Below, piece after piece: positions 1 through 64,000 of a stretch of 64,000 bases of DNA. The position numbers and the translations under genes were made by a program. Every line of letters starts with the position of its first letter. The first letter of the stretch is position 1. The notes under the pieces were generated by a model. It had not been told where the DNA came from and searched no databases. It was given only the letters and a program-made list of their open reading frames with translations. Source of the stretch: an uncultured Planctomycetota bacterium (GTDB taxonomy: Bacteria; Planctomycetota; Planctomycetia; Isosphaerales; Isosphaeraceae). Location of the stretch: assembly GCA_963845755.1 (NCBI GenBank), contig CAWJTV010000047.1:32001-96000 (forward strand). The letters run 5' to 3'.

Positions 1-456
1 TCACCGATTTCGAGCTTTCGGTCCGGAGCCGAAACTGCCTGCGGAAGATGAACATCCGCACGCTCGGCGACCTGACCCGCACCACCGAAGCCGCGCTGCC
101 TCTCGAGCAAGAACTTCGGCGAAACCTCCCTGGCCGAGATCAAGGAGATGATGCAAGCCAAGGGCTTGCGGTTGGGTATGGCCCTGGAGGGGAGCGAGCG
201 CGGCGCCGATCATCGGATCGAGCCGCCCCAGGAAGTCGCGCCGGAGATGCAGGCCATGATGGCCCGGCCGATCGGCGAGCTCAACCTGTCCGTTCGCGCC
301 CGGAAATGCATGAGCAAACTGAACATCCAGACCCTGGGCGACCTGCTCAAACACACCGGCGACGAGCTGCTGGAATGCAAGAACTTCGGCATCACCTCAT
401 TGAACGAGGTCCGAGACAAACTCACCTCGATGAACCTGAAGCTCAAGAATGACTGA
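1..456 (+). CDS. RNA polymerase alpha-subunit C-terminal-domain repeat protein (two tandem alpha-CTD-like domains), 5'-truncated by window, frameshift near 100
   Basis: Two copies of the alpha-CTD motif: ..DFELSVRSRNCLRKMNIRTLGDL..(S)KNFGETSLAEIKE and IGELNLSVRARKCMSKLNIQTLGDLL..CKNFGITSLNEVR. The tandem arrangement argues against rpoA itself. Confidence 0.85.
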
Positions 457-522
457 TCGAGTGGCCAGTCGCAAGCGGACGGTGGCTCGTGAAAGTCAAC
501 TGCCGCCTCGGACCATCAGCCG

Positions 523-1704
523 TTGATCCACCGGGTTCCAGGACACTGCCAATTGGCCATAGCCATCGACCACCCGGCTGGATCGACGACGCGGCGAGGG
601 ATCCGGTTCACGGCCACGGCCCATGATCCGGGCTCGTCCGCGCGCGTCGGCCTGCTAGAGACCCGGCACGGCGCGCTGGAGACTCCGGCGTTCATGCCGG
701 TCGGGACTCAGGCGACGGTCAAGGGGATAACGCCCGACCAGCTTCACGACACGGGGAGCCGCATGATTCTGGCCAATACGTTTCACCTGGCATTGCGGCC
801 GGGTGAGGACGTCGTTGCCTCGATCGGAGGACTTCATCAATTCATGGGCTGGGACGGTCCCATCCTGACCGACTCGGGCGGGTTCCAGGTCTTCAGCCTG
901 TCGGCCCGTAACCGGATCTCCGACGAAGGCGTCACCTTCCGGTCGCATATCGATGGACGACTGCTGGAACTCACCCCGGAGCGGGCCGTTCGGATCCAGG
1001 AGTTGCTCGGCGCGGACGTGGCGATGTGCCTCGACCACTGCCCGTCCCTGCCGTCCTCCCCGGCAACGATCGCCGAAGCCGTCTGCCGGACGATCGCATG
1101 GGCGAGGCGATGCAAGGAGGCCCACACTCGACCGGACCAGGCGCTCTTCGGGATCGTTCAGGGGGGTTCCCACGCGGATCTTCGCGCCGAATGTGCCGAG
1201 GCCCTGCTGGCCATGGAGTTTGACGGCTACGCCGTAGGCGGTGTCAGCGTGGGCGAGGGACGTGACGAAGTTCGCCAGGCACTGGACGTGACGACGCATC
1301 TGCTCCCGGCCGACCGTCCCCGCTACCTGATGGGAGTCGGCCGGCCGCAGGACATCCTCGACGCGGTGGCCACGGGGATCGACCTCTTTGACTGCGTCAT
1401 GCCGACGCGGAACGGCCGGAATGCAACCTGCTTCACGGATGCAGGTTGGGTGAAACTCCGCAATGCCGCGCACCGCTGCGACTCCCGGCCGATCGAGGAG
1501 TCGTGCGATTGCCTCGCCTGCCGCTCGTTCAGTCGGTCCTATCTGAGACATCTCTTCCTGGCGAAGGAGATGCTCGGTCCGATCCTGGCGTCCATTCATA
1601 ACCTGAGATACCTTCACCGGCTGACCCAGCGGATCCGCGAGGCGATCTCGGCAGGTCGATTTGTCCAGTTGCGTTTGGACGTTCTTGAAGCGTTAGGACC
1701 CTAG
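523..1704 (+). CDS. tgt: Queuine tRNA-ribosyltransferase (tRNA-guanine transglycosylase)
   Basis: [42 protein letters not shown], Zn-binding CDCLAC..H; start codon uncertain. Confidence 0.97.
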
Positions 1705-1811
1705 ACGTTAGAGTGCAAGAGCAGGGCCCGCCGGTTCGCACCGCGGCATCCCGGTCGAGGGTGAGTTGTTCGATCTTCCTGCAATCGTTCATGATCCGCC
1801 GATCAGTCCCG

Positions 1812-2174
1812 ATGGATTCCGTACCCATGTCCGCATTCCTCATCGACGTGCCGCTGGTCTTCGCCCAGGAGGCGTGGGGCAATACCTGGCTCCCGATCTA
1901 CCTGCTCGGGTTCTTCTTCCTGATCTACTTCATGATCCTCCGTCCCCAGAAGCAGCAGGACCAGAAGCGACGCGCGATGATCGACGCCATGAAGAAGAAC
2001 GACCGGGTCCTGACGACCGGGGGCATCTACGGCACGGTGATCTCGGTCGACGCGAGTCAGGATCGCGTGGTCTTGCGCGTGGACGATGAGAAGGGAGTCA
2101 AGCTCTCGTTCACGAGGGCGAGCGTGGCCCGGGTGATCGAGCCGACGCCCGACAAACCCGCTGAATCGACATAG
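1812..2174 (+). CDS. yajC: Preprotein translocase subunit YajC
   Basis: TM helix followed by YFMILRPQKQQ..MKKNDRVLTTGGIYGTV; tgt-yajC-secDF synteny; start uncertain. Confidence 0.93.
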   Translation: MDSVPMSAFLIDVPLVFAQEAWGNTWLPIYLLGFFFLIYFMILRPQKQQDQKRRAMIDAMKKNDRVLTTGGIYGTVISVDASQDRVVLRVDDEKGVKLSFTRASVARVIEPTPDKPAEST

Positions 2175-2258
2175 TGTTCGGCGAAGACAGGTCGACTCGG
2201 AAGTCTCTTACTGAGAGCTGAACACCGAAAACTAAGGGGCCCGGCAGGAGGGACGAGC

Positions 2259-5200
2259 ATGAAGAAAGATTTCTTGTGGCGGTTTGTCTTGATCGGGGGC
2301 TTTACCCTCGCCGGCTTGGCCGCCATCTGGCCACCCTCGCAGAAACTGAAGCTAGGCATCGACCTATCAGGCGGTACGATCCTGGTCTATGAGGTCGAAA
2401 GCGCAAACTTGCCGCCGGGCTTCAACATGGACGAGCTGGTCTCTGCGTCGAAGAAGCGCGCCGATCCCGAAGGGGTGAAGGAGATCCCGATCCGCAAGAT
2501 CGGCGGCACTCGCATCGAGATTATCCTACCGCAGGCGAGCAACGAGGAGGTTGAAGAAGTCAAGAAGATGCTGATCGACGTGGGTGCGCTGGAGTTTCGC
2601 ATCCTCGCCAATCGCAAGCACGACGAGGGGGTCATCGCGCGCGCCCTGGGTCCCGACGGGCTGTCCAAGCCGCCGTCGCGATACATGTGGGCACGACTCG
2701 GCGAGATCTCGACTGGCACGAACCCCACCATGACCGCCGAGACGCTGTCCGACCTTCAACAATCGTGGAAGAAGGACCTGTATGCCGGCACCGAGGTCGT
2801 CTTGAACGGCAAGGACTCGCTGGGGAACGAGTCGAGCGAAGCCGTCAAAGTTCGACGGAACACGACGAACACGTTGTATCTCGACAAGCCGCACCGGCTG
2901 AAGTCGGTGTCATCGTATCGGATCGAGTACAACCCCAGCCGGATCCGCGGGGGTGATCCCAGCCGTCCCGATCCCAGCGACGTGATCATCCGGGAGGACA
3001 AAGTCGGCCCGGGCCGGACGGAGACCCGGATCCTCTGCAACCTCGATCGTGAAGGCCAGGTGGTGACCGGCAAGTTCCTGCGGCAGGTCCGACCCGACTA
3101 CGACGATCGGCTCCAGCCTGCGGTCCGGTTCGAGTTCAACCGCGAGGGGCGCGCAAGTTCGGCACGCTCACCCGCCAGCACATCCCCGAGGAAGGGGACA
3201 AATTCAAGTATCAACTGGCGATTCTGCTCGACTCGCTGGTCATGTCCGCACCCGTGATCAACTCCGAGATTCGCGACTCTGGAATCATCGAAGGGGGACC
3301 GCAAGGCTTCAAGGCCAAGGAGGTCGAGCACCTGATCAACGTGCTCCGGGCGGGCAGCCTGCCGGCCAGCCTGAAACCGGACCCGCTCCAGGAAGAGAAG
3401 GTCGGTCCCACCCTCGGCGAGGACACGATCGCCAAGGGAATCCGCGCGATCTGGGTCTCGATGCTCGTCGTGCCCATCTTCATGCTGGTCTACTATCGGT
3501 TCGCCGGCCTGGTGGCGACCATCGCCCTGGTGGTGAACATGATCCTCCTCGTCGGGTCAATGGCTTTCATGCAAGCCACCTTCTCGTTGCCGGGACTGGC
3601 CGGACTGGCGCTGACGATCGGCATGGCCGTGGATGCCAACGTGCTGGTGTTCGAGCGAATGCGAGAGGAGAAGGAGCGCGGCGCCAGCCTGGCCCAGCAG
3701 ATTCGCAATGGTTTCAACCGGGCCTGGATCACGATCTTCGACTCGCACGTCACCAATTTCCTCGCCGCCGTCGTGCTCTACATGGTCGGGACCGAGGAAG
3801 TCAAGGGCTTCGCGCTGACCATGATGATCGGCATGGCCTGGAACCTATTCACGGCCGTCTTCATGTCGCGCGTCATCTTCGAGTTCTGCTACTCGAGGGG
3901 CTGGCTCAAGCAGGTGACGATGCTCAAGTTGATGGACAAGACGAACTTCGACTTCATCGGCCCTCGATATATCTGCATGGCCGGCTCGCTGATCTTGATC
4001 GTCCTGGGCCTCTTCGCCACCTACTGGCGCGGCATGTCGATGTTCAATATCGATTTCACCGGAGGGACGCTGGTCACGATCCGCCTGAACGCGAGCGATC
4101 CGAGCGTTCAGGCGCTCTGCCGGCTCCGAATCCAAGCTCGCAGAGATGGTCCGCCAGAAGGCGAGCAGCCTGCCCGACGTGACGGTCGAGAGCCTTCGGG
4201 TGAGCAAGGAACAGAACCAGCCACGGTTCAACATCCGCACGACCGATCAGAATACCGAGCATGTTAAGCAAATGATCCTCGATGCGTTCGGCCCGAGCCT
4301 GGCCCGGGTCGAGATGACCGCACGCGAGGGCAAGCCGATCACGGCGGCTGCCGCACCGCCATCGGGCGAAGCGGCCAAAACGGCCGCTGCGCCGACCACG
4401 CGTTTCGCGGGCGGACGCGAGTACCAGCTCGACTTTAACACCAAGGAGTTCAACAGTACGGAGTCCCCCGCGGACGTCGTTGCGGCCGAGTTCGTCAAGG
4501 TCCTCAAACAGGCCAATATCGCCAATCCGGAGACGCGCTTCGAGATCAAGCCCGCCCCGGCCATCGTCGAAACGGCCGAGTCCAAGAGCGTGGACACGGC
4601 CCCGGCCGCCACGCGGCTGATCCTCCGCACCGACCTCGAGCCGGACGGCGCCAAGGTGCAGATCGACAAGCTCAAGGACTCGCTGGCCAACAACCGCGAC
4701 CTCTTGTTCGAACGGATCGGGAACTTCGGCGGGACCGTCGCCGCCGAGACCCGGACGCTGGCGCTCTACGCCACCGTGGCGAGCTGGCTGATCATCATCG
4801 CCTATCTCTGGTGGCGATTCCACTCGTTCACTTATGGCTTCGCGGCGGTCCTCGCCGTGGTCCACGACGTCTTGATCACGCTCGGCGTCATCGCCGTCAG
4901 TTACTGGATGGCGATGATCCCCGGGCTGAGCACCTTGCTCCAGATCGACCAGTTCAAGATCGACCTGCCGATCGTCGCGGCTTTCCTCACGCTGATCGGT
5001 TTCTCCACCAACGATACGGTCGTGATCTTCGACCGAATCCGAGAGATCAAGGGCAAGACGCCGCACCTGACCAATAAGATGGTCAACGACGCGATCAACC
5101 AGACGCTCAGCCGGACGATCCTCACGTCGTTCACCGCGTGGGTGGTCGTGGTCATCCTCTACTTCTTCGGCGGTGAAGGTCTGCACGGCTTCGCCTTCGC

Positions 5201-5375
5201 CCTGGTTGTCGGATTCCTGAGCGGGACCTACAGCACGGTCTATATCGCGACGCCGATCCTGATCGACTTCGTGGCGACCAAGACTCCTCCGCCCACGGCC
5301 AAGTCCGGCAAGCAACTGGCCTCGGCGCAGGACGTGAACTTGCCCGCTTTCCGTGGTGGGGAACGGGAAGGCTGA
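2259..5375 (+). CDS. secDF: Protein translocase SecDF (fused), split by two frameshifts near 3155 and 4125
   Basis: LKLGIDLSGG; VGPTLGED..G; LPGLAGLALTIGMAVDANVLVFERMREE; NIDFTGG; LTLIGFSTNDTVVIFDRIRE..INQTLSRTILTS across ORFs 2259-3257, 3242-4267 and 4146-5375. Confidence 0.95.
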
Positions 5376-5420
5376 AGGCTGAGTCAACGCTGGCTGGGTC
5401 TGACTCAACCTTCAACCTTC
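5367..5420. terminator. Heptamer-based inverted repeat between convergent secDF and birA, probable bidirectional terminator
   Basis: gaaggctgaaggctgagtca ... tgactcaaccttcaaccttc, 20-bp arms with 2 mismatches. Confidence 0.55.
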
Positions 5421-5436
5421 AACCTTCTAGGGGAAA

Positions 5437-6309
5437 TCAGCGGAGGACCTGTCCGCCGAAGAGCCTGAGTCGTTCTCGACCGTCGTCGATGCAGAGGGCT
5501 CCATCCGCGTCGATCCCGCAGCCTCGTCCCGTCACGATCCGTCCGCCGACATCGACGTTTACCCAATGATCGCGGAGCAGGTCGAGTTGATTCCATCGAG
5601 ATGAAATTGACGGATTATTATTCACCAAGCATGTAAGAACTTTATTGAAATGTCGGAGGATAATTGACAGCGCCTGCGGGATGATCGACTCGTCGAGCGA
5701 CCGGTCGTGCATCGCGGCAAGGCCGATGGCCATCGTGCGGATGTCGGCCGGCGCGCCCTCGAACCGGGTCAATACGTTAAGTCCGACGCCGATCAGGAGA
5801 CGGTGACCGCCCTCGGTCTCGATCCGTTCGGGCAGGATGCCGCCGAGCTTCCGGCCGCGGACCTCGAGATCATTCGGCCATCGAATCCCTAGGGATGGCA
5901 AGCCGAAGCCCAGTCCCTCGAGCGCGTCGATGACGGCGACGGCTGTCGCCAGGGCCAGCTTTGGTTCCGATTCAACCCTCAGGCCGTGGGCGGTCGGATC
6001 GATCGCGAGGGTAAAGGTCAAGCTCCCCGCGTCCGACCACCACGAATGATCTCCGCGTCCGCGTCCGCGGGTCTGGCGCTTCGCCCAGACGGCCAACGGA
6101 AGCTCGACGTCCTCCTCGCGAACCAATCCCGCCGCGTGATCGCTGGTCGATTCAAGCTCGTCGTAGGTGAGGAGCGTCCTCACGAACGGACAGTCGTCGG
6201 TTCGACCCGCGCCGGCAGCACACATGAAGGAAACCCAGTTCGACTCGGGATCCACGTAAGGCGAGACTCGAACTCGCGGCGACAACGCAGCGAAGCACGC
6301 TTTACTCAC
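5437..6309 (-). CDS. birA: Biotin--[acetyl-CoA-carboxylase] ligase (no N-terminal HTH)
   Basis: ESTSD, QTRGRGRG..W, IRWPNDL..GRKLGGIL, IGVGLN, GIDADGAL; directly follows pyc; start uncertain. Confidence 0.93.
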   Translation of the reverse strand: MSKACFAALSPRVRVSPYVDPESNWVSFMCAAGAGRTDDCPFVRTLLTYDELESTSDHAAGLVREEDVELPLAVWAKRQTRGRGRGDHSWWSDAGSLTFTLAIDPTAHGLRVESEPKLALATAVAVIDALEGLGFGLPSLGIRWPNDLEVRGRKLGGILPERIETEGGHRLLIGVGLNVLTRFEGAPADIRTMAIGLAAMHDRSLDESIIPQALSIILRHFNKVLTCLVNNNPSISSRWNQLDLLRDHWVNVDVGGRIVTGRGCGIDADGALCIDDGRERLRLFGGQVLR

Positions 6310-9300
6310 CGCTCAACCGCAGCAGCAGTTCCCCGGTCTTGACCTGATGACCGACCACGGCGAGCACCTCGGCGACGCGTCCGGGACGTTCCGCATAGAT
6401 CGTCGTTTCCATCTTCATCGCTTCGATGGAGAGCAGTTTCTGGCCCTTGCGCACCGGGTCGCCGACCGAGACGGCCACGCCGACGACCAGTCCTGGCAGG
6501 GGGGCTCCGACCTGGTTGGGATCGGCGGGATCGGCCCTCGGCGTTTCGCGCACCGAGGAAGCCAGGGATCGATCGGCCACCTCGACCTCTCGCGGCTGGC
6601 CGTTGAGCTCGAAGAAGACTGTACACTTGCCATCCGCGTGCGGCTCGCCGATGGCGAGCAGCTTGACGATGAGCGTCTTTCCTGGCTCGATTTCGACCGG
6701 ATGCTCGACGCCGGGGTCTGGTCCGAAGAAGAAGATCGAGGTCGGCAGTATCGACGTGTCGGAATACGTCCGTTCGTGCGCGGCCAGATCGGGGAAGACG
6801 CGGGGATAGAGGAGGTAACTCGAAAGCGTCGCGCTCCTCCGCCGGTCGGCCGAGCAGCGAAGATGCCTTCTCTCGCGCCGCATCGATGTCGGCGGCCGGC
6901 AGGTTGGCACCCGGTCGATCGGTGAGCGGCGGACGCGCCCTTGAGCACCCGCGCCTGGAGGGCCGCGGGGAAGCCGCCCGGCGGCTGGCCGAGCCGTCCC
7001 TCGACGAACTCCACCACGCTCTCCGGAAACGCAAACTCGCGCTGCTCGTCGAAGATGTCCTCGGGCAGCAGGTTGTTCGCCACCAGGAATAGCGCCATGT
7101 CCCCCACGACCTTCGAGCTCGGCGTCACCTTGATGATGTCGCCGAACAGGAGATTGACCTGGGAATAAGCCGCGCAAACTTCAAGCCACCGCGCGGCCAA
7201 TCCGAGCGCCTTGGCCTGCTGGTAGAGGTTCGAGTACTGGCCGCCGGGCATCTCCAGATCGTACAGGTCGGCCGACGGAGAACGCGGGCCCGACTCGAAC
7301 GGTGCATAGAGGGTCCGGACCTCCTCCCAGTACCGGCTGATCGCGATGAGGGCCCTCGAATCGAGGCCCGACTCGCGAGGGGTGAATCGGAGCGACTCGA
7401 CCAGCGCGTTCAAGCTGGGCTGCGACGTCAGGCACGCCATGGATGCCACGGCGCCGTCGGCGATGTCCAGGCCGACGTCCGAGCCGCGCAGGACGCTCGC
7501 CGCCTGTGCGCCGCCGATGTCGTGCGTGTGGAAGTGGATCGGAACGCCGACCTCCTCGCGCAACGTCTTGATCAGGCGCTCCGCGGCCGCCGGCTTGCAG
7601 AGGCCGGCCATATCCTTGATCGCGATCAAGTTCGCCCCGCGCTTCTCCAGTTCCCTGGCCAGTCCGACGTAGTACGCCAGATTGTACTTGGGCCGTCCGG
7701 GATCGAGGATGTCGCCCGTATAACAGATCGCCGCTTCGCACAGGGCGCCGGCCTCGCGTACCGCATCCAGCGAGAGGGCCATGTTCGGCAGCCAGTTGAG
7801 CGAGTCGAAGACGCGGAACAAGTCGATCCCAGCGGCGGCCGCTTCCTTCACGAACGACTTGACGACGTTATCCGGATAGCTCGTGTAGCCCACCGCGTTC
7901 GAGCCGCGGAGCAACATCTGGAAGAGAATATTGGGGATCTTCTCGCGGAGCTGCACCAGGCGCTCCCACGGGTCCTCTTTCAGGAACCGCATGGCCGTAT
8001 CAAACGTCGCACCGCCCCACATCTCGATGGAGAACAAGCCCGGGCAGAGCCGGGCGTAAGCCTCGGCAATGCGGAGCATGTCGCGCGTCCGGACGCGGGT
8101 CGCCAGCAGCGACTGATGCGCATCGCGGAAGGTCGTGTCCGTGAGGAACAGCGGAGTCTGCTCGCGGACCCATCGCGAGAAGCCCTCCGCGCCCATCTCG
8201 AGGAACCGTTGACGCAAGCCCGGCGGTGGTCCGGCGAGGGGATCCAGCCGGGGAGGGACTGGTTCGGCCGGCGCGGTGTACCCTTCGGGCCGCGTGACGC
8301 CCGGGAAATCCGTTGATCGTGACCTCGGCCGCGTAACTCAGCAGCTTCGTGGCCCGATCCTGACGGACTGGGAACCGGAACAGCTCAGGTGTCTCGTCGA
8401 GGAACCGTGTCGTACAGTCGCCGGCCAGGAAGACCGGGTGCGTCACCACATTGAGCAGGAATGGCACGTTCGTCTTGACCCCGCGCACCCGGAATTCCTG
8501 GAGCGCCCGCTCCTGCCGGCGGGTGGCGTCGATGAATCGACGACCATATGAGCTGATCTTTACAAGGAGAGAATCATAGAAGGGTGTGATGATCGCACCG
8601 GTATTGGCCGGACCGCCATCCGTCCGGATCCCCATCCCGCCCACCGTGCGATAGTGCGTGATCCGCCCGTAGTCGGGCGTGAACCGATTCTCGGGATCCT
8701 CGGTCGTGACCCGGCATTGCAAGGCGAAGCCCTGGACTTGCACGGAGTCTTGGCCCGGCAGATCGATCTCGGGGTCCGAGAGCGGCTCGCCCCGGGCGAT
8801 CAAGACCTGGCTCTTGATCAAGTCGACGCCCGTGACGATCTCGGTGACGGTGTGCTCGACCTGGATGCGCGGGTTGACCTCGATGAAGTAGAAGGCGCCG
8901 GTGTCCACGTCGACCAGGAACTCGACGGTCCCCGCGTTGTCGTACCGGACGTGCCGGCCGATCCGGACAGCCGCCTCGCAGATCGCTTGCCGGATCGTCG
9001 CGTCGAGGTTGGGCGACGGTGCAATCTCGATGATCTTCTGATGTCGGCGCTGGATCGAGCAATCGCGTTCGTGGAGATGGACGAGATTGCCGTGGCGGTC
9101 GCCGAGGATCTGGACCTCGATATGCTTGGCACGGCGGAGGAATTTCTCGATGAACACGTCGGGCACGCCGAAGGCGGCGCCGGCCTCGCGGCGGGCCTGG
9201 TCGAGTGCCGCATCGAGCGCATCGGCCGCCTCGACGACCCGCATGCCCCGCCCGCCGCCGCCCATCGACGCCTTGACGATGACGGGGTACCCCAGTGACT

Positions 9301-9745
9301 GGGCCAGGGCGTGGGCCTCGGGACCGGGAAGCACCGGTGCATCGCTTCCCGACAGGACGGGGATGCCCGCCTCCCGGGCGAGCTTCCGCGCCGCCACCTT
9401 GTCTCCCAGGAGGTCGAGCAGCTCGGCGCGGGGCCCGACGAAGACGATCCCGGCCCGTCCGCAGGCCCGGGCGAACTCCGCGTTCTCCGAAAGGAAGCCA
9501 TAGCCCGGATGGATCGCGTTGACCGACTTCTCCTTGGCCAGCTTGACGATCGCCCCGACATTCAAGTAGCTCCGAATCGGCTCGCCGGGCTGGCCCACCT
9601 CGTACGCTTCATCGGCCTTGAGCCGATGCGTCGCGAATCGGTCCTCGTGCGAATAGATCGCCACCGTCCGGATGCCCAGCTCGTGCGCCGAGCGGAAAAC
9701 CCGGATCGCGATCTCGCCACGATTGGCTGCCATCAACTTGTTCAT
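6302..9745 (-). CDS. pyc: Pyruvate carboxylase, split by frameshifts near 8280, 6930 and 6825
   Basis: KLMAANRGEIAIRVFR, IHPGYGFLSEN, RDCSIQRRHQK, TDTTFRDAHQSLLATR, EMWGGATFD, IKDMAG, HFHTHD, KVTPSSKVVGD, biotin-attachment EAMKM. Confidence 0.96.
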
Positions 9746-9836
9746 TTCAGCCTTCAGTGTTGTAAAGTGCTCTGCGAGCACGGAATCTGCACCCCAGGAC
9801 CGATCGGTGCTCGCAGAGCACCCTACCGAGCACTGC

Positions 9837-10808
9837 TCAGAGTTCCTCCTCCTCGGCCTCGACCGGGTTTTCCAGGATCCCGATCGGCTCGATCGATGCG
9901 ACGACACGATCGCCGGGCTTGAGATAGGTCCCGGTGGCCGAGCCGACGCCCGAGGGTGTGCCGGTGGCGATCACGTCACCCGGCTGGAGCGTGAGCAGGT
10001 GCGACACGAACGACACGACCGCCGCGACCGGGAAGACCATTTCCGCAGTCGAGGCATCCTGCTTGACCTGCCCGCTGACGCTCAGTTTGATGGGGAGTGC
10101 CTGGGGATCCGGGACCATGTCGGCGGACAGGATGCACGGGCCCATCGGACAGAACGAGTCGTGCCACTTCCCGTGCATCCAGTCGAAGAACTTATCGCGC
10201 TCGCGCGGCTTGCGGTCGGGATTGGGCTTGTATGAGCGGTCACTGATGTCGTTGACGATCGTGTAGCCCGCAATGCAGCCCATCGCCTCGTCCTCATCGA
10301 CGTGCCGGCATCGTCGTCCCATGACGACGCCCAGCTCGCACTCCCAATCGATGTGGTCCGGCGAGACGCGCGGGATGATGATCGGATCGCCGGGGCGGGT
10401 CAGCGTGGTGCTGGGCGGTTTCATGAAGACATAGGGAAACGTCTCCTGGCGCTCGGCGACCGTACCGCCGCGCTCGGCGACGTGCTTCGCGTAGTTCCCC
10501 GCGAGCAGCAGCACCTTCGGCGGGTTGGCGATGGGGACCAGGAGTCGCACTTCCGACACGGGAATCAACAGCTCGTCCCGTCCCTCGTCGTCGAGCTTTT
10601 CCACCCAGAGAAACAGCTCTCGGGCGGCCTCGTAGGAGATCCCATCCGGCGGAAGCAGGTCGAGCGGGTCCTCGGTCGAAGGCAGGAGCAGCTCGATGTC
10701 GTTATCGCGACTGTAGGCTTCCGCCGCTTGGTCGATGGGGATCACGTAGGTGTCCATGTAGAATCCGGTCAAGACCATCTCATCGAATGCAAAACGACAG
10801 ACCCTCAT
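9837..10808 (-). CDS. Fumarylacetoacetate hydrolase family protein
   Basis: NYAKH, FMKPPST, DWECELGVVMG, GYTIVNDISDR, GKWHDSFCPMGP, LQPGDVIATGTPSGVG; GAGGAG RBS upstream. Confidence 0.93.
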   Translation of the reverse strand: MRVCRFAFDEMVLTGFYMDTYVIPIDQAAEAYSRDNDIELLLPSTEDPLDLLPPDGISYEAARELFLWVEKLDDEGRDELLIPVSEVRLLVPIANPPKVLLLAGNYAKHVAERGGTVAERQETFPYVFMKPPSTTLTRPGDPIIIPRVSPDHIDWECELGVVMGRRCRHVDEDEAMGCIAGYTIVNDISDRSYKPNPDRKPRERDKFFDWMHGKWHDSFCPMGPCILSADMVPDPQALPIKLSVSGQVKQDASTAEMVFPVAAVVSFVSHLLTLQPGDVIATGTPSGVGSATGTYLKPGDRVVASIEPIGILENPVEAEEEEL

Positions 10809-10819
10809 CGCGACGCTCC

Positions 10820-12317
10820 TCACTCCACTCGAGTTTCACCCGCCCGCCCCCCTGGTAAGGGAGGGTTGGAGCGGGAAGGCTGAAGGCTGAAGGCTGAAGG
10901 CGGAATCGGCGAGCCTCTATCCTGACATACCCGGCGGACCGCGTCGAGCAACTGCGGCTCCTGTTCCCGTGCGATCGTGCGCACGTCGAAGTGGACGAGT
11001 CCCTTCTGGACTCGTGCGATGACCGGAGGATCCCCTGCGCCGCAAGGCCCTCGCCCAGGCGGATGCCGACCCAGGACTCTGGTGAGTCGGAAATGGCGAG
11101 GAAACCGCGACGACCGCCGTCTGGATCGGCCGGACAGGTGAGCTACCGCCGCCGATGGACGACTCGGAGGTTGACGGCACGGCGTTCAGGCCCAACTGGT
11201 CGCGGAAGGCGGCCGCGAGTGCTTCGGCCCGCGCGGTCAAGACCGGTAGCGGAGTCACGATCATGGTCCAGAGCGGAATGCGCTCGACGGCGTGGTCGGG
11301 GTCCATCGCCAGTCGTAAGGTCGCCTCCAGCGCCGCCAGTGTCATCTTGTCGACGCGCAAGGCGCGCATCAAGGGGTCAACCTCGATCCGCCCGATCGCC
11401 TCGCGCGTCCCGACCATGATCCCGCACTGGGGACCGCCGAGCAACTTGTCCCCGGAGAAGAGCACGAGGTCGGCACCGACGGCGAGGCTTTCGGCAGCCG
11501 TCGGCTCGTCTTCGATCCCGGGAGGACAGCCTGGCCCGAGTGCTCCGGAGCCGATGTCGTCGATCGCCCAGATCCCATGGGCGTGCGCCAGTTGAACCAG
11601 GTCCGGGAGCGGGGCATCCTCGGTGAACCCGAGGATCCGGAAATTGCTGCGATGCACGCGCAGGATCGCGGCCGTCCCGGGGCCGATCGCCCGTCGGTAG
11701 TCCGAGAGCCGGGTCTTATTCGTGGTCCCGACCTCGCGGAGCCGGGCGCCCGAGACCTCGAAGATCTCGGGCAGTCGGAAGCTCCCGCCGATCTCGACGA
11801 GCTGGCCGCGCGAAACGATCACCTCGCGACCGTCGGCCAGCGCACGCAAGGCCATGACCGTCGCGCCGGCGTTGTTGTTCACGACCGTCGCCGCCTCGGC
11901 GCCGGTCAGCTCGCGCAGCAAGCCGGAAATCCCCGAGGTTCGCCGACCCCTCGTGCCGTCGTCGAGATCTAGCTCGAGGTTGCAGTAGCCCGATCCCGCC
12001 TCCGCCACCGCCGCTACTGCCTCCGCCGCCAGCGGCGCCCGTCCTAGCCCCGTATGGAGCAGTACACCCGTCGCGTTGATCACGGGACGAAGCAGCGCCC
12101 GCTCCTGCTCCAGGATCTCTCGGGATCGTCGCGCCACGCTGGTTAAATCGGACTCGATCGACCTCCCCTCACTCAAGCCCCTTCGAACGTCCTCCATCGC
12201 CCGACGCACCGCGCGGCGCACAGCAACACGGCCACGCACATGCGTGGGCTCGACCAGCAGCTCGTGATCCAGCACCGCATTGACCGGCGGCAACCTTCGA
12301 CGAGCATCATCCGCCAC
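10820..12317 (-). CDS. selA: L-seryl-tRNA(Sec) selenium transferase; frameshift near 11035, corrected frame ends at 10820
   Basis: RPVINATGVLLHTGLGRAPL, VNNNAGA, VSRGQLVEIGGSFRLP, EVGTTNKT, FSGDKLLGGPQCG, LRVDK; shifted frame continues DPPVIARVQKGLVHFDVRT. Confidence 0.95.
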
Positions 12318-12430
12318 GAATCACCACCTCCGGGAAGGGCGTCGTAGCAGCAGGTGGCAAGTGGCGAGCCACTTGCCACTCGCGACGCCACTCCGAGCCA
12401 TCTTAATGATCTCTAGCCGGCTCCACAAGT

Positions 12431-13735
12431 TCATAGATCATCAAGAGTTGTGAATTTGTGCTTCGAAGTCGGCCACTCCTCCTCGACGCCCCACCAGAAG
12501 GCGGCCCCTGCGGCCACGATCAATCCGGCAATCCCGAGGCTGAGCCGCCAGCCCAGATCGGCGCCATGGTGCTCGGTAAAGAACAGGCTCAGGAGCGGAG
12601 TGAGCTAAGGCGACAAGGTCCCGCCCGCGTTGCCGCCGGTATTCATCAGCCCGGCCGCCGTTCCGCCGAAAGGACTACCCAGCTCGACGACCGAGGTCCA
12701 GAAGCCCGCCTCGCACAGACCGAGTAACCCGGCCGAAACGGTGAACGCCAGAAGTGTCATCCTGGGCCCCGATCCGAGCAATCCCAGTTCGAACACGACG
12801 CCACTGGCGATCATCCCCACGACCGGAATCAGCATTCTCCGCGCTCGCGGCGAGAAGGTCACCGGCACGCGGCTCGAGAGCCACCCACCGCTGAGCATGC
12901 CGACTCCCATGGCCAGCGTGATGATCGTCGAGTAGCCACGCGCCACATGAGCGTCTTGCTGCTGGATCGTCTTGAAGTAGTAACCGACCCAGTAGAAGAA
13001 CAGGTACTGGAAGTAGCCGTATGCGGCGTAGCTCAGGGTCAGACAAACCACGCTCCGGCGTCGGAGGACCGGCAAGAGGGCCGACGGGTTGAATCTGGCC
13101 CGCGAGGACGCACCGACGGAATCCGCCTGTTCGCTCGCCTGCCGCGTGCCGTACGTCCAGACCAGCGCGACGATGAAGGTCACGCCGCCGGAGATCACGA
13201 AGGCGAACGGCCAGTCGAAGAGGTCGATCAACGTCCCGAAGACCAGATAGGTCAACGCGATTCCCAGACAAGCGGCGAATGTCACCATTCCATTCGCCAT
13301 CGCTCGGGACTGCGGCGGCAGAGTTTCGAAGACCATCCGCGCCGAGCCCGGATGGAGCGGCGCATTGGTTAGTCCGAGCAACGAACGAATGACGATGAGC
13401 CCCAACCATACCGACATCGCCCCACTGGCCAGCAATCCGACCGCCCCCGTGAATGCGACGAACACCGTCGAGCCGAAACACAGCACCATGAGCGCGGTTC
13501 GCGGCCCGAAACGGTCGATGAACCAACCGCCGGGCAGCATCGCCAGAGTATAGAATAAGAGGAACGCCGAGTAGACCATCCCCATCCGGTCGGCCGGTAC
13601 TCCATATCGGGGAATGATCCACTCGTCGCCGGCCACGGAGATGCCGATCCGGTTGAAGTGACCGGTGGCCACGACCATCATGAGTAAGGGGACTGTTCTA
13701 CGCAGGTTGGAACCGATGGCGAATGATGTGCACAC
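12431..13735 (-). CDS. MFS transporter (anion:cation symporter-like) with an in-frame TAG at 12605-12607
   Basis: HFNRIGISVA, GGWFIDRFGPR, GTAAGLMNTGGNAGG; frame continues past the TAG as LTPLLSLFF..WRLSLGIAGLIVAAGAAFWW (last TM); start uncertain. Confidence 0.88.
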
Positions 13736-14157
13736 ACGGGAATCCCAGGTGGCATGAACGAAACGAAAGATCGCGCTTCGTTCCCCTCGATCAAGGCTCA
13801 CGAGTCCTCGTCGACCTTACGCGGAAAATTCGGTGGCGGCAAGGGTGTCCACATCGTTGTTCTGGGAAACCCCAGTGATTGTGTTTTCAATCAAGACCCC
13901 TCTGGCCTGACTTTGATCGAGGAGAGGGTGGATGTAAGCCGAAAGCCTCGTCGCTACGAAGAGGAGCGACTCGCAGCTGATCTAATCTCGCGGCACAGAC
14001 GTTTCACGTATTCGGCGAGTTCGCTTTGAACTCCCTGGCTCAATATCTCAAGCCAGGTCGTCCACCTCAAACCAGGTCTGCGAAGTGAAATGTCCGCATC
14101 CGGGGCAATCACCGAACGGATGGGACTTATGTGCCCCCCCACAGAAGCTTTCCATCG

Positions 14158-14537
14158 TCAACCGTCTTTTTCGGGCTCGGCCGAGTCTTCCAGGACGAGC
14201 TTCAAACTCACCCCGAGGGGCTCGATATAACGGTACAAGGTCTCGAGGGTTGGGTTCAGAGTCCAACCATTCTCCAGCCGGCTGATCGCCGCACGAGTTA
14301 GACCGGTGCGCTCGGAGAGGTCCGTCAAACTCAGTCCCCGGCCTGGCGCAGCTCTCGGAGGCGGACTGCCAGGGCTCGCAGTTCGATATACTGCGCCTGA
14401 GGAACCAGCTCATCCAGCTCGCCTCTGTCGATCAACTCGTCGGGGCCGGGGCGTTCGGTCCGCGCCCGATCCCGAATCGCCGTGATCGCGGCTTGCTGAT
14501 CCGCCGAGAGCGCGGGCTTGTCGTGCGTTTTGCTCAT
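14158..14537 (-). CDS. XRE-family HTH protein, putative antitoxin; frameshift near 14340
   Basis: Joined reading: LRELRQA-GLSLTDLSERTGLTRAAISRLENGWTLNPTLETLYRY; start overlaps the toxin stop (ATGA). Confidence 0.82.
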
Positions 14538-14815
14538 CTTTGCCTCCCTTGGGGCCGCGGGACTTCGTAGGCCGTGATCGGGTAGATTGTCCGGGGATCG
14601 TCGCCGACTTCCTCCCAGATCACCGTGATGTATTTCCCGGTCAACGTCTCACCGAAGGCTTCTGGTCGGCCGGATGATCGACTCCGCCCTGTCCGGGTCC
14701 GCGGGTCATGGAGAACGTCTTCGACCTCCTCGACTGTGACACCATGCTCGGCGATGTGCTGAACATTTCCGTCCGGGTCGTCGTCCAGATCCCAGATGAT
14801 CTCCGCGTCGATCAC
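14534..14815 (-). CDS. BrnT-like (RelE-fold) toxin
   Basis: WDLDDDPDGNVQHIAEHGVTVEEVEDVL...IYPITAY; GTG start with GGGAGG upstream; coupled to HTH gene. Confidence 0.75.
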   Translation of the reverse strand: MIDAEIIWDLDDDPDGNVQHIAEHGVTVEEVEDVLHDPRTRTGRSRSSGRPEAFGETLTGKYITVIWEEVGDDPRTIYPITAYEVPRPQGRQR

Positions 14816-15254
14816 TTCTTGCCTCCCATGAAGATCCCTCGGTTGCATTGTAACGAAATATCGAGAGCGTGTCGATCGCGTCGGACCCAGAAAGAAGGAC
14901 TTGTTTCGGCCCTGGTCTTACAGCAATCCAGCGAACCGCCGCCAGATCCCTGAATCGCCGCGTTCTCCAACGCGGCCCGAGGGATCGATCCGCCTGGCAA
15001 TGCTCGGATGCCCTCGATGGTTTGCCGACCGTGACGCGGATGAGGCTCGGGACAAGGCCGCCACCGAGTGGCCGGCCTGTGTGATCCGAGCCAGACCCCG
15101 ATCGGGGAAGCACTGGTCGGATATCCCTCGAGACGGTTCGACTTACGCCAGGACTCTTTCTTGCGGCTGGGCCGCGCTCTGACCAATTGTGGCTACCCGA
15201 GACGGATGCGCATCCCACCGAGGCCCGTGTTTCTCAGGAACCGGTGCAGCCGCC

Positions 15255-17705
15255 TCAGCCGCGTGCGACACCGAAGTGGCTCAGGACGTTCTGCAAGAGC
15301 CCGGCCCACTTCGGATCGGCCACGAGAGTCGAGCCGGCGTTGATCGAGCCAGCGTGAAAGACGCAGCCTCCGCCGGGACGCTCCCAGTAGATCATCTCGG
15401 CCGCGATCGAGATCCCCGGGGCCTTCCCGAGCGGGACCGGCCGCTGGAAGTAATCCCAGGCGAATGCGATCTTGCGGGCATCGGCGAACCCCTCGGCCAG
15501 CAGCGTCATTCCCGCGGGATCCTCGGTGGGCTGCGCGCCTCCGCCCGGAGGAGGATCGACGAGGAACTTCGCGATCGTCGAGACGCGCGCGTCGCCTTCG
15601 TGGCCAATCGGCTGCGGTAGGGGGAGGCCGGGTGTGCCGCCGAAGGCGTCGCCCTCGCGAAGTTTCAGATCATTCGGCCGGCGATAGAGGAAGTGATCGG
15701 GATTGCGGACCTTGTAAGGGCCGACTCCCGGTGTGCCCACACCGACGAGCGAGAAGTATTCCAGGCCGAACAGCCGCCAGGCCGGGAACCCGCACTCGCG
15801 CCACATCCCGCCGCGCCGGCCGTCGTGGCTGTGCCACATTTCCCCGCGTCGGTCGACGCGCACCTGAGTTCCAGGCGCATCCCCTTTTCGACACTCGATG
15901 ATCGAGGCATCGGCGTTGAACGAGACACGCCAGAACGCCGTGTTTCCCGAGAGGACAATCGCATTCCCGCCCCGATCCAGGTATCGACTCACCGCATTCA
16001 TCGCCTCGAGCGACCAGTATTCGCTGTGACCGACGACGAACAACACGCGGTAGCCGTCGAGGATGTGAGGATCGAGGTGCAAATCCGTATCGCTCAGGAC
16101 GTCGTAGTCGTACCCCTGCGTCTCCAGCCAGACTTGCGTGTGCCGATCTTGCCGGCAGAGGTGACTGTAATCCCAGGCATCGGGACCCATCAGCGTGTAG
16201 GGGCCCACGATCGGCCAGGGCATCCGGAAACCCATCTGATACGTCCCCTGCCCGGCGCGATGGGGGCGATAGAAGCCGAACGCCGGTGGATCGCCGGGGC
16301 TGTTGTCGAATCCATTGTTCCCGATCGACCTCTTGACCCCATTCCAGGTCGGGCTGAACGGCGTCGCCGCATACGCCTTCCAGGTGTTGGTCGAGCAGAG
16401 GAAAGCGATGGGCGCCTTGGGTCGCGCAGCCGCCTTCCGCACGATGAATACCGTGTGATAGAGCCGCTCCTCGCCGTCGAGCCGAAAACGCATACGGCCG
16501 ACATAGACGCCAGAACGCGCCTCGCCGGGCAGGCGATATTCGTGGCTGACGTTCCATCGGCAATCGAAGAGATCGTCGGACGCCAGCCGCAGGCCGTGGC
16601 CTCGGCGGGGGTCGTTCGCGGGATCATAGGTTCCGAACCGTGGCACATCCGCATCGAGACCGGGGCCGCCGATCATCCAGGTCGCCCCGATTGATGATCC
16701 GAGCGTGCCGACCGTGAGGACCGGCGTCCGCCGCACGCTCGCCCCGTTCCTCCGCCAGCGGCCAGCAGGCCAGAAGCCCAGGTCCAGTTGGAAGGGAGAG
16801 TACCCGGGAGGCGTGTCGGGCCTCGATCTCGGCGGGCGACAGCGCCCGGCCGTAGATCGTCGGCATGGCCAGATCCGCGTCGAGGAATTCCGAGGCGACT
16901 CCGTCCTGAGCTGCCGCTCCGATGCGCAGACTCGCGGCCCCGGGCCGCACGGAGCCGGAGATACTTCCAACTGCCAACCTCTCGACCATCGACCCAGACC
17001 TGCTTGACGGCCCCATCGAATCGGGCCACCACATGATGCCATCGGTTGGAGAGCACCGAGCTGGGCGTGTTGTCCGGAAAGGACTTCAGTCCTTGAGGAT
17101 TCACTTCCATCAGCACACATCGCGGTTTCGTGACGTGGAGGTTCTCCGCGACATAGGCCCCGCCATCGCCCAGATAAAAACCGAGCGAGCCGTCTTCGTT
17201 CACGAACAAGCCGAGGCCGCAGTGCGTTCGGCTTGTCGAACTGAGTGACGATCGCCTGCCGCCCGATCGTGCGCCATCGGCGGATCCAGACTTCGACCGT
17301 CAGCGCCGGCAACAAAGTTGCAGAGTCCAGCGGTTTCTCGGCCACCAGGTAAGAGCCGGGATGGATTGGCTGAAGTGACGCGCGTGAGGGGCCGAACGAG
17401 TGCAGGACTTCGTCGTGCGCCGGGCCGTCAACATCGGGGCCCAGGCGGCAGACTTGAAGCTCGTAGGGATAGGAACTGCTCACGTGAAAACGGACGACGT
17501 CTCCAGCCGCGACGCTCACGCGATCGGTATAGGCGTGGATGCCCGGGACGGTCACGGGCCGATGCGAGGGGAAGGCCGCCAGCTCCGGTTTGGAGTTCTC
17601 CGCTCCGGCCTGATCGCCGGCATGACTCTCGGTCGTCACGAAGGCCGAGGAAACCAGGGTGCATCCGGTGGCAGCCAGGAATTCACGTCGGGTCGGATCG
17701 GTCAT
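15255..17705 (-). CDS. Tat-exported N,N-dimethylformamidase beta-subunit family protein with LamG-like insert; frameshifts between about 16690 and 17220
   Basis: TRREFL Tat motif; AYTDRVSVAAGDVVRFHVSS; WHHVVARFDG (LamG, alternate frame); STNTWKAY; VGHSEYWS; LSGNTAFWRV; VFHAGSI. Confidence 0.85.
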   Translation of the reverse strand: MTDPTRREFLAATGCTLVSSAFVTTESHAGDQAGAENSKPELAAFPSHRPVTVPGIHAYTDRVSVAAGDVVRFHVSSSYPYELQVCRLGPDVDGPAHDEVLHSFGPSRASLQPIHPGSYLVAEKPLDSATLLPALTVEVWIRRWRTIGRQAIVTQFDKPNALRPRLVRERRRLARFLSGRWRGLCRGEPPRHETAMCADGSESSRTEVLSGQHAQLGALQPMASCGGPIRWGRQAGLGRWSRGWQLEVSPAPCGPGPRVCASERQLRTESPRNSSTRIWPCRRSTAGRCRPPRSRPDTPPGYSPFQLDLGFWPAGRWRRNGASVRRTPVLTVGTLGSSIGATWMIGGPGLDADVPRFGTYDPANDPRRGHGLRLASDDLFDCRWNVSHEYRLPGEARSGVYVGRMRFRLDGEERLYHTVFIVRKAAARPKAPIAFLCSTNTWKAYAATPFSPTWNGVKRSIGNNGFDNSPGDPPAFGFYRPHRAGQGTYQMGFRMPWPIVGPYTLMGPDAWDYSHLCRQDRHTQVWLETQGYDYDVLSDTDLHLDPHILDGYRVLFVVGHSEYWSLEAMNAVSRYLDRGGNAIVLSGNTAFWRVSFNADASIIECRKGDAPGTQVRVDRRGEMWHSHDGRRGGMWRECGFPAWRLFGLEYFSLVGVGTPGVGPYKVRNPDHFLYRRPNDLKLREGDAFGGTPGLPLPQPIGHEGDARVSTIAKFLVDPPPGGGAQPTEDPAGMTLLAEGFADARKIAFAWDYFQRPVPLGKAPGISIAAEMIYWERPGGGCVFHAGSINAGSTLVADPKWAGLLQNVLSHFGVARG

Positions 17706-17799
17706 GTTGAGACTTTCAAGAGAGATGGCCCGTGAGTATCGATGAAGCTGAAAACGGGGATAAGTCCCGAAAAAGGCCGAGGGCATTAGCAACTGCTAG

Positions 17800-18223
17800 C
17801 CTGGATTCCCATGGAGGCAGATTGGGCTAACATTTGTTGCCGCATGATTGGAAAAAAGCCCGCGATACTCAGCTTTTCGCCTCGGAACTGGTTATGCTCC
17901 TCCAAGAGTTAAAGGTGGGTCTCCCACTAAGTTAACTTGATCACCATGGATGATATGTTCGTCGATCGAATCTCACTTCCTCCTGGAAAACAAGGGGTTC
18001 TTGCGACAAATCTATCGAATTCACCACAGTGGATGCATTGAGTTGACACCGTGGATGCTCTTTTTTCAGTTTACGGATCACCTAACATCGAGAGAGGCGT
18101 TTCGATGAGCCGTTTCAAGCCAGAACCACTTGAAATCCAGGGGAAAACCCACTTCGACGAATTTTGCTTCGTTTATGGATTGCGTCGTAGCCTACCCCGT
18201 TTTTGCCTCCATGGGAATCCAGG
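17800..18223. mobile_element. Non-autonomous IS1380-like element (MITE / internal deletion derivative), 424 bp
   Basis: Perfect 20-bp TIR CCTGGATTCCCATGGAGGCA (17800-17819 / 18204-18223) flanked by CTAG on both sides; AT-richer interior; no long ORF. Confidence 0.8.
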
Positions 18224-18239
18224 CTAGGTATAGACCGGC

Positions 18240-18602
18240 TCATGACTTTAGCGTGTAGCCGAAGAGGTTGACGAACGCTACGAACGCGAAGTAACCCACG
18301 AACAACGGGCTTACCCCCAAGAGCAAGCCTAAGATCCCCTTGGCCACATCGCGACCACTCAGGAGAGCACGTATCGCAGCAGGCCAGGCCAGCAGGAGCG
18401 TGAAGGCGGCGATCACCAGTAGCAAGAAGGGGAAGTGCATGGGCCGGATGGCCGATCCGGGCGGTGCAGACAAGACGGTCGCTGCATTCAGGAAAGCCAG
18501 CACATTTCCGATCAAGCTCCTTCGAAGGGCAACACGTCCGGCATCGATCGCGGGCCTTCGTTTCATCGCTACGCCACCCTCGTCTGAAAGCTCGGAGCAC
18601 AA
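18240..18602 (-). CDS. Hypothetical small membrane protein
   Basis: Three hydrophobic segments; start uncertain (possibly MKRRP). Confidence 0.55.
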   Translation of the reverse strand: MCSELSDEGGVAMKRRPAIDAGRVALRRSLIGNVLAFLNAATVLSAPPGSAIRPMHFPFLLLVIAAFTLLLAWPAAIRALLSGRDVAKGILGLLLGVSPLFVGYFAFVAFVNLFGYTLKS

Positions 18603-18717
18603 GTCCGCTTATACGTCGAGTTCGGGCGAAAAGCTGGGCGAAACAGTCTGATACCGGCCCTGTCGTACCGGAAAAAATCGTCGTGTAATGATCTTATTCC
18701 AGTTTTCTGTTCCATCG

Positions 18718-20145
18718 CTACTTGCGGGCTAGGATCCCCTCGACGATCTCACCGTGCACGTCGGTCAGGCGGAACTCGCGGCCGGCAAATCGATAAGTCA
18801 GCCGCTTGTGATCGAGCCCCAGCAAGTGCAGTACCGTGGCATGGAGATCATGGACATGGACTTTCCCCTCGACGGCGTAGTATCCGTAATCGTCGGTCTT
18901 GCCCCAGGCGATTCCCGGTTTGACGCCGCCTCCGGCCAGCCACATCGTGTAACCATGGGGATTGTGGTCCCGTCCGTCGGTCCCCTCACAGGTCGGAGTT
19001 CGACCGAACTCGCCGCCCCAGATCACCAGCGTATCATCCCAGAGTCCACGTTGCCTGAGGTCCGTTAACAGCCCCGCGATCGGCTGATCGATGGCGTGCG
19101 CCAGGTCGGTGTGGTTCGACTTCAGGTTGTTGTGAGCATCCCAACCACTGGAGTTGCACTGGACGAACCGGACCCCCCGCTCCGACAACCGTCGTGCCAG
19201 CAGGCACTGGGTCCCGAAGTCGGCCGTGGTGGGATCGTCCAGGCCGTACAGGCGTTGGGTCGCTCGCGTCTCCCCCGCGATGTCCTGCATTTCCGGGGCC
19301 TCGGATTGCAGGCGGAAGGCCAGCTCGAACGACGCGATGCGGGCCTCGAGCTCGTCGTCAGGTCCTCGGGCTGCCGACTGGCGCCGATCCATCTCCGCGA
19401 TCAGGTCGAGCTCGAGCCGTTGCAGGTCTCGCCGCGCGGAGCCGTCGCCGATGAACGGAATCCGGGCCTCCTGGGGCTTGAGTCCGGCATGGCCGAGCCT
19501 CGTCCCCTGGTAGGCGGCAGGGAGGAATCCCGAGCCGAAGTTGTTCGCCCCGCCCTGCGAGAGGTCCTGGCAAATCGTGACATATCCCGGAAAGTTCTGG
19601 TTCTCGCTCCCGAGTCCGTAGGTGATCCAGGAACCCATGCTGGGCCGGACGAACGTATCGCTGCCGGTATGCCATTCGAGCACGGCACCGCCATGTCGCG
19701 AATTGGAGCAGTGCATCCCATTGATGACGCACAGGTCATCAGCTCGGCGTGACAGGCAAGGGAAGAGTGAGCTGATCCAGAGCCCGCTATCGCCATGCTG
19801 GCGGAATGAGAAGGGCGAACCTACGAGATTGCCCATGCGATTGGGGAACGACACCACCCGCGGGCGTTGCTCCGGCGCAAGCGGGCGACCGGTATCGCGC
19901 GCCAGCAAAGGCTTGGGGTCGAAGGTATCCAGATGTGATGGACCGCCAAACATGAAGAGCATGATGATACGCTTCACCTTCGGCCCGAAATGAGTCGGCC
20001 TCGGTGCGAGGGGATTGGCCGCGCTCGACTCTTCCGCCAGCATCGCCGATAGGGCCAGTCCGCCGAATCCGGCGCCGAGCTGCGCCAGCCATTGCCGTCG
20101 GGACAGCAGGCGTTCGCGCCGGGAACAACAGGAGTGAAGCGTCAT
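18718..20145 (-). CDS. DUF1501 domain protein (Tat-like N-terminus)
   Basis: SRRQWL..GAGFGGLAL, LFMFGGPSHLDTFDPKP, RPSMGSWITYGLG, GWDAH, WGGEFGRTP, GRDHNP, HVHDLHATVLHLLG. Confidence 0.95.
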   Translation of the reverse strand: MTLHSCCSRRERLLSRRQWLAQLGAGFGGLALSAMLAEESSAANPLAPRPTHFGPKVKRIIMLFMFGGPSHLDTFDPKPLLARDTGRPLAPEQRPRVVSFPNRMGNLVGSPFSFRQHGDSGLWISSLFPCLSRRADDLCVINGMHCSNSRHGGAVLEWHTGSDTFVRPSMGSWITYGLGSENQNFPGYVTICQDLSQGGANNFGSGFLPAAYQGTRLGHAGLKPQEARIPFIGDGSARRDLQRLELDLIAEMDRRQSAARGPDDELEARIASFELAFRLQSEAPEMQDIAGETRATQRLYGLDDPTTADFGTQCLLARRLSERGVRFVQCNSSGWDAHNNLKSNHTDLAHAIDQPIAGLLTDLRQRGLWDDTLVIWGGEFGRTPTCEGTDGRDHNPHGYTMWLAGGGVKPGIAWGKTDDYGYYAVEGKVHVHDLHATVLHLLGLDHKRLTYRFAGREFRLTDVHGEIVEGILARK

Positions 20146-20161
20146 CGGCGGCCTCCCGACC

Positions 20162-22666
20162 TCAATCGACATACACGAATTCATTGGAAGACAGCAAGGC
20201 CCGACAGAGTCCTTGCCAGGCGAGGCGCCAACGTCGTTCCGGGCTTTCACCGGTGAGTGACGCTGCGGATTGATATCGGTCGAGGAACGATTCCCATTCC
20301 GACACCTCCTCCGGCCTGGCAGGCCGGCCGAAGATACGCTGGCAGGTTCGCTGGAGGCGGTCTCGGTCGCTCAAGCCCGGGTCATTTAGCAGGGAATCGG
20401 CCAGGCTCTCGCAAGTGCATCCCACGATCGGGCTATTCATCATGAACAACGCCTGCGATGCGACCGTCGTCGAGGCGCGGTCGCCATTCAGGACCGCCGG
20501 ATCGGGAAAGTCGAAGGCCTGGAACACGTCGTAAAGGGCGCTGCGGAGGACAGGGAGGTAGACACTCCGCCGGGTCGATAGATAGAGCCTGGGATCGCGT
20601 CCGACTCCGGTGACGGAGAGGTCTTGAAACGGCACGGACGCCAGCAACGTCCCGCCCATCGTCGTGTCCAGTTGACCGCTCACGGCCAGGATCGCGTCGC
20701 GAAGCTCCTCGGCCGCCATTCGTCGGCGAGGCATGCGCCAGAGCAGCCGGTTCTCCGGATCGATCTGGGCCGCTCGTTCATTCCACGCCGTGCTCATCTG
20801 GTAGGCCCGGGACATGAGCATCCGCTTGTGGAGCGTCTTCAACAACCAGCCGTCGGAGACGAATTGATTGGCCAACCAATCCAGGAGCTCCGGGTGTGAG
20901 GGCAGCTCGCCCAGCTTGCCGAAATTGTCGACCGAGCGGACCAGTCCCTTGCCGAAATGCCAGCGCCAGACGCGATTCACGATGACCCGCGCCGTGAGCG
21001 GATTCTGCGGGCTCGTCAGCCATCGTGCCAGCTCGAGCCGGCCGCTGTGTCTGGAGGGCAGGGAGGTCTGGTGGACGCCCGCGAGGATCGTCGGCAATCG
21101 CCGCGCGACGACCGGTCCACGCGTCAGGTGATTGCCGCGCAGGAAGACCGCGAGGTCTCCGACCTTTCCTTCGGCAACCGCCATGGCCTTGGGGATCGAC
21201 GCATATTCCTTCTTGGCCTCGTCCAGCAGGGTGCCATGGGCGGCGCGCTCGTCGGCCGTCATCGCGTTCGTATTCCCATTGACGAGCGCATTATCGTGCC
21301 GGTCGATGATCTGTTCGAGGTCCTCGAGGCGGAGCATGGCCCTGGAAGCGCCCAGCGCCGTCGTGTTCCACTTGGAATCGACGCGGTGGGAGAGCATCGT
21401 CTGCGTGCTCTGGAAGATCCCGGCCATCGCGTAGTAGTCGCTCATCGCCAGTGGGTCGAACTTATGATCGTGGCAACGCGCACAGCCCATCGTCAGGCCG
21501 AGGAAGACCCGGCAGGTCGTGTCGAGCTGTTCATCGACGATGTCCATCCTCTGCTTCACGGGATCATCTTCGGCCAGCATCTTCGGCCCGATCGCCAGGA
21601 ACCCGGTTGCGACGATCAACGCATCACGACGGGACGGCTCCGATTCCGCCAGCAAGTCGCCTGCGATCTGTTCTTCGAGGAACCGGTTGAACGGCTTGTC
21701 GGAGTTGATTGAGGCGATGACATAATCGCGATAGCGCCAGGCGTCGGAGTAGGCGAGGTTGTCGTCCATTCCATTGGAGTCGGCGTATCGGGCGACGTCC
21801 AGCCAATGTCTGCCCCAGCGTTCTCCATATCGCGGAGAGGCGAGCAACCGGTCCACGACGCGTTCGAAGTCCTGGGCAGAATCATCGGTCAAGAACGCGT
21901 CCATTTCTCCCGAGGACGGCGGGATTCCCAGGAGATCGAGCGTGGCGCGCCGGAGGAGCTTCCGCTTGTCTGCGGGCGGAGCCGGACGCAGACCGGCCGC
22001 CTCGAGCCGCGCCAGGATGAAGCGGTCGATGGGGGATCGGGGCCATTCCCGATCGACGACCATCGGCGGAGTCGGGGCCCGCGGGATCTGGAACGCCCAG
22101 CATTGCCGCGCCGGCTCGTTCCATTCGGGGAGGCTTTCCGCGGTCGAGGTCGGTGCGGGACCCTTCGCCGAAGCCGGCCAGGGCGCCCCCATCTTCACCC
22201 AGGCGACCAGGGCATCGATCTCTCGCTGAACCAGTTTCTGTTTCGGCGGCATCGACACCTCGCCCTCGTGACGGACGGCGAGGATCAGCAGACTCTGATC
22301 AGGCTCCCCTCGAACAATCGCCGGGCCGGAGACACCTCCGCTCAGGAGCGATTCCAAGGAGTCGATGCGCAGTTTGGCCTTGCCTTCGCCCGATTCCGGA
22401 CCGTGGCAGCGATAGCACTGCTCGACCAGGATCGGACGAACCTTGCTTTCGAAGAACGCAATGCTGGTCTCGCCTGCGGGGGCTCCCGTCAATCGATTCT
22501 TTGGCGCAACCGCTTCCTGGCCGGCCGACTGGCACGCCAGGGCAATGGGGAGTACGAGAATGGCGTGTGGGCGCTTGCCGATCATGCCTATCATTAGACC
22601 CATCATCCATCCCGCCGGCAATAAGCCGATTGGCCAGAGACAGCCGCTCGATTTCGAAGCACGCAC
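20162..22666 (-). CDS. Planctomycete cytochrome c + DUF1549 + DUF1553 domain protein
   Basis: FFESKVRPILVEQCYRCHG (CxxCH), YGERWGRHWLDVARYADS, CARCHDHKFDP, NPLTARVIVNRVWRWHFG, PSHPELLDWLA, RRSVY; start uncertain. Confidence 0.95.
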   Translation of the reverse strand: MRASKSSGCLWPIGLLPAGWMMGLMIGMIGKRPHAILVLPIALACQSAGQEAVAPKNRLTGAPAGETSIAFFESKVRPILVEQCYRCHGPESGEGKAKLRIDSLESLLSGGVSGPAIVRGEPDQSLLILAVRHEGEVSMPPKQKLVQREIDALVAWVKMGAPWPASAKGPAPTSTAESLPEWNEPARQCWAFQIPRAPTPPMVVDREWPRSPIDRFILARLEAAGLRPAPPADKRKLLRRATLDLLGIPPSSGEMDAFLTDDSAQDFERVVDRLLASPRYGERWGRHWLDVARYADSNGMDDNLAYSDAWRYRDYVIASINSDKPFNRFLEEQIAGDLLAESEPSRRDALIVATGFLAIGPKMLAEDDPVKQRMDIVDEQLDTTCRVFLGLTMGCARCHDHKFDPLAMSDYYAMAGIFQSTQTMLSHRVDSKWNTTALGASRAMLRLEDLEQIIDRHDNALVNGNTNAMTADERAAHGTLLDEAKKEYASIPKAMAVAEGKVGDLAVFLRGNHLTRGPVVARRLPTILAGVHQTSLPSRHSGRLELARWLTSPQNPLTARVIVNRVWRWHFGKGLVRSVDNFGKLGELPSHPELLDWLANQFVSDGWLLKTLHKRMLMSRAYQMSTAWNERAAQIDPENRLLWRMPRRRMAAEELRDAILAVSGQLDTTMGGTLLASVPFQDLSVTGVGRDPRLYLSTRRSVYLPVLRSALYDVFQAFDFPDPAVLNGDRASTTVASQALFMMNSPIVGCTCESLADSLLNDPGLSDRDRLQRTCQRIFGRPARPEEVSEWESFLDRYQSAASLTGESPERRWRLAWQGLCRALLSSNEFVYVD

Positions 22667-22992
22667 CTTCGAATCTCTATGGCCTAAAATAAAGTTTTTG
22701 GATAACCTAAAAATCGACAGTCAAACGACCGATTTTACAGAGCAGGCCACAGGGATCGCGCTTGCTCGAATACCCGTTCGATCGAGCGCGGTTTGCCTTC
22801 GATAACGATCGAGGAATGAGGGACGAGAGGGGATGGGCGGGGCCGCTCTCCCGCCGGCCCTTCACGGCCGGCTCCTCTCTCAGAGATTCGGCCGCATTTC
22901 CCGCGACGAACCGCCTTACCGCTCGATCCTCGATGAGTGGCTCACCTTGGCAGATGGACCCGACCCTCCGGTTTCCAAGGAGTGACCCAATC

Positions 22993-24114
22993 ATGACGAC
23001 CGCCACGTTGGTGGACACAGGACGAGCCCACGTTGCTCACCGACCCCGTTCTCGGAAACGGCGAGGTCTACGCTGGCTTTGGCTGCCGACGTTCGTCGTG
23101 GCGACCGGCGGGTTGTGGGTGGTCCTTCGGGCACCGGCACGGTCCTCGTCGCCGACTCAACCCGTCAGACTGCGTGCGGTACCGCTTGGCGTCAGCGCGT
23201 TGGGCCGCCTGGCCCCCGAGGGCGAGGTGATCGCGGTGGTGCCCGGTAGCGTAGCCGATGGCGCCCGTGTCGATCGGCTCCTGGTTGCGGTCGGGGATCG
23301 CGTGACGGCTGGTCAGGTGATGACGATCCTGGATCCTCACCGGCGTCGCGTGGCCGCAGTGCGCCAGGCACAAGCCCAGGTCGAGGTCGCCAGGGCCAAA
23401 CTTGCCCAGGCGCAAGCCGGTCCGAAACCCGACGATGTGCGGGTCCAGGAGGCGCTGATCGAGCGGAACCACGCCGAATTCCGGGCGGCCGAACGGGACC
23501 TCGGTCGTGCGTCGTTTCTCTTGAAGAAGTCGGCGAGCTCACGACAGGAGTTCGACGATCAGAGCCTGAAGTATGAACAGGCGCGGGAGTCGCTCACCCA
23601 GGCCCAGGCGCAACTCGGGGCGATCAAGGCCATCCGTCCGGTCGATGTCAAGGTCGCCGAGGCCGAGCTCGCCCAGGCCCAGGCCGGACTGGAGTTGGCC
23701 CAGGCGGACCTGGAAGCCTCGGAGCTCCGATCGCCCAGCTCCGGACGGGTCTTACGAATTCACACCCGGCCTGGTGAACGCGTGGGGGATACGGGCCTCC
23801 TGGAATTGGGCAACATCGACGTCATGCAAGCCGTTGCCGAGGTCTACGAACAGGATGTGCTCCGAGTGCACGTAGGGAATGTGGTCCAGGTCCGCGTCCC
23901 CAGCGTGGGCGCAGAGATGTCGGGACGAGTCGTCGGCAAGGACCTGGTCGTCGGACGCAAGGTCATCTTCAATAACGACCCGGTCGCCGACACCGATGCG
24001 CGAGTTGTGGAGGTTCGCATCCGCCTTTCCCCGCAGGATAGCCTCAAGGTCGCCGGGTTATCCAACGCCCGTGCCGATGTCGTGATCGATGTGAACGGGA
24101 GTGCCGAGCAATGA
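22993..24114 (+). CDS. DevB/HlyD-family ABC exporter membrane fusion protein
   Basis: VSALGRLAPEGEVI, coiled-coil hairpin, AVAEVYEQD, DPVADTDARVVEVRIRL. Confidence 0.9.
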   Translation: MTTATLVDTGRAHVAHRPRSRKRRGLRWLWLPTFVVATGGLWVVLRAPARSSSPTQPVRLRAVPLGVSALGRLAPEGEVIAVVPGSVADGARVDRLLVAVGDRVTAGQVMTILDPHRRRVAAVRQAQAQVEVARAKLAQAQAGPKPDDVRVQEALIERNHAEFRAAERDLGRASFLLKKSASSRQEFDDQSLKYEQARESLTQAQAQLGAIKAIRPVDVKVAEAELAQAQAGLELAQADLEASELRSPSSGRVLRIHTRPGERVGDTGLLELGNIDVMQAVAEVYEQDVLRVHVGNVVQVRVPSVGAEMSGRVVGKDLVVGRKVIFNNDPVADTDARVVEVRIRLSPQDSLKVAGLSNARADVVIDVNGSAEQ

Positions 24115-25270
24115 TTGCGTTTCAAAACCTGCCAGTCGCCTGGTTACAGCTCAGCCACGGTCGGACGAAGCTGCTGGCCGCCGTCGTGGGAATCGTCTTC
24201 GCCGACCTGTTGATGTGGATGCAGCTCGGCTTCCTCGACGCGGCACTGGCCAGCTCGACGTCCGTCTACGGAAAACTGCGCGGCGAACTGGTCGCGATCC
24301 ATCCGCGGTCGTACGAGATTAATGGCATGGAGCCATTTGCGCGCCGGCTGCTGGCGCGGCGCATGGGCATCCGGAGGTCCGCTCGCTCGCCCCCCTCTCC
24401 ACCGGTATGGCCCGCTGGAAGGATCCGTGGACCGGGGATAAGCGGCCCTTGTTCGTATACGGTATCGTGCCGTATGCGCCGGCGATCTCAGGCACAGGGG
24501 TGTCGGAGTCGTCGGGAAAACTCTACGCCGCCGATACGTGCCTCTTCGACCTCCGGGGCCGCCCGGAGTTCCGCAAGGCCGCAGCCGAGGCCGAGGCCGG
24601 CCAGAACCTGGTGGCTGAGGTGAACGGGCGGCGGATCTGGGTGGTCGGAACAACCACGATCGGCGCCAGCTTCGCCGTGGATGGCAACCTCGTTACCAGC
24701 GATGCCAACTTCCAACGCCTGTTCCCTGGCCGATCTTCCGGCTCGATCGACGTTGGTGTGATCGGGCTGACCTCGGGGGCCGACACCCAGCAGGTCAAGG
24801 CCGAGCTCCAGCAACTCTTCGGCAGGGATCTCCTCGTCCTGACGATCGAGGAGTTCGCCAATCGCGCCAAGGACTTCATCCTGCGCTCCCGGCCGATCAC
24901 GTTCATCTTCTCTTTGGGTGCGCTGGTCGGCTTCCTCGTCGGCTTCGCCATCGTCTACCAGGTACTGTTCACGGACGTGAGCAGCCATCTGCCTCATTAT
25001 GCCACGCTCAAGGCCATAGGCTACCCGGACCGGTCGCTGCAACGCATCGTCCTCAATGAGGCGTTGATCTTGTCGATGCTGGGCTATGTCCCAGGGGTGG
25101 CATTCGCCTGGGCCCTCTACGCCTTCACGGTGAAGGCGACCAATTTGCCGATGCGGATCTCGCTCGAACGCGGCGCCCTCATCTTTGGGCTCACCGTGGT
25201 GATGTGCAGCCTATCGGGATTGCTGGCAATGCGCAAGCTCCGCCAGGCCGATCCGGCGGACGTATTCTGA
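24111..25270 (+). CDS. DevC-family ABC exporter permease; frameshift(s) near 24360-24400
   Basis: PVAWLQLSH..LLAAVVGIVFADLLMWMQLGF; IVYQVLFTDVSSHLPHYATLKAIGY; RKLRQADPADVF. Confidence 0.9.
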
Positions 25271-25284
25271 AACAGGAGGTTGGG

Positions 25285-26034
25285 ATGGAACTCGCCTTTC
25301 AGAAATCGCGGACGACGCCGGTCCAATGGGGCCGATCTCGGGACAGCGAGCCGGTCGTGCGAATTCGCGGGTTCGATTTCTCCTACCACGATAGCGGCCT
25401 GCGGAACCAGGTGCTCTTCGACATCAACCTGGACCTCTGGCCGGGAGAGGTTGTGCTCCTGACCGGGCCGTCTGGATGCGGCAAGACCACCCTGCTGACC
25501 CTGATCGGCGGCCTGCGCACCGTCGAGACCGGGGAGCTTACCGTGCTGGAACACGCGCTGCACGACTGCGACCCCGACGAGCTGGTCGAGGTCCGGCGTC
25601 GGATCGGATTCGTCTTCCAGTTGCACAACCTCCTCGAGTTCCTGACGGCGCGACAGAACGTCCAGATGGCCTTGCAACTGCACCCCGAATGGACGCGCGG
25701 GGAGTGGGAGACACGTGCCGTGCGCATGTTGGAGGAGGTCGGGCTGGGCCCCTGGCGGGATGCCTTTCCGGCCCATCTCTCGGGCGGACAGAAACAGCGC
25801 GTCTCGATCGCCCGCGCCCTGGCAAGCGATCCCTGCCTGGTGCTGGCCGATGAGCCGACCTCGGCGCTGGACGGCCAGACCGGCCGCGAGGTCGTCGAGC
25901 TCCTCATGCGACTGGCCCGCGAACGGGGCTGTCCGATTCTGATGGTGACTCACGACAACCGGATCGCGGATGTGGCCGACCGGGTCATCGCGATGGAAGA
26001 CGGCCGGATCGTCGAACATGAAGGCCGATCGTAG
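25285..26034 (+). CDS. DevA-family ABC exporter ATP-binding protein
   Basis: GPSGCGKTTLLTLIGGLR, IGFVFQLHNL, LSGGQKQRVSIARAL, LADEPTSALD, MVTHDNRI. Confidence 0.93.
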   Translation: MELAFQKSRTTPVQWGRSRDSEPVVRIRGFDFSYHDSGLRNQVLFDINLDLWPGEVVLLTGPSGCGKTTLLTLIGGLRTVETGELTVLEHALHDCDPDELVEVRRRIGFVFQLHNLLEFLTARQNVQMALQLHPEWTRGEWETRAVRMLEEVGLGPWRDAFPAHLSGGQKQRVSIARALASDPCLVLADEPTSALDGQTGREVVELLMRLARERGCPILMVTHDNRIADVADRVIAMEDGRIVEHEGRS

Positions 26035-26099
26035 CGGCCCGGGTCGTCAGATCCTCCCGATGCCATGAGCGGCAAAACAAGGCCGTGATCCGGGTCGCG

Positions 26100-27718
26100 T
26101 CAATTCTCCTCCAGGGCGGCATCCGGGTCGAGATGGGGCTCGAGACCGTTGAGGAGGGCCTTGAGCCGTTCGGCCGCACGGCGCGGGCTTGTAGCCTGGA
26201 CCACGGCACTGCTGACGGCGATCCGCCGGGCGCCGGCCTCGACGACACGGCCGACGTTTTCCTCGCGGATCCCGCCGATGGCGAACCAGGGCAGGGACGT
26301 CGATTCGGCGGCGTGCTGAACGTACGACAGCCCGGCGAGCTCGGGCTCGGAGAACTCCTTGGTGGGGCTGGGGAAGACCGGACCGACGCCCAGGTAGCTG
26401 GCGCCGCCCAGTACGGCGGCGTCGAGCTGCTCGCGGTCGTGGGTCGAGACGCCGACGTGTGCCGCCGCGCCCAGGACCCGGCGCACGTCGCGGACCGAGA
26501 CATCATCCTGGCCGACGTGGACGCCGTCGCAGCCGGCCAGCCGGGCGAGGTCCGCGCGGTCGTTCATGATCAGCGGGATGCGCGCCTCGGCCGTGACGAT
26601 CCGGACTTCCCGCGCGGCGCAGCCGTTCGCGGTCCGGCACGCCCTTCTCGCGGTACTGGATCACATCGGCACCGCCGGCAATCGCTTCTTCCACGACCCA
26701 CCTCACGTCGCCGAGCGTTGGCAGGCCGCCGACGAGGACCATTAACTGGGCATCGCCCAGCACCCGCTGCGCGGCGACTGCGGTCATCGTCAGCTTCTCG
26801 ACGGTGTAAACGTCGTAGCGCAGGACTTCGAACCGCCCGGCCAGCCAGACGTCCACCAGCTTGCTATATTCTTCGAGCGATCGCAGGGCCTCGGCGATCC
26901 GCTTGAAGTTCGCGGCCAGAACGGCGCGAGGGTTCTCGCGGATCCTTTCGGATCGCGTCATGATGTGCGTGCCGACGTCTTCCCGGGTGTCTGCGCGCGT
27001 CGATCAGGAGGCAGGTATCCAGCCCGCGCTCGGCCTCGGCCAGCCGATGGCGGATCTCCTTGAGGCGCCGCGTCAGGCCCGGATCGTCGAGTGCGAAACG
27101 GACGTAATCCTCGACGACGCGCAGGCCTTCGCGTGCCCGATTGGCCGAGGCGTCGAGAATCCGGGCCAGGTCGACACCGCCGGGTTCGGCCAGATCCAGC
27201 GGGGGAATCTCCTCGGCCATCGGAATTGGCGACGATTCGATCACGACGACATCAGCCAGGCGATCGAGCAACGCCTCGGAATCCAGGCCGGTGACTCGGA
27301 GCAGCTCGGCGGCCTCGTCGCAGGCCGAGATCAGCCCGGCCAGGAGATGCTCGGTACCGACCTCGCGCCGGCGATCGAGTCCGCGCGCCTGGGCCATGGC
27401 CTCGCCCAGGACCAATCGCAAGTCCGACGATTGCGCGAGCCGCGCCGGCCGCTCCGGATCGCTCGGCCAGCCGGATTCCACCGGCTCGATTTCCGAGAGC
27501 ATCTCGCTCAACTCCAGCCCCAGGGCCGCCCAGAGCCGGCTCGTCTCCAGACCGAACTCGGCCATGAGCTCCGCGGCCCGGCTCTCGGTCTCGAGGGTCA
27601 GAGCAGCCAGTAAGTCCAGCGGTTCGACCAGTTTCGAACCGCGACGACACGCGACTCGCTCGGCTCTCGTCAAGGCGCGCTCTGCACCGGCAGTGTACGA
27701 TTCCAACATCAGGACCAT
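26100..27718 (-). CDS. thiE: Thiamine-phosphate synthase with N-terminal Clp-N repeat domain and cyanobacterial-type helical extension; frameshifts near 26990 and 26610
   Basis: YTAGAERAL..A..LVEPLDLLAAL and VGTEHLLAGL (Clp-N); RILDASANRAREGLRVVEDYVRF..ANFKRIAEALRSLEEY; IQYREK; NDRADLA..DGVHVGQDD; GVSTH; GPVFPSPTK; FAIGGI. Confidence 0.9.
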
Positions 27719-27972
27719 GACTCCTTCGTAACACGCCAGATCCGGCGGATCCTCGGATTGGCCGTCTCGATCGCGGCACGACCCAACGGCTCCCGACTTC
27801 CGCCATCTTGAAATTCTCGAGCCACCGTACCATCATTTAAGTAGATTCGCTCAGCAACTTTCGTCTGGAGTCCTCGCACGCGATCAGCCTCCATTCAACC
27901 CGAGTGCATCGCGGCGACTCGATAGACTGTATCTTCCCGCCCTCACTGCCTCACGCACAAGGAACCCCCACC

Positions 27973-28568
27973 GTGTTCGATCGGTCGCTCCTCTTGACCT
28001 CGTTCGGCGCCCTGACGGCGCTCCTGATCCTCGCTCCGCTGTCTGTGTTCTCCGCCGACGACCCCGCCAAGAAGCCGGCCTCCGTCCTGGATTTTCACGT
28101 CAAGGATATCGACGGTAAGGACGTGGACCTGGCCAATTACCGGGGCAAAGTCCTCCTGATCGTCAACACCGCCAGCCAGTGCGGCTTCACTCCCCAGTAT
28201 AAGGACCTGGAGGCGATCTACGAGAAGTATAAGGAACAGGGCTTCGAAGTCCTCGCCTTCCCGGCCAACGAGTTCGGCTCCCAGGAACCTGGCGACAATC
28301 CACAGATCAAGGAGTTTTGTTCCACGAAGTACAAGGTCAGCTTTCCCCTGTTCTCGAAGATCGTCGTTGATGGCCGCGAGACCCACCCCCTCTACCAGTT
28401 CCTCACGAACAAGGAAAGTGACCCCAAATTCGCCGGCAAGATCCGCTGGAATTTCACCAAGTTTCTCGTGAACCGGAAGGGAGAAATCGTCGATCGCTTC
28501 AAACCGGACGATAATCCTTCGACCAAGAAGATCACCGGGGCGGTCGAAAGGCGCTGGCGGAAAAGTAA
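27973..28568 (+). CDS. Glutathione peroxidase family protein (Cys type) with signal peptide; probable frameshift in last codons
   Basis: GKVLLIVNTASQCGFTPQY, LAFPANEFGSQEPG, IRWNFTKFLV; adding one A near 28550 gives AVEKALAEK*. Confidence 0.93.
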
Positions 28569-28597
28569 GCGCAACCATCTTGCATGAGTGCCTTCAC

Positions 28598-28661
28598 ACG
28601 GGGCGAGGCCGACTCGCGGTCTGGTCATACAAAGACCGGCTGAGATCGGCCTTGGCCCCGT
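28598..28661 (+). terminator. Long imperfect hairpin downstream of the peroxidase gene
   Basis: acggggcgaggccga..cggtct / agaccg..tcggccttggccccgt followed by ttatatt. Confidence 0.5.
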
Positions 28662-29054
28662 TTATATTGGAGGAACGAAACGACGGAACTCCGGAACTCG
28701 AAACCGGTATTTCCCATCCGAGCCGTTATGCCGCATGATGACTTCGAGGGGCTCACGCGATCCGATCTTGGAGATATGCCTTGGCGGCAGTCTGGCTGGT
28801 GCTGGCGCTTTCGGGCCGGTGGCGGCCGGAAAAATCGTGGATCGACCGGCTTGGCCGAGTCCTCGGGGTGATTTGGATCCTGATCACGGTCCTGGCAGCA
28901 TTGCCTGTGTGAACGACCACAGGGTCGCTGAGTTGGACACGTTCGGCGTTCGACTCTCAGCATGAGAGCGGCCCGGGATCGGCTCTCGATCCGAGTTGTT
29001 CCCATGGCATCAATCCGAGACGGATGCCTGTGCTGAAACCTTCGGCGCTCACGC

Positions 29055-31100
29055 TCATTCCTGCCGCTCGGTGACCATCGCGACTGGTGCCGAGGACGGG
29101 TGAGTGACGACGGGCGGACGGACGGCCGAGTGGGGCGGCCGGGCTGGCAGGCGGATGAGGAACCGCGAGCCCAAACCCGGCTGGGACTCAACCTCGATGG
29201 TGCCGCCATGCGATGCGATGATTCCGTAGCTGATCGCCAGCCCGAGTCCTGTCCCCTGTCCGATCGGCTTGGTGGTGAAGAACGGCTCGAAGATCCGGCT
29301 ACGGACCGTCGGATCGATGCCGTGCCCGTCGTCCGCGACCGACAGGTCAACCCCGCCGCAGGTCCCGGCGCGTGTACTCACCCGCACCGTCCCACCAGGG
29401 TTGCAGGCGTCCACGCCATTGGAAACCAGGTTGAGCACGACCTGGTTGATCTTAGCGGGATAACAGCAGATCGCCGGCAGGGGCGCCAGATCCTCGATCA
29501 GGGTGACGCCCCGCGCGGCGGCGTGACTCTGGAGGATCCAGAGCGTCGGCCCGACGCTTTGATTGATGTCGGCTTCCTTCAGCTCGGCCTCGTCGAGCCG
29601 GGCGAAATCCCGGAGGTCCTTGACGATCTGCTGGATCCGCCTGAGACCCTCGCGCGATCGTGTCATCAGCGCGGGGACATGCTCCAGCACATAAGTCAGG
29701 TCCATCTGGTCGGCGAGCTCGCGAATGCGGGTCGATAACCCGTGCTGGTGCTGCTCCAGGGTCCCTTCGGCTTCCTGATAGAGACGGATCAGGTTGTGGA
29801 GCTGGCCGACATCGCGCTGCAATACCGCGACGTTGTTGGTGACGAAGGCCAGAGGATTGTTGATCTCGTGGGCCACTCCGGCGACGACCTGGCCCAGGGA
29901 CGAGAGACGCTCGGATTGCACGAGCTGAGCCTCGGCGCGCTTGAGGTCCTCGTGTGCGGCCTGGAGCTCCTCGTGCGCGATCCGCACGGATGCCGCCGTC
30001 CGCGCGAGCTCTTCGGCCGATGCCTGCAACTGACCATGACGTTCTTCCAGCAGCGTCTTGGCCTGGATGAGCTCGCGGGTCCGATCGAGGACGCGACTCT
30101 CGAGCCGCTCGTTGGCGCGGCGCAGCTCCTCTTCGGCTCGTTCGAGCTGGCCGCCGATCCGCCCGGCGAACATGGCGCACAGGAAGGCCGCGATCACCAC
30201 CGCGATCGCCACGGAGCCGAAAGACGCGATCGCCATCCACGAGCGCGGCGCGAGCCAGGCCATCGACAGCGTCAGCCAGTCAGAGACCAGAACGAGTGCC
30301 ACGGTGAACGGGAGGAAGGCGCGAAGCAGCCTGGCACGGATCGAAGAGCCCACCATTTCCCTCAGCGGCGTGGCGGCCGGCCCCGCGGCCCCGACCACGC
30401 CGATGCCCAGCAGCAAAAAACCGACTGCCGTGTTCAAGGCCATCGGAATCAGCGGACCTCCGTAGAGCAGCGGAGCCGCATAGGCGTAGCCCATGACGAA
30501 GATCGTCCCCGAGGTCGCGACCACCAACCCACCGACCCCCGCACGATCTCTCGCGACGGCCCCTCCGGAGCAGGCCAACATCAGGACGGACATGCTCGCG
30601 ACTTCGAACGTCAATGCCGTGAAGAGTGCCATCTTGCCGACCGGGGCCAGGCCGAGTCGTTCGACCGGCGTCCTGAAGAACCAGGTGTTGACTTCGATCG
30701 CGAATGGTAAGACATATTCGGCCAGTCGCAAGCCCGCCAGCATCGCGACGATCATCACAAGTGCGGCGGCGTATCGCGAGCGGATCCGGCCGTTCGAAGG
30801 ACCGGGGAGCGCCACCAGAGCGAAGCCCATCAGCATGAAGGCGATTGCCGTGTTCGGGGCCATCGGAATGAACTGGGGATGGATTCCCGCCAGGGCGCGT
30901 TGCTGGGTGAGCCAGCCGACAAGTGCCAGCAGTCCGATGACGGCGACCGCCAGCCCCGATCCTGTCTTTAGCCTTGTCCAGACGAGTTGGGACACTTCGG
31001 GATCCCCCATCATGACCTGCTTGGCCGCCAGGCATCGGCCGAGGACCTTGAGATCATACGATGAGTGTGATCTGAGCCCGATGGGCTTCGCAAGATTCAA
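29055..31100 (-). CDS. Multi-pass membrane sensor histidine kinase
   Basis: PMAPNTA membrane domain; [22 protein letters not shown] (H box); [36 protein letters not shown]. Confidence 0.93.
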
Positions 31101-31110
31101 CGGAGTCGTA

Positions 31111-33379
31111 CTAACGGTCCTCCGGATTGCTGACCGTAGCGGGCGGCTCGCGGCCTGGCGGGCGGATGCCGGGGGTCACGTCGCCTTCCGTGGGGATCGT
31201 GGGATCGTCGTAGAGCCGCAGGTATCGGTAATAAACTTCCAGCGTTAGCGCGGCGAGCGTCGTGCAGTAGATCCGGCCGCCCTTGGAGCCGTAAAGGCTC
31301 TCATCGGGGTCCCAGCTCCCGGTCTGGTGGCCCGAGGTGGCGCTGGAGGTTGACGATCCGGTCGCGGATGCGGTTGTTCCACCGGGTCCAGGGTTCGCCG
31401 CCATGCTGATAGAGCGCCAGCGTCGCATAATACCAGTAATAGATGTTCGTCGGCCCGCGGTCCGAATCGTTGCGAAGCAGGAACTCGGCGGCCTCGGCAC
31501 TGGCCGGTCCGGGCCCACCGACGCCCAGGAACTGGCGGCAGACCCAGGCCTCGGCGGTCATCGTGGGCGTGACCGGCTCGCCGGGCTGATAGCGCGCCAG
31601 GCCGCTGGACTGTCCCGAGGCCACCTTCTCCAGCCAGAGCAGCGTGCCGCGGCGGACCGACGCCTCGTTGGGGATCGGGATCCCGACCTCCTTGGCCGAC
31701 TTCAATCCCATGACGACCCAGCCGAGGATGCTCGTGTCGCCGACCGGGTGCGCCGGAGCATAGCGCCACGCGAGGCCATCCTTGGCCCGGGCGCGGACCA
31801 CGAACGCGACGGCCCGCGTGGCGGCCTCGCGAAGCCGCGAGTCGCCCGTCAAGGCGTAGCCTTCGCAGAGGGCCAGGGTCGCCATCGCGTGGCAGTACAT
31901 CCCGACAACCCGGCTTCGTCCGCGCAGATCGCCGTCGGGCTTCTGCTCGGACATGAGGAAGTCGAGCCCCTTTCCCACGGTCTCCGAGTATCGTCCCTGC
32001 GTGTGCGTGTAACCGGCCCCCAGGTAGGTCAGCAAGGCCAGGCCGGTCACCGCCGTGTCCGCCTCCCAGTAAGCACACTCCCCGAAACACGTCTCGCCGG
32101 GCGGGCAGTGGCTTGTGAAATCATGTTCTCCTTTGGCGGGCGTTCCATCATCGTAGCGGCCGACTCCGGCGTCCCAGCGTCCATCATCGTCCTGGTGGCG
32201 GGCCAGCCAGTCGAGGGCACGCTCCACGGCGAGCTCGCTCGCCTTGCTGCCGCCCAGGCGCTGGGCCTGGCCGGGACGGTCGGGGTCCAGCCGGGGCTGA
32301 TAAACGCGCGGGATCTCGGCGAGGGTCCTGGCGGGTGGACGTTCCTCGAGCGCCGCCAGGCCGGAGTCGCCGCCGGAGGTGGCGCGCGGCTTCGGTATCA
32401 CGCGATCGAGGGCGAGCAGTCCGGTGGTAGCGGCCTCCGGTCGAGCCGGCGGGACGGGCTCGGCTGAGGCGTCAGCACCCGCGGGAGACGCAGTTCCCGG
32501 GCCCGTGGTGCCGGATCCACTCGACCCAGCACTCGCGCCCAAGGGGCCAAGTCCGACAAGGCCCGCGTCTTCGTTCTCTCCTCGCGCACTCGCCTTGATC
32601 GGGTCGCCGGTGAGTTTGGGGCGGAGTCGAGCGTCGGTGCGGAGCGTTCGGTCTCGTGTCCCCAGGGCTGCCTCGATCGCGCCACGACCGGCACCTCGAG
32701 CCCCACCGGACTCGGCCGGGGATGGTGGCGGCTCCGACGACGCCCGATCCACTTCGGCCAGATTGGGGGGCAGGGGGGGCGCGGGCTTCGGAACCAAGGG
32801 ATCGGGTGTTGTAGTGGGTTCGGCACGAGGGCCGACGACCGGCGGATCTGGCAGGGGCCGCGACGGACGAGGCGTCGCCGTCACCACCGGGATCGGTGGC
32901 GGTAGGACTGGCTCCGGGTCGGGGCTGGATCGTTCCGCGATCGTGGGTCGAGGGGCCGGAATCGTCACGTCCGCCAGCCGGAGCGGCCCCGACGGCAACT
33001 CCAGCCGAGGCGCCGGCGGTGCGGAACTGTCGCTCCCGCTCGAAGGAGCCCGATCGCGCGTCAGCGACGGTCCAACTTCCGGCGGCTTCGACGGTTCGAC
33101 CAGCGGTGCGACCCGGATCCGACGAATATGCGACCGATCTGCCGACTCGTCGGACTCTCCGCGAATCGCCAACTGGACGGCCGGGACCGTGCTGCCGAAC
33201 AGCACGATTCCCAGATGGGCCGCCAGTGACAGCACCAGGCACTTCCGTAACGCCCTTCGCGAGCCCCAGCAGACCCAGACCAGCACCGCGAGCCCCACGC
33301 TCGCCAGCCCCAGCATCAGCCAGGCGCTCAGGTCGGCCCGCAGCAAGAGGAGGAATGTCTCGAGGTCCAGTCCGGTCAT
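31111..33379 (-). CDS. Membrane-anchored prenyltransferase/squalene-oxidase repeat protein with Pro-rich linker; frameshift near 31330
   Basis: SLAAHL N-terminal anchor; AVERALDWLARHQDDDGRW, TGLALLTYLGAG, MYCHAMATLALCE, WRY..GDTSILGW, YYWYYATLALYQ, GSWDP..GGRIYCTTLAALTLEVYYRY. Confidence 0.9.
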
Positions 33380-33551
33380 GTCCTAGTCCTTGACTGCCTG
33401 GTCCTCGAATCCTTGGCTCGTGCCGTCAAGCCGTAGCCACGGGACCCAGGACTCGGGATCAAAGAGCGCATGATACCGGAAGATGCGAACGGATCGCAGG
33501 GGTTTTTCCCGACAGGTCGGGGATTCGGCCGTTTGCCTGTGAACGCCGTCG

Positions 33552-34542
33552 TCAGGATCCGATCTTGCCGGTTTCCGGTCGTTGAGCCGGCTGCGTTCCC
33601 GGATCGTCCAGCGGTTTCAACTGATGGGGCGTCCGGGCCAGAGGGATCGGCTTTGCGGCGGGAGGCGCACTCAGGGCGATGGCCTCGATGGTTTCGGCCC
33701 CGAGCCGGTCCAGGGCCCCGGCCAGCGTCTCGACGTGTGTGAGCACGCCATCATAGGCGACGAGTGCCAGTGTTGCGATAAGGATGCCGGTTGACAGCGG
33801 CGTGATCGCGGCCGCCAGTGCCGGCCCCCAGGCGATCGCCGGCGAGGTCCTCGCGGCGATTCCGGACGACGGGGGAATGGCCTCGAGTGGCGCGCCCCAG
33901 GGCGAAGAGCGTGCCCAGTACGCCCAGCAAGGCCGCCAGGGCCGCGACGCGACGGAGCGTCCCCACGTTCCTTCGGAGCCGCTCCGTCTCGACCCGGTGG
34001 GCCAGGGTCACCGCGCGTTCCAGGTCCGTCGCCGGTCGTCCCCAGCGGCGGACTGCCGCCAGCGCCACCCGCGCCGCCGGACTGGGATTCCGTTCGCAGA
34101 AATCCAGCGCCTGACCACAATCCAGCTTCCCTTCGTGGAGCCGGTCCACGAACCGCGCGGTGAAGTCCGACGGCATCACGCGACGCGAACGGAGCCGGAC
34201 CATCCGCTCCATCAGCACGACGATCCCCATACCGGCGCATGCAACCAGACCCCCCCAGATTACCCGATCCGAGGGAGGCGTACGATCGTACCAGGCGATC
34301 AACCATGCTCCCGCACGCCTCATCCGCGTCAGCATCAGACCAACGCGGCGATCGCGGATCTGGATCGTTGAGATTTCGCTGACACCCACCTGGGCGGAGG
34401 AGATGCTGCGCGGCCGTTGATCGTCCTGTTCGGTTGAACCGGGATGATCCGCAAATCCTGTGCAGGCTGTCAGAAGCCAACAAATGGCTCCCCAGGCGCC
34501 CAGCACGACGATCGAGGCGCCTTTCCGGTTCCGGCGGCTCAT
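33552..34542 (-). CDS. MotA/TolQ/ExbB proton-channel family protein; frameshifts near 33900 and 33750
   Basis: MERMVRL, ETERLRRNVGTL..AALLGVLGT; downstream frames give ALAAAITPLSTGILIATLALVAY. Confidence 0.82.
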
Positions 34543-34606
34543 AGGACGGGTCCCTCCTGGCGAACGAAGTTCGGCGCGGGTCTCCAGACCCCGCCCACTG
34601 CGGGAA

Positions 34607-37600
34607 TCATTGCGACGACTTTGACGTTGGGGAGGCACGCCGGTTTACAGCGTCGCGGCGGGCCCGGGCCGTCGGGGCATCCGGATCCCCGGGAAATCTG
34701 GCGAGGAGCCGTTCATAAGATTCGGCGGCCTCGGCCCACTGATCGAGTCGTTCGTAAACTTTTCCCGCTTCTAGCAGCGCAGCGGCCTGCCAGCGGGGGG
34801 CATTGTAGAGGATGTCGACCTGGAGGAACTCGCGGAGGGCCTCGTGGCGCCGATCCTCGTGGAAGTACGTCTCGCCACGCAGCAACTGGGCCTGTGCGCC
34901 CAGCTCATTCCCGGGTTTCGCATCGATGACGGACTGAAATGCAGAACGCGCCTCGTCCAGACGGCCCTGACCCATGAGGGCCTGTCCCCGCGCATAATCG
35001 AGCTCGGGGATCGACGGATCGCCCGCGGCCAGTTCGGATCGGAGCGACTGGATCGCCGGGATCACGGGCTTCCACCGTTTCCGGACCACCCAGGTTTGAA
35101 TCTGCTTCAATCGAACGACTCGCCGGAACGCCGGAGGATCCTGGGCGTCAGATGGCTCGTCGAGGAGGGCCGTGAATCCGGCCTCGGCCGCGGCGGCGTC
35201 CCCGGTGTTCAGGGCGGACTCGGCGCGCAAGAATCGGGATTCGCGACGGTACGGTGAGTCAGGAAACTCGGCCAGCAGCCGATCGAGCGTGGTCGCGGCG
35301 CCGGCCCAGTCCCGGAGGTCCACCTGGGCGCGCCCCAGCCGATACAGGATCGCGGGGAGCAGGCGCGCCGGCGGGAGTACCCCCCCGCCTTCGGCGCGTC
35401 GGCGGGCTCCTTGACAACCAGGGGTAACAGGAGCCGGATCACGTCCTGATACTGATGATCCTGGTAGGCCGATTCCGCGAGATTGAACCGCGCGTCGGCC
35501 GAATAAGGGCTCTGGGGATACTCCGCCAGGAGTCGTTTGAACACGCGGTCGGCCTCGGCCGGCTTGGCGGCATCGACAAGCGACCAGCCCCACTCGGCGA
35601 GCACGGCGTCAACCGTCGTCCCTGCTTTGGCGAGGGATTCGCGTAGGTGCGGATCAGACACGAGCCGCTCGAACACAGAGGCCGCATCCGCGTTACGGCC
35701 CAACCGGGCGATCAGCCGGGCTCGGGCCAGGACAGATCGGAGTCCCTCATCGGTCGTGGAGAATCGTTCCGCGACGCGCTCGTAGGCCGCGAGGGCGTCG
35801 CCGGTTTGGTTGGCGGCTTCGAGCGCGCGGGCCTGCGCCAGGGCGATCTCGGGCGCGATCGGGTCGCCTGGGGCCATTGCGAGGAACGCGGCGAACGTCT
35901 GGGCGGCCTCGCCCGGCTTGTTAAGTTCCGCAAGTGCCCGCCCAAGTCCGGCGAGCGCGCCGGAGTCTCAGGGCCGGCTCGATCTCCTTGTCGCCTTGTG
36001 AGGGCACCAGCCGAAACTGCTCCGCCGCCCGATCCGGTTGATGGGCAGCCAGTGCGGCCTCGCCCAACCGGAGCCGCGTGCGGGGGAGGGCCTTGCTGGC
36101 GGGGAACTGGTCCACCATCATGGCCAGGGTCTTCCAGGCGTCGTCGGCCCGGCCGGCCCCGAACTGAGCGACCGCCAGATGCGCCAGGGCGTACTCGGCG
36201 ACGTCACCTCGAGGATTCGCGGCCAGGTACCGCTCCAGCGGCCCGAGTGCCTGGGCGTATCGGCCCGCCTCGACCTGTTCTTGACCGAGAAGGAACAGCG
36301 CATCGGCGGCGACGGTGTCGTTTTTCGACTCCGAGAGGCGTGCGAGGAGGGCATCCGACTCAGCAGATCGGCCCAGGGCGCGGTACACCAGGGCGAGCTC
36401 ATAGCGCGCGTCCTGCGCGGCCGTCGCGGAGAGTGCGGGAGCCGAGCCCTCATTCGCGCCGGGAGGCGGGTTGAGGAGGGATTCGAGGATCGTCGCCGCC
36501 GCGCGGTGGTCGCCCGTCTTCGCCGCGGCTCGAGCCGCGATCAGTTGGACATCGCCACGCAGGGGACTCCGCGGGAATCGGGTGACGAATTGATTCGTCA
36601 GCTTCCGCGCCGTCGGGGAATTGCCTCGTTCGAGTGCCGTCTGGGCGGTGCGCTGCAAGGCATCGTCGGCCCAGGCATCGTCCGGGTCGGCTTCGACGAC
36701 CTTGAGGAACAGTTCCTCGGCCTCGGCCAGGCGCTTGAGTTTCCGCAGGGCCTCGGCAGAGCGGAATTGCAACGCGGACATCAAGGGGGACTGTGGTGAA
36801 TTCTTCGCGGCGGCCTCCAGAGTGGCCAGGGCGTCCGCCGGGTGGTTCTGTTCCAACTCGATTGTCGCCAGCTCCAGCGCGGCCTGAACCCCCAAAGCCT
36901 CCGCGGGAAGGCCGGTCAATTTCTTGAGGAGCACCTCGGCTTCCGCCGACCGGCGGAGCCGATGAAGGGCCTGGGCGCGTCTTAGCCACGCTTCGTGCTT
37001 TAAGGCGCTGTCGGGCGCCGCCCGCTCCAGGGCCAACATCGCCGCAACGACCTCCGCGAACTGCCCCGCCGCTTGATGGATCGCTCCCACTTGCAGCCAG
37101 GCGCGGTCCACCCATTCCGGGCCCCCTCTCTGCGTCAACTCCTGCAATATACGGAGTGCCCGATCGTGTTCTCCCAGCCCGGCGAGTGTCCGGCCCAGGC
37201 CGTACCGGGCTCGATCCGCCAATTTGGCGCGCGGAAACTTCGACAAGGACCGTTCATAGGCGATCTTCGCCCCGGCGAGATCCTTCAACCCGTAGCAGAC
37301 ATCCCCCAGGTAAGTCCAGGCGGTCTCGAGCGCCGAGTGATCGGCTTTCGTCGCGGTGAACGTTTCGAGGGCCTGACGCGCGGCGGGTAGATCGCCCATC
37401 AGGTAAGCGAGTTCCCCCAGGCGGTAGCGTGCGGTCAACGCCCGGGAATCCGCCGGCGCCTCTTTCAGAAACGTTTCGAAGGCCCGTCGGGCGTCCTCAT
37501 GTCGCCCCTGGTACAGCCGGGCGTTGCCAAGCCCGAAGTGCGCATCAACCCGATCCAATCCCTTCGGGCCGGTCAACAGGAATCGATCGTATTCCGCGGC

Positions 37601-37873
37601 CGCCAGGTCGAACTTCCGCTGACGGAAGAGGCCGTGGGCGAACTTCAAAGCGTCCGGGATCGTGCGCGGGGCGGTTCCGAGGTTCTCCCCGTCGCGCGCT
37701 TGCGGAGCCGACGATGAGCCGTTGGATTTCGACGAGGCATCCTGGCCGATCGATTCCCGCGCCATCAGGGCGATCACCGCCAATACCGCGGGGACCCAGA
37801 TGAGATCGATGGTGATTCCGCGTTTCTCCACTCGGGCTGACGACGGCAGAACCTCCTTGCGGATACGGGACAT
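34607..37873 (-). CDS. Large exported tetratricopeptide-repeat protein; frameshifts near 35950 and 35370
   Basis: Many TPR units (AHFGLGNARLY, ARYRLGELAY, ARFNLAESAY, AQLLRGETYFH..ALREFLQVDILY..WQAAALLEAGK) after a hydrophobic N-terminus. Confidence 0.88.
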
Positions 37874-37967
37874 TTCCGACTCCTTTGTCCTATTCAAGGC
37901 TTCTCGGAAAGGACGCCGCAACGTCGCGCCTCATCGTCGCGGCAGACCGTGTCAGCCACCCGCGAGG

Positions 37968-38183
37968 TCAAGCGGTGTCCCCGTCGCCCGGAGCCTCTTC
38001 ATCGGGTGGGTTGCTGAGCATGGTCATGATGTGCCGGGCCAGATGATCCTCGATCTCGCGGTGGCGAGGAACTGGTTGGGACACCCCGGTGACCGGATTT
38101 CGGTACCAGTCGTGCCGACCCCCATGCCGGACCAAGACACACCCCAATCCCGCTATTGTGCGGATCAGGTCGACCCGCTTCAT
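37968..38183 (-). CDS. hicA: HicA family toxin
   Basis: MKRVDLIR..GCVLVRHGGRHDWYRNP..QPVPRHREI. Confidence 0.92.
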   Translation of the reverse strand: MKRVDLIRTIAGLGCVLVRHGGRHDWYRNPVTGVSQPVPRHREIEDHLARHIMTMLSNPPDEEAPGDGDTA

Positions 38184-38371
38184 GGGATCACCAACTCATC
38201 GACCTTGCGGATACCAGGCAGTTCGCCGCTCGTCAGGTCCCGGTAGAGGTCGGCCAGATGTTCCTTCAGGTCATCCAGCGAGTCGCCCTGGGTCCAATAG
38301 TCGGGGTAATCGAGCAGATATCCGAGGAAGGCGTCCTCGTCTTGCCAGTGGATGAATTTGATGATCTGCAT
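38180..38371 (-). CDS. hicB: HicB family antitoxin (short, no DNA-binding domain)
   Basis: WQDEDAFLGYLLDYPDYWTQGDSLDDLKEHLADLY; ATGA overlap with hicA; GGAGG RBS. Confidence 0.88.
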   Translation of the reverse strand: MQIIKFIHWQDEDAFLGYLLDYPDYWTQGDSLDDLKEHLADLYRDLTSGELPGIRKVDELVIP

Positions 38372-38674
38372 GCGGATCCTCCGGAGTCTGCGACTCTCGA
38401 TCAGAATTGTAACCCGATACCGGCCGTTCCGCCAAGCCGCACTCCTTCCTGCCGCGACCACCATGTCATGCCGGTCGTGCCATGGATTATCATCGAGCAA
38501 TAGGGAGGTGCAACACCGCTCGAAAGCCACGTGCGGACACCGGACCAGGATGCGATCCTGGACTCAAGAGGATCGAGCGCAACGCTCGCATGCGTTAAAC
38601 TGGTAGGTGAGGCCAGTCTCTCCCTCCCGTGCGACGAGCCGGCTCCGACTCAGATCGAGATGGAATCCCGACCG

Positions 38675-41109
38675 ATGAGCCAGGAACTGCATTACACCTC
38701 GGTACCTCATGGTTTGAAGCCGGGCAGCCGCGGCTTCGGCGCGGTCGGCGTCACCGCCGATCTGCCGGACCTGCTCGCCGAGCGGCTTGAGAGCCTCAGC
38801 GGTTACCAGGTCGTGTATCCGCCCGGGGATCCTTCGGCTGCGCTCAACCCGGTCGTGCACGCGCACGTGAGGTTAACCGTCGGGGGCAAGGTGCTCGATG
38901 TACTGTCGCGGATCGGTCCGGCGGGGCTGGACTATTCGGGGCGGCCGAACAAGTACGCACACCACGTCGTTCTTGACGCCGACGAACGCCCCCAGGGCGG
39001 ACCCGCCTGGTTGCTGAGCCAGCCGGGATTCCTCCAATCGGCCTGGACAGGCGAGGCGCGAATCCTCCACGAGGGGCCTAAGGTCCCGCCCGGCGACCGG
39101 CCGGCCGGCATCGCCGAAGCCTGGCAGGCTCTGACTGGCGACGCCGGTTGGGCCGGCGTAATGGCCGAGTCCTATCTGGCCGACCCCCGCCGACCCCTCT
39201 TCCTCGTCTTCCGACCGGGAATGGACCTGCTGCCCCTGTTTGTCGAGGCCATCGCGCTGTTGCCGGTATCACGGCGCTGGGAGGTCGAATTCAGCACGTA
39301 TTTCACCACGCTTCCCCAGGGTGTCACCAGTATCTGGAGGGGTGTCCTTGACGGCTCGGCCGAAGCCAGGAACGCCAGCCGACTTCCGAACGCCCTGATC
39401 GTCAACCTCTGCCGCCCCGCCGGACGCGCCCGAGGAAATGCCCTCGTCCATCTCGCCCGCACGGGGGAGCGCCGAGAGACGGCCGGCGCGGAGAACGCGC
39501 CCTCATCCACCGAGTCGGGTCGTGGGGCGCCCCGGATGGCCGGTCCGCCACGCCTCCATCCCGGCGAGCGCGCTCGCGGATCCAGGTCAGGCGCGCACGG
39601 CATTCCGGATCCTCTCCCGGATCTCGCCGCGCGGATGGCGGCATCCGCACTGGTACTCTCCGACGGCAATCTCAATCGGAAACGACGTCGGTCGCGCACG
39701 ACCCTCGCTGCGACCGTCGTGGCCGTCTGCCTCGTCCCTCTGATCGCCGCTGGACTCTTCTGGTCGCCGGCCCTTCGCAAGCAGTTCGGATTCGAGCCCA
39801 CGGTGAGACCGTCGACCGCCGGTCTCGTCGGGCGGCTTCCCCCATCGACCACGACCCCCATCGCCCGCCACGACCACCCAAAAGAATCCGAGGAGAAATC
39901 CGCTCTCAAGGAAGCCGCGACGAAGCCAGGACCGCCGCCGCTCCCGACTGTCGCGACCTCGCCAGAGGCCGTCCGCAAATCGGAAGCGAAGGTGTCTCCG
40001 GCACCCGAACCCCCGGCCCAGCAACCGCCATCCCGATCCCCTCCACGCCCCGACCGAGTGGACCGGCGATCGTGGCGTTCGCCCTCCCGGATATCCCCAG
40101 GTCTCAGTTCGGTGGCCCGGTCCGGCAAGATTGCGAGCTGACCCTCCCGGAAGATGCGGGCGACCGGCTCGAGATCCTCAACGCCCCAGGGCTCCGGCTC
40201 GTTCCACCGAGCGGATCGAAGCCCTGGGAGATCGCCACAAGAGCCGGGATCAGTCGCCTCGATAGTCCCTCAACCCTCGCCGAACTCAGTCAGAAGGACG
40301 CGCGGACCTGGCGGTTCGGCTGGACCAAGGACGCGAGCAAGCACTCAGTCCGCGCCGACGAACTCAGGGACACGGTCTTGAAATTCCCGGCCCGAGACGG
40401 CCGTACCCTCTTCGCCTTGCTGCGCGCCGTCGAACCCCGCGACGACCGACCGCTGGCGATCGTCACGAACCAGCCCCTCCTGTTCGACCGCCTCGAGCCT
40501 CGAACCCGATCGGTCGTCTGGACGCGCCATCCCGAGGCCCTCTCGGGGACGAAGTGGAAACTGATCATCAATCGTTGGAGGCTGGTCATCTCGCGTCCCG
40601 ATTCCGACAAAGAACCCACGAGGCGCGCGTTCGAGTCGATAAGCGGCGAGTCCAGAAAAGACCCCCAGGTGCCGGGTGCGACGAGCGCGCGCGACGTGAT
40701 CCCCGGCGAGGTGACCCTCAAGCTGTCGATCGATCCCGAGAGTCTCGATACGATCATCGTGCGGCTTGTCCCTGACCGCGACCGGGCGACCGAGGGTCGC
40801 AAAGAGCGCGCCGGCCGTCGGAAGACGCTACAGGAAGACACTCCCAAGGACGGGGAGGGCCGCGATCGCGACCCCATCGCCTACCGCCGCGACAAGCTCC
40901 GAGAGCTCGAAACGGCCGGAACGAAGGATGAACCGGCGATCAAGACGATCAAAGAGGAGATCCGTGGTTTGAAGGAGCTTGACGAGATCCAGCAGACCGA
41001 AGAGCTGCTGGCGAAGCCGGCGCGAACCGAGCTCAGCGTGGTCATCGCCATGGAACTCGACGACTCGACCATCCTGGAGATCGCCAAGATCGGCGACTTT
41101 GCCGATTAG
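38675..41109 (+). CDS. GAP1-N2/GAP1-M-like domain protein with TM helix and C-terminal extension; frameshift near 40060
   Basis: MSQELHYTS..GLKPGSRGF..LESLSGY..SRIGPAGLDYSGRPNKYAHH (GAP1-N2-like, recognised from memory); WQALTGDAGWAGV..EAIALLP..RRWEVEFSTY; TM ATVVAVCLVPLIAAGLFW. Confidence 0.75.
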
Positions 41110-41222
41110 TCCGTTGTAAGTCTTCCCTTCTGTGGCACCGATCAGGAGTGGGACGGAAGCGGCGAACGCCCGGCGGCTCAGAAGAACGGACCACGGACCC
41201 TGACCACTGACCACTGCGTAAA

Positions 41223-44174
41223 ATGACCGATCACTATCAAATCATCGACCAGATCCGGAGTATCCTGCACGCCGGCGACCACGGGCGTAACGGCCGTCTC
41301 GACGGGTTGGCGTCCGCCTATGCTGCCGCCTGCGACGAGGCCACGCAGCGGTTGGGGCGTTGTCACCGGCTGTTGCGGCAGGGGCTGCGATCGGAGGCGA
41401 TCCAGCTCGCCGAGTCTGCGCCGAATTTGCTCGACACCCTGGCGGCGCTCGATTTTCCCGAGCGGGCGGAGTGGGACGAGGTCGTGCAGTTCCACGACCT
41501 GACGCCCGCGCCGAAGCTGCCGATCGAGCCGGCACGCCTGCTCAACGAGGCGTACGCGGAGGAGGACCCGCTTCAAGACCTGCTCCGGCGACATCGCCGG
41601 CTGGCGTTGCAGCGGGCACCGCTCCGGTCGCGGATCGGCGTCCTGCGCCAGCTCGCGACCGAGGACCCGGGCAATGCGATCTGGTCGGATGATCTGCGGG
41701 CCTTCGAGGCGGTCCGGCTGATCCAGATCCAGGAGGAAGCGACCGAGCTGCTGCGCCATCACGAAACGGAAGCGATCGGCCGGCTGGTGGTGGAAGTCGA
41801 GCAGCCCGACTGGTCCGAGCCGCCGCCGCGGGCGCTGGTGCAATCCTTGCGGAAGCTCGACGCCCAGCTCCGCGGCGAGCGCGCCCGGGGTGTCCTCGAG
41901 GACGTCGGTGACCGGCTCGATGAGGCCCATAACGCGCGCGACCCGATCCGCGGACGGCTGGCGCGCCAGGAGTGGGTCCGGCTGGCCAATGCCGTGGCCC
42001 TGCCGCACGACGACCCGATCGCCGAGCGCGTCCGTCCGGCCCTCGACTGGCTCGACAATGAGGATCAGCGCGACTCCCAGAGCCGCCGACACGAGGAGGA
42101 CCTGGTCGCTCTGGGCCGCTTGCTCGATTATCCGGGAGCAATCCGCCCCGCCGAGCTGGAACGGCTGGCTCACGCCGTCGTCAGTCACGGACACGGTATG
42201 CCCGATGGACTCCAGCAGCGCTACATCACCCGCCTCCAGGCCGCGGAGTCCGCCCAGACGCGACGCGTCCGGCTGATCGCCGCCGGCTCGGCCGCTGGGG
42301 TCCTCCTCCTGGGAACCCTCGTGTATTACGCCGTCCGCGGCCAGGCTCGCGCCCAGGAGGCCAGTAACACGGCCGTCGCCATCAGCGACATGCTCGAGGT
42401 CGGCGAGCTCGACCACGCCGTCTCGCTCTTGAAGAAGCTCGAGGCCGCCGACCCGCAGCTCCTGACCTATCCCGCCATGGTCGCGGTCCGGGAACGCGTG
42501 GACCTCGCCGAGAATCAAGAATCGGACCGGGCCTTGCGGTTCGACACGGCGATGCGCGAGGCCGAGTCCGCCCCGATCTCGGTGACGCCGCCCCCCGCGC
42601 TGGAATCGGCGCGCTCCCTGGCCCGGCTCGACACCGAGAAAGCGGCCGTCTCCAACCTCGTGCAGAGCCGGGCCGAGAAGATCGGCGCCGACCAGACGCA
42701 GCGGGCCAAGGAGCTAAATCCGCGCCTCGACGAGATCGGCCGGGCGGTCGATCGGATCGAGAAGCAAGCCGAAACGACCGGACCGGCGGCGGCCGACGAG
42801 TCCGCGATCCTCGGCCCCCTGGCCGACGCCCAGCGCACGCTGGCCGCCGTCGATCCCGACGTCGCCCTGGCCGGTGCGGAGGTCCAGGACCGGGCACGAC
42901 GCCTGTCGGACCGGCTCGAGGCCGTACGCAATCGCCTGGATCGGCGCCACCTGCAATCCCAGCTCGAGGAGGCCATCACGACCGTCGTCGCGTATTCACC
43001 GAACGCGCGTGGATTCACCGCCTCGACGGAGTACGTCGCGGCCCTCGAGTCCTACATCAAGTCCTTCCCCGATCTGCCTCGCTCGCGAGGGTTCACCGAG
43101 ACGCTCCGGGATCAGCTCCTGTGGAATGCGGTCGCCCAGTGGGACCGGCTGGCGGCCGGCTGGAAAGGCGGTCAGCCCGCGGTCGGCGCCCGAGAGGCCA
43201 AGGTCCGGAGCGAACAGTGCAAGCAATTCCTGACCCAGCACCCCGGCTCGCCCGACACCGATCGCGTCGCCGCCTACCAGCGCGCCATGGAGGCCGTCGC
43301 CCACCGCATTCCCGACGGCGATGGCGCGCTCTCCAAGGTGCATAACCTCCTCACCGACCTGCTGGTCGACAACCTCTGGATGGTCACCGTCAAGCCACCA
43401 TTCGCCGAGGCAGCCCGGCGCTACTACCTGACCCAGAGGCCCCCGGCCGCCGCGAAGTCCTTGCGCTACCTGGTCGGCTTCGACGGCAAGGAGCGGACCC
43501 TCAAGGTGGTTGCCGACTGGATCGAGCGAACCGACATCGCGCCCCAGACGAAGATTTCGGCCCGGTTCAAGCCCAAGCTCTTCCAGGAGCCTGCCCAGAT
43601 CGATTGGGAGACCGTGATGGTCGACCTGATCGACCAGATCCGCAACCAGCCGGAGATCGACCCGATCCTCCAGGTCGCGCTGCTCCGCAACGTGCTCCAG
43701 TCGGCGGTCGAGGGGAGCGAACCGCTCCGCGGTGCCCTCGGCGGCTTCAAGAAACAGGTGGACCAGGCCGATGTGGACACGAACCTCCCCTGGATGGATC
43801 CGGAGAACGCGGAATCCGAACGGATGCGCCCCAAGGCCGCGGGGTTCATTCGCTCGCTGCCCGACCTGACCGCCGCGCGCAAGGAGGCGGCCGCCATTCG
43901 CGTCCGCCTCGATCGCCTGCTCGCGCGCCACCCGAAGCCGATCGGTTGGCTGGCCCGTGACGCCGAGGGTTGGCAGGTGCGGAGTGGTTCGGTCGTGCCT
44001 CAGGAGGGAACCCTCTGGACCATCATTCCCGGCGAAGCGGGTCGCGGCGCCTGGCGGAAAGTTGGTGTCATCAACCAGGCGAAGCCGAAGCTCTCCCTGA
44101 CCGACGACCCCGCGCTGGCCGAAGGGCGTCCGATCTTCGTCACATCCGCCGATGCGGAGGACATGGGGCCTTGA
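41223..44174 (+). CDS. 983-aa hypothetical alpha-helical protein with one central TM helix
   Basis: Long intact ORF with host-like codon usage; TM LIAAGSAAGVLLLGTLVYYAV near aa 355-375. Confidence 0.85.
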   Translation: MTDHYQIIDQIRSILHAGDHGRNGRLDGLASAYAAACDEATQRLGRCHRLLRQGLRSEAIQLAESAPNLLDTLAALDFPERAEWDEVVQFHDLTPAPKLPIEPARLLNEAYAEEDPLQDLLRRHRRLALQRAPLRSRIGVLRQLATEDPGNAIWSDDLRAFEAVRLIQIQEEATELLRHHETEAIGRLVVEVEQPDWSEPPPRALVQSLRKLDAQLRGERARGVLEDVGDRLDEAHNARDPIRGRLARQEWVRLANAVALPHDDPIAERVRPALDWLDNEDQRDSQSRRHEEDLVALGRLLDYPGAIRPAELERLAHAVVSHGHGMPDGLQQRYITRLQAAESAQTRRVRLIAAGSAAGVLLLGTLVYYAVRGQARAQEASNTAVAISDMLEVGELDHAVSLLKKLEAADPQLLTYPAMVAVRERVDLAENQESDRALRFDTAMREAESAPISVTPPPALESARSLARLDTEKAAVSNLVQSRAEKIGADQTQRAKELNPRLDEIGRAVDRIEKQAETTGPAAADESAILGPLADAQRTLAAVDPDVALAGAEVQDRARRLSDRLEAVRNRLDRRHLQSQLEEAITTVVAYSPNARGFTASTEYVAALESYIKSFPDLPRSRGFTETLRDQLLWNAVAQWDRLAAGWKGGQPAVGAREAKVRSEQCKQFLTQHPGSPDTDRVAAYQRAMEAVAHRIPDGDGALSKVHNLLTDLLVDNLWMVTVKPPFAEAARRYYLTQRPPAAAKSLRYLVGFDGKERTLKVVADWIERTDIAPQTKISARFKPKLFQEPAQIDWETVMVDLIDQIRNQPEIDPILQVALLRNVLQSAVEGSEPLRGALGGFKKQVDQADVDTNLPWMDPENAESERMRPKAAGFIRSLPDLTAARKEAAAIRVRLDRLLARHPKPIGWLARDAEGWQVRSGSVVPQEGTLWTIIPGEAGRGAWRKVGVINQAKPKLSLTDDPALAEGRPIFVTSADAEDMGP

Positions 44175-44335
44175 GGAAGGGGCGGGAATAACTTCCCGGA
44201 CTTCTACGGCGCGGGCCTCCAGGCCCCGCCGCCTGGCGGACCGAAGAGCCCCCGCCCACGTCGGGATTAGCGACGTTCGGATGGCCAGGTGGCAAGATCC
44301 GGAGACCTCGCGAATACCCGGCGCTACCCCATCTT

Positions 44336-44539
44336 GAATCGGGAATCCTGAGTCAGGAATCCTGAATCGGGAATCTCGAATCTCGAATCGGGAATCTCGA
44401 ATCTCGAATCGGGAATCTCGAAATCTCGAATCGGGAATCTCGAATCGGGAATCTCGAATCGGGAATCTCGAATCGGGAATCTCGAATCGGGAATCTCGAA
44501 TCGGGAATCTCGAATCGGGAATCTCGAATCCAGAATCGC
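44336..44539. repeat. Tandem heptamer array, 29 units (GAATCGG/GAATCTC, mostly alternating as a 14-mer)
   Basis: Read directly from the sequence; one unit has an extra A. Confidence 0.97.
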
Positions 44540-44616
44540 TGAGGATACGCGTTTCATTCCCACGCAGGACGCGGGCCGAAACGAGACCACGACACAGACT
44601 CGAGACATCACCGACC

Positions 44617-45432
44617 ATGTCAAGCGAAGAGGCAACCCGCGGTTGGTACGTGCGAGCGCGAGGGCGCGTGCTCGGTCCGATGACCTGGGCCCAGCTCCAG
44701 TCGTTGCGCGATCGCGGCCAGCTTGCAAGGTTCGACGAGGTCTCGCAGGACCGACAGAGTTGGACCGCCGCGGGTCGAGTGCCCCGGCTGTTCGCCCAGG
44801 GGGAGGCATCGAGTGGACGTGCACCGTCGCCGGCGCGGTCGAGCGGCTTGAACGATTACATCGTGCTCAGCGAAGACGACGTGGACCACGATGCGATCAC
44901 GGCCGGCCCGCCGATCGAGGGCGACGCCGAGTGGTACTTCGCCCGCGACCGGACGCAGCAGGGGCCGGTGCGGCTCTCGCAACTGCAACGCATGGCTGAC
45001 GCCGGCGAGATCGGACCGGACACGCTCGTCTGGAGGGATGGTCTAGCGCATTGGACTCGCGGCTCCGCGGTCGAGGAATTGCGATTCCCGATCCGCCTCG
45101 ACGCGATCGCGGCGGCTCAGGCGGACGTGCGCACCGCCCCGTCGGCCAGTGTGACACTCCCACCGCGCCAGGCCCGCGACGCAGTCCAGCCGACCAATCC
45201 TCCCCACCGCACGAGCATCCTGGCGATCAACAGCCTGATCTTGGGAGGCTTCTGGCTGTTCGGACTCGGCAGCCTGGCGGCGATCGTGCTGGGCGTGATC
45301 GCGATGCGTCAGATCGCCCGATCACAGGGGACGCTCACCGGCAGGCGGCTGGCCATCGCCGCGATCATTCTGGGAATCGCGGGATTGGGGCTAACGCTTG
45401 GCCTGCTGCTCTCCCCGCGCTCACCAGCCTAA
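44617..45432 (+). CDS. Tandem GYF_2 (DUF4339) domains plus DUF4190-like membrane anchor
   Basis: WYVRARGRVLGPMT..L; WYFARDRTQQGPV..L..GEIGPDTLVWRDGLAHW; TSILAINSLILG..AIVLGVIAMRQI..GRRLAIAAIILG. Confidence 0.88.
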   Translation: MSSEEATRGWYVRARGRVLGPMTWAQLQSLRDRGQLARFDEVSQDRQSWTAAGRVPRLFAQGEASSGRAPSPARSSGLNDYIVLSEDDVDHDAITAGPPIEGDAEWYFARDRTQQGPVRLSQLQRMADAGEIGPDTLVWRDGLAHWTRGSAVEELRFPIRLDAIAAAQADVRTAPSASVTLPPRQARDAVQPTNPPHRTSILAINSLILGGFWLFGLGSLAAIVLGVIAMRQIARSQGTLTGRRLAIAAIILGIAGLGLTLGLLLSPRSPA

Positions 45433-45578
45433 GAATGGACCGAGAATCACTTCCCGGATTCCGGAGTGGGACGCCCGGCTTCATCCGGTCCGTCCATCCG
45501 TTTCCGATGCCGCCTGGATGCGGTCTGCCCCAGAAGGCCTAACTTCCGGCGTGCTCTCTGGCGGTAAATCAAACCTTT

Positions 45579-45697
45579 GGATGCTTTTGGCGAATTGGTC
45601 CGGGGGCGTTGCTGGCGCGGGTAACCGCGCCCTGCTGGGCCAATCTTTCCGAGTCTCCGGCAGCCCGGCAGCACACAGGATCTTGCCAACGGTATCC
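45579..45697 (-). mobile_element. MITE (~119 bp) with IS1182-type ends, copy 1
   Basis: Ends ggatgcttttggcgaatt / ggatcttgccaacggtatcc resemble the TIR GGATACTGTTGGCGAATTCC. Confidence 0.6.
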
Positions 45698-45796
45698 CTT
45701 GGTTTGCCTTACTCAGGGCCGTTGGTTCTCCGGTCCGTTAACTGATAACCGTGCTTATATTCGATTGGGCCACATGCCGCCCCAGGCGGAGTCGGG

Positions 45797-45912
45797 GTCA
45801 AGCATACGAGGGTTTTTCTTACACATGGACGCAGGCTTATCCGGCACCAGAAGTGGCGGGTTTCAGGCTGCGGATTGCTGCAGATTGTAAAGCAAATGAC
45901 TGTTTGTTTTAC
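45797..45912. promoter_or_regulatory. Element bounded by two 26-bp imperfect palindromes (recombinase-site or operator-like)
   Basis: gtcaagcatacg-ag-ggtttttcttac (45797-45822) and gtaaagcaaatg-ac-tgtttgttttac (45887-45912). Confidence 0.5.
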
Positions 45913-46106
45913 TGCCGGTCCGACTGGTCGGCGGCACTTCGTTGGCGGCGCCTTACGAGATCACCAAGGAGCAGCAGCGGAGCGGGGCAAAGGGATGGGC
46001 TGTGACCTCTGATTCATGGATCACCCTTTTCCACCTCCCCCGGTATCGTCCCGCGCCCATCTGTCTGCGCCAACCAAGGTTCACCGCCTGCGCATCGCCG
46101 AGGAAA

Positions 46107-46610
46107 CTATAGGTAGGCTATTCGCAACTGGGCGATGACGCACAGCAGAGCGGTGACTACTAAGACTGCAAGGATTGCTGCCCAGGCCAACCAGCGGTAG
46201 GCGCCTCGCGTCAGCATGACGACCGTGACCGAGCAGATGGCCGAGATGCCCAATTGGGTGAAGACGAGTCGCTCCACCATGCGGGCGGCCCGCTGCCGCT
46301 CCCACCCGACAGCACTCGGGCCCATGTGAGGATACAAGGCGCCGACGGTGGTGATCGCGACCGGGCAGGTCGCAAGTGCTATGGACCAGAGCCCCCAAGG
46401 AAGCCACCGTCTCACACCGCCACCTCTCGTCACGAGCGGCAACTGCATTCCCCCGAGCACGATGACACCGAACACCGTGGCCGCGAGCGGGACTGACAAC
46501 AGCCAGGGGAGGACGCGAAGGCGACGCGCCGAGCCCGCAATCGCGACCATAATGCGCCTCAAGGTCAGCCGCCCCGAAGGGGGCGATGATGAGACGAAGC
46601 CGGACGGCAT
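46107..46610 (-). CDS. Hypothetical membrane protein
   Basis: Several TM segments; N-terminal RLTLRRIMVAIA motif. Confidence 0.6.
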   Translation of the reverse strand: MPSGFVSSSPPSGRLTLRRIMVAIAGSARRLRVLPWLLSVPLAATVFGVIVLGGMQLPLVTRGGGVRRWLPWGLWSIALATCPVAITTVGALYPHMGPSAVGWERQRAARMVERLVFTQLGISAICSVTVVMLTRGAYRWLAWAAILAVLVVTALLCVIAQLRIAYL

Positions 46611-47159
46611 GGTAGCAGCCCCCGGTGCCCTACACGAGTCTGTTCCGGCAGGTCACAGTTCTGGACCACTCGTTACACGTCCCGTCATCGTCCCGCGCCA
46701 GAGTCTCCGCGCCAACTATGGTTCACCGTTTCCATTTCTCGCGTCGAGCCACGAGCGTTTTCCCCGATGCGTTTTGGTCTCGATGGTAGGGTGGGCCCAC
46801 GGCCCGCCGACCCCGCCGCCATGATCGCAGTGACGGGAGGAAGGCCAAGGGGGGAAGAATCTTGAAAATTACTTATGTATATCTCATTGACGTAAGACCA
46901 GCGCCCCACGATTTACGTCAAGGGTGTTGTCGTAAGTCGTGGAGCGAATGGAGCCGGCGTGAAGTGGAACATTGCCTTGCCGTAGGACAAAGCGAAGAAT
47001 GGGGCGTCGAAGGGTGACCCGGCCCGGCCGGGATTGGAACGGTGCCGGCGCGTCCCTCAGCGAGGAGGTGTCCGATCAATCGAAAATATGAACACACGAT
47101 TGGAAAATCAGGGAAATTGCGGTCGTGATGTGCGGAAAGTAGGCGTAAGGGAAACGGCC

Positions 47160-47279
47160 GGATACTGTTGGCGAATTCCCCTCAACGGCTGCTCGACCAG
47201 AGTTTTGGGCAAGATAGGGGTATCAGGAAGCTATTATCGCGAGCTTTCGAGCTTCCGGTCGAATTCGCCACCCGTGTCA
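47160..47279 (+). mobile_element. MITE (~119 bp) with IS1182-type ends, copy 2
   Basis: Left end ggatactgttggcgaattcc; right end gaattcgccacccgtgtc; interior partly aligns to the reverse complement of copy 1. Confidence 0.65.
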
Positions 47280-47323
47280 TTGTTGGGTTTGGGCCAATGC
47301 GATCGGCGGTCGGATTCAACGAC

Positions 47324-48847
47324 TCAGAACGGCGACGGCCAGCCGCTGGCCGTCCAGGTGCTGATGCCCAACCGGAGATGCAGGATCACCTGGCCCAGCA
47401 CGATCAAGGTCGGCAGAGCGGCGAGGCAGACCACCGTCAAGCCCAGGGTGAGCCAGGCGAACCGGACTAGACGTCCGGGCGAACAGCCCACCAGATCGAA
47501 CGGCGGGATCCTCAACGCGGGCGGCCGGAGTGCCAGCTCGCTCAGGAACAAGGCCAGGCCGACCATCGTCAGGATCCAGAAGAGCCGTCCCGGATCGAGC
47601 CAGGCCTGAACGCCGTCCGCGAGCGGAGCCGGGAACATGCCCCAGAACCACACACCGGCCTGGTCGATTCCATCCAGCAGCTCAGCGAACATCGGGGGTA
47701 GCGCGGGATCAATCGCCATGGGCGAGGGGAGGCATTTCAGCGCGGAGGAAACGACGATTCCCATCAATCCCAGCGCGAGCGCGTTCGAGAGCCGCCGCAA
47801 CCATCGCGGCTTCTCCCAGGCCGGACGCGGCACGACCGTCCGAGCCGCCAGGCCCGCCGCGAAGGTCCCGAACCCGATGAAGATGATCACGATGGCCTCC
47901 GGATCCAGAACCCCGCGAAACCCCTCGCGCCAGTGGGGACTCATCGTCGGTATCGCCACGAGTGCCATGCCGATCCCCGCCGCACCAGCGGCCGCGAGCG
48001 AGAACAGCCGGACGAACCAGCCTCCCCGGGTCGTCGCCCAGGGCATGGACCGCCCGGCCCGTTGAAAGTCGCGCGCGACGATCATCGCGAGCCCGACGAT
48101 CGTCAGCGTCGCCGGGAGGGCCTCCATCCCCGCGAGAAGCAACCGCGCCGACAGACTGGTCGAAGTGACCCGTCCGAGCGGTCGCATGGCGTTGTTCACC
48201 AACTCGAGTACGTTCAGGATGTACAGTGGAACGAGAGCATGGGTGGCCGGCACGGCGACGAACAGCACACCGGCGAGCGCGGCCAGTGGGACAAACAACC
48301 AGTAAGGTCGCGGACGCCGCGGCTCGGGTCGTGCCAGGCCTACCCCGGCCCCCATGCCCACCACTATGCCGAACATGGCCAGGATCGCGCAGATGGGGAT
48401 CAGCTTCTCCCTCACGTCGTAACCACTCGCCCCAACCCCCCCAAAAAACGAGGACCTGCGGGTCGCGAGATCGATCCGCATGCGGGTCGCGAGATCGATC
48501 CGCAGGATCTCCGACTCCTGAAGGACGAAGCAGATCAGCAATACAACGGCCAGGGCCCGCCAGGCCATCGACGCCAGGCAGCCCGCCATCGTGACGCCCC
48601 CACCCCGTGGCCGTCGGCGGGCCAGTCCGAGGATCGAGCGCACCAGGACCAGCGCAAGGATGACCGCCACAACCTCCACCCCAACGCCCGACGCCCGCGC
48701 CGACTCGACCCAGATGTCTCTCGCCTCTCGGACGACCCCGGCCGCCAACCCGGCCGCCAGGACCAGCAGGCTCAGGTCCGCCAGGCTTACCTGCCAGCGG
48801 CCAACCCTCTTGCCCGACCCTTCCGCCCGGATCGCGATCGACATCAA
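47324..48847 (-). CDS. Hypothetical polytopic membrane protein (507 aa)
   Basis: About 11-12 hydrophobic segments; GGAGG RBS; internal 24-bp tandem duplication. Confidence 0.78.
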   Translation of the reverse strand: MMSIAIRAEGSGKRVGRWQVSLADLSLLVLAAGLAAGVVREARDIWVESARASGVGVEVVAVILALVLVRSILGLARRRPRGGGVTMAGCLASMAWRALAVVLLICFVLQESEILRIDLATRMRIDLATRRSSFFGGVGASGYDVREKLIPICAILAMFGIVVGMGAGVGLARPEPRRPRPYWLFVPLAALAGVLFVAVPATHALVPLYILNVLELVNNAMRPLGRVTSTSLSARLLLAGMEALPATLTIVGLAMIVARDFQRAGRSMPWATTRGGWFVRLFSLAAAGAAGIGMALVAIPTMSPHWREGFRGVLDPEAIVIIFIGFGTFAAGLAARTVVPRPAWEKPRWLRRLSNALALGLMGIVVSSALKCLPSPMAIDPALPPMFAELLDGIDQAGVWFWGMFPAPLADGVQAWLDPGRLFWILTMVGLALFLSELALRPPALRIPPFDLVGCSPGRLVRFAWLTLGLTVVCLAALPTLIVLGQVILHLRLGISTWTASGWPSPF

Positions 48848-49193
48848 TTCGACCTCCGCAATGGACGTCCCACAAACCTACTACAAATGTAGCAAGTTGC
48901 GGCGAATCGAGCAAGGGCCATCCCCTGTTTTGCCATTTTTCGCGAAGCGAGACGCTCGAGATCGCCGATCGCTTGCGTTGCGCACGCCGCAGGGGAGCGC
49001 CGTGGCCAGGTCAGGAGAACCGCGCCGAACTGTGACGACTTAAGGACTGTTCCGTGTGGTCGGAAAGAAGGTTCAACTGGCAGGCATTTTCGACTTGGAC
49101 CAGGAATCGGTGTTCCCCGGTGTTCCCCAGAGCAGCGAGTAGCTGGTGGCGTTTGTTTGAAGGATGATCGTCGCAATGGCAACTGCGACATGG

Positions 49194-49509
49194 CACGTGC
49201 GGCTGCCGCCGCGTGAGCAACACGAGGCGATGGAGGGGATGCGGAGGTTCCTCGATAGCGAGGAGGGCCGTCGGGTTTATGCGCGGCGCAGCGGGATCGA
49301 AGGGACGATCTCGCAGGGAGTGCGGTCGTTGGGGTTGCGGCGTGCGCGGTATCGTGGCGAGGCGAAGACCCACTTGCAGCATGTGGCAACCGCGGCAGCG
49401 ATGAACGTCAGTCGCATCACCGACTGGTTGGAGCGCAGACCCGCTGAGCCGACGCGGAAGTCGCGTCTCGCACAGCTGGCGGCCGGAATGGAATTCGCCA
49501 ACAGTATCC
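49194..49509 (+). pseudogene. IS1182-family transposase C-terminal remnant with right terminal inverted repeat
   Basis: YARRSGIEGTISQGVRSLGLRRARYRGEAKTHLQHVATAAAMNVSR..W; TIR ggaattcgccaacagtatcc at 49490-49509; N-terminal part absent. Confidence 0.88.
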
Positions 49510-49775
49510 CAACGTTTGCTTTACCGAGGAATCGAAGCTCACTTGCCGCCATGATCGCGACACGCTCGGTCGCGTGAGATAGCATGAATGGGGTCGATGA
49601 CGCAGATTGCGTCAGTATTTATAATATATGTAAGAATTATTTATATTGCAATTATCGGAATTGTACAGCTTGATATGCCGATCGAAAAGGCGATTTTTGA
49701 TCCATCGCTCACCGACTTACATCAAATCGAAGTTGTCACACGTGAAGTGGCAGCGACATCTTACAGGACCTAGCC

Positions 49776-50177
49776 ATGCGACTGACTCGCCCCAGGTTCA
49801 CAGTGCGGCGGATGATGGCCCTGGTGGCGGTCATCTCGCTGGTCTTGGGCGGGGAGGTTAAGCGGAGGCATTGGGCGTCGTGGTCGGGCCACTGCCGAGA
49901 GAAGGCGGCCTTCCATCGGGCGAAGGCCGCAGGCGCACGGGGGATCTGCATAGACGCCTTCAATACGCCGCCTCACCTCGCCAAGGACGAGGTGAGTGCG
50001 CGATACCACGACCGGATGGAGCAGAAGCGGGAGGAGGCCGCTAGCCGCCCCTGGTCCTCGGTCCAGGCCGACTCGCAGACGAGCGAGTCGGCTCGACGGT
50101 CAGGACTCGGATGGGTCGCTTGCCGTTGCAATTGGTGCAAGGAGTGGGTCAAAGCGGGTGGAGTGATTCCCCCCTAA
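49776..50177 (+). CDS. Small hypothetical protein with N-terminal RFTVRRMM-hydrophobic leader
   Basis: MRLTRPRFTVRRMMALVAVISLVLG; C-terminal YHDRM..K..AASRPW; 3' end overlaps the convergent gene. Confidence 0.65.
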   Translation: MRLTRPRFTVRRMMALVAVISLVLGGEVKRRHWASWSGHCREKAAFHRAKAAGARGICIDAFNTPPHLAKDEVSARYHDRMEQKREEAASRPWSSVQADSQTSESARRSGLGWVACRCNWCKEWVKAGGVIPP

Positions 50178-51032
50178 AGAGTATGCAGACGAATCAGCCT
50201 TTGTTCCTTGCGCCGAGCCGGAATCACTATCTCGGCTGCCACGGAGCGTCTCCGCTTTCCACAGATAGACGTCGAACTCGCCCAGCTCAGTATCAACCAC
50301 GATCTGCTCGTCCGGCTTGATGTCGGCCATCCGGTGCGCGACCGAAATCACGCGCGTGCCCGGCGGCAGCTTCCGGAGTTGCGGCAACAATTTGGCGTTG
50401 AGGCGCGGCAGCAGGTAGACCGTGACGATGGTCGGCCCTTTGCTCAGGTCGAGCGCGAAGATGTCGCGCTGTTCAATCTTGACCAGCCGCTCGACGCCTT
50501 GCTTGCGCACGTTGACGAGGGAATCCTTGACGCGTTCGGGATCGATGTCGAAACCGCACGCCTTGCAAGCGTACTCCTTGGCCGCCGTCACCGGGATGCG
50601 TCCGTCGCCGCAGCCTAGGTCCCAGACCACGTCCTTGCTGGTTACCCTGGCCAGCCGCAGTAGCGCATCGACCACCTTCTGTGGCGTTGGCTCATATTCG
50701 ACGTCGGTAATGGGCCGTTTGCCCGGCTCGCGCAGGTCGATCGATTCGAAGTCGCCCGGCCGAATGTCGATCCGGCGTGTGACAGTTCGCGGCCCGTTTG
50801 GGCCGGGAATGATCGCCTTGATGGTGTAGGTGTACTTGCCCGGCGGCAGTGGCGGCGACACGAAGCGGCGCATCGGCCCCTTGGACCTCGTATCCTGATC
50901 CTCGATAAACAGCCGGGCGCCCTCCGGGAGATAGACCTCGACCATGACGGTCTTCCGAGACTCTTGCGCGAACGTGGCGGCCGGGATCAGGCACGCAAAC
51001 AGGCCCGCCGCCCGAATCAAGTTGCGCCACAT
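50100..51032 (-). CDS. Signal peptide + TIGR03000-like domain + class I SAM-dependent methyltransferase
   Basis: ..PAATFA signal; VYLPEGARLFIE..T...G..RRFVSPPLPPGKYTYTIKA; YEPTPQKVV..DVVWDLGCGDGRI..GFDIDP..VYLLP..N..LPPGTRVISVAH. Confidence 0.85.
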   Translation of the reverse strand: MWRNLIRAAGLFACLIPAATFAQESRKTVMVEVYLPEGARLFIEDQDTRSKGPMRRFVSPPLPPGKYTYTIKAIIPGPNGPRTVTRRIDIRPGDFESIDLREPGKRPITDVEYEPTPQKVVDALLRLARVTSKDVVWDLGCGDGRIPVTAAKEYACKACGFDIDPERVKDSLVNVRKQGVERLVKIEQRDIFALDLSKGPTIVTVYLLPRLNAKLLPQLRKLPPGTRVISVAHRMADIKPDEQIVVDTELGEFDVYLWKAETLRGSRDSDSGSAQGTKADSSAYSLGGNHSTRFDPLLAPIATASDPSES

Positions 51033-51336
51033 GGAAAGCTTCCCCTCCGGTCGTCGGTCATCTACGGTCCGCGCGATAGCCATCCTCCACGATACCGCGC
51101 CGCGACGTCGATCACACCACGCGACAGGCCGGCCGACAAGAGTCAGGCCGCATTGCGTCCCGTTCAACCAGTGAGACGGTCGTACGGAACATCCACACCC
51201 GATCGAGGGCAATCGGGAAGTCAAGTTACCGCGCTAGCGGTTGGGTTGTTTTACTGTACTAATGTTTCGAAAAGGAAACGGCCGCTTGATTTACCCAAGA
51301 ATCAGGGCTTGCTTGCCATGAAATCTTCGCGGAAAT

Positions 51337-51449
51337 GTCAAGCAAACGGTCGTTTGCTTTACAGGTTCATGCAGACCTATGAGACAGTGAGACGAGGTGT
51401 GCTTATCTGGTGGTATTTCTCCTAAAGTGAAGCGATTTGTTTACTTGAC
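51337..51449. promoter_or_regulatory. Second palindrome-bounded element related to 45797-45912
   Basis: gtcaagcaaacg-gt-cgtttgctttac (51337-51362); element ends in gtttacttgac. Confidence 0.5.
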
Positions 51450-51734
51450 TCATGCCATCTCCCCGGCGTTGGGCGGCCGCGCACTGGCGTGTAATCGTCT
51501 CCGTTCCGAGGCGTGACGTCTTTCGGAGAGCATATCCCGCCGCGTATCCTGATGCCGTCATGTCGGGGACTGATCCGGGGCAAACGATCGTGGGTGACCT
51601 CACCCACGACCGACCGGCCCAGGACAATAATCGGTCCACGGCGCGGAATAACGTGTTTGACGGCGCGCGGGGGTCCGTGGGGCGGGATGGTCTCGCCCCG
51701 CCCCGGAGCGCCTCACCACCGCGGAGTTTGGCCG

Positions 51735-53727
51735 ATGAGGGAAGTGCACAACGCCTCGATCCGCAGCCTGGCTGCCACGGTCCTGACCGCGCTGACAATG
51801 GGGCTACCGATTGCCGCCCGAGCCGAGCCGCCGCCGCTGATCGCGAGGGATGTCCTGTTCGGCAACCCCGAGAAGATCTCGCCCAGGATCTCGCCTGACG
51901 GCAAGCGGTTGGCCTGGATCGCGCCCGACCGGAAGAACGTGCGCCAGGTCTGGGTCAAGACGATCGGCAAGGACGACGATAAGGTCGTCACCGACGACCA
52001 GAAGCGGGGTATCCGTAACTACGTGTGGGCCGAGAACAGCAAGGTCCTGCTCTACCTGCAGGACCATGACGGCGACGAGGAATTCCACGTCTATGGCGTT
52101 CGACCTCGATGCGGGCAAGGTCCGCGACTTCACCCCCCATGAGAAGATCCAGGCGCGGATCTCGGCCATCGACCCGAACTTCCCCGACGAGGTCCTGCTC
52201 TCGATCAACATCCGCGACAAGCAACTGCACGACGTCTACCGTCTGAACGTCACCACCGGCGAGCTGACGCTCGACACGAAGAATCCGGGCGACATCGCCG
52301 GCTTCGTGGCCGACCCCAGGTTCAAGGTCCGTGCCGCGCAAGCGGTCACGCCCGACGGCGGGACCGAGATCCGCATCCGCGACGACGTTCAGTCCGACTG
52401 GAGGACATGGGTCAAGGTCGGGCCAGACGAGAACCTCGACTTCCTCGACTTCACGGCCGACGGCAAGTCGGCCTACCTGCTCTCATCGCTCGGCAGCGAC
52501 ACGGCGCGGGTGGTGGAGGTGCCGCTCACGGGCGACCCGGCCAGGGACGCGAAGGTCGTCGCCTCGTCCGACGCGGTCGACGCCGGCGCCGTGGTGGTCC
52601 ACCCGAAGCGACACGTCGTCCAGGCCGTCGCCTTCGCGCCGGGCCGGATGCGATGGGAGGTGATCGATCCGTCGGTCAAGGAGGACTTCGAGGGGATCGC
52701 CCGGCTGTTCGACGGCGACTTCAACGTGATCAACCGCGACTCGGAAGACCGAGCGTGGCTGGTCTCCTTCACCAACGACCGCGGTCCGATCCGCTACTAC
52801 GTCTGGGACCGCCAGTCGAAGGAGGGAAAGTTTCTCTTCGTCCACCAGTCGAAGCTGGAGGGGCTGAAGCTGGCCCCGATGAAGCCGGTCGAGATCAAGA
52901 GCCGCGACGGCCTGACGCTGCACTCCTATCTGACGATGCCGGAGGGTGTCCCGCCGCAGGGCCTGCCGATGGTCCTGCTGGTCCACGGCGGCCCGTGGGG
53001 CCGCGACACCTGGGGATTCAACCCGATGGCGCAATGGTTGGCCAACCGCGGCTACGCTTGCCTTCAGGTCAACTTCCGCGCCTCGGTCGGCTACGGCAAG
53101 AAATTCCTGCACGCCGGCGACAAGCAGTGGGGAAAGTCGATGCACGACGATCTGATCGACGCCGTTGACTGGGCTGTCAAGCAAGGGATCGCCGACAAGG
53201 CGAAGGTAGCGATCATGGGCGGCTCGTACGGCGGCTACGCGGCGCTGGCCGGCGTGACCTTCACGCCCGAGGTCTTCGCCTGTTCCGTCGACGTCGTCGG
53301 GCCGTCGAACCTCCGGACTCTGATCGCGACCATCCCGCCTTACTGGAAACCGATACGGGCCATGTTCGACGTTCGGATGGGGAACGTCGACGACGCGCGC
53401 GACGCCGAGCTGATCAAGGAGGCTTCGCCGCTGTTCAAGGCCGACAAGATCGTCCGGCCTCTGCTGATCGGCCAGGGGGCGAACGACCCCCGGGTCAAGC
53501 AGGCGGAGTCGGAGCAGATCGTCCAGGCAATCGAGAAGAACAAGGGGACCGTCACCTACATCGTCTACCCCGATGAAGGCCACGGATTTGCTCGGCCTGA
53601 GAACTCGATCGATTTCAACGCCCGCGCCGAGAAGTTCCTCGCCCGGTACCTCGGCGGTCGCTACGAGCCGATGCAGGGCGACAAGTACCCCGGCTCGACG
53701 GCCGTGGTGAGAGTCATCGGCGGCTAA
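51735..53727 (+). CDS. Exported S9 family peptidase (acylaminoacyl/dipeptidyl peptidase); frameshift near 52095
   Basis: Signal peptide; ISPDGK; LVHGGPW.RD; GGSYGG nucleophile; GANDPRV; YPDEGHGF. Confidence 0.94.
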
Positions 53728-53739
53728 ATGCATTTGCAC

Positions 53740-53813
53740 GATTCGGGGAGGGCGAGCCTCCCGGCGAGCCATGATCCGATCCAGCTCGGACGGAGCCTCG
53801 CTCTCCCGGAATC
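53740..53813. repeat. REP-like long inverted repeat
   Basis: gattcggggagggcgagcctcccggcgagc ... gctcggacggagcctcgctctcccggaatc. Confidence 0.7.
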
Positions 53814-54174
53814 ACGCAAGGTCCTTTAGCGCGCCTCACTTTAGGGTCGCACGCACAGGAACGCAGTAACGGTCTCCGGCACTCCTACAGCGTGCACCGA
53901 CCGTATTGGCCCGAAGGCGACCAAAGGTCGCACTCGACAACTCGGCTTGGGTGAGCGATGGCTTCGAGCCGGTTCCGTCGTAACGTCCTTCTGCCGATCG
54001 GATCTCCATCCACGATTCTCCTAAGTTGACCGGCCGAATCCTTCGAAAGTTCGTATACTCACGGTATACCGTAGTTCTGGGGAGGGTTCGGGGTGCGCGA
54101 TCAGGTCAGGAAAAGGCGGTGTTGGGATGAGGGGCGATCGAGGAACAGGCATCGAACATGGGAGCCGGCGTCGC

Positions 54175-54280
54175 GAAACCGTCAAAACGAAGCCAGCCGC
54201 CTCACCCACTCGACCGGAAATCGTTAAAACGAAGCCAACCGCAGGCGCCAAACGAAGGGAAAAAGACGAAACGAAGCCAA
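54175..54280. repeat. Three direct repeats with core AAACGAAGCCA at a 42-bp period
   Basis: Core starts at 54185, 54227 and 54269; first two units share 23/26 bp. Confidence 0.8.
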
Positions 54281-54602
54281 GACTCGAAGGGTTAGGTAGA
54301 TAGTGTCGATTATCCTGATTAAGCAGAATATCGTGAATCCAATGATTGCAACGGGTTTCCCATTTGAAGCGACTGAGCCAAAAATACCGAATATGCTGAA
54401 AACGAGACTGAATTCAAACGACTCCTGGACCATTTCGCGATTCAGACAAGGTGAGTAGCACTCATCCACTTTCTGGGGGACAGAGACCTCGGGTCGCGGT
54501 TTGCGGACCTCGGAGGCGGACTCGGGATTGCGAGATCATGCGTGGAGCCGAAGTGCCGCGGCACCGGGAACCGACAACGACTGACTCGATGAGGCCAACG
54601 TG

Positions 54603-55198
54603 ATGTCCGAGCCACTTCCGGAGGTCTACCTGGCGCGTCACGGCGAGACGGCCTGGACGATCTCGCATCAGCATACGGGCGCACCGACATTCCGCTGACC
54701 GCGCGCGGCGAGCGCAATGCCGAGAGCCTGGGACTTCGTCTGCGCGGCGTTCGGTTCGACACGATCCTGGTCAGCACGTTGCAGCGCGCGAAGCGGACGT
54801 GCGAACTGGCCGGGTTCGGCCCGCAGGCCCAGGCCGATGCCGATCTGATCGAGTGGGACTACGGTCACTATGAGGGGCGGACGGCGGCCGAGATCCGCAA
54901 GGAGCGGCCGGACTGGTTCATCTTCCGCGATGGCTGTCCGGGAGGCGAGTCGGTCGCGGCCGTCGGTGCTCGGGCCGATGACGTCATCGCGCGCGTCCGC
55001 GCGCTCGAAGGCCGGACCATCCTGTTTGGCCACAGCCACTTCTTCCGCGTGTTGGCCGCGCGATGGCTGGGGCTGCACCCCTCGGAAGGCCGGCTCTTGC
55101 TTCTCAGCACGGCGTCGCTCAGTATCCTGGGCTACGAACATAACCGCGACGAGTCGGTCATCCGACTCTGGAACGATGACCGCCACGTGTTGCCCTGA
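54603..55198 (+). CDS. Histidine phosphatase (phosphoglycerate mutase-like) family protein; frameshift near 54680
   Basis: VYLARHGETAW..HTG..DIPLT..GE; EWDYGHYEG; FGHSHFFRVL. Confidence 0.92.
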
Positions 55199-55248
55199 GC
55201 CACGCGGGCCCGTACTAACCCATGCCCCGAAGGCCCGGAGTCCTCGTC

Positions 55249-57714
55249 ATGCCCAAGCTACAGAACCCCCCCGAGCGCTACCAGTGCGGCCCAGTCCCCA
55301 TCGCCGATCACGAGGACTACGACCGGCGGCTGGTCTTCGACCACATTATCAGTCCCGGCGAGGCCATCACGCGCGAGCGTTATGAGGCCCTGGCCCGGTC
55401 AGTTCGTGACTTGCTGGCCCAGCGATGGCTATTAACGCGACAGAATTACGACCGTCAGAACCCGAAGCAAGTCTATTATCTGTCGATGGAGTTCCTGATC
55501 GGTCGGACGCTGGCCAATACGATCACCAATCTCCAGATCGAAGACTACATCTGCGAAGATCTGGCCGCTGCTGGGGTTCGGAACTGGCACGACCTCGGCG
55601 AGGAGGAGCCCGACGCCGGGCTCGGCAATGGCGGACTCGGGCGTCTGGCTGCCTGCTTCCTCGATTCGATGGCGACCCTCCAGATCCCGGCCATCGGTTA
55701 CGGACTGCGCTACGAGTACGGCATGTTCCGCCAGGAGATTGAGAAAGGACGTCAGGTCGAGCACCCGGACAACTGGCTGCGACATCCCGACCCCTGGGAA
55801 GTGGCCCGGCCTTCGAGGACCCGAGAGGTCTCGATCCACTGCTCGTTCCAGATGAAAGATGGGCGGCTGGTCGTGACGCCGAACGTGCCAACGGTGCTCC
55901 GCGGCATCCCATATGACCGGCCGGTCGCCGGATACGGCGGACGTACGATCAACACCCTGCGGCTCTGGGGGGCCGCGGCGCACGAGGCCTTCAACTTCCA
56001 GGAGTTCAGCCGCGGCGACTTCTTCGATGCCGTCCACGAGAAAGTCGCGGCCGAGGTGCTCACCCGTGTCCTCTATCCCGACGATTCTACGCCCCGCGGC
56101 CGAAACCTCCGGTTTGTCCAGGAGTATTTCCTGGTCGCCAGCTCGCTGGCCGACATCGTCGCGCGATTCCGTCGCCGGGGCAATGACTGGCACGCCCTGC
56201 CCGAGAAGGTGGCCATCCAGCTCAATGATACCCATCCGGCACTGGCCGTGGCCGAGCTGATGCGCATCCTCCTCGACCAGGCCAAACTCGGCTGGGACGA
56301 AGCCTGGGACCTCACCCGGCGCACCCTGGCCTACACCAACCACACCCTGATGCCCGAGGCCCTGGAGACCTGGCCGGTCGGACTCTTCGAGATCCTCATC
56401 CCCCGCAACCTCGAGATCATCTACGAGATCAATCGCCGGTTCCTCGATGACGTTCGCGCCCGATTCCCCGGCGACGACGGCCGCGTGGCACGCGTCAGCC
56501 TGGTTGCCGAAGAGCCCGAAAAGCGGGTCCGCATGGCGAACCTGGCGATCGTCGGCACGCACAGCACAAACGGTGTCGCGGAGATCCACTCCCGGCTGTT
56601 GCGGACCTCGGTCGTCGCCGACCTTGCCGAATTGTTCCCCGACCGGTTCAATAACAAGACCAACGGCGTGACGCCCCGCCGCTGGCTCCTGCTGGCCAAT
56701 CCCGACCTCGCCCGACTGATCACCGACGCGATCGGCACGGGCTGGATCACCGACCTCGGTCAGCTCCGGAAGCTGCTCCCGATGGCCGACGATCCCGCGT
56801 TCCGCGACGGTTTCCGCCGGGCCAAACGCGCGGCCAAGGACCGCTTCGCCGCCTGGCTGCACTCCGCCACCGGACAGTCCGTCAACCCGGAATCCGTCTT
56901 CGATAGCCAGATCAAGCGCATCCATGAATATAAACGTCAATTACTTAATGTCCTGCACATCATCATTCTTTACAACCGGCTACGCGATAATCCGGGTCTC
57001 GTCGTGCCACCGCGGACCTTCTTCTTCGGCGGCAAGGCGGCGGCGGCGTATACGCTGGCCAAGCTCATCATCAAGTTGATCAATAACGTCGCGACCGTGG
57101 TGGACGCGGATCCCGTGGCGGGCGGCAAGCTGAAGGTCCTGTTCCTGCCGGAGTACGACGTCAGCCTGGCGGAGCGGCTGATCCCGGCCAGCGACGTCTC
57201 GGAGCAGATTTCCACGGCAGGGTTCGAGGCCAGCGGAACCAGTAACATGAAGTTCATGCTCAACGGCGCGCTGACCGTCGGCACGCGCGACGGCGCGACG
57301 ATCGAGATGGCCCGGGAGGCCGGCGAGGCGAACTTCTTCCTCTTCGGCCTGACCGCCGACCAGGTATCCGGGAGCCGGGGCTGGTACAATCCACGCTGGC
57401 ACTACGAACACGAGCCGGAGACGCGCCGGGCCCTGGACATGATCGCCTCGAATGTCTTCAGTCCGGACGAACCGGGGATCTTCACGCCGATCTGGGACAC
57501 CCTGGTCACTCATGGCGATCATTACATGCACCTGGCCGACCTGGCGTCGTATGTCCGCACGCACGAACAGGTCGCGGCCCTTTACCTCCGTCCAGACGAC
57601 TGGACGCGCCGGGCCATCATCAATGTGGCTCATTCCGGCAGGTTCTCCAGCGATCGGACGATCGCGGAGTATGCCCGCGAGATCTGGGAAGTCAACGCGT
57701 GTCCCGTGGGGTAG
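55249..57714 (+). CDS. glgP: Glycogen/alpha-glucan phosphorylase
   Basis: YYLSMEFLIGR, DAGLGNGGLGRLAACF, IQLNDTHP, NKTNGVTPRRW, KRIHEYKRQ, EASGTSNMK. Confidence 0.97.
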   Translation: MPKLQNPPERYQCGPVPIADHEDYDRRLVFDHIISPGEAITRERYEALARSVRDLLAQRWLLTRQNYDRQNPKQVYYLSMEFLIGRTLANTITNLQIEDYICEDLAAAGVRNWHDLGEEEPDAGLGNGGLGRLAACFLDSMATLQIPAIGYGLRYEYGMFRQEIEKGRQVEHPDNWLRHPDPWEVARPSRTREVSIHCSFQMKDGRLVVTPNVPTVLRGIPYDRPVAGYGGRTINTLRLWGAAAHEAFNFQEFSRGDFFDAVHEKVAAEVLTRVLYPDDSTPRGRNLRFVQEYFLVASSLADIVARFRRRGNDWHALPEKVAIQLNDTHPALAVAELMRILLDQAKLGWDEAWDLTRRTLAYTNHTLMPEALETWPVGLFEILIPRNLEIIYEINRRFLDDVRARFPGDDGRVARVSLVAEEPEKRVRMANLAIVGTHSTNGVAEIHSRLLRTSVVADLAELFPDRFNNKTNGVTPRRWLLLANPDLARLITDAIGTGWITDLGQLRKLLPMADDPAFRDGFRRAKRAAKDRFAAWLHSATGQSVNPESVFDSQIKRIHEYKRQLLNVLHIIILYNRLRDNPGLVVPPRTFFFGGKAAAAYTLAKLIIKLINNVATVVDADPVAGGKLKVLFLPEYDVSLAERLIPASDVSEQISTAGFEASGTSNMKFMLNGALTVGTRDGATIEMAREAGEANFFLFGLTADQVSGSRGWYNPRWHYEHEPETRRALDMIASNVFSPDEPGIFTPIWDTLVTHGDHYMHLADLASYVRTHEQVAALYLRPDDWTRRAIINVAHSGRFSSDRTIAEYAREIWEVNACPVG

Positions 57715-57765
57715 CCTGGTCGCGTGCTTCGTGAACACATTGGATGATTTCGCGGACTTAAGGCC

Positions 57766-58002
57766 ATGCTTCTCTCCGAGCAGAAACTTGTCGAAGAGGT
57801 TATTCATTATATGATCCTCATTGAGGGGCTCTTCCCAGACGATCTCGATAAGGAGGAAATGATCCGTGAACTCCGGGATCGATTCGGTGTCCAGACGGTG
57901 AGATGGGCTATCGAGTCTCTGGCCGCCCGAAGAATCGCCCAAGGCTCTCGGTCAGCCTCGGTGGAAAAAGACCCAATGTGGGACCGTGATCTCGACGGAT
58001 GA
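57766..58002 (+). CDS. Small hypothetical protein (78 aa)
   Basis: Fills the glgP-pgm gap on the same strand; ends [10 protein letters not shown]. Confidence 0.55.
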
Positions 58003-58021
58003 TCCGATTACGGGGAGACCT

Positions 58022-59662
58022 ATGGCAATCCATCCTTTGGCAGGTCAACTGGCTCCAGTCAGCGAATTGATCGACGTCCCGGCGCTGGAGAAAGCGTACT
58101 ACCAGAACCGCCCCGACATGGGCGACCCACGCCAGTGCGTGTCCTTCGGCACCAGTGGCCACCGCGGCACGCCTCTTGATAACACGTTCACCGAGGCTCA
58201 CATCCTGGCGATCACGAAGGCGATCTGCGATTACCGCCGCATGCGGGACATCGATGGCCCGCTCTTCATGGGCAAGGACACACACGCACTCTCCGGTCCG
58301 GCCCAGCGAACCGCGCTGGAGGTTCTGGCGTCCGAAGGCGTCGAGACGATCCTCCAGCGCGACGACGGCGTGACGCCGACGCCGGTCATCTCCCACGCGA
58401 TTCTCGTCCATAATCGCGGCCGCACCCAGCATTTGGGCGACGGGATCGTGATCACGCCCTCCCACAACCCTCCCGCCGACGGCGGCTTCAAGTACAACCC
58501 GCCGAATGGCGGACCGGCCGACACCGACGTCACGGCGTGGATTCAAGACCGCGCCAATGCCGTCCTGAGAGCGAGCCACGCCGAAGTCAAGCGCGTGCCG
58601 TTCGCCCAGGCTCTCGAAGCCGACACGACGCGGGAGGTCGACTTCGTCAGGCCGTATGTCAACGATCTGGCAAGCGTGGTGGACATGGAGGCGATCCGTG
58701 GGGCCAAGCTCAAGATAGGCGTCGACCCGCTCGGCGGCGCGGCCGTACGCTACTGGCAGCCCATCGCCGACACCTACGGCCTGGACATTACGGTCACCAA
58801 CCCGGCCGTGGATCCGACCTTTCGTTTCATGACGCTCGACCACGACGGCAAGATCCGCATGGACTGCTCGAGCCCCTACGCGATGGCGAGCCTCGTCAAA
58901 CTCAAGGACCGCTTCGATATCGCCTTCGGTAACGACCCCGATTCCGACCGCCACGGGATCGTCACCAGGTCGCTCGGGCTGATGAACCCGAATCATTACC
59001 TGGCCGTCGCGATCCGATACCTGCTCACCCACCGGCCCGAGTGGTCATCGAGGGTGGTTGTCGGCAAGACACTTGTCAGCAGCGGTCTGATCGACCGGGT
59101 CGTCGAGGGCCTGGGACGAAACCTCTGCGAGGTCCCGGTCGGCTTCAAGTGGTTCGCTCCGGGCCTGCTCGATGGCTCCTTCTGCTTCGGCGGTGAGGAG
59201 AGCGCTGGGGCCAGTTTCCTGCGGCGCGACGGCACGGTCTGGACGACCGACAAGGACGGTCCGATCATGGACTTGCTCGCCGCGGAGATCCTCGCACGCA
59301 CCGGCAAGGATCCCGGCGAACACTTCCGCGAGCTGGCGGCTCAATATGGTACGCCCTATTACACGAGGATCGATGCTCCCGCGACACCCGAGCAGAAATC
59401 TCGCCTCGGGAAGCTCGAACCGTCCGACGTCAGGGCGTCCGATCTGGCCGGCGAGCCGATCGTCGCGAAGCTGACACGCGCTCCAGGCAACCATGCTCCC
59501 ATCGGCGGCCTCAAGGTCGTCTCCACGAGCGGCTGGTTCGCAGCGCGGCCATCCGGCACCGAGAATATCTACAAGATCTACGCCGAGAGCTTTCGCGATC
59601 AGACGCACCTCGACGCCATCGTCGCCGAGGCGCAGAAGATCGTCACCAATGCGCTGACCTGA
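58022..59662 (+). CDS. pgm: Phosphoglucomutase
   Basis: [36 protein letters not shown]. Confidence 0.97.
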
Positions 59663-59739
59663 TCGACCGACGTTGATCTCCGGATGGAACTCTCAAATAC
59701 TCGCTCGAATCTCGGAAATCTGGAATTTGGAATCTTATC

Positions 59740-61371
59740 ATGAGCATATTACCCTTGCGTGACCGTCCGGCCTGGAAGGCCCTGGAAGCCCACTATCCGA
59801 AGATGCGCGACATGCATCTTCGCGGGTTGTTCCGCGACGATCTGGTTCGTGGCGAGCGGTTCACGGCCGAGGCCGTGGGTCTCTACCTGGACTACTCCAA
59901 GAACCGCGTCACGGACGAGACGTTGAAGCTCCTGGTCCAACTGGCCGAGGAGTCGGGGCTTCGAGGACGGATCGACGCGATGTTCCGCGGCGAGACGATC
60001 AACGTCACCGAACATCGGGCTGTGTTGCACGTGGCCCTGCGCGCGCCGATGGGCCAGTCGATCCTCGTCGGTGGCCAGGACGTGGTGCCCGACGTCCACG
60101 CCGTGCTCGAGAAGATGGCCGGCTTCTCCGAGCGTGTGCGAAGCGGGGAGTGGCTGGGACATACGGGACATCGGATCCGGAACGTCGTGAACATCGGGAT
60201 CGGCGGATCGGACCTCGGCCCGGTGATGGCCTACGAGGCACTTCGCCACTACAGCGACCGGGACCTGACGTTCCGCTTTGTCTCGAACGTCGACGGCACC
60301 GACTTCGCCGAGGCCACCCGTGACCTCGACCCGGCCGAAACGCTCTTCATCGTCTCCTCCAAGACGTTCACGACGCTCGAGACGATGACCAATGCGCAGA
60401 CCGCCCGCGCCTGGTGCCTCGGCGCACTGGGCGACGAGCCGGCGATCGCCAAACACTTCGTCGCCGTGTCGACCAACGCCCCGGAGGTCAGCAAGTTCGG
60501 CATCGACACGGCCAACATGTTCGAGTTCTGGGACTGGGTCGGCGGCCGCTACTCGATGGTTTCGGCGATCGGGTTGTCGACCATGATCGCGATCGGGCCC
60601 GACAACTTCCGCGCGATGCTCGACGGGTTCCACGCCATGGACGAGCATTTCCGCACCGCGGCCTTCGAGCGCAACCTGCCCGTTCTCCTCGGCCTGCTGA
60701 CCGTCTGGTACAGCGACTTCTTCGGGTCGGAGACGGTCGCGGTCTTGCCCTACGACCAGTACCTGAAGCGGTTCCCGGCTTACTTGCAGCAATTGACCAT
60801 GGAGAGCAACGGCAAGTCGGTCACGCTGGACGGCGCCCGGGTCGATTACTCGACCTCTCCGATCTTCTGGGGCGAGCCCGGGACCAACGGCCAGCACTCG
60901 TTCTACCAACTGATCCACCAGGGGACGCGGTTGATCCCCTGCGACCTGATCGGGTTCTGCAAGTCGCTCAACCCGCTGGGCGAACATCACGACGTGCTGA
61001 TGTCGAACGTCTTTGCCCAGGCCGAAGCCCTGGCATTCGGCAAGACGGCGGAGCAGGTCAAGGCCGAGGGGACGCCCGACTGGCTGGTGCCGCATCGCAC
61101 GTTCGACGGGAACCGGCCGACCAACGTCATCCTCGCCGAACGGCTAACGCCCAGGATCCTCGGCGCCCTCGTCGCCCTCTACGAACATAGTGTGTTCACG
61201 CAAGGCACGATCTGGCAGATCAATTCGTTCGACCAATGGGGCGTCGAGCTCGGCAAGGTGCTGGCCAAGCGGATCATCCCGGAACTCCGAAGCCATGGCG
61301 AAAGTGACCTCGCTCACGACAGCTCGACCAACGCACTGATCCGACGTTACCGCGAGGGAAAGTCGTCGTGA
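59740..61371 (+). CDS. pgi: Glucose-6-phosphate isomerase
   Basis: [62 protein letters not shown]. Confidence 0.98.
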
Positions 61372-61425
61372 GTCCCTGGAATCCCCGGGTTCTTACGGCC
61401 GAAGGCCGCGTGGAGTAGAGGCAAC

Positions 61426-61458
61426 AAAAAACCCCCGGCGCCGTGGGCGCAACGGGGG
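61426..61458 (-). terminator. Rho-independent terminator of the PEP-CTERM gene
   Basis: Minus strand: cccccgttgcgcccacggcgccggggg followed by tttttt. Confidence 0.75.
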
Positions 61459-61517
61459 CTGGTCGAGAGGCGCGGGTTAGCGTGGAGAGATCACAAAGAC
61501 AACAAATGTCTGGAGTC

Positions 61518-62162
61518 TCAAACGTGAGCGCGCTTCCGCCTCGATTGAACGTATCTTCTCAGACCGAGGCCGCAGACCGTGCTGAGGAACAGTGCGATGG
61601 AGCTGGGCTCCGGCGCCTCGGCGACGACCCCCGTGGTCGCGACTTGCGCTTGCAGGGTCGTCTGGCCGTTGTTGTCGGACGAAGGGACCAAGGCGTCCGA
61701 GACGTTCGACAGCTTCAGGGTGCCGGACCCCGTTCCGATCGCGAACGAAGCATTCGCAATCGGATTGAACGTGATGTCCACGCTCGATTGATTGGAACCG
61801 CTCACCATGCCGTTGAGAGTCCCCGTGAGCTGGACCGCGCTATCCTTCAATGCGGTCCCATTGAACGAATTGGGGATGAGCGACAGAGTGAATGGAGTAT
61901 TGTTGTACGTCGTCGATTCGCCGGCCGTCAATCCGGCGACCACGAACGTCCCGAGCGAGATGTTCGATGCGGTGTCGACGTATTGGCCCTGCACGGGGAC
62001 GAAGCTGATCACGGGCGCACCGGTGATCCCCGTCGTCCCGGGACCTCCGGCCGTGGTGTACTGCAAAATGCTGTCGGCCTGGGTGAGGGGGGCATGCCCG
62101 GCGAGGAGCCCCACAGCGATGAGCGCGATTCGCAGCCCAGTCCAGCCTCTTGTCATGCGCAT
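61518..62162 (-). CDS. PEP-CTERM sorting-domain surface protein
   Basis: Signal peptide ending TQA; Thr/Ser/Gly-rich body; APEPSSIALF-hydrophobic-RR tail; AGGAGG RBS. Confidence 0.9.
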   Translation of the reverse strand: MRMTRGWTGLRIALIAVGLLAGHAPLTQADSILQYTTAGGPGTTGITGAPVISFVPVQGQYVDTASNISLGTFVVAGLTAGESTTYNNTPFTLSLIPNSFNGTALKDSAVQLTGTLNGMVSGSNQSSVDITFNPIANASFAIGTGSGTLKLSNVSDALVPSSDNNGQTTLQAQVATTGVVAEAPEPSSIALFLSTVCGLGLRRYVQSRRKRAHV

Positions 62163-62721
62163 TACTTCCTCCTGAAAGGGATGGGAATAGTCGCGATCCT
62201 TTCCGCGACTTCGCAACGTCTTCGTCCGGACTCGAAGTGTGGCGTCCTCCCCTGGACCGAACTGCTTCCCATGCCTCCCCACCGAGCGGACCGGCAGGGA
62301 TCAGGGCTTGTCGCAAGGCGGATGAACGACACGAGTGGCGGCACTCACAACATCAGTCGGACCCCGAACCGGCAAGACGGTCAACTTCGTATCGCCGAGA
62401 ACAGGGAGTCGCGAGCTGGAGACCAAGGACGCGTCGAACCGACTCTCAAACACCTTGTCGGTCCGACCTCATCGAGAATTGGCCGTGAGTTCCCTCGTCA
62501 CGAGCTTCTGGCTGTGATCGAACGCGCCGGAAGATACTCCGACCTGCCGAGGTTGTAAATCGAAGTTTGTCAGTTTTCCAATTTTTTTCTCAACTTTGCC
62601 AACCTTGCTGCCGACCTCGCGACCGTTCACCGTACTCGAGCCTTCCGACCATTCCGAGAGTCGAGGGGTTGCAATTCATATTGGATTGCAGAATCCCGGA
62701 GGTTTCAAGGGTTTGAGCTGC

Positions 62722-64000
62722 TCAGAGCATGTGAATCGGGTCGACATCGACCGCCAGCTCGACGCCGTGGGGCGCGGCAATGGAAGCGGTCACGGTATGG
62801 CCCAGCACCTGGAGAGGGCGAGGGGTCGGACATCGGAGCTGGATGTGATACCGATAGAGGTCCCGGATCTTGAGGATCGGTGCAGGGGCTGGACCAAGCA
62901 CGCGAACCGATGGGTCGGCCGCTTGCCGGAAGGCGGCCGCCAGGTTCGTGAGGTACGCGTGCACGGCCGATTCCTCCGGCCCTCGCGCGATCAGGCGCAC
63001 CGAGCGCCGAACGGTGGCACGCCATACTTCTCCCGTTCGGGCAGTTCGCTGGCGACGAACGCCTCGTAGTCGTGCTGCATGGCCGCGCGGATGGCCGGGT
63101 GTTCCGGTGCGTAGGTCTGTACAAGCACCCGGCCGGGCCGAGACCCGCGCCCGGTGCGACCGGCCACCTGAGCCACGAGCTGGAAAGTCCGCTCGGCGGC
63201 TCGGAAGTCGGGCAGGTGCAGCGCCGTGTCGGCATTGACCACTCCAACCAACGTCACGTTCGGAAAGTCCAGGCCCTTGGCAATCATCTGCGTACCGAGG
63301 AGGATTTGCACGTCGCCGGCGCGGAACGCCGCCAGGACCTGCTCGTGGCTGCCGGGCGTCCGCATCGTGTCCGAGTCCATCCGTCGCGACGCGTATTCGG
63401 GGAACGCCGTGAGGATCTCCCGCTCCAGTCGCTCGGTCCCGATCCCGCCATAGTGCAGCCCCGTCGCGCGGCACGACGGACAGGCCGGCGGACAGGCGCG
63501 CTCAGCATCGCATGTATGGCAGATGAGAACATGCCGAGATTTATGGTACGTAGCGGCCACGTCGCACGCATGGCACTTGACGACGTTGCCGCACTTCGGG
63601 CAGATGACGAACGTGTGGAACCCGCGGCGATTCAGCAGGAGGATGACCTGGCCACCTTCCTGAAGGGCGCGGAGCATCGCCTGGCGGAGCGACTCGCTCA
63701 GGCCGCCGACGGGCGCCTTGTCGTGACGCAGGTCAATTATCTCCACCCCGGGCATGGGCCGCCCGCCGACACGCGCCGGCATGGACAGCCGCGTATAGCG
63801 CCCACGCTGGGCGTTGCGCCAGGTCTCCAGCGAGGGCGTGGCCGAGCCCAGCAGGATTGGGATCCCCTCCATCTGGGCCCGCTTCACGGCCACGTCGCGC
63901 GCATGGTACCGAGGCGTCGTCTCTTGCTTGAAGGTGCTCTCATGTTCCTCATCGATGACGATGAGGCCGAGTTTCCGGGCCGGTGCGAAGATGGCGGAGC
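62722..64000 (-). CDS. priA: Primosomal protein N' (5' part beyond window); frameshift near 62995
   Basis: IDEEHE, LGSATPSLE, LLNRRGF, four CxxC motifs, GIGTER, GTQMIAKGLDFP, QVAGRTGRG, VDVDP. Confidence 0.96.

Follow-up and report, generated by a model that had tools for sequence, protein, structure and literature searches.

A planctomycete membrane cassette as one half of a described GAP1-N2/DO-GTPase system, with its likely partner GTPase encoded elsewhere in the genome

The three-gene cassette at positions 38675..45432 of the window (the whole stretch of DNA analysed, 64,000 nucleotides) is half of an already described GTPase signalling system, and is neither new nor GTPase-less. We think it probable that it constitutes the membrane half of a GAP1-N2/DO-GTPase system whose GTPase, encoded elsewhere in the genome, likely acts in trans, and that its GAP1 protein is a GAP using Arg90. 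The three open reading frames (ORFs) that the original prediction had reported as co-oriented, here genes A, B and C, are confirmed and all lie on the plus strand. They had been put forward as a candidate new system, but DO-GTPase/GAP1 systems were predicted in 2020, with GAP1-N2 in 904 organisms (Kaur et al., 2020; PMC7159879, Table 1), and the available text of that paper already describes planctomycete GAP1-N2 systems with a GYF-pair/TM-rich gene and a TM-fused GAP1. Shared with that description are GAP1-N2 plus GAP1-M with a C-terminal transmembrane (TM) helix and outer domain, a planctomycete host, a zinc-ribbon TRAFAC GTPase with a Walker-B glutamate, and a gene that joins a GYF pair to a TM-rich region. 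As far as the available text goes, the described systems have FNIII proteins and often two GTPases, whereas we saw one GTPase per cassette and no FNIII protein, and the constant third gene here encodes a helical TM protein (B) that this text does not mention. A literature search covering few subscription papers found none that describes gene B, split loci or a GAP activity of GAP1 and, in the text available, no mechanistic follow-up of DO-GTPase/GAP1 systems; two papers touch on DO-GTPases in passing.

Gene A (38675..41109, plus strand) encodes the GAP1 protein. Its GAP1-N2/GAP1-M N-terminus and TM helix, first read from the letters alone, were borne out by matches to GAP1-N2 (PF20013; E 3.7e-27, aa 1-123) and GAP1-M (PF20014; E 8.7e-14, aa 150-239), both of which are also matched in 29/29 aligned homologs, and by a single-helix TM prediction at aa 344-362 (39704-39760). 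No Pfam match to a GAP1-C domain was found in gene A or the aligned homologs; conserved sequence runs to about aa 265. A cytoplasmic linker is predicted before the TM helix, and after it a Pro-rich stalk followed by a variable beta-rich outer domain with a helical hairpin. The outer part changes faster than the N/M domains (dN/dS 0.24-0.57 vs 0.09). In this assembly the gene is read as two ORFs, 38675-40141 and 40072-41109, because the reading frame shifts near 40020-40040; seven relatives carry an uninterrupted ORF of 773-871 aa. Since frame changes are frequent in this assembly (11/49 genes picked from relatives; 9/45 without the system's own genes), the frameshift is probably an assembly error.

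Gene B (41223..44174, plus strand) encodes the 983-aa helical protein originally noted, and its one TM helix is confirmed at aa 349-367 (42267-42323). An N-terminal helical part of ~345 aa is predicted to be cytoplasmic, and a long helical stalk with an alpha/beta C-terminal part is predicted outside. No Pfam family was matched above cut-off. A Foldseek search with the predicted structure (pLDDT 89, pTM 0.55) found nothing at E<=0.001, and VIA returned generic three-helix bundles only; both results come from the full-length model and are not evidence of a new fold. Comparison with the Atlas gave unnamed clusters only (best 0.88). The three genes are conserved together: B follows GAP1 in 27/27 loci of sufficient length, and also in 10/10 distant planctomycete genomes, and C follows B in 22/24 loci. 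Gene B represents a large family without a name (2015 members in the representative set at E<=1e-30, counting fragments), which seems to be the third and constant part of the system in planctomycetes. Gene C (44617..45432, plus strand) has the expected tandem GYF_2 domains (E 1.2e-24) and DUF4190 anchor (E 7.6e-13) with two TM helices, and is likely an adaptor. It had been suggested that its GYF domains engage the long Pro-rich linker of A. This is unlikely because the two are predicted on opposite sides of the membrane, the linker lying after the TM helix of A and outside, the GYF domains before their own TM helices and inside. A shorter Pro-containing linker ahead of the TM helix of A is a plausible GYF ligand.

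The original prediction found no GTPase ORF nearby, and rightly so: neither a DO-GTPase nor a GTPase remnant was detected in the 64-kb window by phmmer --max and tblastn. Its headline of a cassette with no GTPase partner does not hold for the genome (G000), which encodes three GAP1-N loci and three DO-GTPases; two of each form linked pairs, and the remainder are this cassette and an orphan GTPase. The orphan, a zinc-ribbon DO-GTPase outside the window (G000:C15:209221-210529, minus strand; locus L040:6218-7529), is the likely cognate partner, in agreement with the suggested fallback of a GTPase encoded elsewhere. Like its orthologs it has GSPASGKS, DNAGE, SKLD and two CxxC, with the G1, G3 and G4 motifs kept, and it has the Walker-B glutamate and N-terminal zinc ribbon of TRAFAC DO-GTPases. 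A sequence search found no solved relative of the DO-GTPase. The C15 protein is 85% identical to the GTPases of two related loci, L007 and L008, vs 46-72% for full-length canonical ones; in L007 the GTPase lies 8.4 kb upstream of a window-type GAP1 and in L008 it adjoins one. A search of the genome with the Pfam family DO-GTPase2 listed only the GTPase on contig C5, and those on C11 and C15 came to light through ORF reading and tblastn; the C11 protein matches PF19993 at E 5.8e-5 and 23.3 bits, below the 27-bit cut-off. The C5 GTPase was rejected as partner because a GAP1-like gene of its own sits downstream. On C11 a paralogous cassette has the order GTPase-GAP1-B-GYF, with the GTPase directly upstream, which speaks against a GTPase-less variant; the GTPase of C11 could act for both cassettes.

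The family-wide distribution also contradicts a GTPase-less variant. GAP1 and the GTPase occur in the same 44/121 family genomes, and neither is alone in any of the 121. According to the available text of PMC7159879, GAP1 typically lies downstream of its GTPase or is fused to it, whereas here the GTPase is unlinked in 14 of the 50 GAP1 loci of the family, the other 36 being linked. An unlinked C15-type GTPase (78-96% identical) accompanies 13 of the 14 split loci, including that of G000 itself, and a contig-end fragment accompanies the 14th. In seven genomes the split pair is the only copy found, and no GAP1 was seen near the orphan GTPases in the 10 regions examined. The split is not an assembly artefact because two genomes (G043 and G042) have GAP1 and the GTPase together on a single long contig, at distances of 8.4 and ~66.6 kb, and in a same-genus genome the GTPase occupies the orthologous position. 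The trees of GAP1 and of the GTPase contain corresponding clades for the split GAP1s and the orphan GTPases: a clade of G072 plus the split loci has UFBoot 99 for GAP1 and 100 for the GTPase, and a split-only clade 77 and 87, respectively. Both halves are under purifying selection, with dN/dS of 0.05-0.13 in five pairs of orphan GTPases and 0.09-0.21 in the N/M domains of four pairs of split GAP1s, similar to a linked pair (0.11, 0.18). It is very improbable that the cassette is decaying or GTPase-independent, with the orphan GTPase retained for another role. Frameshifts in gene A and also in the C15 GTPase (at its 5' end), variable neighbours and IS fragments nearby would suit that idea, but the strict co-occurrence, the genomes that have the split pair alone, the low dN/dS, the intact ORFs of relatives and the frame changes in 9/45 unrelated genes of this assembly argue against it. 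The option of a decayed copy of a known system, which had been named as potentially refuting, likewise does not fit a split common to 14 genomes with both halves under selection. Surveys restricted to gene neighbourhoods would miscall such cassettes as GTPase-less and their GTPases as orphans, and the split clade supplies natural cognate and non-cognate pairs inside one genome.

A conserved motif at 38570..38601 (plus strand), ending in a -10-like hexamer (38596-38601), is the likely promoter of the GTPase-free transcription unit. Such a box is found 69-90 nt before the ATG in 13/14 split loci and the linked sister L008, vs 1/26 canonical linked loci, these being counts for a pattern chosen after looking and for kin loci that are not independent. 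A sigma-70 scan called no promoter for the cassette, the -10-like box included. Such an internal promoter ahead of GAP1, which the linked sister lineage would already have, probably made it possible for the operon to come apart.

Complex prediction, which had been proposed along with the original prediction, points to direct binding. Modelling one GAP1 chain with a same-genus GTPase 96% identical to the C15 copy gave a score of 0.77 vs 0.44 for the best control, against a mark reached by 116/157 solved complexes vs 2/215 mismatches, a test without cognate specificity because close cousins of the true partner also pass it. Runs agree on at least 81% of contacts, with partner pLDDT of at least 89. 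The GAP1 loops G20-F21 and D86-R90 are predicted to cap the P-loop, switch I and Walker-B glutamate of the GTPase. Within the D86-x-x-G-R90 loop of GAP1-N2 (38930..38944, plus strand; Arg90 codon 38942-38944), Arg90 is modelled in contact with the P-loop and switch I, pairing with K171 and A109 at 1.5-2.0 A expected error; G20/F21 pair with P108 and E225 at the same expected error. This placement suggests that Arg90 is an arginine-finger GAP residue. The arginine is invariant in 120/120 homologs, in the 18/18 phylum-wide rows covering the column and in 33/33 rows down to 18% identity, being one of only three invariant columns in these 33 diverse rows.

GEFs and effectors also cover switch regions, and either could use the same surface as a GAP; the complex model lists no ligand contacts, and so none between Arg90 and the phosphates. 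That GAP1 is an exchange factor or effector, with Arg90 a structural or binding residue and not a catalytic one, seems to us rather unlikely. Most longin/DENN proteins are GEFs according to the available text of PMC3521125 and PMC12290439, which would favour it; an invariant Arg on a loop at the P-loop, combined with a second loop on the residue equivalent to Ras Gln61, is the usual GAP arrangement, and the invariance of Arg90 also goes against it. With a named residue and a named partner, the system becomes testable in vitro.

The arginine loop invites comparison with longin GAPs that use a catalytic Arg (FLCN, SMCR8, NPRL2 and the Asgard FLCN/SMCR8-type proteins; PMC12290439, PMC8213707, PMC8336837, each in its available text). 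As described there, GAP1 resembles them in having the Arg in a small alpha/beta N-terminal domain, in a modelled contact with both switch regions, in being a three-part protein and in a conserved Gly before the second strand, near the Arg (GP in the longin GAPs, G-F/Y in GAP1). The equivalence of this position is itself inferred, and GAP1 Gly20 mostly precedes Phe or Tyr and never Pro. Unlike these GAPs, which are longin heterodimers acting on Arf, Rab or Rag, GAP1 is modelled as a single membrane-anchored chain on a DO-GTPase. The motif pattern fits kinship with eukaryotic longin GAPs such as FLCN and SMCR8, but the searches lend it no support: PDB profile searches, Pfam scans, and Folliculin and uDENN models run on the genome gave no longin/DENN match; in fold searches other domains took up the matches, the only GAP1 model having an N-domain pLDDT of about 27-51; and Atlas comparison gave no usable GAP1 match once its own families were skipped. 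In the main text of PMC7159879, GAP1 is not said to have GAP activity or an arginine finger, or to be related to longin or DENN proteins. We entertain only tentatively the broader proposal that bacterial GAP1-N belongs with the longin-type arginine-finger GAPs and shares ancestry with the catalytic domains of FLCN, SMCR8 and NPRL2, and that the module of this clade is a domesticated two-locus switch with its GTPase in trans. If so, bacteria would have a widespread equivalent of the DENN-like GAP module, connected to a membrane receptor complex, and the link would have implications for how the mTORC1 and C9orf72 GAP complexes arose.

At rest, GAP1 would hold the GTPase in its GDP-bound state. 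Signals received by the outer domains of A and B, such as phage, envelope damage or a neighbouring cell, might loosen this contact via the TM helices, and the GTP-bound GTPase could then make the cytoplasmic helical domain of B and the GYF adaptor assemble as a response complex. A defensive role has been predicted for such systems (PMC7159879, available text). Nothing supports defence directly here because no enzymatic effector was detected and PADLOC gave one weak match only (E 0.0013), to a low-complexity linker. It is possible, though we consider it the less probable course, that the same split and direct binding serve a domesticated envelope or surface module (adhesion, contact or polarity) and not an anti-invader function. 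Fixed gene content without effector turnover, broadly matching GAP1 and GTPase trees, a stable split that would hinder transfer as one unit and the want of a convincing PADLOC match all suit such a module. The GYF region of gene C also resembles the GltJ model (E 1.5e-13, far below the model cut-off); in the Myxococcus GltJ/MglA/MglB system, the cytoplasmic GYF of an inner-membrane protein binds a proline-rich partner in a trans-envelope complex controlled by a small GTPase (PMC11135422, available text). The likeness is confined to the GYF domain: the GTPase family differs, the GTPase here has a zinc ribbon and MglB is a roadblock-fold GAP. Against a surface module stand the patchy distribution (44/121 family and 26/301 phylum genomes, with two copies in 6 genomes) and the fast-changing outer part of A. 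The C15 GTPase is also close to a cluster labelled as Dnd-like from its motifs, which again goes against it.

The surroundings of the cassette were described originally as a hicBA pair upstream and mobile-element debris downstream. HicA is matched (E 8.5e-9) within 37968..38371 (minus strand), whereas the accompanying, putatively HicB-like ORF at 38180-38371 has no match in Pfam, NCBIfam or PADLOC. The two genes are neighbours outside the system because neither is matched in 44 related loci (0/34 plus 0/10). The IS debris is corroborated by a DDE transposase fragment at 49164-49574. Between B and C lies a heptamer tandem array (44331..44538, plus strand; period 7, 28.9 copies), a genome-wide repeat with ~206 merged loci and not specific to the system; a similar tandem array occupies the same position between B and C in a same-genus genome.

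The cassette at 38675..45432 is best described as a real, conserved split-locus variant of the GAP1-N2 systems defined by Kaur et al. (2020; PMC7159879), with a specific, testable predicted GAP mechanism and a biological output that may be either defence or envelope signalling; its three genes fit a theme already present in the accessible part of that paper (the term 'GAP1' is absent from its readable supplements), and the candidate new system of the original prediction is not borne out. The source genome (14.3 Mb, 88% complete) encodes on the plus strand gene A (start 38675), for which a domain search confirmed the proposed GAP1-N2 (E 3.7e-27) and GAP1-M (E 8.7e-14) assignments, gene B (41223-44174), which matched no family above cut-off, and gene C (44617-45432), with two GYF_2 domains and DUF4190. 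Gene A is interrupted by one frameshift near 40020-40040, and its counterpart is a single ORF in seven relatives. Of the genes probed with relatives' proteins in this assembly, 11 of 49 had frame changes (9 of 45 excluding own-system genes), so an assembly error is a likely cause. Hydropathy agrees with membrane tethering of all three products, identifying a single transmembrane helix (TM) preceded by basic residues in A (aa 344-362) and B (aa 349-367), and two TMs at the end of C. A TM lies behind the core in 118 of 120 GAP1 homologs, with K/R richer before than after it in 102 of the 118; from these positions and this bias, the GAP1 core, the first 345 residues of B and the GYF pair are predicted to be cytoplasmic. 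The outer domain of A was modelled as beta-rich, with weak beta-sandwich matches in fold searches. In the model of B (pLDDT 89, pTM 0.55), which matched only generic bundles, the N-terminal region and the stalk are helical and the C-terminus is alpha/beta; relatives of B number 2015 representatives at E<=1e-30. A heptamer tandem array of the GAATCGG/GAATCTC type occupies 44331-44538, one of ~206 such places genome-wide. A minus-strand operon at 29055-37921 encodes prenyltransferase/squalene-cyclase-repeat proteins along with a MotA/ExbB-like gene and a long TPR gene spread over several frames, unmatched beside related cassettes bar one marginal TPR hit.

The reported lack of a GTPase partner holds for the 64-kb window, where protein and translated searches found no DO-GTPase, but not for the genome, in which profiles identified three GAP1-N loci and three GTPases. 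Contig C11 has a second GAP1-N2 locus in the order zinc-ribbon GTPase, GAP1 (67% identical), B and GYF, and a search with its GTPase retrieved a paralog on C15 that is 64% identical and lacks a neighbouring GAP1. The C15 GTPase shares 85% identity with GTPases lying beside or 8.4 kb from the closest relatives of the window GAP1, and 46-72% with full-length canonical GTPases. The C11 cassette (1432494-1424810) is complete, with several frameshifts, and faces a second GYF-pair/TM gene on the opposite strand; its GTPase has GAIGSGKS and DNSGE in place of the GxPxSGKS and DNAGE of relatives. The third, distant pair on C5 (151997-146913) is a DO-GTPase2 system in which the GTPase is extended by a long C-terminal region and the short GAP1-like gene retains a D-x-x-G-R motif; the flanking genes are unnamed. 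On C15 (209218-216873), a stand-alone LigD 3'-phosphoesterase gene (TIGR02777) precedes the orphan GTPase, as in G056, and immediately upstream on the same strand in the source genome is a cluster that we take, from its motifs, to be Dnd-like (phosphorothioation).

The three genes are conserved together: B follows GAP1 in all 27 loci of sufficient length (7 were too short), and C follows B in 22 of 24 (3 further loci end inside B). The GTPase is directly upstream of GAP1 in 23 of 34 related loci and not in 11; whole-genome searches for 10 GTPase-free loci found a 78-88% identical ortholog elsewhere in nine and a contig-end fragment in one, and GAP1, B and C were absent from all 10 fetched regions (2.8-14 kb) around orphan GTPases. 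Across 121 family genomes, many of them incomplete, the same 44 carry both GAP1 and GTPase and 77 carry neither by the queries used. By coordinates, 36 of the 50 family GAP1 loci have a linked GTPase and the other 14 are split (those of the source genome, G000, and of G056, G041-G044 and G074-G081), the split pair being the sole GAP1/GTPase copies found in seven genomes; two extra GTPase fragments, in G075 and G089, have no matched GAP1. GAP1-N2 occurs in 26 of 301 phylum genomes, with a GTPase directly upstream in 17 of 18 close loci, a P-loop gene adjacent (1.5-kb flank) in 6 of 8 distant loci, and B just downstream in 10 of 10 distant genomes tested. GAP1-N domains at 18-25% identity in other planctomycetes (L101-L109) keep D/E-x-x-G-R, lie mostly beside P-loop genes, and would be useful toward a deeper alignment.

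In maximum-likelihood trees (43 GAP1 and 42 GTPase rows, leaving out locus L038, the G077 fragment and unfetched linked family genomes), the split GAP1s group in a single clade that is matched by a clade of the orphan GTPases, and in both trees the linked G072 locus is the sister (UFBoot 99 and 100 with G072; 77 and 87 without). The gene nadD adjoins the orphan GTPase in three genomes; in two others it is found downstream of the cassette, as it is at a distance of 20 kb in the source genome, and these differing positions suggest more than one rearrangement. Every aligned full-length orphan GTPase has intact G1 and G4 motifs, a G3 motif that includes the Walker-B glutamate, and two CxxC pairs. 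By the Nei-Gojobori method, dN/dS ranges over 0.05-0.13 in orphan GTPases and 0.09-0.21 in the cores of split GAP1s, compared with 0.11 and 0.18 in one linked pair; between the source genome and G056 it is 0.14 and 0.27 for B, 0.38 for C, and 0.57 and 0.24 for the linker and outer part of A. At 69-90 nt ahead of the GAP1 start, 13 of 14 split loci and the linked sister locus L008 have a -10-like hexamer, versus 1 of 26 canonical loci, a pattern picked after inspection among related, non-independent loci, and a sigma-70 scan made no call at it; an internal promoter ahead of GAP1 may thus have freed the cassette from its GTPase, as we infer from sequence. The GTPase-GAP1 gap is ~200 nt in L008 versus 9-117 nt in most canonical loci. 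In split loci L010 (9230-9634), L012, L013, L014 and L027, a gene presumed to encode a BlaI/MecI-like repressor is oriented divergently to GAP1, the two having a common upstream region.

Complex prediction for the window GAP1 (residues 1-270) with an intact same-genus GTPase (96% identical to that of C15), GTP and Mg scored 0.77 versus 0.44 for the best control. In a roughly applicable calibration, 116 of 157 solved complexes reached the mark, compared with 2 of 215 mismatches. Contact agreement was at least 81% and partner pLDDT at least 89, and PDB sequence searches found no close relative of either chain. The best-resolved pairs are GAP1 R90 with GTPase K171 and A109, and G20/F21 with P108 and E225; by G-motif alignment, P108/A109 correspond to Ras G12/G13 and E225 to Ras Q61. 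All 120 homologs have R90, as do all 18 phylum rows that cover the column and all 33 rows of a set reaching down to 18% identity, in which S9, G20 and R90 are the only invariant columns. We read R90 as a fairly probable arginine finger, on a model that speaks to contact rather than to catalysis or cognate specificity and whose output does not list contacts to the ligands; the main text of Kaur et al. (2020; PMC7159879) makes no arginine-finger or GAP-activity claim for GAP1. The longin domain of FLCN, SMCR8 and NPRL2 contains the catalytic Arg, next to a GP motif that precedes strand 2, and both features recur in Asgard longins, according to the accessible parts of PMC12290439 and PMC8213707. 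GAP1-N2 is arranged in a comparable way, with a Gly before a likely strand 2, a helix, two strands, the Arg loop and a strand, an order resting partly on a low-confidence model; in place of a GP motif, Gly20 is followed by a residue other than Pro. Longin/DENN homology was not detected in PDB profile searches, Pfam scans or Folliculin/uDENN searches of the genome, fold searches with the low-confidence GAP1 N-domain were taken up by matches to other domains, and we treat a longin-type arginine-finger GAP as a tentative and rather doubtful lead.

The GYF region of gene C resembles GltJ (profile similarity far below the cut-off of that model), whose GYF domain has micromolar affinity for a proline-rich sequence in the accessible part of PMC11135422. 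The suggestion that GYF engages the long Pro-rich linker of A is unlikely on predicted topology, which places that linker across the membrane from the GYF pair. In the cytoplasmic linker of GAP1, 70 of 118 homologs show a PPxP-like pattern (a raw count), and most orthologs of the window clade have a G-P-P-x-P-like stretch.
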